Sequence record: MH494197.1
Length of the DNA stretch: 64,000 bases
Direction: 5' to 3' (one strand)
Every line of letters begins with the position of its first letter. Position 1 is the first letter of the stretch. The notes under the pieces were generated by a model. The model was not told the origin of the DNA and searched no databases. It was given only the letters and a program-made list of their open reading frames with translations. The translations under genes were made by a program, and so were the position numbers. Shown in pieces: positions 1 through 64,000 of this stretch.

Positions 1-110
1 TTTTTCAAGTGTAGAGTATTTGTTACTTTCAAAGCGTTGAATATCAACACTTTCATCAAAAACATATTCTTTTCTAGGTGAGACTTCTCATTAATTTTGA
101 AAACTGACAT
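1..110 (-). CDS. nrdB: Ribonucleotide reductase class Ia beta subunit, N-terminus (runs off window)
   Basis: ATG at 110 reads roughly MSVFKINEKSHLEKNMFFDESVDIQRFE, an NrdB-like N-terminus directly downstream of nrdA. Confidence 0.8.
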   Translation of the reverse strand, partial: MSVFKINEKSHLEKNMFLMKVLIFNALKVTNTLHLK

Positions 111-160
111 ATATATTCCTTTATATTTGGAAAGATTAATCCGCCGAAGCGGATCTTTAA

Positions 161-2472
161 TTAGATCTTACAACTATCACAATCACCTTCATCTAAGTCA
201 GGTAGTGTAGGTAACACAAACTGTCCAGATTCTGGTTTTGCAGCTTCTTTTAGTACTTTCTCAACATCCACTTCATCAGAACCATCATTAGTATTATGAT
301 AGTACAGATTTTTCAAACCAACTTTGTATGCATACATTAGTTCAGTTAGTAGTGTTGACATTGGCAACTTACCATCAGGAAGTGTGCTGGATTGTAACTG
401 GTATTCACACTAATACTTTGGTCAATGTATTTCTGAAGAACACCACAGATTTGTAGATAACCGATGTTATCTTTCTGATCCCATAGTAAATCATATTTGT
501 TTTTCAACTTATTGATTTCAGGAACGACTTGTTTAAGAATACCATCTTTAGATAGTTTCTTAGTTACAAGTGAACGAGGTTTCTCAATACCATTAGTACT
601 GTTACTGATTTGTGCACTAGTTTCTGCTGGCATCAGTGCCATAGTTGTTGCGTTACGAATACCATATTGTTTGATATCCTGACGCAATGTTTCCCAATCT
701 TGTTTTAGTTCAGGAGATACCAACGCATCAATATCTTCTTTATAGGTATCAATTGGTAGAATACCTTTAGCATATTTTAGTGTGTCAAAACCTTCACACT
801 TACCTTTCTCTTTAGCAAGCTGTACAGAAGATTTAATTAGATAATAAGACCATGCTTCAGCCCACTCGTTAACTGTTTCCAATGCAGCTTCATTGTAACG
901 CAAACCACGTTTAGCAAGGAAGTATGCAAAGTTAATGATACCAACACCTAATGGGCGATACATTTTAGTTGCACGGTCAGCATGAACTACTGGGTAGTCT
1001 TGATAATCCAATAGAGAATCAAGAGCACGTACAGAAAGATCACATGCAGTTTCCATATCTTCTGGACGATCAAAGTTGCCCCAGTTGATTGCACTCAAAG
1101 TACATAGACTAATCAAACCTTCACCAGTATTAATATCATCAAATGGCACAGATGGTAGTGCGATTTCTTGACACAAGTTGGATTGTTCAATTGGTGCAAT
1201 TGATTCAATAAAGGTTGAGTGTGTGTTTGCATGGTCAATGTTTTGAATATAGATACGACCAGTTTCTGCACGCTCAGTCATTAGAGTACTGAATACTTCA
1301 ACAGCAGATACAGATTTTTACGAATGCTTGGGTCAGCTTCATACTTCTTGTATAGCTTTTCAAATTCTTTTGGTTAGAACAGAATGCTTCATATAGTCCG
1401 GAACTTCATTAGGACTAAAGAATGTAATATTCTTGCCATCAACTAAACGTTGATATAGTGTTTTGTTCACTTGGAAACAATAGTCAAGTTGTCGAACACG
1501 GTTGAACTCAGTGCCTTTGTTATTTTTCAGTACTACAAGATTGTCAAATTCCAAATGCCACAATGGGAAGTGGACGGTTGCTGCACCACCACGTACACCA
1601 CCTTGAGAGCAGCTTTTAACGGTCTTAGCAGTTGATGCAATGAAAGGAATCAAACCAGTGTGTACTGCATCACCTGAACGAATCTCGAGTCCAGAGCACG
1701 AATGCGGCCCATATTGATACCAAGTCCAGCTTTACGGGAAATATAACGTAGGATAGCGTGGTTAGAAGAACCAATACTATCTAGACTATCTCCAACGTTT
1801 AGTACTACACAAGAACTAAACTGACGTGTATTGGTACGTAGACCAGCCATGATAGGAGTCGGGAGACTGATATCAAAGTTACTAACAGCATCATAAAACT
1901 TCTTAACATAAGACATACGTACAGAGCGATCATACTCCATAAAGATGATTGCTGCAATGGTCATATATGCCATTTGTGGAGTTTCGTAGATTTTCTTAGT
2001 TACGCGATTCTTATATAGATACTTTCCTTCCCACTGACGCATAGCAACATAAGTGAATTTATCATCACGTTTATGTTTGATGTAACGTCCAAGCTCTTCA
2101 ATTTCTTGAAGTGTGTATTTCTCAAGAATTTCTGGATCATAGATTTTTGTATCTACCATTTCTTGTAGATGTGCAGTGTATTTGATAGGGTCATAGTCGC
2201 CATACACTTGCTTACGGATACTATAATTTAGTAAGCGACCAGCAACGTATTGGTAGTTTGGTGTATCTTCAGAAATAAGTTCTGCTGCTGATTTAATCAG
2301 AATATCATGAATAGTATTGGTTTCAATACCTTCAAAGAATTGAAGTTGTGCACGAATTTCAATTTCGGAAACAGATACACCACTCAGCCCTTCGGCAGCA
2401 AAAATAAAATTTGATGGATCTTATCCAAAGATAACGGTTCTTTTTTCCATTACGCTTGGTTACGTTAATCAT
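161..2472 (-). CDS. nrdA: Ribonucleotide reductase class Ia alpha subunit (merged across indels)
   Basis: N-terminal ATP cone MINVTKRNG; QFSSCV; YIQNIDHAN; QSNLCQEI; CTLSAINWG; MPAETSAQISNSTNGIE; C-terminal DCDSCKI. Confidence 0.97.
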
Positions 2473-2520
2473 GTGTCATCCTTGTTATTTTGTTTATACA
2501 GTTCTTAAATTTTGTGGAAG

Positions 2521-2540
2521 AAAAAGGCGGGACGCCTTTT
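2521..2540. terminator. Probable bidirectional intrinsic terminator
   Basis: AAAAAGGCG-GGA-CGCCTTTT. Confidence 0.7.
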
Positions 2541-3119
2541 AAGGTTTGTCCCACCCACGATATACAAATTCTATGTGGTATCCTGAATTTAAATAATCCG
2601 CATTAACTATGTCAAATTGCATATTTCCAGTACTTGAATCATAAACTGGATTACTAAACAGAATAGATAAAATTGCATCAGTACGACTTGTGTTATTCGA
2701 CTGTGCAATCATTGTTGAAGAACCAGCAGCAACAATTTGCACTGTACCTGATTCTAAAATAGTCTCATTGCTATTATACGCGATGTAGTCGATGAATACA
2801 CGACTTTCACTTTCAATAATAACTTCAACACTCTCTTGGTTTTGTGGAATGTCTACTTCAAATGGACGGTTGATGATTTTTGATACCGTTCTCCACGGTG
2901 AGAATTCGGTAATTATTTCCACGTTCTCTTTACCAGAGTTTGGATCAGTTTCCATGTACGCCCAGCAACTAAGCTTGCTGGGTCTGATGAGGAAGGTAGG
3001 CCGATGAATACACGACCCACATCAGTACTGAATCCTATCTGGCCTTTTTCCAACGCGTCTGGTAAGTCACGTTGCTTACCAGTTCTTACTTGCTGTAACG
3101 CAATTTGTTGTTGTGCCAT
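2539..3119 (-). CDS. Probable virion structural protein (merged fragments)
   Basis: LPDALEKGQIGFSTDVGRVFIG motif typical of myophage structural proteins; late-type TAAATA upstream near 3146. Confidence 0.5.
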
Positions 3120-3146
3120 AAAACTATCTCCTATAGTATTATAGGA

Positions 3147-3684
3147 TTATTTAGCGTTTTCTTTAACTTCAGCAATACGCTCATTGATTAGTTGAGATAC
3201 AACAGAGCTATCAACGGAAGAAAGAATTGATTCAGGAACTAGGGATTTCAAGTGTTTTACATAGTTTGCAACACTTTTAGTTCTTTGGTTTTAGTGCTTC
3301 TTTGATAATATCCAAATCTTCTTTTGAAGCTTCAACACGTTCAATAACAACAACGTCTTCTTCTTCAACAACAGGTGCTAGTTCTTCAGCGATTACTTGT
3401 ACTTCTTCAGATACTTTAATTTGTTCTTCAGTATCTACTACATATGATTCGATTACTTCTGGTGCAACATTACGAGATACTTCGTCAACACTAATATCTT
3501 CAGCAATTTTCTCTTTGATTACTTCTACTGGTTTTGCACCGCGAGATTTATAATCTTTAATATTAACTAAAAGTTTATTTGAAAGTTGTAGTTTGTCAAT
3601 TTCTTCATCACTTAGTTTGATTACTTCATCTAAGGAGTAGCCTTTACTTTCTAGTGCACGAATTGTATATAGGTCTTGTTTCAT
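3147..3684 (-). CDS. Hypothetical acidic protein
   Basis: MKQDLYTIRALESKG... with an E/V-rich low-complexity tail; end inferred across an indel. Confidence 0.6.
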
Positions 3685-3688
3685 TTGT

Positions 3689-4403
3689 TTATGCTGTTCC
3701 ATTTGATTCAATTTCTCCACGTAAAATATAGTATTGCTCAACTCTACCAATCCACATATCAACCGCATCTTTGAAGTCTTGTCCTTCAATAACGAATTCT
3801 TGATATTGTAAATTGTTAGGATCTTTTCTTACACAGATGAAAATTACACCACGCTCAATATTTGTTCCAAACATTTGATTATGCGATAGTGCATATGCAG
3901 CGATTTGCATACGGTAATTTTCGATATGTTCCCATGTCTTTAATTTACGGGAATTCTTATAGTCCATGATAGAAGGAATCCATCATGAACCCCAACTAAG
4001 TCAGTTGTTCCAGCCCATAATCCTTCATAGAATAAAGGAACTTCCTGACCCACACTTCATTGATTCTAGGCCATGCTTCTTCTTGAATTTTGTCAGCCAT
4101 TTTACGTGCCAGAACTCGTATCGGCATACCACCTTGGTGGTCAGGCTTTCCATCCAGACGATATTCTAAGTTCTCGTGCATAAAAGTACCAACAGTACAT
4201 GCTTCTAATGTAATCTCATTAGCTTTCTCTTCACCAACAAATTCTCTCCATTTTTCAACCCCTCATTGTCAGAGGTGGCACTAAGAATTGTTGTTACTGA
4301 CGGCAGATTCCTGTTGGAGTTGAATAAAGGCGACCTTCGGGGCCGCCTTCAATTCTTTGTAATCAACGTATGTATATCTGCTAACAATTGGTGGTGTGTA
4401 CAT
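3689..4403 (-). CDS. PD-(D/E)XK exonuclease of T4-like phages (merged)
   Basis: LPSVTTILS, GTFMHENLE, IMDYKNSRK, YRMQIAAYALSHNQMFG motifs. Confidence 0.85.
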
Positions 4404-4417
4404 CCGTGTACTCCTAA

Positions 4418-4774
4418 TTATAGCATCGTATTTTTGTTTGTCTCAGTTTTATTGCTTATTTGCTGCAACAGCAGCTTTTGTTGCCAATCTTCAACTTGGT
4501 CTTCAGAGTTCTGTTCAACTTCACCAGTACTTTCTGAATCATTACCAGTAAATGTTACAACATCCGAATTCGCATCTTGCACAAATGGCAAAGAGTTTAG
4601 AATATCCATCATAACATTATAAGGAACATCAATGTTGGTTCGCTTTTGATTTCAGCGATTAAAGATTGTAGGTTCACTTCTTCGCGACCCGATGATACTA
4701 AAGACAACGCAATAGTAGTAATCATATTGCGTATGTCTTTACCGAGCCTCTTCTGTAAGATCTTGAAATCTCAT
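4418..4774 (-). CDS. Hypothetical protein
   Basis: ATG at 4774 (MRFQDLTEE) joins ORF 4418-4612 across an indel. Confidence 0.55.
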
Positions 4775-4851
4775 TTAGATTCATCCTTAATTATTTTTAA
4801 CGTATCCTAGTACACGTTTAACTTTCTTCTCGTTCTCAGATAGCCAAGTTT

Positions 4852-5420
4852 TCATTTCTTCTTTGTTTTGAAGAATTTAGTACCTACAGTACCGCGAACA
4901 CTTTCCATCTTAATACCAATTTGAGTTGGTTTTACAGATTCTTTCATTTCACGTTCAGTTGGTACTGGCTCAGAAATAATATCTTCTTCGAAATCAGCAT
5001 CAGCACCCATGTCGAACGTTGGGGTGTCAGCAGCAATGTCGATATCAACATCTTCACTACCAATATCAGAAACTGCTGGACCATCAGTGATATCACCAGT
5101 TAGTTTTAAAGTTTCAGTACTGATTTTGTCTTTAACATCCATTAGAGTAGTAACTGCATGTTGAAGTAGGTGGCGAACGCTATCACTAAAGTTCTGTGCA
5201 GCATCAAGACCTTGTTCCGCTTTGATACGGTCAAGTAGTGGGCCTAGAACGTCAACGCCCATGTTGTTGATTACTTCAGACTGACGTTGTAGTTTGTCAA
5301 CGATTTCACCTTTAACAGAGAGAACGATTTCAGCTTTCTCAATATTAGATTCGTTCAATTTGATGAACTTCATTGCTTCAACACGTGAAGCAGATTCCAT
5401 TAGTTTTTGTAGTTAGACAT
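4852..5420 (-). CDS. Hypothetical, probably late/head-associated acidic protein
   Basis: 182-aa ORF with highly-expressed codon pattern; TAAATA near 5451. Confidence 0.65.
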
Positions 5421-5453
5421 TTGAATTTCCTTATAAAATATCACTAAATTTAT

Positions 5454-6130
5454 TTACTTTATATAACCTTCACTCTTTAGAAAGTTCAGTACACGCTCTT
5501 TGAGTTTGTATGCTTCAGCTTTCTTTTCAGCGATGATGATATCTAAATCTTTTGCTTCATCGTACTTCGACTCATTCAGAACACGTTGACGTTTCTGTGC
5601 AGCCTTCAATGCTTCGGTAATTACATTGGTGTATTGTAAACCGGAACTGATGATACCAAGAACTTTTGCATCTGTCAACATTCTTCCTTCGTTGAGAAGG
5701 TTTACTAGTGTTAGTGCAGCTTCATACATCATAATATTATTCATGATAACTTGAGAACTATGATTACATTTAACACTGTATACTTTTGTTGATTTAGTAC
5801 CTTGAATTTTTCTTCTACTAAACTCCAGTTAGTTTTAGGTTTAGCAGGTGCACGTTGTACAACAGGTTGTGCTGGTTGGTGACCAAGCATGTGTTCATTG
5901 TATGGGGCGTGGAATGGAACAACATGTGGATGAGCCTGTTCTGGATCAACACCATAATTCATACCAGCTTCATTTAATGATGTCAATATGTCGGTCATTG
6001 CACCGATATCACCACCTGACTTGTAAGGAACACCAGACGCATTATGGGTTGCACCAGCTTCAATGTCATTCAAACCGCTTAACAAATCAGCCATCTGATT
6101 AACTGATTGTTGATCGTACTCGTAATTCAT
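5454..6130 (-). CDS. Hypothetical protein (two ORF fragments merged)
   Basis: ORFs 5741-6130 and 5454-5744 overlap by a frame change. Confidence 0.6.
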
Positions 6131-6134
6131 TTAT

Positions 6135-7298
6135 TACTCCTAACAGTTGAATACTCTTCAGTACCGTCATCTTTCTCAACAATATTTAGGACTCCACGAG
6201 ATACCATTTTATCCGCTAGTTCCTGATAGTATTCGTTTACTTTTCAACTGGCACGGAACCTCGTGCCTTAATTTTCTGTAATAGTCTGTATTCTTCGTTG
6301 GAAACCATAGTGTTGTGACCATGAACATTAGGTACAGTTCTCATTATCGGCCTCGCATACGGTGACAGAAATCAATGATTTGATCTACCATCTCATCATT
6401 CTCTTGTTGTGCAGAGTTTGCTATTACACTTTCATCACCATAGATATCATCTTCTTTTCGATATCAGCGATTGCATGAATCATTTCACCCATACCGGTGC
6501 GTGTTGTGTTAGTGGAGATGGTGAATTTGGATTACCGTCTGGTTCCATACCGGCTCACCCATCACTTCACTATTAATTTCTTGTGGTGATTTCTCTTCAC
6601 GAATTGTAGTACTTTGATTTTGATTGTCAACTGGAGTTACATCATCCAAAGGAAAACATTCAATTCGTTTGGCTTAGTGCCACTTTTAGTTACTACTAAA
6701 GATTGCTGTGGGTTTTGTCCAGCATCGATACCAACAACAGGTTCAATTGAATCAGTACCGCTTTGATTCCGGGCTAACTTTAATGTTATTAGCATTACGT
6801 TGTAGTTCTGCTTGTTTAAGTTTAGCTTGGGTTTGTGGGTTCACTTGCTGTTGTTGCTGTGACACATTCATTTTAGCAATCTGTGTAGATTTTAATTGAT
6901 TTTCTGGATTTTCCAAATTAGAGGATAAATCTTCAAACACAATAGTTTTTAATTCTTGAATACTCAACTTAGAAACATCAGAGTATGTGAAGTTACTTTT
7001 GTATGCTTCAACTAAGTCTTTCATTGTCATAGAATCAACTGTCTTATGCCAATCAGAACTTTCAACAATATGTTTAGTTACATTGTCAGTACTGAAGTAT
7101 GAGAAACTTTCACTCATTTGTGCTTTGTACTTTTGTAGAATTTGAAAAATTTCACGGTTATCTGAATTATCCATAGCGGCATTTAGTGTAATGAAATCAC
7201 CCGCATCCATATTATCCAGTACAACAGAAACATCAACATTCAAATTATGTGCGTCAGCAAACTTCTGTAGCTCCGCTGCTGTTTGGTTTATATCCATA
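6135..7298 (-). CDS. Hypothetical protein with Q/P-rich linker (merged)
   Basis: MDINQTAAEL... readable to about 6135 with several indels; TAAATA near 7343. Confidence 0.55.
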
Positions 7299-7351
7299 AT
7301 TACTCCATATAAAATAAAAAGACCTCTGTCTTGCTTTATGATATTTATCAC

Positions 7352-7744
7352 AATTAAGAAAAGGTCTGTTTGCTGATGCTAATATTTGTATCATTACCTG
7401 TTGTGATAAATTTTGTAATTCTTTTACCATTTAATTCTGTAGGTAAAACTAATGGTATTCCATTCAAACGCAAATCAACATCCATTGGTATTGCGAATTT
7501 GAAAGTACTAAGAGTACATTTACCCCATGAAACTGGAAGATTATAGAAAGATGCATTGTTATCTTTATATAGATCTATTTCAGTTTTACTACACTTACCA
7601 TCATGGGATAATCATGTACCATAATAGCCTCCAACAATCTCGACAAATTCATAGCACCTGTGAACTTAGAATCGATGATTGTTGGAGTTTACCATCACCT
7701 ATATCTACAACAGTATTAATTGTGTAGAAAGTATATGGTTTCAT
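7352..7744 (-). CDS. Hypothetical protein
   Basis: ATG at 7744 (MKPYTFYTINTVVDIG); broken by indels so absent from the ORF track. Confidence 0.45.
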
Positions 7745-7911
7745 TCATTATCCTTATTTTTAGTCTCAACAACTTTATATCCAAAGAAATTTGTAGGAGG
7801 CATTCTTCGAAGTAATGGGTAATTTAATCCAGTACTGACTGATGCTACTGCACCTGCTGATGTTGCACCAGCAGAAGCATTTTCTTTTAGTTTAGTTTTC
7901 TTCTTCATATC
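7741..7911 (-). CDS. Small hypothetical protein
   Basis: MKKKTKLKENASAGATSAGAVASV... Confidence 0.55.
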   Translation of the reverse strand, partial: DMKKKTKLKENASAGATSAGAVASVSTGLNYPLLRRMPPTNFFGYKVVETKNKDNE

Positions 7912-8173
7912 AATTCCCTTTATTACGTTTTTCATCAAGTGCTATGTTCTCCAAGCCCTTCTGAAACTTTTTATAATCTCGGTTCTTAATACTAAGAAAT
8001 AAACGTTTCTTCAAATCTTCAGCATCAGTTTGGTTAAATTCATCTTCGATACTCTCCAATAAATGAATAACAGAGTTGATTGCATGATCTGCACGATTAC
8101 CAAAACTCTGTAACGTATCTTTCTCTGGTGTATAGTCAACTATACTATCAAGTAGATTCTTTTATTGGATTTA

Positions 8174-9698
8174 CTAGACATTCATTATTTCCTTTGATTT
8201 AACCATTGCTTCATTGCATTTACGATCAGTACCAATGTGAGGCTGTTGAGGCTGGGATTCAGTTTGTGTAGAAGTGATTGGATCACTATCTGTATTTAGT
8301 GTTACGCTTTCAACACTCGGTGTAGTGCTTGGTTTAGGAGCACCAGAAAGCGTATGACGCAGTGTTTGCATTGTACTTGGTGGCATTGCCATGTTACCAC
8401 CGCCGACCTTAGAGATGCCACTGTGACGGAATCCTGACCCATCAGTTTCGAATTGTTGGATTGTGGTTGCGTGGTCTAGTACACGAAGTGAGTCGATATC
8501 ATATGACATACGCAAACGTGAACCAACTGCACTACTGTTACGTGTTTTCTGGAAGTCAAACCAAAGTTCGCCAGTTTCTTTACGTGCTTCAATGTAGATA
8601 ACGTTATCCGCAGTATAGATTTTAGAAATACCACCAGCAATCTGACTTTGACTTTTCTTATCTTCATCCATACCACTACGGTTAAACTGTGACGCAGTGA
8701 ATACGGTCAAATCCATTTTGGTTGCTAGTGCACGCAATTCTTCAGATACAAATTTATCTTTTGTAAATGTATTAGATTTATCATTAGGACCAAGACGATT
8801 TGATGTTAATAGGTCAAGGTAGTCCACACAAACATAATCTAATTTGACTTCCATTTTAATTTGCAATTCACGAAGATAACTTTCAATATCATCAGTGGTT
8901 GTTACGGATTCTGGTAAACGTTTAATACGCAATATACCACTATCCTTGCCTTCCATTTGAACTCGTAGACCAATCTTTTCAGCTTCGTTCTTAACGTTAC
9001 TTAGCTTAGATTCAGTCATCATACCATAGATACGAACGGCTACCAACTCTTCTGCTAGTTCTAGTGAAATGTATGCACCATTCATACCAGCCTTAGCAAA
9101 GTTAACTGCTAAGTTCTGTAGTACTACTGATTTACCACCACCAGACGCTGCTGCAAAGATTTCAAGTTCACGGCGACCAAAACCACCGAATAGTTTATAG
9201 TCAAGGGTTTCCCATCCACTCTTGAATGAACCTTGCATCGTGCTCAATGAACGAATGGTATCTTCTGGATTTTCAAAGATATCAAGACCAACTCATTCTG
9301 TACAGATACTAACATAGCTTCACGAATGAGTTCTTCGATGCCACCATATTTTTCTGATGTACTAATTCCATACCTTTCTCTGCTAGAGCTAGAGCTTTGT
9401 GACGGCAAAACTCACTACAGGTATCCAGTACTGCCTGTTTATGAAGTTCTTGTACTTCATAATGATCATACTGATAACCACCTTTCACTTCGATATCTTT
9501 CAGTGTAGGGGATGAACTATATTTTGCTGCATAATCATGAACGTACTGAATACTTTCATGAAATGTTTTATCAAAATATTCTGGCTTTAGAATATTTTTA
9601 CAACGTACAAATAAATCTGGATTACTGAAAACTTGGGATAGTAAGTATTGTTGTGCATTAATCCCATACTGTTTGACGTCCACTGTGCTTTGAATCAT
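8174..9698 (-). CDS. gp41: Replicative DnaB-like helicase (T4 gp41-like, merged)
   Basis: Walker A AAASGGGKS; YISLELAEE; VCVDYLDLL; TASQFNR; IAGGISKIYTADNVI. Confidence 0.93.
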
Positions 9699-9724
9699 TT
9701 ATGTTCCCTCATTTATATCCTGTG

Positions 9725-10773
9725 TTACATCCACTTATCCGTTTGTGCTTTAATATAGAAAGGCTCGTCAACTATACTATCATGTATCAGTTGTAAACAA
9801 AATAATCTTCCAAATCTAGCACATGCTTCGTCAAAATCTTTAATGTGACGTATAGTACTTCCAACACGTACTGCCCCAAAATCTGGGAAAGAAACACTAA
9901 ATCCATATTCTAGTGCTTGTTCTATTGTTTGTAATCCATCCTTATCACGGTCAGGTACGATAACAATCTTTTTACCTTTTTCTTGTGCAGCTTTAAGTAC
10001 ATCTATTTGTACTGCTGACAATTTAAAGTTATTTGCAGAAACACCACCCATTAGTGCTGCATCCATTGGACCTTCACAAACTAATATAGTTTTAATTCGT
10101 TCATCTTGTAACAGATCATAATTATATAGAATATTAGTACTGACCTGATTAATAAAACGATAGGTACTTCCGGTCTTTAAGTTTGTGTCTAGCAGTATAT
10201 CCGATAATTTTACCGTTCATAACGTATGGTATGATAAATCGGTCATACATTTTATGTTCTTTAGCTGGACTCAATACAATTCTAAATCTAATAGATATGG
10301 ATTTCGCTCATTCACATGATTCAGAACACTAATAAATTCTTGTGGTATTTGCTCTTCTGGTAACGATGCCCATTCCCAGAATGTTTTTGAGTTCGGTGGT
10401 AATTCACGAACAGTTACACGTTGATATAGTTTAGATGCAGTAGTTTCTTGTTCTGCAAAGTCTCCACTATCAACCATTTCTTTAATGTAAAATTTAGCTA
10501 GTTCTATTTCCTTATCCTGTGCACCAAAGAAATGAGCAAAGACTCCATATCTTTGCTCATATATTTTCCAGTTGCCACCCAGTTTTTAGACTACAGTTAA
10601 AACAGTTATAAGAAACAGAACCATCTGCATTAAACATATGATTGCCGCGATTTTTAGTATCGGGGCGTGAATGACCACGGAACACACAAGCAGGACAATT
10701 GTGATGTGTCCACATACCAATTCGGTACTGGGTCATTCATGATTTGTGCCATGATGTTTTGTACAGCGTTCAT
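9725..10773 (-). CDS. gp61: DNA primase (gp61-like; Zn-binding N-terminus plus TOPRIM; merged)
   Basis: Cys/His-rich N-terminus, CFNC, LVCEGPMDAA, IVPDRDKDG. Confidence 0.85.
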
Positions 10774-10802
10774 AATTTAATCCTTGTTATTTCTCACAAA
10801 TG

Positions 10803-10830
10803 ATTATAGCACAAACACTTGTTTTGTCTC
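10803..10830 (-). promoter_or_regulatory. Promoter GAGACA-N16-TATAAT (TGn-extended) upstream of primase
   Basis: Minus strand GAGACA AAACAAGTGTTTGTGC TATAAT. Confidence 0.75.
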
Positions 10831-11799
10831 ACCTGCGAATCAAAATTTTAGGAACTGACAGTAGTGGGTCATAGACTTTTCTTACTGCCGCATAGTCATA
10901 AGGAACTGGAACGATCTTAGGATGAATACAAACAACCAATCGCAACCACATGTAATTACCTTTAAAATTAAATGCTTGAATCCCATCTAACGCTTTAGGG
11001 AATCCATTTTCATCAATATCATTTTCGATATATTCTTTACCATCCAATTTAACAATAAACCATTTATAGTTTTCGTTATCAGTTGGTACGTTATTACACA
11101 AACATCCTTGTAATTGAATTCTACCAATAAATTTATCAAAGTACATTGCAATAGTACTAAGACCATCAACTAATCCGTACTGCATTTGTGCAGGAAGGGA
11201 GATGTTGCCATTATATCAAATTCACCAATAACGCCACGAGCGATTGGTTCATGATAAAGCGTTTGATGGTAGTCCATGCTGGGTTTTATTAACAGATACT
11301 TCAATACTTGGCACAAACACAGGAGCAGCTTGGTCGGAAATGATCAATTCAGCAGAGGCTTCATAATCAAGACCAGTGTATAAGTACTGTGTAGGTTCAA
11401 TCAAGGAACCATCCATTGTTACTTTAGTAATACTCCATCTATATTTTGAACGGGACTAGTATCCTGAATTACACCAGCAGGAACAATACATCCATAATAT
11501 ACTTTTTACTATTACCTAATGTTTGTCTTGCTTGTCCACTTTCTGATAGCCATGATGGTTTTGTTTATCCAGAACTACATCGAATAATTTAGTATTGTTT
11601 CTAGCATCAAAAATCATGAATGTTAGATATTCGTTATCTTTTAGTAATGTATATTTTCCATCAGCATTATGCACAGTGAATGATAAATTGTTATTTGCAC
11701 CTCTGTATATTGTAAGTTTCTCATTGCTGTATGGCATATTAAAATTGCCCAATGATACTTCTTGGTTATAAGGGTACATAAACACGCCGTGATGAGCCA
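10829..11799 (-). CDS. Probable virion structural protein (merged)
   Basis: MAHHGVFMYPYNQ...LTIYRGANNNLSFTVHNADGK readable through to KGNYMWLRLV; late promoter at about 11840. Confidence 0.55.
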
Positions 11800-11811
11800 T
11801 AGTTTTTCCTT

Positions 11812-11850
11812 CCATAAATAATAGGTATAAATTTATACTAATATTTATGG
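11812..11850. promoter_or_regulatory. Back-to-back late promoters (inverted ATAAATA)
   Basis: CCATAAATA...TATTTATGG inverted repeat between divergent genes. Confidence 0.6.
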
Positions 11851-11857
11851 AACTCAT

Positions 11858-12210
11858 ATGAATCAATATAATACTATTCCACCATTTATCACGGTAGTTC
11901 AGTGTGATGGTAAAACTTTCATTGGTATTATCAAGATAAAAAGTAAACAGTATACTACTCTTTACTGCTTTGATGATATGGATGAACCAATGCAAGATGA
12001 ATTGTTGGGTATAGCACATGATTGGTGGTGGCAAAGCAACAGGTCAATTCCAGTCTGTCTATTCTTCCAAGAAGAGATGGAGAAATTTGAACCTTACACA
12101 CAGAGATTCGATACCTGCGGTGAATTTCGTTTGTGGTCCAGTAGTTTCTTTATGATTTGCCACAAAACGCATCAAGCGTCGTAATGTGGCTCTTAAGAAG
12201 AAGTAAGATG
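11858..12210 (+). CDS. Hypothetical protein
   Basis: 108-aa ORF (HDWWWQSNRSIP) downstream of ATAAATA; end approximate. Confidence 0.65.
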
Positions 12211-12825
12211 TTCAACTAAAGCGTTAAGTTGAACTACAATCATTAAGCTGTATGCATACGCATGTGGCTTTTTGAAATATCGTAACTTATTTCCTGCTTG
12301 GTCTGTGCCAATAGTACTGTAATCCCATATAGTGGATTCAACTTCACTCCATGTATTCATACTTTGGCACTGCCTTTTCAGACGAATCATTGCAATAAAC
12401 ATTGCAAGTTCATCAATGGATTTAGGTTTCCACACATTTAATAATGTAACGTGTTTTTAATCTGTGAAAGATGTTCAACTATTTCTGGTTCTAACAGAAG
12501 ATCCCAATTAGGTTCCTGATTCATTAGTTCTTTTAAATGTGCTCTATCACGAACATACTGGTAAGCCGATTGTGACAGGATATCTACCTTTTGATATCCC
12601 AAGCGTTCGGCTTCTTTATATTGTATGCTGGCTAAACCAGTGATAGGGTCAATTGGTATATTATCAAAATGAACACCACTGTTATGGGGATTAAACCATC
12701 CTCCGTAATTTTTCTGTACTTCGCACACAAGGAAGCTGTGCAATCACTGACTTACTATCTTTAAAGTCAATGTCGATATCTGTTCGTGCTTTACGGTACG
12801 AATTAGAATTTGTCGAATCCTGCAT
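12193..12825 (-). CDS. Miniature DNA polymerase III alpha (DnaE)-like catalytic-core protein, about 210 aa (merged)
   Basis: DIDIDF, HNSGV, KVDIL, AMIRP, YFKKPHAYAY correspond in order to DnaE PDIDxDF, HAAG, KxDxLG, ALxRPG, FNKSHAxAY. Confidence 0.8.
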
Positions 12826-13131
12826 TTTTGATTTGCTCCTGCAATTTGTTTACAGTGTTAGATAATTTGGTTACCTGATTTTCTAACATTGTACACTTTG
12901 TTTGGTCTTTGACAACTCTTGACTTAGACCAAAGAATCTTTCCTCATGTCTTTCAACCATACTGATAATTTTTTCTACACGAACAGGATCGTGCACCTGA
13001 AAGGTTTTACCATCAAGTGTAATTTCAGTTATAGAACCCTGTCTAAGCAATGATAAAGATTTAGATTTATCTGCTTTTGGCACAGGTACATACCCTTCTG
13101 GTATTTTATTATATATACTTTTTCCATTCAT
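12803..13131 (-). CDS. Hypothetical protein with C-terminal coiled coil
   Basis: ORF 12883-13131 extends across an indel to ...QIKNAGFDKF. Confidence 0.6.
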
Positions 13132-13835
13132 AATCCAGCCTCACGTAGCATACTTTTTATTTCATCACATTCCTTTTTGTACTTTATAGTTTTAACCTCA
13201 AAGTAACTAGGATCAATGTATTTAAGTATATACTCGATTTCAGAGTTAGAGAGATTCTTGAAAAACTTATTAGTACTTTCTTTTGGTGCTAACCAGATAA
13301 TCCAAGGTGAAATCTTACCACTCTCAATCCATGCAATTGCACGGGCAGAACTAACATTGGAAAAAACTTATTCCACTCCAAGTTCAGATTCTGACCCCAT
13401 TCCACCATCGCAACAACACTACGGAAACCGCAGCATTGGGAGATTCAGAACGAATACAATCTAATATCCATTCATCCTTTGCTTTATAAGTACTCCATTC
13501 CATAATAGGACGGTTTCTTACAATTAGACTTTTTACAAAACCATCAATATCTAAAATATCACGGTTGTTCAAATAATAAATTGCAAAATCATAAAAATCA
13601 CTAAAGTACTTTGATTTTATAAAAGCCATTAATGGTTCAACACCCTTCTTGAAAGGGAAATGGTTTAACTCCATGAATTGCATATAATGCGAAAAGCCTC
13701 CCTCATGGGGCGGCTATCACGATCTTCGTAGCGGTCACGTTTAACACACTTATGTGTGTTAACTGTGTCTTCGCGTTTAAATTCTTTATCACAGAACTTA
13801 CATTTGTATACGGGACTACTTGATTTCTTTGCCAT
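13127..13835 (-). CDS. Protein with N-terminal C2H(C/H) zinc-finger (merged)
   Basis: MAKKSSSPVYKCKFCDKEFKREDTVNTHKC joins ORF 13384-13683; C-terminal GKISPW. Confidence 0.7.
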
Positions 13836-13839
13836 ATTT

Positions 13840-14659
13840 CTTACATTCTTCTTTAAATAATTTCATCATTGATTTCATTTCTTTCTCTTGTAAACCTATG
13901 TCTTCAAGGAAAGACTCGAATGTTTTTTGTTATATTGCAACAAAACAATTTTATATTCATCTTCGTTCATTTGAGTTGCGATTGAATCTGGCTGTGTACT
14001 TTTAATGAGTTCAAATAATTCATTATTAGCACGCTTAAAACTCTTGGAAAAGTTTAACCAGTTTCGTGGCAATTCCTTACCACCCAACATATCATGAACA
14101 GAACATAGTAGTTGATATACAAGTTCAGGGTGTTCTTTCATGTCCCAGAACCCATCATTAACCATATCATTCAACATAATCAACTGATAACGTACAACGT
14201 CACTGTCAACCAATGAGATGATCTGTCCACCAGCAATACTAAATTCAGTCATTGCGGCAATCAACTTGTTAGCATCATCATTGCTTTGTACGGCAAACTT
14301 GATACGCCAATCATAGTCACTGTGACAGTACTTAGTAACTGATGTTACATTAACACCAGTACTATTGAGTTCTTTGACAAGTTCAGTGAGTGCTTCTTTG
14401 CCACCAGCTTTCCACTTACCAAATACGTTTTCCACTTTACTACTAGGAAAGTTACTTGAAGTGAGTCATCAAGTGAACTTACCCAACGAAGTACAGTATA
14501 AGGCGTAAATTCCTTACGCTCATCTTCGGTCATGTCATTATAGTATTTGTAATCTGCACGGTCAATATGTTTTAGAAATTCAGCAATAGAAAATGTATGC
14601 TGGGTTGGTTTATCGTTTTCGTCTACTGACTTAGCTTTAATATTACTGAAATCTAACAC
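13840..14659 (-). CDS. gp62: Clamp-loader small subunit (gp62-like) with long internal extension (merged)
   Basis: IDRADYKYYNDMTEDERKEFTPYTVLRWVSS resembles the gp62-family N-terminal motif; C-terminal HPELVYQLLC. Confidence 0.6.
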
Positions 14660-14669
14660 TATTACACTC

Positions 14670-15158
14670 CTAGATACAAATCTTGAATTTTCTCGTTCTC
14701 ATCTGCAAAGTAAACACAAGGTGGATTGTCACCACTGTGCAGAGGAACACATAGTAAGTTCTTCTTAGGCAACATAGGATCTGCCATTTAGTAGTGAGTG
14801 CGAATACACGCAGCACTTTTACAGGTTCGAACTTAGGATACATTGAGCGGATTGGATTGTAAACAAAAGCTTTAGGTTCTTTCATATTAAGAATGTTTTC
14901 AATGGTACACATCTCAACCATACCTGTCTCTTCATCACCCAACATGATTTGCCAACCCAATGGTACTTGGATAATCTTTTCACCAATCTGCAAATCAGCA
15001 CTGATACTATTAAATGACACAGTGTTTAAAATGTGGCGAAAATAAAAGTCAGAGTCACCGTTTGGACTCAAATCTAAAACACAATACATTTCTGATGGAA
15101 TGTGTTCAGTTACTAAATCCATATCAAATGAATTATTTTCTGGGGTTAATACGTTCAT
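14670..15158 (-). CDS. Hypothetical protein
   Basis: 162-aa ORF with RBS GGAG. Confidence 0.7.
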   Translation of the reverse strand: MNVLTPENNSFDMDLVTEHIPSEMYCVLDLSPNGDSDFYFRHILNTVSFNSISADLQIGEKIIQVPLGWQIMLGDEETGMVEMCTIENILNMKEPKAFVYNPIRSMYPKFEPVKVLRVFALTTKWQILCCLRRTYYVFLCTVVTIHLVFTLQMRTRKFKICI

Positions 15159-15167
15159 CTCATCTCC

Positions 15168-15593
15168 TTAGTACTGGGAATCTTCATCTTCATCGTAGTA
15201 ATCTTCTTCATCTTCATCGGATGTACCATAGAATTCAAGACCATACGTTTCACACATTTCTTGAATCTTATCAACATCAGTATCTAAGTAAGAATCAAAA
15301 TTACCACTAAGACTAACAACATCAATAAACGTTGTAGTATCAGTACTTGCATAGATGATATCATATTTTAATGATTCAACTTTCGAGTCAATTCTGGTTT
15401 GCAATTCATAGATATTAATCCATGAATTAGTGTCAATATTACATCTCCAAACATTAGTATCGTCAGTTTCTAGTTCAGGTATATAGTCAAGTGAAGATAC
15501 CATGTCATCCATAATACCATCATTCAACAATACATCAATTACATCTAACGTTTCTTGGTCACAGATAAAAGCAATACTAGATCTTAATTCCAT
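15168..15593 (-). CDS. Hypothetical acidic protein
   Basis: 141-aa ORF downstream of the promoter at 15629-15655. Confidence 0.7.
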   Translation of the reverse strand: MELRSSIAFICDQETLDVIDVLLNDGIMDDMVSSLDYIPELETDDTNVWRCNIDTNSWINIYELQTRIDSKVESLKYDIIYASTDTTTFIDVVSLSGNFDSYLDTDVDKIQEMCETYGLEFYGTSDEDEEDYYDEDEDSQY

Positions 15594-15628
15594 TTTTATT
15601 TTACTTCCTTGTTGTTGTCATACGACAC

Positions 15629-15655
15629 ATTATATCATGCACAGCGGATTATCCC
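15629..15655 (-). promoter_or_regulatory. Promoter GGGATA-N15-TATAAT (TGn); upstream box inside an inverted repeat
   Basis: TGA-TATAAT; ACAGCGG...CCGCTGT inverted repeat at 15641-15660. Confidence 0.55.
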
Positions 15656-15680
15656 GCTGTATTTTCCCAATCCTTAACAT

Positions 15681-17125
15681 CTATGATACTATGAGGATAT
15701 TGTGCTTCCTTGTAGTATTGTAAACGTTCACGTAAGTGTTTTGCACTATATTTGTTTGTACCACTGATATCAAAGATTTCCACGTGGTCTTTGTCTTCTG
15801 CTCGACGCAACCCACGACCAATGGACTGTATGGTACGAACGAAGCTCTTTCCGGTTCGATTAGAACAACATTATACAAACGAGAAATACTGATACCAGTA
15901 CTTGCTACCCCATAGGTTGCAATGAGTATTTTGTTATCAGCCCAGCGAATTTCACCATATGAAGATTCACGATCTTTCTTTTGGTTTCACCACGAACAAA
16001 TTCTGACTTAGGAATACCCAAAAATTCACAAAGTAATTCACCAGCTTCAAGTCTATCAACCAGTACTAAAGTGTTTCCAGATTCTGCTAACGCACCTATC
16101 AGTGATGCTACATATGCCATTCTATCACGGTCAGTAACTAAGTACTTCAATTCTTCTGCATATGACGCGAACTTTAAATTACTTTTAAGTTTAATACAGT
16201 TCACATTACATGTGCTTAGTATTTTTTATCTTGTAATTCTTTAGCTGTGATTTTAAATATCACATCGCCAACGTTACATTTAATCTTCGCAGCGACAACT
16301 TGGTCTTTAGGATTGTACCAGTTAATCCCCAGCGAAGTGGGACGTTATTCATAACTTTAGAGAGTACTTGAACTAATGCATCACCACCAGCACCTTGACA
16401 CTCATCAACAATCACACAAACCACACCATCAATAAAGTCATGAACGTCTTGTTCAGTCAGTTCAATTTCACCTTTCTTTGTTTTCTTCCACAAAGAGTTG
16501 AATGACTGCCGTAGTGATTGTGTGTTGGTGACCAAAGTCTTTCTGTGCACCATAGAACACTCCAGTGTCAAGACCACACATAACATAGTCATCATATGTT
16601 TGCTGCACCAAATCAGTACTGGGTACGATAATCACAGAACGTCCATACTCCTGTACCTTCTTGGATAATGCTGCTGTGATGAGCGTTTTACCAGCCCCTG
16701 TAGCTGCTAATAATAAACCATGTGGGTTTGCAAGGCAAGCATTAACTGCGTTCACCTGATGCTCTCTGAGCTTGATTGACTTACCTTCCATGTGGTGTCC
16801 AGCACCAAACACAACATCACTAAAAATATCTTCATCAATTGGTTCAAAATTGAATCCGTAATTGACACGATGATCTTCAAGTTCAATATCAATTTTGCTT
16901 CATCTAAGATTGGCAACAACTTATCCAACATGTGGTAGTAAGTACTGCCACCTAAGTTCATAAACTGTACCTTACCATCCCAACGACCAATACGACCAGC
17001 AGGGGTGAACTTAGCGTATGGAAGTACATATTCTGTTGCACGAATCATCTTCTGACGAATTGAGGATCTAGTCCCTCAAATTTACAATTAACCTCGTCCA
17101 GTAAGGTTAGCTTACAAGTTTTCAT
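15681..17125 (-). CDS. uvsW: UvsW-like SF2 DNA helicase (merged)
   Basis: KFTPAGRIGRWDG; LREHQ; AATGAGKT; IVDECQ; RWGLTGT; IEPGKSFVRTIQSIGRGLRR. Confidence 0.93.
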
Positions 17126-17140
17126 CCATGAATACCTTTA

Positions 17141-17959
17141 TTAATTAGTTCGAGTATTATATTCGTACTCAAATGTATATACTAAATCTTTATCACAGTT
17201 TGGGTTACTTGCATCAAGAATATCACTGTTAGTAATCATCCATTCAATATAGTTCAATGGAACAGTTTCCATTGGTTCGCCTTTGTGTTTACCAAATGGC
17301 ATGAATTTATAACGCATTGGTGTATTACAGAATGTTACGATTTGTTCACCAATGTCACCATTAGGGTCAATATGTCCACGTTCAATCGCAACTTCAATCA
17401 ATTTGATTAGAACTTGATAACACATAAACACGTCATCTTTTGCTGCGTGAGCATTGACTGCACGATGTACATCACGATAGCAACCAAATTTATACCACAA
17501 ATAACTTAGAGTTAAGTTTTTGAATTCAGTGTCTTCTGCAAACATCTTCTTAGCTAAACGAAGGGTACAAATCCATTTATCTTCATCGAGCAAGTACTGC
17601 GAAACTGAGTTACGATATTTATATTCGTTATCTACCATCATTCGGCGGTCAAATTGAACGTTGTGTCCAATAAAATAATTACGACACCCCATTAGTGCGT
17701 CAATGTTTTCTAAGTCATCTTTATATCCAATGCAGTTTGCTACATCTTCAGTACTGATAAAATGCACAGCACTTGCTTCTGGTGGTATATCTTTTAGTGG
17801 TTTATAACGCAAAGTGTAGTTATCAATAGTATCAATATTCTCATGTGCACCGTGAGGATATGAAATACTAAATTCAATAATATCATCTTCACTTTCTACA
17901 CCAGTCGTTTCGGTGTCTAGTACTGATACGTTTGATAGGAACTCATCTAATTTTGTCAT
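17141..17959 (-). CDS. DEDDh 3'-5' exonuclease (ExoX/DnaQ-like) with C-terminal MPFGKHKG domain
   Basis: VLDTETTG, GHNVQFD, HAAKDD; MPFGKHKGEPMETVPLNYIEW; intact ORF. Confidence 0.9.
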   Translation of the reverse strand: MTKLDEFLSNVSVLDTETTGVESEDDIIEFSISYPHGAHENIDTIDNYTLRYKPLKDIPPEASAVHFISTEDVANCIGYKDDLENIDALMGCRNYFIGHNVQFDRRMMVDNEYKYRNSVSQYLLDEDKWICTLRLAKKMFAEDTEFKNLTLSYLWYKFGCYRDVHRAVNAHAAKDDVFMCYQVLIKLIEVAIERGHIDPNGDIGEQIVTFCNTPMRYKFMPFGKHKGEPMETVPLNYIEWMITNSDILDASNPNCDKDLVYTFEYEYNTRTN

Positions 17960-17974
17960 TTTATTCTCGATAGA

Positions 17975-17998
17975 AAAGGACGCGTAATGCGTCCTTAT
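17975..17998 (-). terminator. Intrinsic terminator after uvsX-uvsY
   Basis: AAGGACGC/GCGTCCTT stem followed by a T tract on the minus strand. Confidence 0.7.
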
Positions 17999-18004
17999 GG
18001 ATAG

Positions 18005-18461
18005 TTATTCTAAACGTGCATCTTCAATACCCGCAGCACGTAGTCTCACAATATTGTTTAACTGAAAAGCTTTCATCTCTAAGGATTTAACAATACTGGA
18101 AAACGTATTACGGATATATGATACTTCATTTATTAGTTCGGATAATTCACAAACTTCTTTATCACCTTCAACATACTTTTACAGTCAGAAGATGATAGTG
18201 CTCGACGATATGCTTCAAGGAAATATTTAAACTTTTCAGCTTGTAGTTGACGCATTTCAATTTCTAGCATTTCAAGTACCGCTTTAGTTCTTGAAGCTGA
18301 CTGAGACGAGTCTCATGCCAGCCGAATCTCCTGAGCAATCTTTTCAATGATGCCAATCTTTTTAACTTCACGACGAGCTTCTTCAGTTTCTTTTTCGAAG
18401 TGTTCAATCATGTCGATTATTTTAGATTTATCATCTTTGATGATCCAATGCCAAGGTTTCA
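18005..18461 (-). CDS. uvsY: UvsY-like recombination mediator (merged)
   Basis: Helical ~150 aa protein ending KKYVEGDKEV...SLEMKAFQLNNIVRLRAAGIED; adjacent to RecA. Confidence 0.75.
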
Positions 18462-19579
18462 TTATTCCTCACTACTTCCAATATCAGTACCAAATGATTC
18501 ATCACCTTTTTCTTCTTCTTTGACTTCTTCAATCAAAGGGTGACGTTTGAATTGATTCATAACTAAATCAAGACAAGAATCTTCGTTACGCATCCATTCT
18601 TTACGATATTTTAGAATCTGTTCACCAGTGTCAATATCAACGTACATTAGACGTTACCCGATTTAACGATAAGTTCATATTTCTCGAACATATCTAGTAG
18701 ACCACTGCGTGGGTCCATACCTTTATCCCAAGGAATTTTAATCTCAACATCTTCAAATGGTTTGTTGTAACGAGTCTTCATGACTTTACATTTAGAACGA
18801 ATACCACTTACATCTGAAGTCTTGTTGCCTTCTTCATCTTCTTTAAGTTTTAGTTTACCCATTGCGATAACCATAGAAGATGCATAAATCAAACCACTAC
18901 CACCAGATACTTTTGGATCAGGGTTGAACATATCTTGGGATTCATAACTATGGTTTACACAAACCATACCAATGTTAAGTGAACCAATCGAGTTTACGCA
19001 GTTGGTGATGTAAGCTTTAAGCTGTTTAGGTTTGTGACCCATATCACCTTTCAAGTTACCAGCTTTCATCTGGTCATTAGCAACTTCAGTATTCAACATA
19101 CCAATTGAGTCGATAATGAATAATACTTTTTGACGTTCTTCTTTAGGAGTATTTTCGTATTCTTTACGATACCCTTCGATGAACTCATAGGTAAATTTAG
19201 CAACATCACCAATCATACCCATGTTTACTTTTAGTAGTTTTTCTTCTGAAGTGTCTACACCTAGTGCTTGTAGCCAATCTGAATCCAATGCGTTCTCGGA
19301 ATCAATCATAACAACAAAGATACCTTGTTGTTGTGCTTCACGGGCGATGTTTCCAGAAACGATAAATGATTTACCAGAACCAGATTCACCAGCAAACATT
19401 GTTACTTTACCCAGTGGAATACCACGGTCAAAATAACCACTAATACGATAGTTCAAAGCAAAGTTACCAGTACTAATCCATGTATCAGGATCATGAAAGC
19501 CTACGCTAACACCAGTATTCTTTTTAACGCTACCAGTACTATTTTTTAGAATGTTTGCAAAACCACTTGTCATTTTCAT
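18462..19579 (-). CDS. uvsX: RecA/UvsX recombinase (merged)
   Basis: ISTGNFALN, FAGESGSGKS, IDSENAL, IIDSIG, VSGGSGLIYASS. Confidence 0.95.
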
Positions 19580-19643
19580 AATTCGCTCCTTGAATTTTAT
19601 GAATAAAACCGCAAACTCCGTTGCCCTTAACTTTCAAATACTA

Positions 19644-20687
19644 TTACTTACCTTGTTGTTTCAAACGAGCAACTAGTGCAGATGCAGAAAGTTGTTCTTT
19701 TGGAGCTTCAGCTACTGGTGCTGGTGCAGCAGCTACTGGTTCAGCAGCAGGAGTAGGAGTAGCTACTGGTGCTTGCGGTGCAGGAGTTTGTGCAGGAGCA
19801 GGTTGTTGTACTGGAGCTTGTGGAGCAGGTTTGTTTTCACTAATAGTACCAGTTGTTGGTTTTGTACACCTGCTGGACGGTAAGCGAAAGCCCAACGTGC
19901 AGGGTCATAAGGTTTACCATCAACAGATGCTTCGAACATTTCTTCGATAGCTTTTAGTTCTTCTGAGTTGGTTGTTTTGGCATAAAATCATTTAGATTAT
20001 ATAGACCAAACTTTTCAATCGCTGCCAGTTCTTCTTCATTGAGTGGACGCTCTGACATGGAGAATTGAGACATGTCATAGCTATTGTAACCACCACCATT
20101 CTTAGTTTTAACAATACCAAAGTCACGACCGTGAATGTAGTGAGTTGGTAGTTCTTTGATGCCCGGTTTAGCAGGATAGATTTAACTTTATCAAAGATAT
20201 CTTTGTTAGCTAGGATACGACGGATTGGGTTTTCTGGAGCAATATCGTCTTTTACTGCTACGCTATCAGAGCAACGAAACATTGCATTAGATAGGTTTTC
20301 TTTTCCAGTAACGACCAGCCATTGCTTTCAGTTCTTCGTTTCCAGTTTCATTCGCACTTTGGAACCATTGACGTACTTCTTTAAGAATTGGACATGATTT
20401 AGGAACCCACATTTCGTTACATGGTACTTGAACGGTAACTTTATCGGTGTGCATACCAACAATACCTTGGAACGTTAGGTTGATCATATCACGTTCACGC
20501 CAGAAGAATGGGTTAGACTCATCAGCATCTGGTAGAAAACGTAGGTTTAGTGGTTCATTGTAAGGGACATTCCAGAAAGCTAGGAAAGAATCGGCTTTAC
20601 GTTCACCTGTAAATGTACCATTCTTCTGTGCTTCTGCTTTTCTTGTTCAGCTTTTAGTTTTGCACGAATTTCAGCTAGAGTTTGCAT
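19644..20687 (-). CDS. gp32: Single-stranded DNA-binding protein (gp32-like, merged)
   Basis: MQTLAEIRAKL; LRFLPDADESNPFFWRER; VPCNEMW...CPILKEVRQWF; P/A-rich tail. Confidence 0.9.
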
Positions 20688-20774
20688 ATTGGGCTTCCTT
20701 GTCATTAGTTTGTTTGTTAAGTTTTAACGGGCTATTAACGTTGATTTGTCTTCATTGACTCATCAACAATTTAC

Positions 20775-20802
20775 ATTATATCATGGGATTTTTAACCGTC
20801 CC
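20775..20802 (-). promoter_or_regulatory. ssb proximal promoter GGGACG-N16-TATAAT
   Basis: TGA-TATAAT with 16-nt spacer. Confidence 0.7.
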
Positions 20803-20841
20803 AAGGTTTTTTACTCTGTTTGTCAAGGCTCATTGCCCTGA

Positions 20842-26072
<5,231 letters not shown>

Positions 26073-26194
26073 AGATTTGATAAATAATATCATAGAGATC
26101 AGGGAATATTGCCTTAAATTTAAATGTGGTTTATATTTTTGATAAATAATATTAAGCAGGGTGTTCCTGCACAAAATTTGACAAGGAGATTTTT

Positions 26195-26791
26195 ATGAGT
26201 CTTAATTCTTTTAACCGTAACTATGGTATGTCTGCTACTGCTCGTGAATACTGGGTGGTAACAATGGTTTCGTAACCATCGTTGTTGATCTACCAGCAGA
26301 TGTTGAAGTTGGTACTACCGCTGTTACTTCTGACGGTTCCGAAATTCAAGATGAAGCACTACAAACTGCAATCAGCAATGCTCAATACAACCAATTCATG
26401 ATTACCCAACTACTACAACAACGTGCAGTACTAGTTACTACTTCCGTACTAGCTCTAGACACCGCTGTTGTTATCCCTGCTGACTTTAAAACCGTTGGTG
26501 GTAACGTAATCGCGTTTGGTACTAGTGGTGCTGATGTTGCAGGTGGTGCTGGTTCTGTTGCTCTAACCTTCATCTGTGAACGTCAAGACGTATTTGACAA
26601 ACAAGAAGTTCGCCCGTGCTGCTTACTCTGTTCCAGTTGATCCAACTGTTGAACTAGCTAAAGCTATTGCACAAGCTAAATTCTTCCGTACCAAATCTTA
26701 TGTTGCTCTAGGTACTGATGGTGTTGGTGATGCTGCTGCCGCTGACGCTGTTGCAATTAAAGTTCGTGCTGCTCTACCAGTACAACTATAA
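26195..26791 (+). CDS. Highly expressed late protein, paralogue 1 (probable virion structural; merged)
   Basis: RBS AAGGAG, ATAAATA at 26142, strong codon bias; QQRAVLVTTS and TFICERQDVFDK. Confidence 0.75.
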
Positions 26792-26805
26792 TAGGGGACT
26801 ACAAT

Positions 26806-27494
26806 ATGTCTAATACTAATACTTCTTTGAACGTATCAATGGTTATTCCTTTGATAAAATTCTAGGTTACTTCTGTGGCAAAAACGCCCTAGCATCTATC
26901 GCAATTAGTAAAATTGGTAATGTTAACGTGCGTGTTACTGGTGCAGTTGGTTCTTTCGCTGGTCTACAACGTTTCCTAAACACTGACGTAGCTGATGAAA
27001 TCGTTGCATATCTAAACGAAAAAGGTATCATCCGTATCGATGGTACTCCATTTGAAGCAGCAACTCTAGAAGCTGATTATAACGCTGCTTACGCTGCACA
27101 AACTAACGTTAAACGTATCGTTGATGTTGTTCAACAACGTGCAGTTATCATCGCTACTTCCGAAATCGCTGGCAACGACGCTGAACCATTTGCAGTTACT
27201 GGTTTTACCAACGCTGCTGACGGTATCCTAAGTGTTGGTGCTGTTGATATCGCTAGTGCTTCAGTAGTTACTTTCCTCGTTGAACGTGCTAACGTATTTG
27301 ATAAAGATATTCAATCTTTCCAAGGCGTTCCAAGTACTGAAATCGAAGAAGGCCGTCTACTAATCGATGACCTAACCGCAGTTCCACTACTTGCTAATGA
27401 TGGTGTTACTGAAGTTGTTCTACGTTCCCAAGCTGCTGATGCTGCGGGTGACTTCGGTATCAAACTATTCAAATTCATCCCAGCGATGGTTTAA
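26806..27494 (+). CDS. Highly expressed late protein, paralogue 2 (probable virion structural; merged)
   Basis: QQRAVIIATS and TFLVERANVFDK; strong codon bias. Confidence 0.75.
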
Positions 27495-27511
27495 TAAATT
27501 AAAGATAAAAG

Positions 27512-27538
27512 AAAAGGAGAGCTTTTGCTCTCCTTTTT
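27512..27538. terminator. Bidirectional intrinsic terminator between convergent units
   Basis: AAAAGGAGAGC-TTTT-GCTCTCCTTTTT. Confidence 0.85.
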
Positions 27539-27569
27539 ATTTGTATGAACGAAACCCTTCAGGTAAACC

Positions 27570-28254
27570 GTAGATTCTCTAACCCTTCGTTCGCATTCAC
27601 TAGCTTTACGTCATAATCATCACTGAAATCATCCGTAGCTAGTTTACGCCCCATGTCTCTAACGAAGTTGTCAATAATTTCTTCTTCGTCATTGCGGATG
27701 ACCTTCCGCTTTTAACTTTTTCCAAAAGTATTCATTATAATCAAAACAAATTCAACTTCATTTGTTTCTGGATTAAGTACTACATCCAAATCAATCCAAG
27801 GTTCTTTACGTAAAGTAAAGATTTCCTTTGAATACTCTTGTTGTGTAATCTCTTCATAACGATATGCAAACTCGATAGCTTTAAGACGTTTGTCATCACC
27901 ATCAGGCATTAGTTCGATTACTTCCATATCATACTCTTTTGAGTAATTGCACCAGTACTTAATTTAGCATCAAGTAATTTTACATTATACTCATCACGGG
28001 TAATCTTGGAATACTTCAATTGTACATCTGCCTGTGCTATTAGATAATCAAGAGTTTCTAATACATTGTATTTCTTTTGATATCCAACTGTGCTATATCA
28101 ACTTCATATGGTGTTAGATATGTAAGTTCTGCAACTAACATATCAGCTTCATAATCATCGTTATAGTAGTATGCTTTCGCAATCTCTTTCGCTTTACCAG
28201 AAAGTCCCCAGTGAGCGGGACCATCCAGAAAGGAATAAACCTTTTTTAGCCATT
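27570..28254 (-). CDS. Hypothetical protein (merged)
   Basis: MAKKGLF...HWGLSGKAKEIA to EPWIDLDVV and DEEEIID; ends approximate. Confidence 0.55.
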
Positions 28255-28547
28255 TGATTTCTTACCAAAATTTCTTCAATTTTCATCACATAATATGTGT
28301 CTTCACCACCACCAAGATCTTCAGTGATAGGAGTGTTTAGTGATGAACGACCAAATACAACCATATCACCAACACAAATATTATGTTCTGCAATTTGTCC
28401 ATTAGGTAGTACTTTACCTTCACCAACTGAAATCACCATACCAACACATGGTGGTTCAACGTTTCCTAGGATAATACCACCAGTACTTTTGTTCTGTGCT
28501 TCAATTTGACGAACCAGTACATAATCGTTAATCATTTTAATTTTCAT
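28254..28547 (-). CDS. groES: GroES-like co-chaperonin
   Basis: MINDYVLV, STGGIIL, VISVGEG, VGDMVVF, MKIEEI. Confidence 0.9.
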
Positions 28548-28548
28548 A

Positions 28549-28749
28549 TCAGTAACCTCCAGTGTTTGCAAACCATTTACCACGGAAATAAAGATTAGCA
28601 CCTTTATCACGGGTAAAACTTCCAACTTCATAGTCTTCTCACCATTACATTGTGGACAATCATGAGGTTCTTCACGATTGGCAATTTTACAATCTTTTCT
28701 AAACTGTGTTTACATTCTTCTTTTCACAACGATATGTATATAATGGCAT
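28549..28749 (-). CDS. FmdB-family zinc-ribbon protein (merged)
   Basis: MPLYTYRCEKEC...DCPQC...FRGKWF. Confidence 0.75.
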
Positions 28750-28814
28750 TTTTGTCTTCCTTTACTTATTTTTAAATCAAAATTTGGGGAACTCCATGTT
28801 CCCCATTATTTATA

Positions 28815-29544
28815 TTAGCAACCAGTTACGTAAATCTTGTATACTGCAATACCAGTGTCTAGAGTTACGTTTAGCATACCAGTTTTGGTAATACCTAGGG
28901 TAACAGATTCTGCGTTAGAAACGCGGGATAGAGCTTGTAGAACACGGTCAATGTTATAACCAAAACCAAGACCTAGTTCACCTTCAGTTTTAGAGAATGC
29001 TAGTGCACCAACGTGGTTACTTTTGTTCTTCTCACCAACGTGGAAGTAAAGAGTATCACCTTCAGTGTATGGAGTTACTAGAGAACTGAAAGATTTAAAC
29101 ACACCAGAGAAGCTTTTAGTTCCTGAACTTTAGCTGCACTAGGTGTAACCTGTACGTCATATGGTTGTTCGTGGAAACGAGGCTGGGCTGGAATTAGTTT
29201 TTCTGGTTGAACCATGAAAGTAGTGCTTGCATCTTCTGCTTTGAATGCTAGGCTCTTAACTGCACCATCTTTCAAATTAGAAGTGATAGTAGTTCCTTCA
29301 GTACTGTAAGTTTTAGAGACATTAGACCCTGTAGAAGACCTAGGTTACCAAGACCAAAACGACCTTGAACTTCTGGTACGTCTTCTTTAGTGTGAGCACG
29401 CATAACTAGGGTGCGGTCATCGGTGTATGCTTCCATGTAAACACGCTGTCCATCACCACGGTCTTCACTGCTAACTGCGATACAAGAAAAGTCGATGCCG
29501 TTGGTAGTGTTAACTAGGTCACGTAGTACGTTGCGTAGATCCAT
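28815..29544 (-). CDS. gp45: DNA polymerase sliding clamp (gp45-like, merged)
   Basis: Size (~240 aa), acidic beta-rich pattern, next to PolB; homology from recollection only. Confidence 0.6.
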
Positions 29545-29610
29545 TATATAATTCTCCGTTTTATTTGTTAATCAAAAATGTTTTGTATGCTTCAGATTAC
29601 TACAAGCACC

Positions 29611-29638
29611 ATTATATCTCGTGAATGATGCTTGTCTC
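29611..29638 (-). promoter_or_regulatory. Promoter GAGACA-N16-TATAAT upstream of clamp
   Basis: Exact GAGACA and TATAAT, 16-nt spacer (no TG). Confidence 0.7.
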
Positions 29639-29645
29639 ATTTTTA

Positions 29646-30089
29646 TCAGTATTTTGTGTTCCAACGTTTAAGGTACGGCTTATCAGCGTTTGCACCTGCA
29701 CCAATGTTGAATTTGTAACGTAGATGTTCTAAGTCTTTTAACGTGTTAACATCTTCAACAATGACAACTTTGCGTTTCTTTTCAATAGAATAGACGTCAA
29801 CAATCTCACCGTCGATTTCAACAGAACCAGTTCTGGTGAAACCAGCAGACATTAGAACAACTTCATCATCATTATTGTATGCAAGTACTGAATTTACGAT
29901 AGTACTATCTTCCAGTACTGCACCAACACGCTTATAGATATTTTCCATATTACTCTCCTTGGGATGCACTCCATAAAACGTACTGTTCCACGCCTCGTTA
30001 ACACTGTCCTCAGACAGTGCTAGTGATTCATCAGAGAATACGTCATTTACTTCGTCATATTTTAGTTTAGTTTCGTCTGCAATAATCAT
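29646..30089 (-). CDS. Hypothetical protein
   Basis: 147-aa intact ORF. Confidence 0.7.
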   Translation of the reverse strand: MIIADETKLKYDEVNDVFSDESLALSEDSVNEAWNSTFYGVHPKESNMENIYKRVGAVLEDSTIVNSVLAYNNDDEVVLMSAGFTRTGSVEIDGEIVDVYSIEKKRKVVIVEDVNTLKDLEHLRYKFNIGAGANADKPYLKRWNTKY

Positions 30090-30094
30090 AATAT

Positions 30095-33094
30095 TTTCCT
30101 TACGGTGAAGAATCCGTTATTAACGGCTGCTGTACTTTTCTCATGAATACCAATATCCATATCCAGAATACCAAAAATGTTTTCTAATTTTTAGTTAGAA
30201 CTATTTCTTCCATTTTCTCTGTATCAAATGGTAGTTCTAGGAACCATTCAGGTAGATATTCCACACAGTCAATTGGATAACCTACTGCTTTGATACCCAT
30301 CGGGTTATCTTTTAAGTTACATACAATTACTTTTGTACCGTCAGTTACTTCAGGTACAGTTTTGTCATCATATACTTCACGTAGACGGTTCCATTGAATA
30401 CCTGCTAATACATGACCAACTTTACATTTACCAGAAACTTCATATTCTGCTTCTAAGTTGGTATAGTTCTTAACAGTTTTCGGTGAACCTTTTTCGTGTA
30501 CTGGCATGTCTTTAAATACCTCTTTAAAGTCACGTACACGCTGTTTAAGTTGAGCTTCAGACTCACCCACCAGCAATGCAATTAGAGTCTCTTCTAGGAA
30601 GTTCTGGATGTATTTTGGCGTGTCTGAACGTTTAATTTCAAGACCCATCGCTTTAATTTCACCGGCTTACCATCAACATCTTTACGGAAACCATCTTCCC
30701 AGTACTTGAGAATTGCATAACGCTTTTCTTCAGGAATAGACCACGGAACCGACCATCTCTAAGTCTGCACCAACAATCTTACCTTTCTCAATACCAGTAT
30801 TGAACATTTCGTTCATGAATGAAGGGAATGATTCGCCAACTTCATCACCGATTTTGATATACATGTCAACGATTTCTTCTTTAGAAAGATTATATGGAAT
30901 ACCTTGTTCTTTCAGGTAATGAGTTACACTGAAGTAAACGGAGTCAGTATCACCGTAAATCACAGAGCCACCTTGATGATTATAAACACCAGTAGTGATT
31001 TCATTGATACGGCTTGCCATATGTTTAGTCATAGAACGACCAGTTAAGGTAACGGACTGACCTAAACGCTTATCAAAGAAACGTGAACCTTTGTTCAATA
31101 GTGCACCATATAGACTGTTTAGAAGAATCTTACGAATTTGCTGGTTCTGTTTCCAGAATGCACTTTGCTGTTTGAAGTAATTCTTATCTTCCGGTGCACA
31201 GAAAATACGACCATCTTTCAGTACTAAACCATTTTCCACAATGAGTTTTGCAACTTCTTCCCATTGACCTTTACCAATAGCAATACGTAATAGATAAACA
31301 GGATCATTGTCATGTAAGTTTGTACGGAACATTGTACCACTTGTGTAGTTAGATAGCAAAGGTTCAACCTTCTCAGAACCATTGAATTCCCACCCATCAC
31401 TGTACATGTGTTTGTAGTCGATTACCATTTTTGTTGTGCTTTACGCTCAGAATACCATTGAGTAAGAATATCTGGAATTACACCATACTTAGACTTATCA
31501 AAAAGTGTTCCGTTAGCACTTAGTACAATAGTACTGTCTTCAGCAAAGATAATATCATACAATTCTTTACCAGTTGCATTGAACGAACTACCATCTTCTA
31601 AATCAACAATCAAAGTTTTGTCAGATTTTTCATGAACCATTGTAAATTCTACAGCAGCAAATAAACCATGCCATGCTGCGGTCCAATCAGGTTCAAACGC
31701 TTTAGATTTGGATTTAGCTTTTTGTTCTTGTACTTTAGCAGCAAGATATGCATCAGTGTAGTCTTGACGAAGTTGTCCAAGAATACATTCAGTACTCATG
31801 CCAAGTGTACGTAGTACAGTTGGATACAATGAGTTAAAGTCTGTACATCCCAAATCGCTAACAAGGCCAAGAACTGGATCTTGAACCCATGCACCAGCAG
31901 CTTTTGCACTGATTTTCTCATCTTCTTCATCACCTTCTTCACCATAGTACTCCATCTCTGGATCTAACTCAAAATCATCCTTCGGTGCTTTGTTAAAACA
32001 ACTTCACCGCGTGAGTGAGCGAGGTTGATAATAGCAGTGTCGATTAGTGCAACAGAACCCATTGTGGTACTAATTAGTACACATTCTTTATGAGCAAGAC
32101 GGTTATGCAGGTTGATAAAGTCACATTTAGCATCAATTTTCTTTAGAAGAATACTATCCTGCTTAGAATAACGCAAGAATGTAATGTAATCTTCTCGGTA
32201 TAATTTATCCAATGAACCTTCATAGGATACTTTGTTTTCTTTAGTTACTTTTTCAGCAATATAATCTAGTTTGTACGACTGTTCAACTTGACCAGCATGT
32301 TTCTTATAAAGAGCAAGATAGTCTAAGTGTACGCGACCAATAAGATCATACGTTACTACAGTTTTACCAAAGTTATCAGCTTCACGAGCATTTGGTTTTT
32401 ATTCCACAAGCACCAACGAGCAGTAGTTGCTTCATTGAAGATTTTCTTGGTACGGTTTACCATATATGGAATATCAAAGAATTCACTGTTCCAACCTGAA
32501 ATTACATCAGAGTCATCGATTAGACTAAAGAACTCCATAAACATTTCTTTCTCATCCGTATAAAGGATGACAGTACTGTTAGGTCGTTAGTTTCTTCGTT
32601 TAACTGACGAACAATATCTTGTGCTTCGTACATTTCCATATCAGTTGGTGGTAAAGTCAGTACATAATCCTTACCAGTCCATGATTGATATAGAGAAATT
32701 GCAGTTACACGGTTGAATGGATCTGATGGTGGAGCATAACCAAACTTCTTATGGAAGTCGGTTTCGATATCGAAAAATGCTACGTTCAAATCCGGCGAAC
32801 CTTTACCCATGTATTCTCTAGCCAACGTTTTGAAGGTAATGTTGCAATCACTTTCAAAAATACGTAGACCTTCATTTTTATGTTGCTCAACGCTTTTATT
32901 CATCTGTGATTGAGTTTCAAACTCCAAATGCTTTGCGTTGGTTCCATAAATTGTTTTGTGTTCACCAGTAGGAGATTCAACATAATATTCATATACTGGG
33001 TCCAACTGACGTAGAATACGTTTACCGTTTTACGTTCTGCTACGTGCAAAATATCACCAGTACGTTTACGTTCCATATAAGCATCGATATACAT
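30095..33094 (-). CDS. gp43: Family B DNA polymerase (gp43-like, merged)
   Basis: FDIET (ExoI); GWNSEFFDIPY; DFNSLYP; KILLNSLYG; YGDTDS. Confidence 0.97.
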
Positions 33095-33132
33095 CGTTTG
33101 TATTCCTTTACGTTTATTAAGTTAAAAATAAA

Positions 33133-33153
33133 GCCCCATTCATTGGAGGCTAT
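33133..33153 (-). terminator. Probable terminator
   Basis: Minus strand AGCCTCCA-ATGAA-TGGGGCT-TTTATTTTT. Confidence 0.55.
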
Positions 33154-33174
33154 AAAGTTTAGTTTTAGTACTTA

Positions 33175-33479
33175 TTAGTAATCGTCATCTGCTTGTGGCA
33201 AATTGTTAGTAACACTTAGGATAGTTTCGATGTTATCGAGTTTGTTTTGTTTGTCAAAGTAATCGCCTTTGTAGATACGTTGAGCGGCTTGTTTGATATC
33301 GGATGCATCAATACCTAGTTCATCAGAGATGGAACTAATGAAATCTGCATAGGATGCTTTGGTGTCGTCAATAAAAGTAAGTTGTACTACTGCGTTGTTT
33401 AGTGCATCACCTAGACGTTTACGTTGTTCATCATTTAGGTCACGAATTTCAACTTTAACTTCTTTTTAGCTTTTGCCAT
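33175..33479 (-). CDS. Small acidic protein resembling T4 DsbA dsDNA-binding protein (merged)
   Basis: ~100 aa; ISDELGIDASDIKQAAQRIYKGDY; DsbA-like size and pattern. Confidence 0.55.
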
Positions 33480-33540
33480 TTGTTTGCTTCTCCATGTGTT
33501 TTGAAAAAATGTCATCTCACAACCGCTGTAAGATGACTAC

Positions 33541-33568
33541 ATTGTATCACTACTTACGATTTTGTTCC
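33541..33568 (-). promoter_or_regulatory. Promoter GGAACA-N16-TACAAT upstream of the dsbA-like gene and PolB
   Basis: TGA-TACAAT with 16-nt spacer. Confidence 0.65.
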
Positions 33569-33579
33569 AAAAACTTTTA

Positions 33580-34091
33580 AACAGGTTTAACAGGGAACGA
33601 AAACTTCTTCTTACTAAATTCAGATGTTGTTAGAGATGATAGCTCAAGAACATATGCTTTCAACTTAGAAACAGTTCTATTTCATAATCAGTTGCTACCT
33701 CAAGATCTATCGCCATCTTAATGTTATTCAACTCATTAATTGCTACGGTTCTTAATTCTTGGTGCTCAGATGATAGACGTTTGATCTTTTCATCAGTAGA
33801 TTCAACATAATCAGAAATTTTACTTCCATCATAGATTTTACCAACTACTTCATCTTCATCTCCATCATGCTCCAACTCAGAAACACTGTATCCATACGGT
33901 ACTAACAATGTTACATCATATGATGCTTGTGCAATATATCCATCGTCAGAGTACTGAACTTTTAAAGTATCTTGTCTGAATTCGCTTTGACAATCATACC
34001 AGTCAATACCCTCATCTGACAATAGATAAAGAACATTATCGCCATGTTTTTTCTACTGGGATATATTTTTGAAATTTTTATACGTTTTCAT
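33580..34091 (-). CDS. Tail fibre assembly chaperone (Tfa-like)
   Basis: DWYDCQSEFRQDTLKVQY...YDVTLLVPYGYSVSE, directly after the fibre gene. Confidence 0.75.
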
Positions 34092-34092
34092 A

Positions 34093-35717
34093 TTAAGACT
34101 CCACTACTACGTTAGTCCATACACCATTTACTAGTTTTTGTGTATATCTCCAACTCAAACCTTCAACGTGTGTACCTGAACTACCATTTACTGAAATAAA
34201 CAACCCATCCAGTGTAGCACCTTCTGGTACATAGTTCCAAGAAGAATCAGGAACATTTCGCGTAGTTGTTCTTTTACTTAAACGAACATCTTGTACAGCA
34301 CCTAGTGTTAAAGTTACGTTACCGTTTGCATCAGCGTTGTTACCGTTAATAGATCTGACGATGTTTTTACTAGCAACAGTTGCTGTGTTTCCAGAAATAG
34401 ACAATGATGCACCAGTTACTGATGGAGCATAAAGTACACCAGAAGAGTTAATTGTAACTTCAGAACCACCATTACTTCTCAAACGTAATGTATTTGTTGA
34501 TGAACTGTGATAAATTGCTGCACGTTCAGTAGTTCCTGCCGCGTTACGGAAGTAAAGTACCAAAGATGTGTCGTCTGAACGAATTGTTGCACTGTTAGCA
34601 ATACTCAATGAACCAGACATTGTATCACCAGTTTTCAGTACATAACGGGTGTTTGCAACTTTTCACTCAACGCAACGTTGGACTCAGCAATGTTATATAA
34701 GTATGCCACATTGAAGTGTGGTACGTCAATATTACTAATTCCGTGGCTGTGTGCTTGACCACTACCAACAGTGTTCGTAGAGCCACTGAAACTATGCACG
34801 TGATCAGGTGCTTCGTTAATGTTATTAATTACAGTTGGGATTCCGTTGTCGTTACTGGATGTTAACGCATTAAGACCACTTCTGTCCATACCTTTAGTGC
34901 CTGACTATGACCATGACGACCAGCAGCACCAGTAGTTCCACTGAAACTAAATGAGTGCGGTGGAAGTTGAGCAATTGATATAGCAGTGCCACTAATTGAT
35001 GCACTACTTGCAATCACACTATCAGTTTTAGTTACGCCTGATGTGGTAATGCCTTTCAAGTATGCTTCTTGGTTAAGATTTGGAACTTGTTTTGTGATTG
35101 TACCATTTTCACCAGCCCATGTCCACCACATTCCATCAGCAAAACACCAACCATCAGAAGTTTTCCACGGAGAACCTTGTGAACCATTACGACCACTTTG
35201 ACCATTAGTTACACCAGACATCTGTTCACGAATACTAGCAACAGTTTGTCCAGAAGTCAATGAGTACTGGTAATTGCACGGGCTTCATTGAAGTATAAAG
35301 ACCTGTTGGGCCAGTACCGCTACTTGATGGAATAGGGAATACGATATTTAAATTCGTACCACTAATGCTCGCACTTGGAACAGCACTACTACTATATGTT
35401 ACTGTTTCAACTTTTAAATTCAGTTTACGGTTCACTTCATCGAGTGAAATACGGATTGGTTCAAGAATTGTATCAGTATCATATACTGCAATCCAACTTG
35501 TACCGTTGTGGTATTTTAACACCAACTCATTTCTATCAAATACCATCGCACCTTGCTCACCTGCTGGCAATGCCTGTACTGGTAAAATGACAGAAGATGA
35601 ATTAAAACGAATAGGTCTTGGATTAGTTGGTGTACCACCAAGCACTATTAGTTCTAAAGATCCATTAGCACCAGTACTAGTCATAGTATCCAGTGGGTTA
35701 TTAAAACTTATGCTCAT
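34093..35717 (-). CDS. Tail fibre protein (merged, about 540 aa)
   Basis: Collar-like DGWCFADG...VPNL; HxH motifs (RHGH, DHVH, AHSH); YVLKTGDTMSG; VRSING...GNVTL; C-terminal VQDVRL...GVWTNV. Confidence 0.85.
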
Positions 35718-35758
35718 GTATAAATCCCTTTAATGATTAATATATACTATATTTATTA

Positions 35759-36082
35759 CTATAGCAAGTCGTTTTCCATATCGTCAAGAACAGAATCAAC
35801 GATGTTCGCTGCTATCTTCTTAGGCATCTTGAACCACTCGGTGTTAGGTTGCCTTACTGCGTTCATTTGTTTTAGTCTTTTGTGAATTTCTTTCTCTGCT
35901 AAACGTGCATCTTCAAAGTGTACTTCATGGTATACCACAAAATCTCTAAAAGGTGTAGCAGTTTGATATGTCCTTAAACGCTCTGTCATTTCAGATTTAC
36001 TGGTAAATCCTATCTTAACATAATCAGGCCATGCATCATTTACTATAACATAACATATCTGTGACATAGAAAATATCTCCAT
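35759..36082 (-). CDS. T5orf172/GIY-YIG-like domain protein
   Basis: CYVIVN, VKIGFT, ERLRTYQT, AEKEIHKRL, TEWF. Confidence 0.8.
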   Translation of the reverse strand: MEIFSMSQICYVIVNDAWPDYVKIGFTSKSEMTERLRTYQTATPFRDFVVYHEVHFEDARLAEKEIHKRLKQMNAVRQPNTEWFKMPKKIAANIVDSVLDDMENDLL

Positions 36083-36134
36083 CAGTAATATGAAGATATT
36101 TATTAATCAAGTAATTCGGAAATTTACCCCAGCA

Positions 36135-36453
36135 TCAATTAGGCGTTGGAATGGGTTTGTGGCTCGAATTCAGAAGGAGTTTTGAAATGTTCAGTACTGG
36201 AGCATCAGCATGTAACTTTGACATACGTTCTTTGTACTTATCTAAGTATTCTTCATATAACATATCTTCAGTGTTACTATTAAGTATGTCTTCGATAAAT
36301 GAATCAATACTATAGTCCAGTCTATCATCATTATAATACAAAGTTTCACTAGCTTCATCATAACCAACTAAAGTTCCGTATGGAACATTAATCTCAATTT
36401 TGAGTACTGACTCTTTAAGTACTCTTCTTTCTTAAAATGTATACAGTTAACAT
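36135..36453 (-). CDS. Hypothetical protein (merged)
   Basis: RBS GGAGG, ATG at 36453, TAAATA near 36476. Confidence 0.55.
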
Positions 36454-36496
36454 TGGTATCCTCCATAGTTTTATGTATTTAGAATTTTAGTCAAAG

Positions 36497-36520
36497 AAAA
36501 GGACTCGAAGAGTCCCTATT
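36497..36520 (-). terminator. Terminator after the major capsid gene
   Basis: Minus strand GGACTC-TTC-GAGTCC-TTTT. Confidence 0.75.
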
Positions 36521-36559
36521 GTTTTAATTTCTTGATTAAATCTTTTAAATCGATTACAA

Positions 36560-37732
36560 TTACATGAAAGTAACGTTTTTGATAGCGATTTTGCTGTAGT
36601 AGTCAGCAGCGTTACCAAGAGATGAAGTACTATCAGTCAATTGTACATAACCATAACGAGTGAGGAAGGTTGTGACCAATTCACCAGTGTTAGGGTCCAT
36701 TACAGTACCGGAAGCCATTAGTGGGATGTATGGGCAATAGAACACACCAGCATCAGTTTCAGCGTTACCTTTGTAACCAATTAGGATATCTTCAACATCA
36801 CTTGCATAGGTATCAACGAAGATACGCATGGTGCTGTTTAGAGTACCAACAAATTTAACGTTAGTTGGAGCTTCGAAAGTACCTTCAGTAGTACGTGCAA
36901 AACTAGAAGTAGTTGCAGACTGTAGAATGGTTAGAGCGGTTGGAGAAACAACAGCCCAGTTCGCAGCACCACGTTTGGTACGACGAGCAACTTCGTTCGC
37001 TTGACGGTTGATTAGGGTAGCTAGAGCAGCGTGCTCGTCACCAACGAAGGTCGCAACACCAGTAACTTTAGATTGGTCATAAGTTACAGCAGCAGCACCG
37101 TAGTGCACGTAGACGGCTTAGTAGCTCTTGGTCGATTTCAACGGTAACTTCTTGAGCGATTGCAGCCATTAGTTCAGCTTCAACGTCGATACCATGTTGG
37201 GATTGTGCATCTTGTGCAGATTCAACAGTCCAACGTGCAGATAGACGACGAGATTTCGCTTCAACAGTTTCACGTAGAATACGGATGTTAACGCGACGAC
37301 CCATAGTACCTTCTAGTTGGCTAGTAGGAGCAGCTTGTGGGTTGCTGTTGTCTGCGTTTAGGTCACCAGTATAAGACTTAGCGATTTTGTATGGAGAAAG
37401 CATTTCTTCACCAGCGATAACACCGGAGCGTTGTCAGCATATTGAACACGTAGGGTGTGGATCTGACCAACTGGGCCAGTCATTGGCTGAACACCGATGA
37501 TTTCGTTAGCGATTACGGTTGGCATAACACGACGCATAATTGGTAGAATCACTTTGTTTAGAGTAGCGATGTTACCAGCAGTGGTTGCACCAGAAGTAGC
37601 AGATTCGTTTAGCATTAGTTTACGATGGTTATCAAGTACGGTTTCCATTACGGACTTACGAGTACCTTGTAGACCTTCAACTAGTTTCTCTTTAACTGCT
37701 ACCCATTTGGATTCATTTAGTAGTTGTGACAT
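36560..37732 (-). CDS. gp23: Major capsid protein (gp23-like, merged)
   Basis: IIGVQPMTGPVGQI; VEAKSRRLSARWTVESAQDAQSQHGIDVEAEL; EIDQE; FYCPYIPL; TRYG. Confidence 0.97.
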
Positions 37733-37776
37733 TATTATCTCCTTAAAGATGTTATATTCGTTTTTCAGTATGATAT

Positions 37777-37784
37777 TATTTATA
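37777..37784 (-). promoter_or_regulatory. T4-type late promoter TATAAATA of the capsid gene
   Basis: Exact match about 45 nt upstream of the ATG. Confidence 0.8.
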
Positions 37785-37803
37785 GAACTGAAAAATTTGA
37801 TTA

Positions 37804-38931
37804 TTAAAATGCTTTAAAATGTTTATTTTTATTGATACCAGAAAGAACATCGAGTTCTTTTAGGAATGCCATATCGTCAGCGGTCATTTCTTCGCTTTCA
37901 ACAATAGCCTGACGGTTGCCAGTGATTACTTTACCTTCTGCAAGAGTTCTCTTAGCGGAAGACTGAACTGCTTGACGAGTGGTAGCAGATTCATTTACTT
38001 TAGTACCGTTAAGTACTGACTTATGGTACTTGCTGAAATCGTCTTTAAGCTTTTCTGTAGGAGAAGTAGCTAGAAGGGATTCCATAATTTGTTTCTGTTG
38101 TGTAGTTAGTGGCTTAACTAGTTCAGACATAATCGCATTACGAGCTTGTGAATCTTCCATAATACGTAGTTTGGTTTTAGCAGCTTTAACTTCACTTACA
38201 GTTTCATTTAGTTCTTTCTTAACTTGAGCAATTTCGTCTTCTTTAGACTTGATTGATTCAGTTAGGGAACGTAGTAGTGAATTCTCATTAAATTGTTTGA
38301 CATTAAACTCTTGAGCAAATGCTTCAAAGATTTTACGACCAAACATATTTTGTTTTGCTTCAACAAGATCTTCTTTCAAAGCGTATAGGTTTTTCTGAGT
38401 AGTTTCTGCAATATATTTAGCAGCACTTTCAGATGTACGTTTGATGAAGTTGTTACGTGCTTCAGCAATTTGACGGAGCCTTCAGCTAGTTTAACGCGAG
38501 TTTCAACTAGTTGACGTTTCTCGATGTGGAATTCTTTTAGCTCTTCTGCTAGGATACCGTTAGAGAAATTAACGAATTTATCCATGCATTCTTGAAGATG
38601 CTTACGTTCTTTACGCATTTGTTTAACTTCTTCAGCCAAAACAGAGTTAGAAAACGCAGAGAAATTACTTAGGGTTTTGCGGAGAGTTACACGATCTTCT
38701 ACAAGACGTTTTTCTCTTCATATACTGCACCCATTTCTTCAGCGATAACTTGAGTAACCATAGTATTTAGACCTTCGGTTAGCTCAGACAAATCTTGTTT
38801 GTAGCGGCCTTTCATTTCTTCACGCATTTCTGCGGCAAGTGTGTTTTTTCTTCATTCCATGCTTCCTGAATTAGCTGTTTTGCCTCATCAGAAAGAGATG
38901 ATTCTTTTAGAAGCTTTTCTAATTTAGACAT
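37804..38931 (-). CDS. gp22: Prohead core scaffold (gp22-like, merged)
   Basis: Long coiled coil, FGRKIFEAFAQEF, between protease and MCP; TATAAATA at 38979-38986. Confidence 0.85.
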
Positions 38932-39054
38932 TCGTTCTCTCCTTTAAGTACTGAAATATCTGTACTTCAACATACAAATATTTATATTTTTAAAATGTTA
39001 ACCTTTTAATTTCTTGAAAAAATCGTAAATTTCAGAATCTACATTATTTACTGT

Positions 39055-39615
39055 TTTAGATTCTGTGATTTTTTAGGACTATTACAAGGTGATCCGTACT
39101 ACTCATCAGAGATTCAAAACCGCAGTAGGGTATGCCTCTGGAGCACTAGGTTGAGCAACAATATCAATTGTGATAATTTCAAAATCAGAAACTATTCCAT
39201 TGTAATCCACGTTACCGGAACCACGAGAACTTACACCAAGTTTCACACCAGCTTCTAGCATTTTACGAATATTAGTACCATGAGCAGTATCAAGTAGTTT
39301 GATTTCTGCCATGCCGTTAGCACCTTCCATCCAGACCTTAGTAATCATTGCTGCTACACGGTCAAGGTTAATTGTTAGTGTTTCAGGGTGGTCACATTCA
39401 ACTAGAATACTTTCACCTTTAGCCAAACGTTGAGCCATATTATTAACAGCTTTAGTAATTTCGGCTAAAGGGTAAATTCTCTCATTTAAATTTCTTTGAT
39501 CGGCTTGAATAGCAATACCACGAAGATAGCAATCACGCCCACCAAGTCCATTATCACGATGTTCCAAAACAACTTTAGAATCATTGAATGAAGACCATTC
39601 ACGAATCATACTCAT
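39055..39615 (-). CDS. gp21: Prohead protease (gp21-like)
   Basis: ADQRNLNERIYP; ECDHP; LGVSSRGSG; DIVAQPSAPEAY. Confidence 0.95.
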
Positions 39616-39636
39616 AATGATCTCCTTTCCTTTTCT

Positions 39637-40478
39637 TTATTTAGTGTTAGATTTTTGGTTGTGATTTTGGTAGTGGAGAACGAGATTTAGAAGCGGTATT
39701 TTTGGCTTCGCAACATCTTTCATTTCGCCACGAGCATTTTTACCTAGGTCTTCATCAGTGTGGGACATAGCATCTTCGTTTTCAAAATCATAATCTACTT
39801 GTTTTTCGGAAGCTTTAGCGAATTTCACTGGAGCAACACCTTGAACTGGAGATTTAGCTTCTGGAGCAACTGGGGACTTGGTATTAACGCCAGCTTTTTC
39901 TTTCTTATCAACCGCAGCAACTTGCTTAAGTTTGAAAGACTCACCAACTTTCTCATCACCGAATTGTACATCAGCAAATTCGTCTTCAGATTCTTCACCA
40001 TCAGCACCGAATTCTTCTTCCGCACCAACTTCAACTTCTTCGTCGTCAGAACCTAGGTCAACTTCATCACCACCGATTTCGTCAAACATTTGTTGTAGGC
40101 CACGGAAAGCATCTTGAATAGATTCCCATTGGTCTTCGGAAGGAACTTCTGCACCAACTTCTGCTTCAGCGTCAACTTCTTCGCCATCAGCATCAGCAGA
40201 GAATTCAACTTCTTCTTCTGCACTTTCATCTTCTTCACCTAGGGTGTATTCGATTTCAGCATTTAGACCAGCGTCTGGTTGAACATCAAAGTCTTCGTCA
40301 AGTTTTTCTTCGTCTTTGACTTCAACTTCACATTCTTCTTCGTCCATGCTTTCTTCTAGTTCTTTATTGATTTCTTGAGCTTGCTCAACAAAGTACTTAC
40401 GCATTTTTTATCAGCAACATCTTGTTCGCCGTTTGCAAACGCTTCAATTGCTTCTTGTAGTAGTTTTAAATTCGCCAT
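39637..40478 (-). CDS. Very acidic prohead core/scaffold-like protein (merged)
   Basis: E/D-rich, between portal and protease, late promoter at about 40522. Confidence 0.65.
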
Positions 40479-40595
40479 TATATCCTCCATAGATATATTA
40501 CATTCATATAAAGTATGATATTATTTAGTACTGAAAAATTTCGCCATTTTAAAAGCTTTAAAAGTGCGATTTTTGTTTACATTAATCCTGAACCA

Positions 40596-40802
40596 TCACC
40601 GGATGGTTGCTGCATAAACAACAGCGACAACATTTTTGCGTCGTTGTTCTTCATTAGCTTTAAATTCACGGTACTTTCTTAAATTATTAAGTACTTGTAA
40701 TGTTAGTTTTGGTTTTCTGGAATCAGTAATTTTATATACGTTCTGATCATCTTCAGGGTCGTATAAAGAATCACTGCTAGATTCAAAGATGTCCTTTAAC
40801 AT
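40596..40802 (-). CDS. Small hypothetical protein in head module
   Basis: RBS GGAG; SRKPKLTLQVLNNLRKYRE. Confidence 0.7.
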   Translation of the reverse strand: MLKDIFESSSDSLYDPEDDQNVYKITDSRKPKLTLQVLNNLRKYREFKANEEQRRKNVVAVVYAATIR

Positions 40803-40865
40803 TTCATCTCCTTTGAATATGCATTATAATGAGGGCAACTAATGTACCCTCATTCTTATACATTG

Positions 40866-42600
40866 TTATTTATGATTAAAAGAATCGCCTAAATTATTCG
40901 GGTTAAAACCTGCACTTCCTTGTTGTTCTTGGTATTCAGCATCGGCACTTTCTAAGTTACCGTCATCATCAATACCCAAATCCATACCGGGATCGTTAGG
41001 AGCATCTATACCAACAGATTGCAACCCAGCAGCATCTTCTTCACCACTTGACGGAGCGGAACCATCTTGTGGATTTTCTTGGAGCCACATTTGCTCATTC
41101 TTAACAATATCAGCTTTAGAAAGCCCATTTTTCAAGAATAGTTTGTTTTGCCATATATGGCAGATCGTTAAGTGGGAGATAGGTGTTAATTAGTTTAGCA
41201 TCTAGTTCCGCTTTACGATAAGCCAAGTTAATAGGTGGATTCATAATTACTTCAAAAGATGAAGTACTAATGTTATATCCATTTTAACCATAAAACGTTT
41301 AAATTCTGCATCAAATAGTTTTGCAACTAAACGTTGATAACGCATACATTGGTTATTAAAACGTAATTCACTTGCCATTGCTTGTGTTGCACCATCACCA
41401 AATAGTGATACACCACCATCATCTGGACCTTGCGGTAGATATGAAGCTGGGATTTGCAAACCACGAATCAATTTATTGTTGAAGTAACGCAAGTCATCAA
41501 TCTGACCTAAGTTATCACCACCGGAAGTGTTTGTACATCTGAACCACGACCTTCAGAAGTTTGTGGGAAGAAGTAATCTTCTAGAATACTTAATGGATTA
41601 TATGCTGCATCCATTAGAGAAGTACTGCCACCTTTATTTGAAGGAATACGTCTTTGGTGAATTTCATTTTTGAATCGTTCTACGTATGCCATTGCTTGGT
41701 GAGTTTGCATATCACCAACGTCAATTTTAAATACACGACGCTCTGGAGCACGTTGAACACGATAGATAATAATACTATCTTCAAGTAATTCTTTTGTTTA
41801 TAGACTTTGAAAACATCTTCAAGTATACTAGTACCAAAAGGCCAAACTCCATCTTGTCCTGTATTTAGGGTTAGATGAATTACATGTTCTGCACCAACTG
41901 GAATAACATCAAGACGACCGTTAGTACTGAATGGGTCAGCAGAGTTTCCTTGGTTAGTAAAGCCAGATGCACCACCTGCTGCCACTGAACCACCACCACC
42001 TAATGTGGTAGGGATTGCACCGGGTATGCAGTTTTATCAAATCCAACTTGTAAGTTACTAAACACTTTATCTTTAAGATTCAAAGATACGTCACGAATAT
42101 AATAAATTACAGGGTTTTTCCGGTTGCTTCGTTAACGAATACTTGTTCAACGTTTTTGGGCTTACCCAGTACCAGTCAAATGTTTCTGGGTCACGAATGA
42201 AGAATTGGTCACCATATTTTAATAGGCCACGTACAATTTCATACATTCTGGTTTTAAAATCATTTTGTTCAGTCCATGCATCCAAACGGTCTTCAATAGT
42301 AGTTACTTCTGTATCACCAATATCATCTTTATATTTGATTTTATATGGAAGACCAAAATCTTCAGTACTTTGTGTACAGAAGTCAGCAATGATATTAAGT
42401 GCTGTTCTAATTTCAGGATCTTGGTCCATCTGTTCATACTGACTATAACGTTCAGTACGGTTAGCTAAACCATTGTATACTACTGGAAGATAGGAAGCGA
42501 AATTTGTTTTCGTTCCTGTTGATTTGTTGCTATTACTGGACTGATTAGGGACGACCGATAACTTCGATCTCCCCATTGTCATATGTCGTTTCCAACTCAT
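40866..42600 (-). CDS. gp20: Portal protein (gp20-like, merged)
   Basis: YEQMDQDPEI; IVIYRVQRAPERRVFKIDVG; LEDYFFPQ; TLPGGDNLGQIDDLRYF. Confidence 0.96.
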
Positions 42601-42612
42601 TATTGTTCGTCC

Positions 42613-44787
42613 TTAACTGTTTCTCTCACCTTGGGTGTTTTCAGAGATAGTTCTTAGATAATTATTTGTCTGTTGTACAGCAGATAGTGATTGTTCATTA
42701 ACATCGGCAAGCTTTTTGAGTATTTCTTTCATTTCATCAGAAATCGGTGCTGGTGGTCCAGTTCTCGATGTCACTGCACTACCATTATTTATCATCTTCT
42801 TAATTGCCTCTGTATCGTCAGGTTTTGGTGGAACTGGTGGTTCACGGTGCCCATGCAGTTTTATCAAAATCTTTACGAGATACAGTTATTTCTGGAGCAA
42901 CGTTATTGGTTTTCAATAACAGGACGAATACGTTCTACTCGGACGGTTGAATAAACTGTCAGCATAATCAGATGGTAGTGGTTTTGGTTCTTTGTAGTTA
43001 CGTGAGGTGTTCCATTTGTTGAACTTATCCCACATCCCTGCAAAATAATCACTAACACTATTTACACCGTTGTCAATGATGTTGTTTACGCTTTCTGCTG
43101 GGGTTTCAGTACTGTTATTGAGTTTTATATCATTATCAGAACCACCACCGAACCAACTTTTAACAGAATTCCATAGGTTACCGGTAAATCCATTAAGTTA
43201 TTCATAAAGGTATCAAATGCTTCTGACACTTTAGAGTAACCTGAACCGAATATATCTGCACCCAATCCATCCAACCAAGCTGTAAATTCAGCACCAATAC
43301 GATCAAGGTAAGCAATTGCATCTTTAGCAATAGGTACTAACCCAAATCCATCAAGAGCCAATTCCCCAATAAACTCCCATGCACCATCAGTTCTGTCTGC
43401 AATGTCTGAAAGATAATCCACAATTGAATTTTGTGTATTAGCATACATTGTATTAAATGGTTCAGTGAATTCTTTACTAATCCACATATTGAAGCGGTTA
43501 GTAAATTGAGTTAATTTATCAGCGGGATTATTTTTAGGTTCATTTACGGTTGCTTCCATATCCAATAGTTGTTGGTAGAAGGTTGCAGCAGTTGTGTTTC
43601 CTAATTGAATCTGGTTAAGCAAATCTTGCTTAATTAATTCTTTATTCTTTTAACGAATTCTAATTGTTGGCGACGAATTTCTTGTGAATCAGTTACACCA
43701 CTACGTACAAGATTTTCACCTAAATCAGCGAACTGGTTCAGTACTGGAGTGAGTAGGTCATCCGGTACACCACCAATAGACAATCTGTGTGATATCAAAC
43801 GGAGGAAATCTGCACCTGCATCACCCATTGCACCCGCAGCTTCGTTGAACGCCTTAGATGTTGCTACAGCAGCTTTACTGGATAGTCCAGAGTAGTTCTG
43901 CAATGCAATTTGCATAGAACGCGTATCGAGTGATTTATCTAGGTTTTGTGTTTTGTTTAGTAATGCATCAACGGATTCACCCATGCTTTTACTGAATTTA
44001 GTCATGCTCATGATGAATTGTTCAGTACTTTTAGCTTGTCCATACTACGAAGAGCTTCACGACCACCATATTGTTTTGGAACTTAATGTTTCTTGCAGTT
44101 AAATCAGTTAATGTTTTTGAGAAATACCATAAAGGCCAAGTTCATTTTGAGCTTGTTGAACAGTTCCTAATAATTTACCAAAGGTAGCAACACCATCACC
44201 ATATGCCCCATCCAACTGAGCTACTACAGAACTATGTGTTTGTAGAGCTTCACTGAATCATCCATACTCAACATAGATGCACCTGCACCTTTCAGTACTG
44301 AACCATAACCTTCAGCCAATGCAACACCAGCACTGTTAATTCTGGTATATACTTCCAATTGTGCATTAAGTGCGTTATATACAGCAAGACCAGCACCAGT
44401 AACGAGTTTAAATGCTGCTGCCGCTGCACCAATTGGACGGCATCATTGCTAATGAACCAGCAAATGATGATGCACTAACGCCTAATGAGTTTACTACAGT
44501 ACTTACGTTCGTACTGGAGTTCATCATTGTTTTGCTTACATTGGAAACTTCAGAAGATAGTGATTTGAACAATTTACCAAATGCTTTCCCATCATCGGCT
44601 TGTGCACTTCCACGATTACTGGAAGAACTGGAACTGGAACCATTCTTTTTACCATTTGAACCTGATTTTTCTTATCATTCTTTATATTTTCAGCTAATAA
44701 CTCACGGATAGCAGTCAAACTATCATTGTTATCTTTAGTTTGATTAACCAACTGCTGTAGTAGGTAATCACTTGTATTGACAGCCAT
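42613..44787 (-). CDS. Tape-measure-like / baseplate hub helical protein (merged)
   Basis: Long A/G/S-rich helical sequence, aromatic-repeat C-terminal region, late promoter at about 44819. Confidence 0.55.
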
Positions 44788-44930
44788 AACATTCCCTTTT
44801 AATAGATGTATTATAGAAATATTTATGAATCTATAACGAATAAAAAGACCCATCTATAACATTTGTCCAATTTGTCCCATTTTTGGTAATAAATACTACA
44901 GAGACATTTATTACATGGAGATTTAATAAA

Positions 44931-45787
44931 ATGGCAATGAACCCACTAGCTAAGTATACTAAAATTGAAGAACTTGGTACAAAATTGGTCACAAATGGCG
45001 TGATTCCTTATAAAGAAGGAGTTCTTGGCTCTAAAGGTATCAAATGTGGCATTTGTGCTCGTAGTGCACGCGATGAAATGACACTCAATACACCAGATAT
45101 GCTTCTAAATGGTGATGCAATTGCTCGTGTTATTGAAAACTGCGTACCTAACGTACTTGATGCAGATGAACTTTATGTAAATGACGTAGAGCAACTACTT
45201 ATCGCTATTAAAGTAGCTTCTAAAGAAGAATCATATGATATTAATGTGACATGTCCTGAATGTAACAAAGAAGGCCGTTTTGAGCGTAGCTTATCATATC
45301 TACTAGAAACAGCACAAACTTTCAGTGAAGTTCCTACTGTACAATTGGATAATGGACTAAGTTTAGAGTTTAGACCACTTACTTGGAAGGAATATTCTAA
45401 CTTCGCAGAAAGAATGTTTACAGAACAACAAAAACTAAATTCCTTGAAACTGCCGAAATGGAGCAGGAAGAAAAAGTTAAAGTGTTTGGTGAAGTATTTG
45501 AAAGTATGGCACAACTCAACTTTGATATGATCGCAGGAGTTATTGCTAAAGTAATTACTCCTGAAGGTGATGAAGTAACTGAAAACGAATTCATTGCTGA
45601 ATGGCTAGGTCAGCAGTCCAAAGGAACACTTAAAATAATTCGTGAAAAAATGGATGAAGTACTTGAAATTGGTGTTTCCCATACTATGGAAGTTGAATGC
45701 AGTGACTGTAATCATCAATGGGAAATTAATGGACTGAAATATGACCCAAGTCATTTTTCGCATAATGCTTCTCCACTCATCTCCTGA
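44931..45787 (+). CDS. Baseplate hub subunit (gp26-like, merged)
   Basis: ARDEMTLNTPDMLLNG; DVEQLLIAIKVAS; CPEC and CSDC Zn motifs. Confidence 0.8.
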
Positions 45788-46028
45788 AGAAATACAAGAA
45801 GTACTGAAGGAATTTGAGTTGAATAAGTCAGATATTAAAACTGCATTAATGGAGTGTTCTGTTTATATGGAAAGTGTTGATTACGGAACACTACTTAATA
45901 TGCCACTAATTGATAGAGACTTATTAGTTAAGTCTTTTAATAAGAAAATTAAAAACAAAACGAGAAGCACTAACTCACAAGGAGCCAGCACATTGTTGCT
46001 GGTTTTTGGTTTTAAACTACAGAATTGA
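45770..46028 (+). CDS. Small baseplate hub assembly protein (gp51-like)
   Basis: LLNMPLIDRDLLVK motif directly after the gp26-like gene; true end probably near 45970. Confidence 0.5.
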
Positions 46029-46029
46029 T

Positions 46030-46165
46030 TGAATTGAATTATGAAAGGAATTAATTATTTTATAGTGAACTCATCTAACTCATTTCATTCGTTAGCTGAA
46101 GAATATTCGTTACTACGTAACTCATATTCATTTCTTATAATTAATTATAAAGAACTTTAAAAGAT
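46030..46165. repeat. AT-rich non-coding tract with short direct repeats and a 16-bp palindrome
   Basis: AACTCAT x3, TTCGTTA x2, TTATAATTAATTATAA at about 46135-46150. Confidence 0.6.
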
Positions 46166-46675
46166 TTAATACTTGACGGGATTTGTTGAAGACATTTTCA
46201 TCCCCACAGGGAATGAAGACAATAAAAAGAGACAATTAAGTCTCTTAATTCTTGACGCTGATGGTTTCAGCATTTATTGTATTGCGAATTTCTTAAAATT
46301 CATTAAGAACGAAAGCGGGTTGCTCTGTTTCTCTCTATCGCAGTCATGTGCAACGGTCGTCAGTCTTAATCATCCTGACACTCACCTGAAAGTCTATACA
46401 ATCAAACTTCAGGCTGTTTATTAAATCACTTAATAAACTCCCTTAGCAAATCTGGTAAGGTGCGATCCTTATACATCTATCGAGGAACTCTCTGTATGCT
46501 TATCGGAGTTCTTTATTGAGCCGTGTCGCCGTGAGGGGTTCAAACTATGCCCACATCTAACGGGTTTCTTCTGCTCATCGCACTGTTGAACTGCTCATCT
46601 GCCATCTACATTTTCGATAGGATCAGGTTCTAATTTATATGCATTTCTGCATTCAACAGGATTGTCATCACTACA
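46165..46675 (-). ncRNA. Candidate large structured non-coding RNA
   Basis: Own promoter at 46682-46709, no credible ORF, many stems including minus-strand G-U pairs. Confidence 0.55.
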
Positions 46676-46681
46676 ATTAAC

Positions 46682-46709
46682 ATTATAGCACCAAATTCAA
46701 AAGTGTCTC
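46682..46709 (-). promoter_or_regulatory. Promoter GAGACA-N16-TATAAT with no downstream CDS
   Basis: Minus strand GAGACA CTTTTGAATTTGGTGC TATAAT. Confidence 0.8.
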
Positions 46710-46801
46710 ACTATTATGATAAAAATTTATAAAAAGTACATAATTCTTGAACATTGAAGTAACGCATAAATATTTTGATAAGAATTAGTTTAGTGGGGAT
46801 T

Positions 46802-47263
46802 TATGAAGAAAAGATTAAAAGATAGTAAAGAAGCTGCAAACTATCGAAATGAATTACTAAAGAAGCAAAAGGAATTGATCCTATAATTAAGGAACCAATA
46901 ACTAAGCCAGTACTTGATCACTATCACTTCGAGAATCAACACTGTCGTGAAGTTCTCCAGAACGAAGTGAACGCATGGGAAGGTAAAGTACAGAACAGCT
47001 TTAATCGCTATATGAAGCACTTAACCGATAAACCCTTATACGAGGTACTACGAAATCTTGCGGATTATCTGGAGCGTAATAACAGCATTCCTGAAGATGA
47101 GCAAGTTATACATCACACTGCACTAACAATCGATACGAATAAGTTTAAAAGGCTCCCAGCCGGACAACAGAATGCAATACTGGAAGAGTTAGGTGTTATC
47201 CACGTGCAAACAATGCTGCTCGTGTTAAGCAAGCCAGAAAGCTTATCAAGGAAGGTAAATTAA
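46802..47263 (+). CDS. gp49: Recombination endonuclease VII (gp49-like, merged)
   Basis: DPIIKEPITKPVLDHYH, CREVLQNEVNAWEGK, LRNLADYL. Confidence 0.85.
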
Positions 47264-47276
47264 ATATGGTAGATAT

Positions 47277-47303
47277 AAAAAGGGAGCTAAGGCTCCTTTC
47301 CTT
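47277..47303. terminator. Terminator between convergent gp49 and gp46
   Basis: AAAAGGGAGC-TAAG-GCTCCTTTCCTTT. Confidence 0.75.
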
Positions 47304-47306
47304 TAA

Positions 47307-49447
47307 TTAGAATACATCATCAAGAGTTGTATACTCAACAGTACTGAAACCATCCTCTTTAACTACTTTTAGGATTTTCTCAGTCTTAGAAAGCAATTCT
47401 TCTCTGTGAGAAATGGCATATACATTCTTACCACGCACAGCAGCCATATCTTGGAAGATAGACCACACGCGAAGAACACCACTTGAATCAAGACCTTGGT
47501 CAATCATCTCATCAATGATAAGAATATTGATACTTTGATACAATGACTCATATGTATCACGGAAAGCACAAGATAAAGCAATGTTTACCCTTGTACGCTC
47601 ACCACGACTAAGCTGTTTATAGTCAAAGTACTGACCACTTTTCTCAATTTCTACACTCAAATCATTCAAGAACACAACATTATGTTCAGAACCACACATA
47701 TCAATGTAATATTGAAGACGTGTATTCAGATACGAAATGTTTTGTTCAATAATACGCTTACGGACATAAGAATCCTTGTTTAACAACAATTTAACCAAGA
47801 AATCTTGGTGATTTGCCATCTTATCAAGGTTATTATAGTCACTATAGTCGATTGGTACTAATGAATCGGTCGTAAGTGTATTAATTTGTCCAATAAATGT
47901 GTTAGTAGTTTTCAATTCACGATCTAATTGCTGTGATAATGAAGTTACTGTCATTTCTAACTCTTTTACTTCAGATTTATTCAATGTATCTGGTACTTCT
48001 TGAAGAACATGTGCGTTCAGTTCTTCATATGATGACATAAGTTCATTAGCATAGATGTTAATTTGCTCTTCTTCACTCTTTTAATAAGTTCTTGAAGCTT
48101 ATGCTCATGCATTTGTGCTTCAGTTAGTGTAGAATAGAATGTCACAGGCTTAGGTGGCATATCAAAAATCTCAATACTATCAATTTCCTGAAGTATTGTT
48201 TCAATTTCAGAAGTGGAACTATCAATTTTCGATTGAAGTTCATTAATAGTATTTTGAATTTTATCTTTAATAGACGAAGTATGTTCATTATGTTCTAATT
48301 CGGACATACAAAGTGGACATTTACTACTCTCCACTGTTGCTAATTTGTCCACCTCAGCACGTAACGAACTCTCATGACCATTTAAAGCCACCTTTAATGC
48401 GTTAAGTTTTGTTCTTTGAAACGTTTTTGGTTATTATTCTCTTTTAGAATACCCTCCAACTGTTTCCATATCTCCAACTCATTGTGATTTTCTAATTCAG
48501 TACTGATATCAATAGTTTTTAGCTTATCAATACTTACATTTAATGCTAATTTTGCTGTTGCTAGTTCACGGTCATATGCATCATACTTCAAAGCTAACTC
48601 TTGCACACGTCTTTCTATTTGATCACGAGCAGCATTATGAATAAGAGCTTTCTCTTTCACTTCTGCCAAATCATAGAGATCGTTGAAGTCTAAAGTTTTG
48701 TAGATATTCAATTCTTCAGTCAACTTAGATACTCTATTATTTTTATCAATCTCAAATTGGTTAGCTTGTTCTTGTAATGATTCAATACTTTTTGAATACG
48801 TTCATTACTTGCAGCCACAGTTTCAATTTTGAACTTTTCTTGTTCAGCTAAACGTTTAGAATCTTTATACATATCCTTTAATAGTTCAGCTTTCTCTGTT
48901 AATTGTGTGATGCCCAGAAGTTCCTCAATCATATCACGTTGTTTCTGTGATGATAATGCAAGAAACGGCTCTACGTTAGCATTAAGTACTACAATATGTT
49001 CAAATAGTAGTTGAGAAATCCCAAGAATCTCGTTTAGATCTTCTTGTGTATCTTTCTTCTCCCCTCTTGACTCATCTTCGACCTTATTATCTTTACCTAA
49101 TGTAATAAAGTTGAAATACGTGGACTTCTCCCACGCTCGACGAGATATTGTACACCATCTTTCTCGAACTCAACAGATACTTCACAGTTTTAGCATTAGT
49201 TTTATTAACTAAGTTTGGAATTTTGATATCGTTACCAATACTTTTCCAAACAAACCAAAACTAAACCTTGAATGATGGCACTTTTACCAACACCATTACG
49301 GCGACCGGAACTATCACCACCTTCAATAACTGCATCATTGTTTTGACCAAGAACTAACGATATATCAGCACCAGACAAATCAATTACTTGTGGTGCATTG
49401 CCAAATGAAAAGAAGTTCCTCATTGATATACGTGTAATGTTTAGCAC
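47307..49447 (-). CDS. gp46: Rad50/SbcC-like recombination ATPase (gp46, merged)
   Basis: RNFFSFGN; RNGVGKS; CPLC hook; LSRGE; LIIDEMIDQGLD; ISHR. Confidence 0.95.
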
Positions 49448-49459
49448 AATAAATTTCCC

Positions 49460-50485
49460 TTATAGTGATCTGTAAATTTGGATTAGAAGATTTTTATCGA
49501 ACATAGGTGAATCAATTTCCATGATTTGTTGTAACACAATCTCATCAACTGACTCAGTACTTTCAAAGCTTTCACCATCTTCAATAAGTTCTTTGATACT
49601 TTGCTTGCTAGTAACAACGTTAAACTCACGAATGTTATAAAGTTTAGTAAAAGTATCACGAATAAAACTAATCTCATCAGTAGTGATAGCAATATCAACT
49701 TGAACCTTTGAAATAGTATTGTCTTGAAGATAATAACTTGGATCTGTTAATAGTTCTGAAAGTGTAAATGTTCTATATTTTGGTGCTTCTGACCAAGAAT
49801 GGAAAGTTGGTTCTTTACCATGTTCTAAAATCATCACACCTCTTGCATCATCCCATGTATCAGAAAAGTTATGTGGAAACAGTTACCTGTGTAAATTACA
49901 CGAGTTCCTTTGGATGTTGTTTTGCTTGTCTCTTGTGGAAATGCCCACTAAAAACATACTCACAACCACCAAAAGAACCTTCAGTCTCTTTACCATGATC
50001 TGGCATCTCAACCATTTTATTGAGCAAGTAGCGTAACTCTAAGTGACCAAAACATACTTACTTTTAAGTTGAGGTAGAACTTTGTATTCATCTTCAATCA
50101 TAAATGGAATGAAAGTACAATCATCAAATGTTGTGATTTCATTAATGAACTCGATGTTCTCATAAACTTGTGCCATATTAATACTAGTAATGTCACGTTT
50201 ATTTTTATGATACATGTCATGGTTCCCAACTAAGAAGTAAACCTTATCAAAGTTGTCATTTAGTAATTGTAGAATTTGTAAACCATAGTTTAATGTTTGA
50301 ATGTTAATATTACTGCGGTTATGGAAGTAATCTCCCATAAACACGCATACAGTAATACCATTTTTCTTAGCAAGTTCAATCATAAACTTGATGAAGTTCA
50401 AACAATCTTCGTTGTGCTGCTTGCTGTTATTCTTTAATCCTAAATGAATATCAGTAAATGTAATTGCTTTATCAAATAGAGCCAT
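49460..50485 (-). CDS. gp47: Mre11/SbcD-like nuclease (gp47, merged)
   Basis: FTDIHLG, MGDYFH, VGNHD, SGHFHKRQ. Confidence 0.95.
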
Positions 50486-51304
50486 CTTCGTTTTTCCTTT
50501 CAATCATGTTCATTTCAATTTCGATTTGACGAGTGTGTGATGGTGTAAAACCATGCATCTCAAGTAAATCGTCTCGATGTTACGAACATTTTTCTCACTA
50601 TTAAGAATCGAACGGAAACTATTGTTAACGAACGAAGTATAGTAAGAGAAAGGATTCAACTGTACTGCTGGTTTATCTTTTTGTAAAGAATACTCTCTTT
50701 AAAGAGAAGTGCGTTTTAACTAATTGTATTCTGGCATCACCCATCATTTCATCCAAATATGTATAGTTTCTATAGTTGGATTTGTGTGAGATTTCCTCTG
50801 CCAGTTTAATGAACATTTTACCTAGTTCATTAGTGATTTTACCATGAACAGTGCTGAATTCTCCGTCTTCAAGATCACCTTTCCAGTGAGAACGAACGAC
50901 TTCGTACAGAATACCTTCTTCATCTACAATGTAATGTTTGAATGGTTCAAAATTAACTCTTGTATCTGCTGGGATATGTTCATCGGTAATTACACGAATA
51001 ACCACCTCATCGATAGGTACATCAGTCAGTACTAAATTGTGCTCATCTGCGTATTCCTTCGCTTTCTTCGCACTCATACCTTCTTTTCACGAATTGCATC
51101 AAGCATTTCATTGTTGAGACGTTTAATACGTGCTGCTTTAGCTTTATCTAAAAGTTCTGCTGTGATTTCGGATTCATCAAAACGATATAATCGTACATAC
51201 TGTAGCACTTATCAAGTAACCAGCAATATGAGATTTTACTTTTTGTATCTCACGAAGTAAATCAGCATTGTTAAGATACTTTTACGCTTCGGCCTATTTG
51301 TCAT
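50470..51304 (-). CDS. gp55: Late sigma factor (gp55-like, merged, about 275 aa)
   Basis: YLNNADLLREI; ITNELGKMFIKLAE; NYRNYTYLDEMMGDA; NPFSYYTSFVNNSF. Confidence 0.88.
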
Positions 51305-51361
51305 TATTTCAACTCTCCATGTTTTAAATCCAATAGGTACATTCCTTGTACCATCAATGTT

Positions 51362-51388
51362 ATTATAGCACCAAAACGTCTTTGTCCC
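51362..51388 (-). promoter_or_regulatory. Promoter GGGACA-N15-TATAAT for gp55-47-46
   Basis: TGC-TATAAT; the spacer may have lost a base in a homopolymer. Confidence 0.7.
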
Positions 51389-51391
51389 ACG

Positions 51392-51399
51392 TATAAATA
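51392..51399 (+). promoter_or_regulatory. Late promoter TATAAATA of the baseplate operon
   Basis: Exact match. Confidence 0.8.
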
Positions 51400-51432
51400 C
51401 ATCAAATGTTCCTTCTTATGGAGAATCAAAAG

Positions 51433-52162
51433 ATGATTGATCGTAGAATCCGATTAAGACCTAAAACCGCAGGTGCTAACTATGTGTATGGTGATTTTGG
51501 CAACAGTTCAGAGCCAACATTGCTGTCGTTTCTGCGTCCAACAAATGGTTTGGTTTGGACTGTAACCCCAACTGTAACTGAACAAAGGTCGGTTCAATAT
51601 GAAACACAGTCCCTATACATACTAACAGTAACTACAACAACTACAAGAATACAACAAACACAATTTTCACTATCCAAGGTGAGTTTTATGCAAACACTGC
51701 TGCTGAAGCAATGTATGCATTGGCTTGTGTTCATTTTATTCGTTCCGTGTCCTTAATGGACTTTGGTCGTCAAGCAGCATCTGCTAATAATCCCGAACTA
51801 GCAATTGCAGGTGCACCACCGCCAATTTTACTATTAAGTGGGTATGGTCGTTATACATATAATGATATTCCTGTTATTTTGAAAGCATATAATTTTACAT
51901 ATCCAAATGATGTTTCTTACATTCAGGTTCCATTGAATAGTAGTGATAGTACTTTTAATTTATCTGATATGGATAGTCGTCAATTCTTCGAACAGCTTAG
52001 AAGTACTGGATATATGAATCCACAAGATGAGGTATGGGTTCCACAGAAAATATCTGTAATGCTTCAACTTGAAGAACAACCAACATCTGATTACATGACT
52101 AAAAGTTCAACCTAAATGCATTTAAGCGTGGTGAACTATTACGTAATGGAGGATTTATCTAA
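51433..52162 (+). CDS. Baseplate/tail-tube initiation protein (gp48/gp54-like, merged)
   Basis: DRRIRLRPK; PPPILLLSGYG; IPVILKAYNFTYPNDVSYI; first gene of the baseplate operon. Confidence 0.6.
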
Positions 52163-52476
52163 TGTCCAATTATAGTCAATACTCTCCTTATGCAAAGGTT
52201 AAACAAACGTGGTATCTTGGTTACAATTTACCACGTGATATGGTTCCTGCTGATACTGACGACTTCTATGTAATTCCATTGAAGTATGAGCATCAACCTT
52301 GGCGTTTAGCATACGAAATGTATGGTAATGAACGTCTGTATTATGTATTTGCCCTATTGAATCCTGATATATTAGGAGAAGACCCAATATACAATTTTAA
52401 TAGTGGTATCACAATTCGTGTTCCCTCAAATCAACGAGTGCAAAACTATTTGAACGGTACTCGTAACATAGGTTAA
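52162..52476 (+). CDS. gp53: Baseplate wedge protein (gp53-like, LysM-type)
   Basis: YEHQPWRLAYEMYGNERLYYVFALLNPD...GITIRVP. Confidence 0.85.
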   Translation: MSNYSQYSPYAKVKQTWYLGYNLPRDMVPADTDDFYVIPLKYEHQPWRLAYEMYGNERLYYVFALLNPDILGEDPIYNFNSGITIRVPSNQRVQNYLNGTRNIG

Positions 52477-52487
52477 TGGAGTAAAGT

Positions 52488-54727
52488 ATGGCAGATTTAC
52501 AAAGTTCTGTTGATAATTTTAAAATGATATTTCAAACATCACAAGTTCTGCAAAGGCAGCAAAAGAAACTGCAACAAGTACTATTGAAAGCTTAAAAGCC
52601 ACTGCTAATACTTTGCAAAATGATCTTGAAAAAGTAAAAACAATTTTAAAGCTAAGGTTAGTAACGTACAGTCTTTACCAAAGCAAAGTGCAAGCGTTGA
52701 CCAAGTGTATGAAGACTTGGATCTAAGTGAGTTTGTTATTCCTTATGACAATAAATTGTTAAAGTATGACAATCCAACTTGGCACTTTTCCCGCATTAGA
52801 CAAGGATGATTTCAAAACTTCTGGCTTTACCCAGATGCTGAAGTTCAACGTCATGTCATCTCTGAAAGTGGTGTAACTGGAAAGTATAATATCACAAGTG
52901 TTCAGATGACACAAGCTGGTCCTTCAACTCGGGATGACAACCAACTATTGCTTCAACACAGCAGTACTGAACCTTTCAGAAAACAATAGTATGAGTTTAT
53001 ATGATGAACTAATTTCTTTAAGTAATAAACTAAGGTATCATAAGTTCATGGACTTACCTTTGATATTAGAATTGAAATTTATTGGATTCAATACTAATGG
53101 TGTACCTGAAACTATACCAGAAACAACTCGTAGATGGTCCGTGAAGATTAACAGTGTTACCGCTAGTGCATCACAAAGTGGTAGTACTATGCTGTATTCT
53201 ATGAGTCTTGTTCATAACCGTGCGGCTCTAGTGGATAATGTGGAATGGACTCTTAAAGAACCATTTACCTGCACAGCAGAAAACTTTGGTGATTTTTGTT
53301 TTGATTTGGAAGATAAATTGAATCAAATGGCAGACCAGCAATATGGTTATTTGCGTTATAAATTTGGTGAGTTAGCAGAAGGGAAGTTCTTTGAATTCAA
53401 AGTTGCACCAGATTTACAGGATTTGTTTATAAACTATGATTCTAAACAGATGGCAGAAGCTGGAGCTACAAAAAGTGGTGCACAGGGTTCTAAAACTTTT
53501 CATGGAATCCAAGTACTCCAATTTCTCGAATTATCGATGACGTAATAGATACCTGTACTGTACAGGCTGATGATAGTACTAGTGTTCGTCAATTTGTTAA
53601 TATAATCCCACTTAAACAGTATGTTGGATTTGATAATTACCGAAACACGTCAGTTTATAAAGTTGTTTTCTATATAGTTCGTTTTAAAATTGGTGATATT
53701 GTTCATGAATCCGATTTACAGCCAGAAAACTTTACATTTGAGTATTTCTTTGAAAATGCCGAGAAATATGTAGACCCAAATGACCAAAACCAAAGATTAA
53801 CATGAAAACTTACAATTATCAGTTTAGTGGACTCAATAGTGAGATTCTAGACCTTGATTTGAAGTTTGATCAGCAATTCTTTGTAGCTACAACTCGTAAC
53901 CCGGTCCAATACAGGACGTTGCGAACCATGCTGGTACACACATCACAAGAATTGAATATCCAAGGTGTTCAGTACAACAGTATACCAGATGCGTGGGCAA
54001 AACAAGTGATTTACGCGTCACACGTGATCTTGGTGGTATATTAACACAGGCACAAGAGCAACTTTTAAATCGAGTAGAAACTTTAGCAAGAGAACAAATG
54101 CAGGTTGGTAATGCTGAAGAACAGGATCGTTATAATAACTATCAAGTAAACGTTCTACCACAGTATATTGAAGATTATGTAACCACATATGAAGAAAATG
54201 ACGGTGGAACCGATGGAATTGGTCATCGATATGGTGAAGTATTCACAATGCCAACTGAAGCAACCAATAATGAAACAACATTATCTGCATCATTGAACGA
54301 TAACAGTAGTACATATGAAATGGACCGCCGTAAAATTCGTGACAACTATTACAATCGTCCATTCTTGTGTAAATTGGATATGCGTGTAGTTGGTGACCCA
54401 TATTGGTTAGGTTGGAGTGATTATTCATATATCCAATATCTTGAACAGGTAATTAATGGAGAAGATATGGAAATTAATCCAGAAGATTACCATGTAGCAA
54501 ACTACATTACATCTGAAGCATATCTTTTATTGAAATTACAACCTGTAGTTTCTATAAATGATAACACTGGTGTTCTTGATATTAATACCCCAACTACATT
54601 TAACCAAACTGTTTATCGTGTAAACAAAATTGTTCATGATTTTGGTGCAGGTGGATCATTTACACAACAAATTCAGGCTGCAATTGTAATTCGTGCACTC
54701 AAACGTCACGATAGTATAATTGAATAA
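52488..54727 (+). CDS. Baseplate hub protein (gp27-like, merged)
   Basis: KTYNYQFSGLNSEILDLDLKF; DMRVVGDPYWL; YRVNKIVHDF; precedes the gp5-like gene. Confidence 0.7.
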
Positions 54728-54740
54728 GGAATAATTTAAG

Positions 54741-57393
54741 ATGGCAGATACAAGTAAGAAATATGCCCAACAACAGTTGGGTCGTTTTGACCCTTCGTAT
54801 CCACAACTAGCAACCGTGATGGATAACCGTGACCCAACTAAATCCGGTAAGCTAAAAGTGTGGATTCAAGGTTCACAAAGTGATAAAAATTCAAAAGAGT
54901 CATGGATTGAAGCATCATACATGTCTCCATTCGCTGGTAAAACTCGGGATACCAAGTGCTGATGCTTATGGTCAATATCCAAAGGGATATGGTTTTGGGC
55001 AGTTCCACCTGATGTCGGATGTACTGTTGTTGTTATATTTGCACAAGCAAGAACATTCCAAGCGTATTGGATTGGTTGTGTTTATGACCAACGTATGAAT
55101 ACGATGGTTCCGGATGGCTACTGAAATAAGCAATTATGCAGGTACTGATATGCCATTACCCGTAACTGATTATGACCGTAATACAATTTCTACCAGTACT
55201 CAAGACAAATATGCAAACGTTCCAATTATTGCAGGTCTGAAAAACAAAACTTACTTTATGATGAGGAAGCGGGTGTTGCTAACCGTAGCAGTACTCGCCA
55301 AACTACCAGTACTGTTTATGGTCTTTCCTCACCTCGTGGTAACAGTTTTATTATTGATGATGGTTACACAGAAGAAGAATTAACAGCACCTACATGGGAT
55401 CAAGATCCAGATGGTTATCAGGATACCCAATTCAATAACCCAGTGAACGATACTCGTGTTGGTTCTCGTAAAAATGAAGGCGTTGTAATTAAAACACGTA
55501 GTGGTGCACAGTTGTTGTTATCTGAAGCCTCTGGTGATGTTCTTTTAATTAACCGTGATGGTACTGCACGTATTAAATTCACTGGTGAAGGTGACATTGA
55601 AATGCACTGTGATAAGAATATTAACATTCGTGCAGGACAAGATATTAACATGGTTGCGGGTCGCTCATATAATATTGAAAGTGGAGCAGACTTCAATGCT
55701 CGTGTTGGTGCAAACACTAAACTAGATTTGGTTGGTGCATTGGATGCTAAAGTTGGTGGTCAGGTTGTTATTAACGCTGGAGCAGATTTACGTTTAGTAA
55801 CAGCAGCTTCATTACGTATGCAAAGTGGTAGCAGTACTGATATAACTGCTGGTTCTAATGCGTCAATCTCTGCTGCTACCAGTGCTAATCTTATTGGTTC
55901 TTCATCAGCTATTATTAGTGGTGGTGGTCAAACCCTTACTGTTAACAGTGGTGGTAATAGTGGTACTGCTGAATTTAATGCACCAAACTTCCGCACCCCA
56001 TCTGCTGGCTTGAATGATCATATACATGATATATCGGCTTGGGTTGATGCAGAGAATCACGGCAGTACTGTTGAACCTCCACGTCAAGGTGGTGGTAGTG
56101 GGAATAGTGAATCCCCAGTTCAACCCGAACCTGCTAATGATGTAGCTCCAACTTTAGCTCCAGTACAGGACACTGAAGCAATTCAATATGTAAATTATAC
56201 AACAGAAACAGAACAAGTTCAAACACAAGATTTAATGACTTCTGATCCGGCATGACTGGTTATAGCATTACGTATGAAGGTCTTCATATGTTCATGCCGT
56301 GTAGTGGAACCATTCGCCAATACGGTTATTGGGGAAAGGTGTCCCGACTAGTGGTGGTGGTAAAGCTGATAGAAGTGGCTGGGAAATACAGTGCAAGGGT
56401 GATGTTGTAGCTCCAGATGGCGGTGTAGTTGTTATCACTAATGGTGCTTTATTGGTTCAACATAAGTCTGGATATAAATCTGTATTTTATAATATTCAAT
56501 CAGATTTGCTCAATAAAGACGTTGTTCAAAAGGTCAAGTTATCGGGAAAGCAAATGGTGTTATACAATTTGAAATACGAGTAACTTCTGCCAACGTACTA
56601 GGATTTAGTGGTTCTGTTGACCGGATTATTTTATGCATCACAGACTGGCACAGGTTCTGAAGCGGGAAATAAAACATTAATTGCAGGACAAGCAACGAAC
56701 CAAGCAGCACCGAAAGCTGTTGTTCAACCTTCTGTTGATAGTGATGAATTAGTTGTCACAACTAAAATTAAAACTATCGGTACTGGGTATTCTCAACGTG
56801 GTTCTCGTCATGTCCCTCGTCGTAGAAGAACACAACGTTCAGGTGGTACTCCAGTACCTACGGCACAAGAATCATACAATGTGGGTAATGTTGATAAGAC
56901 TGCAATTGATTGGAAAGTTGTTCCGGGTGATTCACAATTTATTTCTGAATTGAAAGAATATGAAGGAACAATGGCGTATCAACAAGCTAAAGGATATTAC
57001 CGCAATGGTAAATTTTGGAGATATTTGGATAGTCGTGGATTCCCAACTATTGGTTACGGTCACTTGATTGTTAGTGGTGAAAACTTCTCTGGTGGGATTA
57101 CCGAACAGGAAGCCAATGATATGTTGGTGCGTGATAGTAGTAAGGCTATATATGACGCAAAATCCATTTACGCTTCTTATAAGATGAAAACACCTTACAT
57201 GGCACAACAAGTTCTATGTCAAATGGTATTCCAGATGGGTAAAGGTGGTGTAATGAAATTTAAGTCAATGCTATCTGAAATGGCAAAAGGTAACTACAAG
57301 CAAGCTGCTGCTCAAATTCGAAATTCAGCTTGGTATCGTCAAACTACACGCCGTGCTGAATTAATGGCACGTAGATTAGAGGCATGTCAATAA
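54741..57393 (+). CDS. gp5: Baseplate central spike (gp5-like): OB-fold, beta-helix, M23-like domain, C-terminal GH24 lysozyme (merged)
   Basis: DNRDPTKSGKLKVWI, YMSPFAG, IKTRSGAQLLL; LKEYEG, YLDSRGFPTIGYGH, MVFQMG, SAWYRQTTRRA. Confidence 0.88.
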
Positions 57394-57430
57394 ATATTTC
57401 AGTACTATAAATAATAATGAGGAAATCTTT

Positions 57431-57914
57431 ATGAGTAAATGGGAAATCAAAAATACCGACGAACAATTTTTAAAGAAATTAAAGAATTTGAAGGTACTAT
57501 TGCGTATCAGAAAAACTTGGTTATTTTAAAAATGATAAGTTTTGGGTATATAAAGACAGTCTAGGTCTTGATACCATTGGTTACGTCACCTTGTACTTAA
57601 GGGTGAAAGTTTCAAAATGGACTCACTGAAGCAGAAGCTGATGCTCTCCTTATAAAAGATGCTCAGACCGCTTACAATGACGCAAAATCAATCTATGATC
57701 AATTTGGAATGACTGCTCCAGTACAGGTTCAGCGTGTATTGTGGTTTATGGTGTTCCAAATGGGTAAATCAAAAGTTTTAAATTTCAAAAAGCGATGGCT
57801 GCTCTCGGTCGTGGTGATTATAAAACTGCTGGTAAAGAAATGCGTGATAGTTCGTGGTACAAACAAACCACATCCAGAGCGGAGAAGATGGCTCGCATCG
57901 TCGAATCCGTATAA
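57431..57914 (+). CDS. Stand-alone T4-type (GH24) lysozyme (merged)
   Basis: IKEFEG, YKDSLGLDTIGY, MVFQMG, SSWYKQTTSRA; own TATAAATA at 57406-57413. Confidence 0.85.
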
Positions 57915-57929
57915 TAAAGGAAACACATA

Positions 57930-58326
57930 ATGGCAATTGTTTTAAAGGTTTTTCAACTCCAGTGGTTGGAAGAACTGAAACATTGTATGACAGTGAATTG
58001 GTTCGTCAGGATTTAATGAATCATTTCAATACAAAAAAGGTGAACGTGCATTTGATGCTGATTATGGGTTCATTGCGTGGGATTTGCTATTTGAATTGGA
58101 TGGTTATAATACAATCAACCTTTTGGAAGCAGATGCCCGTAGAATTATTAGCTTGGACCCACGTTTAAGCTTAAAGAAACTTCAAATATCAAGAATTGAG
58201 TACGGTTATCAGATGGATATAGTACTTGAATATGTTATTCTCAATACTCTTGAAGAATTAACTATAGTTTTGATGCAAGAAGTAACAACAGAATGGCTAC
58301 CTATTCTGTATCATCTTTTAAATTAT
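57930..58326 (+). CDS. gp25: Baseplate wedge subunit (gp25-like, merged)
   Basis: DSELVRQDLMNHFNT, RAFDADYG, ARRIISLDPRL. Confidence 0.85.
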
Positions 58327-58352
58327 AAAAGCACTCTTCGGGTGCTTTTCTT
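58327..58352 (+). terminator. Intrinsic terminator with C(UUCG)G loop
   Basis: AAAAGCACTC-TTCG-GGTGCTTTTCTTTT. Confidence 0.85.
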
Positions 58353-58421
58353 TTGGATAAATATTTCTATATATAATTCCCAGTACTGAACTAGTACTTT
58401 ACTGATTTAAAGGAATAAATT

Positions 58422-61400
58422 ATGTCACAACAAAAAGGCAATCAAATTTATACGCTGGTGAAGATTGGACTCAAGTATATGAAAGCTTTTATAAGATCAA
58501 TCTAACAGCTTATGACTTTGATACAATCCGTCAAAGTATGATTGACTATCTACGTGCTACGTACCCAGATTCTTTCAACGACTGGATCGAAAACGACCAG
58601 TTCATCTTTATTCTAGATACCATTTCTATGCTAGGACAGAACTTAGCATTCCGTATGGATTTAAACACTCGTGAGAACTTCCTAGATACTGCTACTCGTC
58701 GTGCATCAGTACTGAAACTCGCAAAAATGATTTCTTATTCTCCACGCCGTTCATATCCAAACGCAGTTGCTAAATTAACAGAAATAAAACCAACCAAGAC
58801 GTTCGTAATAGTTTTAACGAATCACTTAAGGATAAAATCATTCGTTGGAATGACCCAATGGACACAAACTGGTATGAGAACTTCATTCTAGTTATGAACA
58901 GTTCATTTGTCAGTACTAACCAGTTTGGTAATCCGGTTAAACGTATCGATATCAATGGTGTTTCTCGTCAGCTATATCGTATGAATACAATTCCAATGTC
59001 AGCACCAAGTCTTCCATTCACAGCTACAGTTAATGGTGAATCGATGACATTTGAAGTTGTCAACCCTGATATTACAGCAGTTGGTGTTGAAGAGCGTCAC
59101 CCTGAACCACAAGAGCAAAAATATATCGTTTATCAGAATGATGGTAACGGATTTAGTTCACCAAATACTGGTTTCTTCGTTTATTTTGTTCAAGGGACAT
59201 TGACATACCAAGATTACCAATATAATATTCGTGAAGAAAACCGTATCCAAGACATCAACGTAGATAATATCAACGAAACTGATGTTTGGGTTCAGGAAAT
59301 CAACGAAGATGGTATTGTACGTACTAAATGGACCAAAGTTCCATCTATGGAAAGTATCGCATACAATACGGTTAACCGTCAACTAAAACAATCTTTGCTG
59401 TCACAACTCGTGATAAAGACCAGATTACTATTAAGTATCCTGATTCTCGTAGTGGTGTTGTTCCTCGTGGACGTATCGTGTATGGTATCGTGTTAGTAAT
59501 GGTGAAACATACAACATTAAAACGTCTGAAATCCAGAACAAAAGTGTAAAATACACCTATAGAACCAAAACACAATCAAGCTATGAATCCAGTACTTTGG
59601 ATATTCGTTTCACATTGCAATATGAATCAGATCGTGCACAAAGTGCAGAAACAATTGAACAAATTAAGGCTCGTGCTCCACAAATGTATTACACTCAAAA
59701 CCGTTTTGTTAACGGCGAAGACTATAACATTGCTCCGTTGAGTTTGGGTAACACAGTTCTTAAATCTAAAGCAATTAACCGTTTATATAGTGGACAGTCA
59801 CGATTCATTGATATTAATGATCCAACTGGTAAGTATCAAAACACTGATGTGTTTAGTGATGATGGTTCAATGTATCAAGAAAACACACAATTTAATAAAT
59901 CTTTACAATTACCAACTACCAAAACAAATGCTAGTATTGTAATTGATAATATTCAGCCATTGATTGGTGAGAATGCTGTAATCCAACGTTATCAAGCATA
60001 TCCACCGAATACAATTGGTATTGAAATTCAACAAAATGGACACCTGAATACAATTCTAATTACGCAACTAATACGTATGGTCGTATTATGGGAGCAACAG
60101 GTAACGTATTCGGAAATTATCAAGTTGGTACGTTGATTAAGTTTTCAAATGCCGGAACCACTGTGTGGGCTAGTATTGTTAGTGTTCTTGATAATGGATA
60201 TTACGTTCTAAGTACTTCAGTTTCATCAAATATGCAAGCACAAGAGTACATTTTACAATACAGAACACGTTTTAATAGTGTCGAAGTGCAAGCAATCGCT
60301 GCAATGCTTGATAAAAAGACAGATTTTGTTATTATTCATGATAAAGAAACAACTTCTTGGATTCCATTAGAAATCAGTACTGATGAAGATACTATTTCTT
60401 ATAATGGAAATGAAGTTCTTGTTATGATTAACATCAAATATACTGCTGAAACATGGGAATTTGATGCGAATGGCGTTGAATATGTGTTCGTTGGTGGTGA
60501 TAAAGTTCGTTTTACTTCGTTTCTTCTAAAAAGATAACTGATATTAGTACTGGTAGTGTTCAAAGTGACAAAATTGAAATTTTATCATCAAATACCACAA
60601 GCAATAGTAATGCTGGGTTAACAAGTAACATTGATTTCCAAATTTATGATACAATTCAACAAGAAAACGGTTATCTTGATGGATCTCGTGTGATTATCAC
60701 CTCTGAAAATGTTGATAGTAATGGCATTCCACTAGAACCTAATCAATTCAGAGAAATTGTACCTAATTGGACTGGTGAAGATGCAGTTAAATATGGTGGT
60801 ATATTGGTTTTCCAAGAAAATGATGACTTCACTATATCAGTACTGTCATTACCGAGCGATACTTTCACTATTCTTGATTCTTCATGGGCTTATACAATGG
60901 ATCAGGCACTTGCAGAAACTAATGCGTATAAGAGAAGTGAATTTGTTCGCAACAATGCTATTCGCTCAACAACATTGAGTGGTATCTATAGTAAAGGTTC
61001 AGGCTTTATGGTTGGCTTTAAATACGATGGTAAATATTACTTCATAGAACAAACTGTTGGTAATAATAATGACCGTTTAAACCAATTAATTGAGAACTTG
61101 ACCTATTCTGATGATACAACTGCTGCAACTCCTGAACTTGCGTTTTATCGTGCTATTGTTAATATCGGTACTAATGCTGATGTTAACCAGAAGTTAGATT
61201 ATTATGGTTATAAAGATGTAACTTCACAATATACCGTAAAACGAATGCAAGAACTGGTATTGACTTCCACTGGAAACATTATGCACCAGATGATAATCGC
61301 ATTGACCCAAGTAGAACAAACTTGATTGACATGTATGTATTAACCAATTCATACAAAACTGAAGTTGATGTATGGTTGAAGAATGGAACACAAGGTAATA

Positions 61401-61872
61401 TGCCTAAACCGCCAACATCTGTTGAATTGAAAGACATTTTTAAAGAAGTTGAACAAAAAATAGTCATCAGTGACAGTATTATTTGGCATAGTGCAGAATA
61501 TCTACCATTATTTGGTGCGAGTGCTGCTGAAGATTATAAAGCAGATTTCAAAGTTGTAAAATTGCCTAACAGTACAATGAGTGATGATGAAATTCGTCAA
61601 AATGTCGTAGCACTAACTAACGAGTATTTTAATGTTGATAACTGGGACTTTGGTGAAAGTTTTATTACACAGACTTGTGTACATACATTCATTCCCAATT
61701 AGGACGACATATTAGTACTATTGTTATCGTAGCTCAAAATCCTAACTCTAAATTTGGTTCACTATTTGAAATACCTTCACGTTCTGACCAGATTTTCTTA
61801 AGTACTGCATCAGTTGATAACGTACAGATAGTCAATTCCTTGGCTAAGAGTAACATTAACATTGGTTCATAA
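58422..61872 (+). CDS. gp6: Baseplate wedge subunit (gp6-like, merged)
   Basis: YDFDTIRQSMIDYL; ENFLDTATRRASVLKLAK; QNRFVNGEDY; VDNWDFGESF. Confidence 0.88.
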
Positions 61873-61878
61873 CACATT

Positions 61879-61904
61879 AAGGCGTTCTTCGGAACGTCTT
61901 TTTA
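61879..61904 (+). terminator. Intrinsic terminator with C(UUCG)G loop
   Basis: AAGGCGTTC-TTCG-GAACGTCTTTTT. Confidence 0.85.
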
Positions 61905-61938
61905 TATCATAAATAAATCAAATGAATGAACGAATTAT

Positions 61939-64000
61939 ATGGAGTCCAAAATGACTAATAATTTTAAGTTTCAACCTACACAGATGGCTGAAGCAGTACA
62001 GAAGAAGCTTTTCATAAAAAGATTGCCTGAGTGGATGCAAGGCTTAGAAGATATTCAGAAAGTCAGTGATGATGTTATCCAACAATGGTTTAATCCGGCT
62101 GAAAACGAATTAGTTGACGGCTACATTGGTGACATGGGTTCTCCGGCAGCAGCAGGGAACATCTTCTTACACGAGTCAACAGTCGCACGTCAACTATATC
62201 AGTTGTCCTCTGCGTATGTCTCAAGAAATGATGACTCCAGCATTCGTTCAATTCAATTTTATGATGATCTAGTTGGTTATATGAATCATTACGGTGCACT
62301 AACCGAAAATGAAAGCCGTTTGTTTAATGGTAAGTTCTATTCATGGACCCACCAATTAACCCAAATAAAATGAACAACTACAGTTCATACCTATGGGATT
62401 CCAAGAATAGCTATAATATCACAACTCCAGATTATATTGTAATGGAACGTGGTGCAGAAAATGGTAACACTTGGTCACTACAAAACTTCTGGTACACATT
62501 AGGTGAAACTTTAGAAGATGGTACAATCCTAACTGAAGAACTAATGCAAGATTCCGTTTTGTTCGTGCTCGTGCTCCAATTATCGAATACAATAAAAATA
62601 TCGAACTAATGAACTACGGTACTAAATTCCGTGGACAGTTGATTTGTTCTCTGATATTATTAAACCTGAAGATATCGTACAAAAAGATATTAACAGCGGT
62701 ATACGTATTGATGGTATTATTCCACAAGATGGTATGCGTATTCTTTTCACCAGTATTGGTAACAATGGTGAAAACAACCGAATTTATAAAGTATATGTTA
62801 AACGTATGCAAGATGGAACACGTGTGTATGGTCTAGCATTAGACCCAGACGAAGAATCTGAAAGCCGTCCGAGTGGTGAACCACAAGATGGTGACGTAGT
62901 TCTTATTATCAAAGGTAATGAATTTGGTAACAGTTCCATGTATTGGGACGGTTCTCATTGATTCAAGCACAGTCTAAAACTTCTGTGAACGTATTTCCAC
63001 AATTCCAATTGTATGACCGTAATGGTGTTAAACTAAACAACACTACTACCTATCCATCAAGTACTTTTACTGGTTCTTCATTATTTGGTTTTAAAATTAA
63101 CTATAATTATGCAACCGATAGCGTTTATGGTTATAACATTGAACTGGGTGATTACAATTATTACACCTATGAGAATTTCCTACAATCAACTCGTTATACT
63201 TACGAGCATTTGGGTGTGGAAGTTGAAATTGATGGACTATATTACTATAACGTAATTGGTGAAGGTAATACAATGAACCTAGAAACTGATTGGGTTCGTA
63301 GTACTGAATACTCCAAACAATATGTTAAACAAACTCCACAGGTTGAACGTACAGTAATGTTCCGCGTGTTCAGTACTGTTTATGACATGGAAAGTTTCAA
63401 AGAACCAGTTGAAGGAATGTATGCTTATGTAATTGAAGTTGACCGAACTTATCAATATTACAAAGCAGAACGTGAAACATATCTTGATTGGCATGTTATC
63501 GTTGGTGATGGAGTACAAAGCGTTAAGTACAATCATACATTTGAATTGGCACAAAAGTACTAGATAATTCTGATGATATTATCGAACTAGTTGTTGATGG
63601 TGTGGAAATAAAAGAATACACCAAAACTGTAGTTAATAATCAAGTACAAAGTATTACAATTGATAGCTCTGTTGATTTGGATGAAGATTCTGTTGTACAA
63701 ATCAGAACTTATAGTAGCACTATCACTCCTAATAAAGAGTTGGGTGCATATGAAGTTCCAATTAACCTACAAAATAACCCATATAATTCAAACATTGAAT
63801 ACATCAACCAAGGTGATTACACCTGCACTTCCAAGATATTATTCAAAAGAATATTACATCTGGTTCTGCTGATGACTTTAACAATTACGAAGAACGTTTG
63901 GCTGCTGGTTTGGTTAATAATGGTGTAGGTACTAAAATTATTCAAAACGAAGCGTCTATGCTACCACTAATGGCACATACCGCTAATGAAGATATTGATT
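61939..64000 (+). CDS. Large baseplate wedge protein (gp7-like), runs off window
   Basis: RQLYQLS, YSWTPPINPNKMNNYSSYLW, FPQFQLYD, YEVPINLQNNPYN; follows gp6; ATAAATA near 61909. Confidence 0.7.

Follow-up and report, generated by a model that had tools for sequence, protein, structure and literature searches.

The C-terminal unit of a predicted split minimal DNA polymerase III alpha subunit in Escherichia phage CMSTMSU

The locus and its sequencing errors

The window analyzed here is a stretch of DNA of 64,000 nucleotides, the minus strand of which carries, at positions 12193-12825, the gene for a small protein that we denote the C-unit, i.e., the C-terminal unit of a split minimal alpha subunit of DNA polymerase III (Pol III). 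Upstream of this gene on the same strand are the remnant of a gene for a small protein, a Zn-finger protein gene and a gene annotated as a clamp-loader subunit; fragmented genes for a DnaB-like helicase and a DnaG-like primase lie downstream, and part of a family-B DNA polymerase (PolB) gene is found further away (Table 1). A blastn search of the GenBank phages with positions 11800-13900 of the window as the query recovered, as a 100% match, Escherichia phage CMSTMSU (MH494197.1, 386 kb; a position in this record equals the window position + 248000), a member of Asteriusvirus whose record bears the GenBank label UNVERIFIED_ORG. The same query matched nine coliphages with 97.7-99.1% identity and RaK2/121Q-type jumbo phages with ~83% identity.

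An earlier examination of this stretch (hereinafter, the sequence-only reading) placed at this locus a DnaE core of about 210 amino acids with its motifs in the DnaE order. The motifs DIDIDF, HNSGV, KVDIL and FKKPHAYAY are indeed encoded in this order on the minus strand at 12193-12825, but AMIRP, which was listed with them, is not literally present (AMIRL): the window reads AMIRLKRQ where the 99%-identical relatives have AMIRPGKRQ, because a net loss of 3 nucleotides at 12379/12380 turns IRPGK into IRLK. Nor does the window hold the single continuous gene that was implied. The motifs sit in three open reading frames (ORFs) in three different frames because the CMSTMSU record contains one-way homopolymer deletions; once repaired, the reading is the intact 212-aa gene of the relatives. 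The counterpart in phage Turkey3 is an uninterrupted 212-aa ORF (Turkey3 segment 6399-7037, minus strand) annotated as 'DNA polymerase III subunit alpha'. A profile derived from the relatives matches all three fragments of the window (E = 4e-8, 5e-42 and 3e-34), with profile positions 3-199 spanned by the matches, and the motif pattern of the C-unit is far beyond what could have arisen by chance.

Comparison of the window with Turkey3, which is 99% identical, revealed 62 deletion events and 0 insertions in 14.1 kb (window 5834-19872), with 37 of the 62 located within runs of at least three bases; this one-way undercalling of homopolymers probably extends through the window beyond 5834-19872. 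In all nine coliphages with 97.7-99.1% identity, the aligned span is 14-15 bases longer than the 2101 bases of the window, and the genes for DnaB, primase, PolB, the UvsW-like helicase and nearly all other genes are chopped into short ORFs. Given the 62 deletions against 0 insertions, the equally broken DnaB, primase and PolB genes and the UNVERIFIED_ORG label, we read the frameshifts as artefacts, that is, the breaks in the C-unit gene of CMSTMSU come from assembly or base calling in the form of systematic homopolymer undercalls. The alternative that the CMSTMSU copy is a genuine pseudogene, with frameshifts of biological origin, takes at face value the three frameshifts and the 3-nt loss of the deposited gene; it appears very improbable considering that all 62 indels are deletions, mostly homopolymeric, in a record that is itself flagged, that DnaB, primase and PolB, which are broken as well, are needed by a viable phage, and that the gene is uninterrupted in Turkey3, the one examined of the nine relatives with a longer aligned span. 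Because CMSTMSU is full of homopolymer undercalls, odd small ORFs in this genome should be compared first with their counterparts in the 99%-identical relatives.

Table 1. Features of the C-unit locus and of related genes in the window (window positions; lengths are those of the intact genes where so stated)
Feature	Position	Strand	Correspondence and evidence
C-terminal unit (C-unit) of the split minimal Pol III alpha	12193..12825	-	212 aa if intact; three frames here; Turkey3 alignment, PHROG 11778, profile matches
Fragment 1: N-terminal leader and DIDIDF strand with the catalytic Asp pair (E. coli D401/D403)	12691..12825	-	D16, D18 and D20 invariant; aligned with PDIDIDF of M. tuberculosis DnaE1
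Fragment 2: PHNSGV strand, KVDIL with the third Asp (E. coli K553/D555), start of the fingers	12438..12743	-	H48, G51, K80 and D82 invariant
Fragment 3: finger helices, IRP(G/A)K (here IRLK), FKKPHAYAY (E. coli FNKSHSAAYA, 753-766)	12193..12435	-	Turkey3 alignment, conservation
First frameshift, homopolymer undercall A6 to A5	12709..12713	-	Comparison with relatives
Second frameshift, homopolymer undercall C5 to C4	12686..12689	-	Comparison with relatives
Third frameshift, homopolymer undercall A6 to A5	12454..12458	-	Comparison with relatives
Loss of 3 nt in total at 12379/12380, three neighboring short runs being one base shorter each	12375..12384	-	Turkey3 alignment
Residual part of the upstream gene for a 109-aa protein (PHROG 14909, 'virion structural protein')	12883..13131	-	In relatives with intact genes, shares 23 nt with the start of the C-unit
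Zn-finger protein gene, PHROG 11058	13384..13835	-	236 aa if intact; PHROG
'Sliding-clamp-loader small subunit' (Turkey3 annotation)	13896..14659	-	281 aa if intact; annotation
DnaB-like helicase and DnaG-like primase genes, fragmented	8174..10736	-	Conserved downstream neighbors of the C-unit
Family-B DNA polymerase gene, matched part	30919..31170 (record 278919-279170)	-	1010-aa open frame in Turkey3; fragmented here

Relationship of the C-unit to family C polymerases

The C-unit belongs to PHROG 11778, annotated as 'DNA polymerase' (E = 2e-106). A word-based protein search detected 789 homologs, the best 120 of which are ~157-220 aa long (one of 157 aa, the rest of 190-220 aa). For some of the homologs, the source records give the name 'DNA polymerase III alpha subunit', and the expectation in the sequence-only reading that relatives might already be annotated proved correct: several records carry the names 'DNA polymerase' or 'DNA polymerase III subunit alpha', and the family was published in 2021. 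Across 27 homologs, with identity down to 39%, residues D16, D18, D20, H48, G51, K80, D82, R149, P150, K152, K187 and H190 are invariant. These include the three catalytic Asp residues (D16, D18 and D82), the conservation of which had been proposed as a check. In the same 27 homologs, the finger motifs IRP(G/A)K and FKKxHAxxY show little or no variation and follow the third Asp in this order.

A direct search of the intact C-unit sequence against PDB chains yielded no match. In the Pfam comparison of the C-unit, DNA_pol3_finger (PF17657) alone was detected, below the threshold (13.7 bits against a cut-off of 22, E = 0.04), and PF07733 gave no match; an equally weak DNA_pol3_finger match was obtained for 8 of the 27 homologs (best E = 0.003). 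A search of PDB with the profile of the 27 homologs matched only DnaE1 from Mycobacterium tuberculosis, with E ~1, in four collinear segments that include the motif pairs (phage/DnaE1) DIDID/PDIDIDF, IRPxK/YRPG and FKKxHA/FNKSHA. On E. coli DnaE, the C-unit profile falls on residues 401-421, 595-642 and 753-766.

An AlphaFold model of the C-unit built from the alignment (pLDDT 91.1, pTM 0.74) was used for structural searches. The 13 best Foldseek matches in PDB are all Pol III alpha subunits, with probability up to 1.00. VIA-align ranked 12 chains of C-family polymerases first (Z 9.8-6.0), ahead of a chain with Z 4.0, and aligned ~200 of the 212 C-unit residues, which correspond to residues 400-784 in 2hnh (E. 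coli DnaE), at a sequence identity of 14-19%. The comparison with the DnaE palm that the sequence-only reading had proposed accordingly returned C-family polymerases alone; neither a corrected sequence lacking the Asp triad nor a fold unlike that of Pol beta, the outcomes named there as contrary, was found. The identification of the C-unit as a predicted DnaE-type (family C) palm and fingers core with the Asp triad is supported, and it rests on the structural match, the collinearity of the motifs and the partner gene described below because the statistics from sequence comparison with DnaE are weak (Pfam E 0.04; PDB profile E ~1).

The C-unit shares with bacterial DnaE (2hnh; 2hpi, 3e0d and 4iqj from Thermus aquaticus; 5lew and 7pu7, DnaE1 from M. 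tuberculosis) a Pol-beta-type palm, the DxD...D triad, a Lys residue adjoining the last Asp of the triad and the finger motifs RPG and FNKSH, all in the same order, with Z up to 9.8 over the ~200 aligned residues. Unlike the bacterial protein, which comprises 1160 aa in one chain, the phage enzyme amounts to ~384 aa in two chains, has almost no thumb and shortened fingers, lacks the PHP domain, the beta-clamp motif, the OB fold and the tau-binding tail, and differs at the sequence level to the extent that the C-unit stays below the Pfam thresholds. The absence of the PHP, clamp-binding and OB domains that had been noted from the sequence is borne out here: the C-unit aligns with E. coli DnaE from ~400 to ~784, so that the PHP domain, clamp-binding motif, OB fold and tau-binding tail fall outside the aligned range, and the PHP, beta-clamp-binding, OB-fold and tau-binding domains have no Pfam match in the C-unit or in its partner. 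Since the DnaE thumb and a finger segment of ~100 residues are missing, DNA binding and processivity may differ from those of a classical polymerase.

The N-unit and a two-gene polymerase

A PF07733 scan of whole phage records identified one further gene, a 172-aa ORF in Turkey3 (XMR01320.1), which is annotated as 'DNA polymerase III subunit alpha', as is the C-unit gene of this phage, and which we denote the N-unit. Against a cut-off of 23.9 bits, it reaches 35.7 bits when the genome is scanned and 36.4 bits (E = 5.8e-9) when the protein itself is searched. It belongs to PHROG 11127 ('DNA polymerase') and also matches PHROG 405 (phage DnaE) at positions 359-429 of 1190. The C-terminal region of the N-unit, which ends with ...EFLK, was aligned to residues 322-392 of E. 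coli DnaE, and the motif GxGRGSSVxSY is invariant in 12 N-unit sequences. In E. coli numbering, the N-unit sequence ends at residue 392, just a few positions before the conserved part of the C-unit sets in (~400). When folded alone, the N-unit yields pLDDT 66 overall and <50 for residues 1-71; the top 9 Foldseek matches are all Pol III alpha, though with weak E-values (0.2-3), and for the first 70-90 residues neither a detectable homolog nor a confident fold (pLDDT <50) was found. The CMSTMSU copy of the N-unit is frameshifted and lies at positions 229454-229573 of the record, ~18.4 kb before the start of the window. The distance between the two genes is ~31 kb in CMSTMSU and ~32 kb in Turkey3, and they belong to different gene blocks.

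Relatives of the C-unit are encoded in at least 588 viral stretches of IMG/VR. An N-unit above the Pfam cut-off is present in 11 of 13 large viral contigs that contain the C-unit, including all 5 with a completeness of 90% or more; the two contigs lacking the N-unit are 79% and 29% complete. In the large contigs, the two genes are separated by ~34 kb to ~300 kb. Among 80 viral loci, the reading frame of the C-unit is 189-246 aa long (one is truncated by the end of the contig), and there is neither a fusion to the N-unit nor an N-unit gene within 6 kb of the C-unit; this tally of fused and adjacent units covers viral contigs. A second, weak PF07733 match seen in two IMG/VR relatives (E = 5e-4 and 7e-3; positions 1501-1713 in one of them) is considered spurious; it lies across a dCMP-deaminase-like ORF with internal stops.

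These findings bear on whether the C-unit could act by itself. The triphosphate-binding GRGS motif (hG[GS]; E. coli ~360-366) is absent from the C-unit polypeptide, the start of which corresponds to E. coli ~400. The C-unit is not a complete core of ~210 aa because one segment of the palm, with the GRGS motif (E. coli DnaE 322-392), is encoded by the separate 172-aa gene; thus, the part of the sequence-only reading that stands is the predicted family C palm and fingers with the Asp triad, as indicated by structure, collinear motifs and invariant residues, and the part that falls is the completeness of the core, with the GRGS segment on a separate gene ~31 kb away. The C-unit has the three catalytic Asp residues and the finger motifs, and it folds confidently by itself in the model (pLDDT 91), as would be expected of a self-sufficient mini DnaE core acting as a specialized nucleotidyltransferase. 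Nevertheless, we consider this version improbable, given that the C-unit begins past the GRGS segment that defines Pol-beta-type palms and that a separate GRGS-bearing protein ends exactly at the junction and co-occurs with the C-unit in 5 of 5 near-complete genomes.

The position of the junction also bears on the manner in which the two halves might be joined. Cyanobacteria have naturally split DnaE genes whose products are joined via split inteins, and the phage system resembles the cyanobacterial one in that two distant genes encode DnaE. An intein-mediated split with ligation of the halves by protein trans-splicing is nevertheless hardly credible for the phages. No IntN of ~100 aa follows the ...EFLK(W) sequence, homologous to DnaE, with which the N-unit ends; only 12-15 poorly conserved residues precede the DIDID strand of the C-unit, with no IntC of ~35 aa; and a Pfam Hint/intein match is absent from both units. 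With no additional sequence where the N-unit and the C-unit meet, no room is left for the intein halves. Unlike the cyanobacterial proteins, the phage halves have no intein parts and each is far smaller, and the cyanobacterial DnaE split site differs from that between the N-unit and the C-unit.

Taken together, these observations suggest that positions 12193-12825 very probably encode the C-terminal part of a minimal Pol III alpha that is specific to phages and divided between two genes, the products of which would form a small templated polymerase, and that the breaks in the gene are artefactual. The C-unit contains the beta-strand that bears the two metal-binding Asp residues (DIDID), a strand where the Lys and the third Asp are located (KVD), and fewer finger helices than DnaE (IRPxK, FKKxHA); the N-unit contains the GRGS helix-loop that holds the triphosphate in Pol-beta-type nucleotidyltransferases. 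Under this model, the two units would associate non-covalently and, once joined, would rebuild a single palm with a complete active site. The pair could then function as a small template-dependent DNA polymerase in phage replication or repair, beside the T4-like family-B replicase, with primer extension, synthesis of one strand and repair being the possible jobs.

A split minimal Pol III alpha is already known. It was described from sequence for the 'group 2.2' jumbo phages, with a C-unit that binds Mg2+ and the template and an NTP-binding N-unit encoded by a distant gene, was proposed to cooperate with PolB in one-strand synthesis or repair, and was put forward as a model of the ancestral bacterial replicase (Iyer, Anantharaman, Krishnan, Burroughs, Aravind 2021, Viruses 13:63, PMC7824862). 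The system analyzed here resembles the group 2.2 enzyme in every biological respect that was compared: the ~200-aa C-unit has, as predicted from sequence and model, the Mg2+-binding and template-binding parts alone; the NTP-binding N-unit is a separate, distant gene in the same genome; the 386-kb Asteriusvirus jumbo phage has a T4-like PolB, DnaB, primase and, by annotation, a clamp loader; and the family is phage-specific, CMSTMSU being a RaK2/121Q-type jumbo phage. The only differences are that the CMSTMSU copy is corrupted by errors and that the partner lies outside the window. Full-length phage DnaE proteins of the same superfamily (PHROG 405), found in jumbo phages of group 3.2 (Bacillus phage G, for example), are host-like single-chain proteins with a PHP domain and serve as the main phage replicase (Iyer et al. 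2021, PMC7824862). Unlike these, the CMSTMSU enzyme is minimal, split and encoded alongside PolB.

Thus, this window provides no new biology beyond the idea of Iyer et al. 2021; what is added here is an independent structural confirmation, a precise placement of the split on E. coli DnaE (~393/400), the co-occurrence count and the conserved neighborhood. An active site shared by two small proteins without accessory domains would make this the smallest known natural family C polymerase. The question that it raises concerns the hundreds of jumbo phages that, with a complete T4-type PolB replisome, retain a split Pol III under strong selection.

Gene neighborhood and possible roles

Analysis of the 80 viral loci revealed a conserved gene order that includes an SF2 (UvsW-like) helicase, the Zn-finger protein, the C-unit, a 277-aa protein, the DnaG-like primase and the DnaB helicase. 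Each of these neighbor families was found in 44-74 of the 80 loci, in phages that are 37-47% identical. On the upstream side, several small proteins are encoded on the C-unit strand besides the UvsW-like helicase, among them a ~230-aa family homologous to the Zn-finger protein, which immediately precedes the C-unit in 61 of the 80 diverged loci. As the sequence-only reading had it, the phage also possesses a family-B polymerase and a primase, together with the DnaB helicase.

In Turkey3, the upstream genes, namely those for the annotated clamp-loader small subunit, the Zn-finger protein, the 109-aa protein and the C-unit, overlap or abut. This packing fits a single transcription unit, in line with the earlier suggestion that the C-unit gene forms one unit with the clamp-loader and Zn-finger genes; the other element of that suggestion, the identity of the clamp loader, fared less well, as a Pfam search with the annotated small subunit produced no match and the annotation is therefore unconfirmed. 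A scan of promoters and terminators gave 28 sites against 19.8 +/- 5.1 expected and is not above background. A sigma-70-like site (TTGTCA-16 nt-TACAAT, 10/12) was observed at 12888-12915 on the minus strand, ~60 nt upstream of the C-unit start and within the end of the preceding gene.

The composition of the enzyme and of its neighborhood is also relevant to the type of reaction that is catalyzed. Pol-beta-type nucleotidyltransferases span many non-templated activities, and the two-part enzyme might be active without being templated, as a terminal transferase, in primer or RNA tailing, or as a maker of signaling or decoy nucleotides for counter-defense. With the thumb, clamp-binding and OB parts gone, a full family-B replicase already present in the phage, and literature searches on the split phage Pol III alpha that turned up neither biochemical nor genetic assays of polymerase activity or N-C association, such an activity deserves consideration. 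However, it appears unlikely in view of the invariance of the DnaE-specific finger motifs (RPG and FNKSH), which line the template/dNTP site of DnaE, of the closest structures, which are exclusively replicative C-family polymerases, and of the location of the gene within a deeply conserved replication block that extends from the UvsW-like helicase to the primase and DnaB. For the roles in DNA modification or anti-defense that the sequence-only reading had entertained, the analysis provides no support beyond their being conceivable.

For the split Pol III alpha, a more specific scheme can be outlined, which we put forward tentatively and regard as fairly unlikely. The heterodimeric mini Pol III would not be a second replicase; its active site would be complete only when the halves meet, and it would perform a dedicated job beyond that of PolB, such as extension of primase products before hand-off (compare DnaE acting for PolC in Bacillus), lesion bypass or a non-templated transfer in anti-defense. 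The conserved ~230-aa Zn-finger protein and the 277-aa neighbor could then be additional subunits that take the place of the missing thumb or clamp-binding parts.

The gene between the C-unit and the primase (window ~10830-12030, minus strand; Turkey3 segment 5024-6001) is annotated as 'tail fiber protein' in Turkey3. A homologous family of ~277 aa, for which a Pfam search detected no match, occupies this position on the C-unit strand in 74 of the 80 diverged viral loci. A tail-fiber role looks doubtful for this gene, which may encode an unrecognized replication protein.

The strand block of the C-unit also includes, ~4 kb upstream, a gene for a DnaQ/RNase T-type 3'-5' exonuclease (window ~17150-17960, minus strand; Turkey3 segment 11372-12190), which matches PF00929 (E = 1e-14) and is annotated as Pol III epsilon. 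This exonuclease is a candidate for a separate proofreader, either of the mini Pol III or of another enzyme.

Follow-up and report, generated by a model that had tools for sequence, protein, structure and literature searches.

A candidate large structured non-coding RNA in RaK2-like jumbo phages and in temperate elements of Enterobacterales

The window, which is the whole stretch of 64,000 nucleotides of DNA that was analysed, matches Escherichia phage CMSTMSU (MH494197) at 100%, a 121Q/RaK2-like jumbo phage with an assembly rich in frameshifts. A preliminary description, made from the sequence alone, had pointed to the interval 46165–46709 as free of coding sequence, and neither strand carries a long open reading frame (ORF) there in the window. 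It is not the only long gap of this kind, as had been supposed, because about 15 ORF-free stretches longer than 250 bp are found in the CMSTMSU window with a 60-aa cut-off. In the clean assembly of 121Q, gene 595 and the endonuclease VII (endoVII) gene flank the orthologous interval, which spans 836 bp without any annotated CDS and has a longest ORF of 45 aa; the conserved ORF that polishing might have revealed is thus not present in this relative. The flanking genes are intact and separate in 121Q, GAP32, CBB, and BF. The non-coding stretch is real, and an assembly artefact is ruled out. Some annotation pipelines place two to four "hypothetical proteins" in the interval.

We searched for known RNA classes using cmscan with Rfam 15, as had been proposed. 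With E ≤ 10 over positions 45500–47500, nothing above 15 bits was found inside 46165–46700, and no family matched, including ROOL, GOLLD, HEARO/omega RNA, RNase P, and 6S; at six other member loci (E ≤ 0.1), the sole match was the SRP RNA beside an E. coli island. The earlier judgement that the interval is neither a tRNA, a tmRNA, nor an intron also holds: ARAGORN found 0 genes in the whole window, Rfam returned no match, the flanking genes are complete and separate, and no group I or group II model matched. The family is listed in no RNA database searched (Rfam 15). We found the element described nowhere in the literature, even though it may sit unnamed in bulk candidate lists, for example that of PMC10690425.

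The conserved unit, delimited by nhmmer and alignments of 45 non-redundant members, consists of a promoter, a 5' hairpin, a pseudoknotted core, a hairpin followed by a U-run, a G/C hairpin, a second CGUCA box, an AT-rich spacer, and a 3' hairpin module, in this order. Its predicted features are as follows.

46070–46711, minus strand: whole conserved unit
46704–46711, minus strand: -35-like element GTGAGACA, of the form TGRRAC; TGGAAC, TGGGAC, or TGAGAC at the same position in other jumbo-phage copies
46682–46690, minus strand: extended -10 element TGCTATAAT; transcription start predicted near 46675
46640–46651, minus strand: variable 5' hairpin UGCA-GAAA-UGCA; other members also have a hairpin here, with an unrelated sequence
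46602–46621, minus strand: H2, CCUAUC/GAUGG; all 5 pairs change on both sides, 95% of cells paired
46580–46594, minus strand: H3; 2 of 3 pairs covary, 100% of cells paired
46517–46577, minus strand: H4, UGAGC/GCUCA; 4 of 5 pairs covary, 99.6% of cells paired
46485–46511, minus strand: H6/7, GAACU/AGUUC; 5 of 5 pairs covary
46416–46438, minus strand: H8, GUUU/AAAC; 4 of 4 pairs covary
46384–46414, minus strand: H9, an 11-bp hairpin with the 5' strand of pseudoknot 1 as its loop; 11 of 11 pairs covary
46276–46402, minus strand: pseudoknot 1, AUUGUAU (46396–46402) with AUACAAU (46276–46282); 7 of 7 pairs change on both sides, 99.7% paired
46358–46380, minus strand: H11, UGUC/UGACG; 3 of 4 pairs covary
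46319–46354, minus strand: likely pseudoknot 2, GUUGC (46350–46354) with GCAAC (46319–46323, in the H14 loop); four pairs invariant
46283–46342, minus strand: H13, UGCGA/UCGCA, enclosing H14 and H15; 3 of 5 pairs covary
46311–46315 with 46331–46335, minus strand: H14; 3 of 5 pairs covary, central G-U in 34 of 45 members
46290–46309, minus strand: H15; 2 of 2 pairs covary
46252–46271, minus strand: first CGUCA box (plus-strand TTGACG, 46252–46257), invariant or nearly so, with an adjoining small hairpin
46221–46246, minus strand: terminator-like hairpin AAGAGAC/GUCUCUU followed by a U-run; stem sequences unrelated between members
46197–46217, minus strand: G/C hairpin H16, CCC(C)...GGGG(GG)AUGA; 99.6% of cells paired
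46165–46177, minus strand: second CGUCA box CAAAUCCCGUCAA, invariant or nearly so in the 45 members
46070–46125, minus strand: 3' module with the hairpins GUUAC-GUA-GUAAC (46109–46121) and CUAAC-GAAUGAAAUGA-GUUAG (46075–46095)

The promoter is as had been claimed, GAGACA-N16-TGC-TATAAT on the minus strand from 46709 to 46682, with 10 of 12 consensus matches and an upstream TG. In the 33-member alignment A1, the -10 element has an invariant TATA core, flanked by an A and a T that are each conserved to at least 90%. The promoter is of the sigma-70 type. TGnTATAAT or TGnTATACT precedes the core in 38 of the 45 members and a -10-like hexamer in 44, among them every jumbo-phage, prophage, and metagenomic member examined, the exception being the E. 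coli island copy, which has no recognisable -10. The 5' hairpin is absent where the -10 sits 15–16 nt from the core, and the promoter shifts together with the core in such members. The -35 element resembles the "TGAAACG" class reported for CBB and GAP32 and linked to DNA-synthesis genes (PMC5259590).

The conserved core begins at ACCUGAUCC (46620–46628). We scored its structure on a sequence-only MAFFT alignment of the 45 members, in which 97.2% of the cells of the 69 pairs are paired, compared with 78.3% for shuffles and 36–45% with slid partners. The covariation score is 0.577, compared with 0.214 and about 0.07, respectively. The covariation that the preliminary description had suggested seeking in homologues is indeed found, with compensatory changes on both sides at 49 of the 69 pairs. 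Examples from the predicted pseudoknot 1 are U-A (23) swapped with C-G (22), and A-U (18) with U-A (15), G-C (7), and C-G (3). A second pseudoknot is likely: one of its pairs changes jointly from G-C to A-U in 3 of the 45 rows of alignment A2 (L002, L061, and L016) and also in CBB's L004 in alignment A1. H4 encloses H5 (46529–46530 with 46563–46564) and a variable insert, and in some members H8 contains an insert as long as about 60 nt. Taken together, the alignment shows a predicted core of about 450 nt with about 15 helices and one pseudoknot, or more probably two, kept by compensatory changes. Folding of the single sequence only modestly beats shuffles (z = -2.8 for the minus and -2.7 for the plus strand), and the real evidence is comparative rather than thermodynamic. 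A generic scan for column pairs that are more than 90% canonical was swamped by purine/pyrimidine columns and was uninformative.

Eight of the nine stems proposed earlier coincide with helices found here. Those at 46227–46246, 46290–46309, 46359–46379, 46385–46413, 46416–46437, and 46484–46510 (H6/7) show compensatory changes across relatives; the G-U pairs of the 11-bp stem, said to be available only on the minus strand, are conserved, and the column pair 480–491 is U-G in 40 of 45 members. The stem at 46197–46217 corresponds to H16, with changes on one side only between C-G and U-G, which fit the minus strand, and the stem at 46257–46271, the small hairpin at the first CGUCA box, is plausible with a register that shifts between members. 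The ninth, a long-range pairing of 46463–46482 with 46613–46623, has to be abandoned, as it is only 79% paired with uncompensated changes and its 5' strand belongs to the local covarying hairpin 46602–46621. Neither is the direct repeat TGCTCATC, noted twice, conserved in other members.

Several features point to the minus strand as the RNA strand. The consensus fold has -44.1 kcal/mol on the minus strand versus -32.2 kcal/mol on the plus strand, and among pairs with Watson-Crick covariation in the curated structure the ratio of G-U to A-C is 141:14 versus 54:23. This preference came out only once the two strands were compared on equal terms in the curated structure; on the union of the ribosum-RNAalifold models of both strands, G-U and A-C counts were about equal and uninformative. 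The minus strand also carries the TGnTATAAT/TGnTATACT promoter and the hairpin with its U-run.

Downstream of the core, a hairpin of -3 to -8 kcal/mol stands directly before at least five U in 29 of the 45 members and is missing in 16, including the dam-locus copies. About 180 nt remain conserved after this terminator-like hairpin, and the element runs past the earlier boundary at 46165 for about 100 nt further, to about 46070. RNAalifold gave no consensus for the 3' module because the hairpin lengths differ, and its hairpins were found by an anchored hairpin search. In 34 of 44 members, this strand carries hairpins that combine a C-GNA-G cap with a stem of unrelated sequence, versus 1 of 44 for the opposite strand, and the shuffle control gave a mean of 0.22 such hairpins over the whole 44-sequence set.

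In BLAST searches, 72 phage records match the element at four to five places per record; the inspection covered three of these copies in 121Q and, overall, three types of locus. BLAST also reports a fourth 121Q copy. The three inspected 121Q copies lie at 192.8, 247.5, and 326.6 kb on the same strand, and the sites occupied across genera are the endoVII, ADP-ribosylglycohydrolase, and dam loci. No second copy was found within the CMSTMSU window. Single copies adjoin integrase and cI-like repressor genes in elements of Serratia, Silvania, and other Enterobacterales, and one lies in an E. coli genomic island. RaK2-like jumbo phages are thus shown to keep several diverged paralogues at different loci, and temperate elements of Enterobacterales and one island to keep one each. 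The same-locus paralogues are orthologous across genera, and the copies are therefore old and stable. In the tree, the copies from prophages and the island are scattered among the jumbo-phage paralogues, and the element appears to behave as an accessory gene. No match was found among the 72,556 plasmids of PLSDB with two divergent members as queries, and a loose two-box pattern in IMG/VR gave mostly chance matches, with 3 new members among 91 loci. The multi-copy family extending into prophages, the pseudoknots, the extension of about 100 nt, and the correction of one long-range helix go beyond the preliminary description.

The genomic settings differ. At the endoVII locus, the RNA would be antisense to both neighbouring genes, and one has to go about 1.4 kb, past two opposed genes, to reach a gene with the same direction. 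The element is convergent with cI in prophages and co-directional with downstream genes at the dam and g515 loci, and no conserved downstream gene was found across the loci examined. The antisense and convergent placements and the lack of a conserved downstream gene favour an independent gene. In Serratia fonticola, the element abuts two ParB/RepB-like genes, and a search for contigs that encode the ParB-like gene gave only one of 6.6 kb.

The element has the marks of a large structured phage-borne non-coding RNA, in kind rather than as a homologous family: the absence of coding, transcription signals, a covarying fold, and carriage by phages and prophages, all of them taken from sequence. Our best reading, to which we give an even chance, is that the minus strand of 46070–46711 may stand alone as a gene whose product is a large, structured, non-coding RNA, active as RNA. 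The comparative analysis supports the original suggestion of such an RNA of the ROOL/GOLLD size class behind a minus-strand promoter. The host RNA polymerase would transcribe the gene early or midway in infection, or in the lysogen, giving a transcript whose predicted ends put it at about 455 nt with termination at the internal hairpin and U-run, or at about 600 nt or more upon read-through. The folded RNA would itself be the product and would most likely serve as a scaffold, decoy, or catalyst, acting in trans on a conserved partner of host or phage origin, and several paralogues could provide dosage or different specificities. Conservation past the terminator-like hairpin fits a promoter-to-terminator gene poorly, unless the hairpin is leaky; its stems are weak. 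The C-GNA-G triloops, which are best known as single-stranded DNA hairpins at phage origins, may by analogy also speak against an RNA gene; Hirao's work on d(GCGAAGC) reportedly established them as very stable single-stranded DNA hairpins.

These two observations favour the main rival, an RNA-primed replication origin module following the logic of ColE1 RNA II or T4 oriF/oriG, which we regard as serious albeit unlikely. The structured transcript would stay hybridised near the G-run, the A-run, and a CGUCA box and prime the leading strand, the displaced RNA-sense strand would fold C-GNA-G hairpins as priming or helicase-loading signals, and several copies per 350-kb genome would mean multiple origins. 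The layout agrees with this: a promoter, about 450 nt of structured RNA, a U-run, a G6 run, an A-run and "CUCGUCAG", an AT-rich spacer, and oriented hairpins, their GNA caps lying on the very strand that an R-loop would displace. These hairpins might also be formed by RNA. pMB1/ColE1 carries "CTCGTCAGGGGGG" and an A5 run at the RNA-DNA switch. The T4-like genomes with four to five copies also encode a UvsW-like helicase, UvsX/Y, and RNase H, the S. fonticola element adjoins its ParB/RepB-like genes, and the -35 is similar to the CBB promoter class tied to DNA-synthesis genes (PMC5259590). On the other hand, 0 of 72,556 PLSDB plasmids carry the family, and it is therefore not a self-sufficient replicon; no replication gene was found within the few kb inspected beside the temperate copies, which lie between integrase and cI or at a prophage edge. 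The hairpin and U-run (29 of 45) would release the RNA ahead of the presumed switch point. We found no conserved promoter on the opposite strand from which a regulator RNA could start; the plus-strand promoter-like sites are weak (TTGACG-17-TATTGT and CTGACG-16-TATCAT, each 9 of 12), and most members lack the A at position 2 of the -10. To our knowledge, no primer RNA is nearly as elaborate as this near-invariant double-pseudoknot core. The wider proposal is a portable, RNA-structure-dependent origin that combines a folded pre-primer RNA with single-stranded DNA hairpin signals; T4-like jumbo phages of 350 kb would use it in several copies, and temperate elements and islands would have borrowed it. 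In our view, this is rather unlikely.

The order of promoter, structured RNA, and terminator-like hairpin could also serve transcription control in cis, in which the RNA, while being made, would modify or sense something and determine if the polymerase gets past the hairpin and U-run. It would control either downstream genes, in the way of put RNAs or riboswitch-type leaders, or read-through that is antisense to convergent genes, for example cI; in prophages, read-through would indeed be antisense to cI. The co-directional genes at the dam and g515 loci, and the dam copies without the hairpin, are in line with this possibility. We consider it improbable, given that no downstream gene is conserved, that the co-directional gene at the endoVII locus is about 1.4 kb away behind two opposed genes, that conserved modules lie past the terminator, and that known antiterminator RNAs have about 70 nt.

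Still more improbable is that the element is mobile but non-autonomous, or is a site for recombination or packaging. The oriented hairpins would then be signals in single-stranded DNA, of the kind known from HUH/Y1 transposases, attC sites, or rolling-circle systems, and would explain the element's spread. Sharp boundaries, the presence in unrelated mobile elements, the interleaving of prophage and phage copies in the tree, the strand-specific conserved-cap hairpins, and the tendency to adjoin integrases are compatible with this reading. Yet same-locus orthologues across genera indicate old, stable copies, neither terminal inverted repeats, target duplications, nor a transposase in cis was seen, and the covarying 450-nt core and the conserved promoter would be left unexplained. 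A protein gene that has decayed or suffered frameshifts, or a group of micro-ORFs, suggested by the many frameshifts of CMSTMSU and the two to four "hypothetical proteins" annotated by some pipelines, has a negligible chance and was rejected because clean relatives lack any ORF longer than 45 aa, with indels between members that are not multiples of three and conservation that tracks helices rather than codons.

Few RNAs of such size and intricacy are known from bacteria or phages, and nearly all of them have opened up new biology. The old multiple paralogues, the sharing with prophage lysogeny modules, and the near-invariant loops suggest a function important to mobile elements generally. Because the element occurs in readily grown E. 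coli phages, it could be deleted, tagged, probed, and imaged, which is hard for ROOL and GOLLD. Sharanji was isolated on E. coli K-12 MG1655. The family flags "empty" gaps of about 600–800 bp in more than 70 deposited genomes, which some pipelines fill with spurious hypothetical proteins. If the origin reading were true, the element would offer the first handle on how replication starts in RaK2-like jumbo phages and the first sequence-conserved family of jumbo-phage origins, a phage counterpart of ColE1 RNA II.

Among known systems, ROOL and GOLLD are large "ornate" RNAs associated with phages and prophages, with cryo-EM structures (PMC12286853). The element shares with them the 0.5–0.8 kb class, many covarying helices, pseudoknot-type tertiary pairing, carriage by phages and prophages, and the lack of coding. 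It differs in having no sequence or structure match to them (cmscan, E ≤ 10), in its hosts, which are Enterobacterales and their jumbo phages rather than Firmicutes or rumen taxa, in its several paralogues per genome, and in not being tied to tRNA clusters, with no tRNA in the window. PA5oct, a distant relative of the RaK2-like clade, has ORF-less RNAs (ncRNA001–004) of 236–619 nt defined by RNA-seq, two of them highly expressed throughout infection (PMC7318152); the element is likewise ORF-less, and ncRNA002 and ncRNA004 show no similarity to the family (nhmmer --max, E > 1). HK022 put and lambda nut resemble it as promoter-proximal structured RNAs of early phage transcription followed by terminators, the expression of the element being predicted. 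The put and nut RNAs, of about 70 nt, stand in every known case in front of the operon under their control, whereas the element often faces convergent genes. With T4 oriF/oriG, it has in common a promoter-driven (predicted) transcript, a T4-like genome, several sites, and encoded UvsW and RNase H. No RNA structure is known to be conserved among the T4 origins, which give short, unstructured transcripts, unlike the about 640 nt conserved across genera here. ColE1 RNA II differs by its presence on plasmids, whereas PLSDB plasmids lack the element, and the element has an internal hairpin with a U-run, a far more conserved pseudoknotted core, and no conserved antisense unit of the RNA I type that we could find. 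The resemblance to ColE1/pMB1 RNA II is one of layout: a sigma-70-type promoter about 0.5 kb before the presumed switch, a folded RNA of about 0.5 kb with a covarying fold of about 450 nt, a G-run, an A-run, and displaced-strand hairpins, in a system found mainly in Enterobacterales.

The evidence for a conserved RNA structure in the element is unusually strong. RNAalifold predicted 79 pairs from the first 33-member alignment, 54 of which showed compensatory changes. We then counted a curated 69-pair structure in the 45 members that passed a 97% identity filter, using a MAFFT alignment made from sequence alone. Paired cells amounted to 97.2%, compared with 78.3% after shuffling and 36–45% when the partners were slid, and the covariation score was 0.577 against 0.214 and about 0.07, respectively. 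None of 500 shuffles reached any observed structure measure. Changes on both sides occurred in 49 of the 69 pairs, bearing out the structured RNA proposed in the preliminary description. The loop of helix H9 (46396–46402) forms a pseudoknot with 46276–46282, 120 nt downstream; all seven pairs covary and are Watson-Crick in essentially every member, with at least five different helix versions. A second pseudoknot is likely between GUUGC (46350–46354) and GCAAC (46319–46323), where a concerted change from G-C to A-U, in three of 45 rows, is the sole variation. Conserved unpaired columns have an A-rich bias. Single-sequence folding was modestly better than for shuffles, equally on both strands.

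Early wobble-pair tests were ambiguous for the strand because the model of each strand picks its own G-U pairs. A like-for-like comparison of the fold models favours the minus strand of the window.

Like-for-like comparison of the two strands
Consensus energy: minus strand, -44.1 kcal/mol; plus strand, -32.2 kcal/mol
Pairs with Watson-Crick covariation: minus strand, 42; plus strand, 32
G-U to A-C within Watson-Crick-covarying pairs: minus strand, 141:14; plus strand, 54:23

Independent signals agree with this strand, namely the promoter with its -10 and -35 regions, a hairpin and U-run on the minus strand, and co-orientation with the flanking genes at most loci, in line with the minus-strand orientation originally proposed. 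TGnTATAAT or TGnTATACT lies upstream in 38 of 45 members, and the first 33 members share an invariant TATA core in the -10, with flanks at least 90% conserved. Members of the subgroup without the 5' hairpin still have the promoter at its usual position upstream of the core, with the -10 lying 15–16 nt from ACCUGAUCC. The -35 region (46704–46711) reads TGRRAC, with TGAGAC, TGGAAC and TGGGAC among members, and resembles the 'TGAAACG' -35 of a promoter class reported for CBB and GAP32, which has a classic -10 and is enriched before DNA-synthesis genes (PMC5259590). Two dam-locus copies, L071 (121Q) and L044, carry a strong hairpin and T-run (GGTGAC...GTCACC TTTTTTT) between TATAAT and the core. 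This hairpin probably terminates the upstream gene, which puts the start point of these two copies in question.

The first invariant CGUCA box is followed by a short hairpin (-3 to -8 kcal/mol) and U5–8 in 29 of 45 members, and by a U-rich run only in the remaining 16. Conservation extends further, through a G/C hairpin with U-G/C-G alternation, the second invariant box (CAAAUCYCGUCA), an AT-rich spacer and 'GAAUUGAG', to one to three hairpins. The stems of these 3' hairpins are unrelated between members, and their caps are conserved as C-GNA-G or the 11-nt loop GAAYGAARUGA. Capped hairpins were found on the RNA-sense strand in 34 of 44 members and on the other strand in one, with 0.22 in total across the 44-member set after shuffling. 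Because conserved modules continue past the U-run, the unit spans about 46070–46711; the interval first described, 46165–46709, does contain a conserved element and is too short at the 3' end. In RaK2 (L005 2340–2500), the core is followed by three hairpins in tandem whose loops are of the ACGAAGUG type; most members have one or two.

The indel-rich CMSTMSU assembly required that a missing open reading frame (ORF) be ruled out first. Positions 45000–48000 matched Escherichia phage CMSTMSU (MH494197) at 100% identity, a group of 350–385 kb coliphages at about 99% and 121Q/PBECO4 (genus Asteriusvirus) at 87%. The ~99%-identical relatives align over 3018–3021 bases against 3001 in CMSTMSU (17–20 extra per 3 kb), the gp46-like SbcC gene (47307–48932) is broken into at least four ORFs and endonuclease VII (endoVII; 46803–47263) into two; the record seems to hold many single-base indel errors. 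In the well-assembled 121Q (NC_025447), the 836 bp between gene 595 and endoVII (gene 594) contain no annotated CDS and no ORF longer than 45 aa on either strand. Gaps of about 800 bp occupy the same place in GAP32, CBB and BF, and stops occur throughout the six-frame translation of the window's stretch. The stretch beside endoVII is truly non-coding, as claimed at the outset. The further claim that it is the only long CDS-free stretch fails in this error-rich window: about 15 others exceed 250 bp without an ORF of at least 60 aa (e.g. 6131–6707, 17960–18461 and 33095–33659). These gave no nhmmer match to the RNA family and are probably frameshifted genes, and the element is single-copy within the 64-kb window. 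Opposite the 3' hairpin module, and overlapping it, lies an unannotated 39-aa ORF (MKGINYF..., 46041–46160, plus strand); it has a 32-aa version in 121Q and is kept among close relatives only. Salmonella phage Munch (L003 3026–3982) has an extra opposite-strand gene for a 318-aa hypothetical protein between the element and endoVII.

By blastn, the core (46165–46645) was found at 67–75% identity in Munch, GAP32, CBB, BF, fHe-Yen9-04, XbC2 and several Erwinia phages, and in part in RaK2/K64-1, with matches at four to five places per phage record. The best match is not always syntenic, adjoining an ADP-ribosylglycohydrolase gene in pEa_SNUABM_47, Yen9-04, XbC2 and Kaldavass, and dam in RaK2 and XaC1. 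BF belongs to one species with pEa_47. It carries copies at the loci of endoVII and dam, and the IMG/VR contig that corresponds to it also has one of the ADP-ribosylglycohydrolase-locus type. Three copies were located in 121Q (192762–193318, 247458–248057 and ~326620–327157), all on the plus strand of the record. A motif scan of IMG/VR with nhmmer found 33 distinct full-length members; a further 39 metagenome loci and four bacterial genomes, all nhmmer-positive, came from a long two-gap pattern. RaK2-like jumbo phages were the only matches in INPHARED. The bacterial and metagenomic copies sit in integrated elements.

Gene order at copies outside jumbo phages
Serratia fonticola chromosome: large serine recombinase, two ParB/RepB-like genes, RNA, then duplicated rof and tilS
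Silvania hatchlandensis: cI-like S24 repressor, RNA, then serine recombinase
Serratia sp. 2723: dapE, arsC-like gene, serine recombinase, then RNA
Enterobacteriaceae MAG: thiM, RNA, then cI-like gene
Metagenome contig with tyrosine integrase: the same order of int, RNA, then convergent cI
Another metagenome contig: RNA with serine integrase

In S. fonticola GTA-SR07 (L085 4775–5490), two tandem 87-aa ORFs for Rof (Rho modulator) adjoin tilS where the integrated element ends; integration may have duplicated the gene, or the element may have brought its own rof. Among 5426 complete E. coli genomes, two contain the family. Of these, LR-29-1 was inspected, and there the copy lies at ffs on an island of ~10 kb whose integrase is interrupted by IS3. 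This island (L126 4752–15302) holds the RNA, the IS3-split tyrosine integrase, DUF4326, DUF488, a dual-OB (DuOB) protein and a small serine recombinase, and could be a satellite or defence island. In a tree of conserved columns, same-locus copies from different genera group together and prophage and island copies scatter among different jumbo-phage paralogue groups, so the paralogues are old, and exchange between phage types has taken place.

The element is independent of the genes around it: at the endoVII locus it lies antisense to the genes on either side, and in prophages it and cI converge. Host RNA polymerase would make from it a stable RNA that acts as RNA, probably in trans, and copy number or paralogue diversity would serve dosage or specificity; we give this reading about an even chance. 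The main rival, an RNA-primed origin, is rather unlikely and open to direct test. In its favour, the layout is reminiscent of ColE1 RNA II followed by a primosome site, hairpins with GNA caps are a textbook stable form of single-stranded DNA, the phage has a T4-like genome that encodes UvsW and RNase H, and the S. fonticola copy adjoins ParB/RepB-like genes. However, no PLSDB plasmid matched the family, prophage copies sit between int and cI, the hairpin and U-run are internal, and the core is much more intricate than known primer RNAs. Less likely than either are a cis-acting leader or antiterminator, which has a slim chance, a mobile or recombination site, with a slightly slimmer one, and a coding region, with practically none.

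The element belongs to no family in Rfam 15, has no detectable relation to ncRNA002 or ncRNA004 among the RNA-seq-defined lncRNAs of the distant relative PA5oct, and we found no published description of it. Jumbo coliphages and some prophages carry here a new family of genes for large structured RNAs, and the main reading of the preliminary description, a large structured non-coding RNA, holds as a real finding. Without being homologous to them, the element is most like ROOL and GOLLD, the large phage-associated RNAs, in kind.
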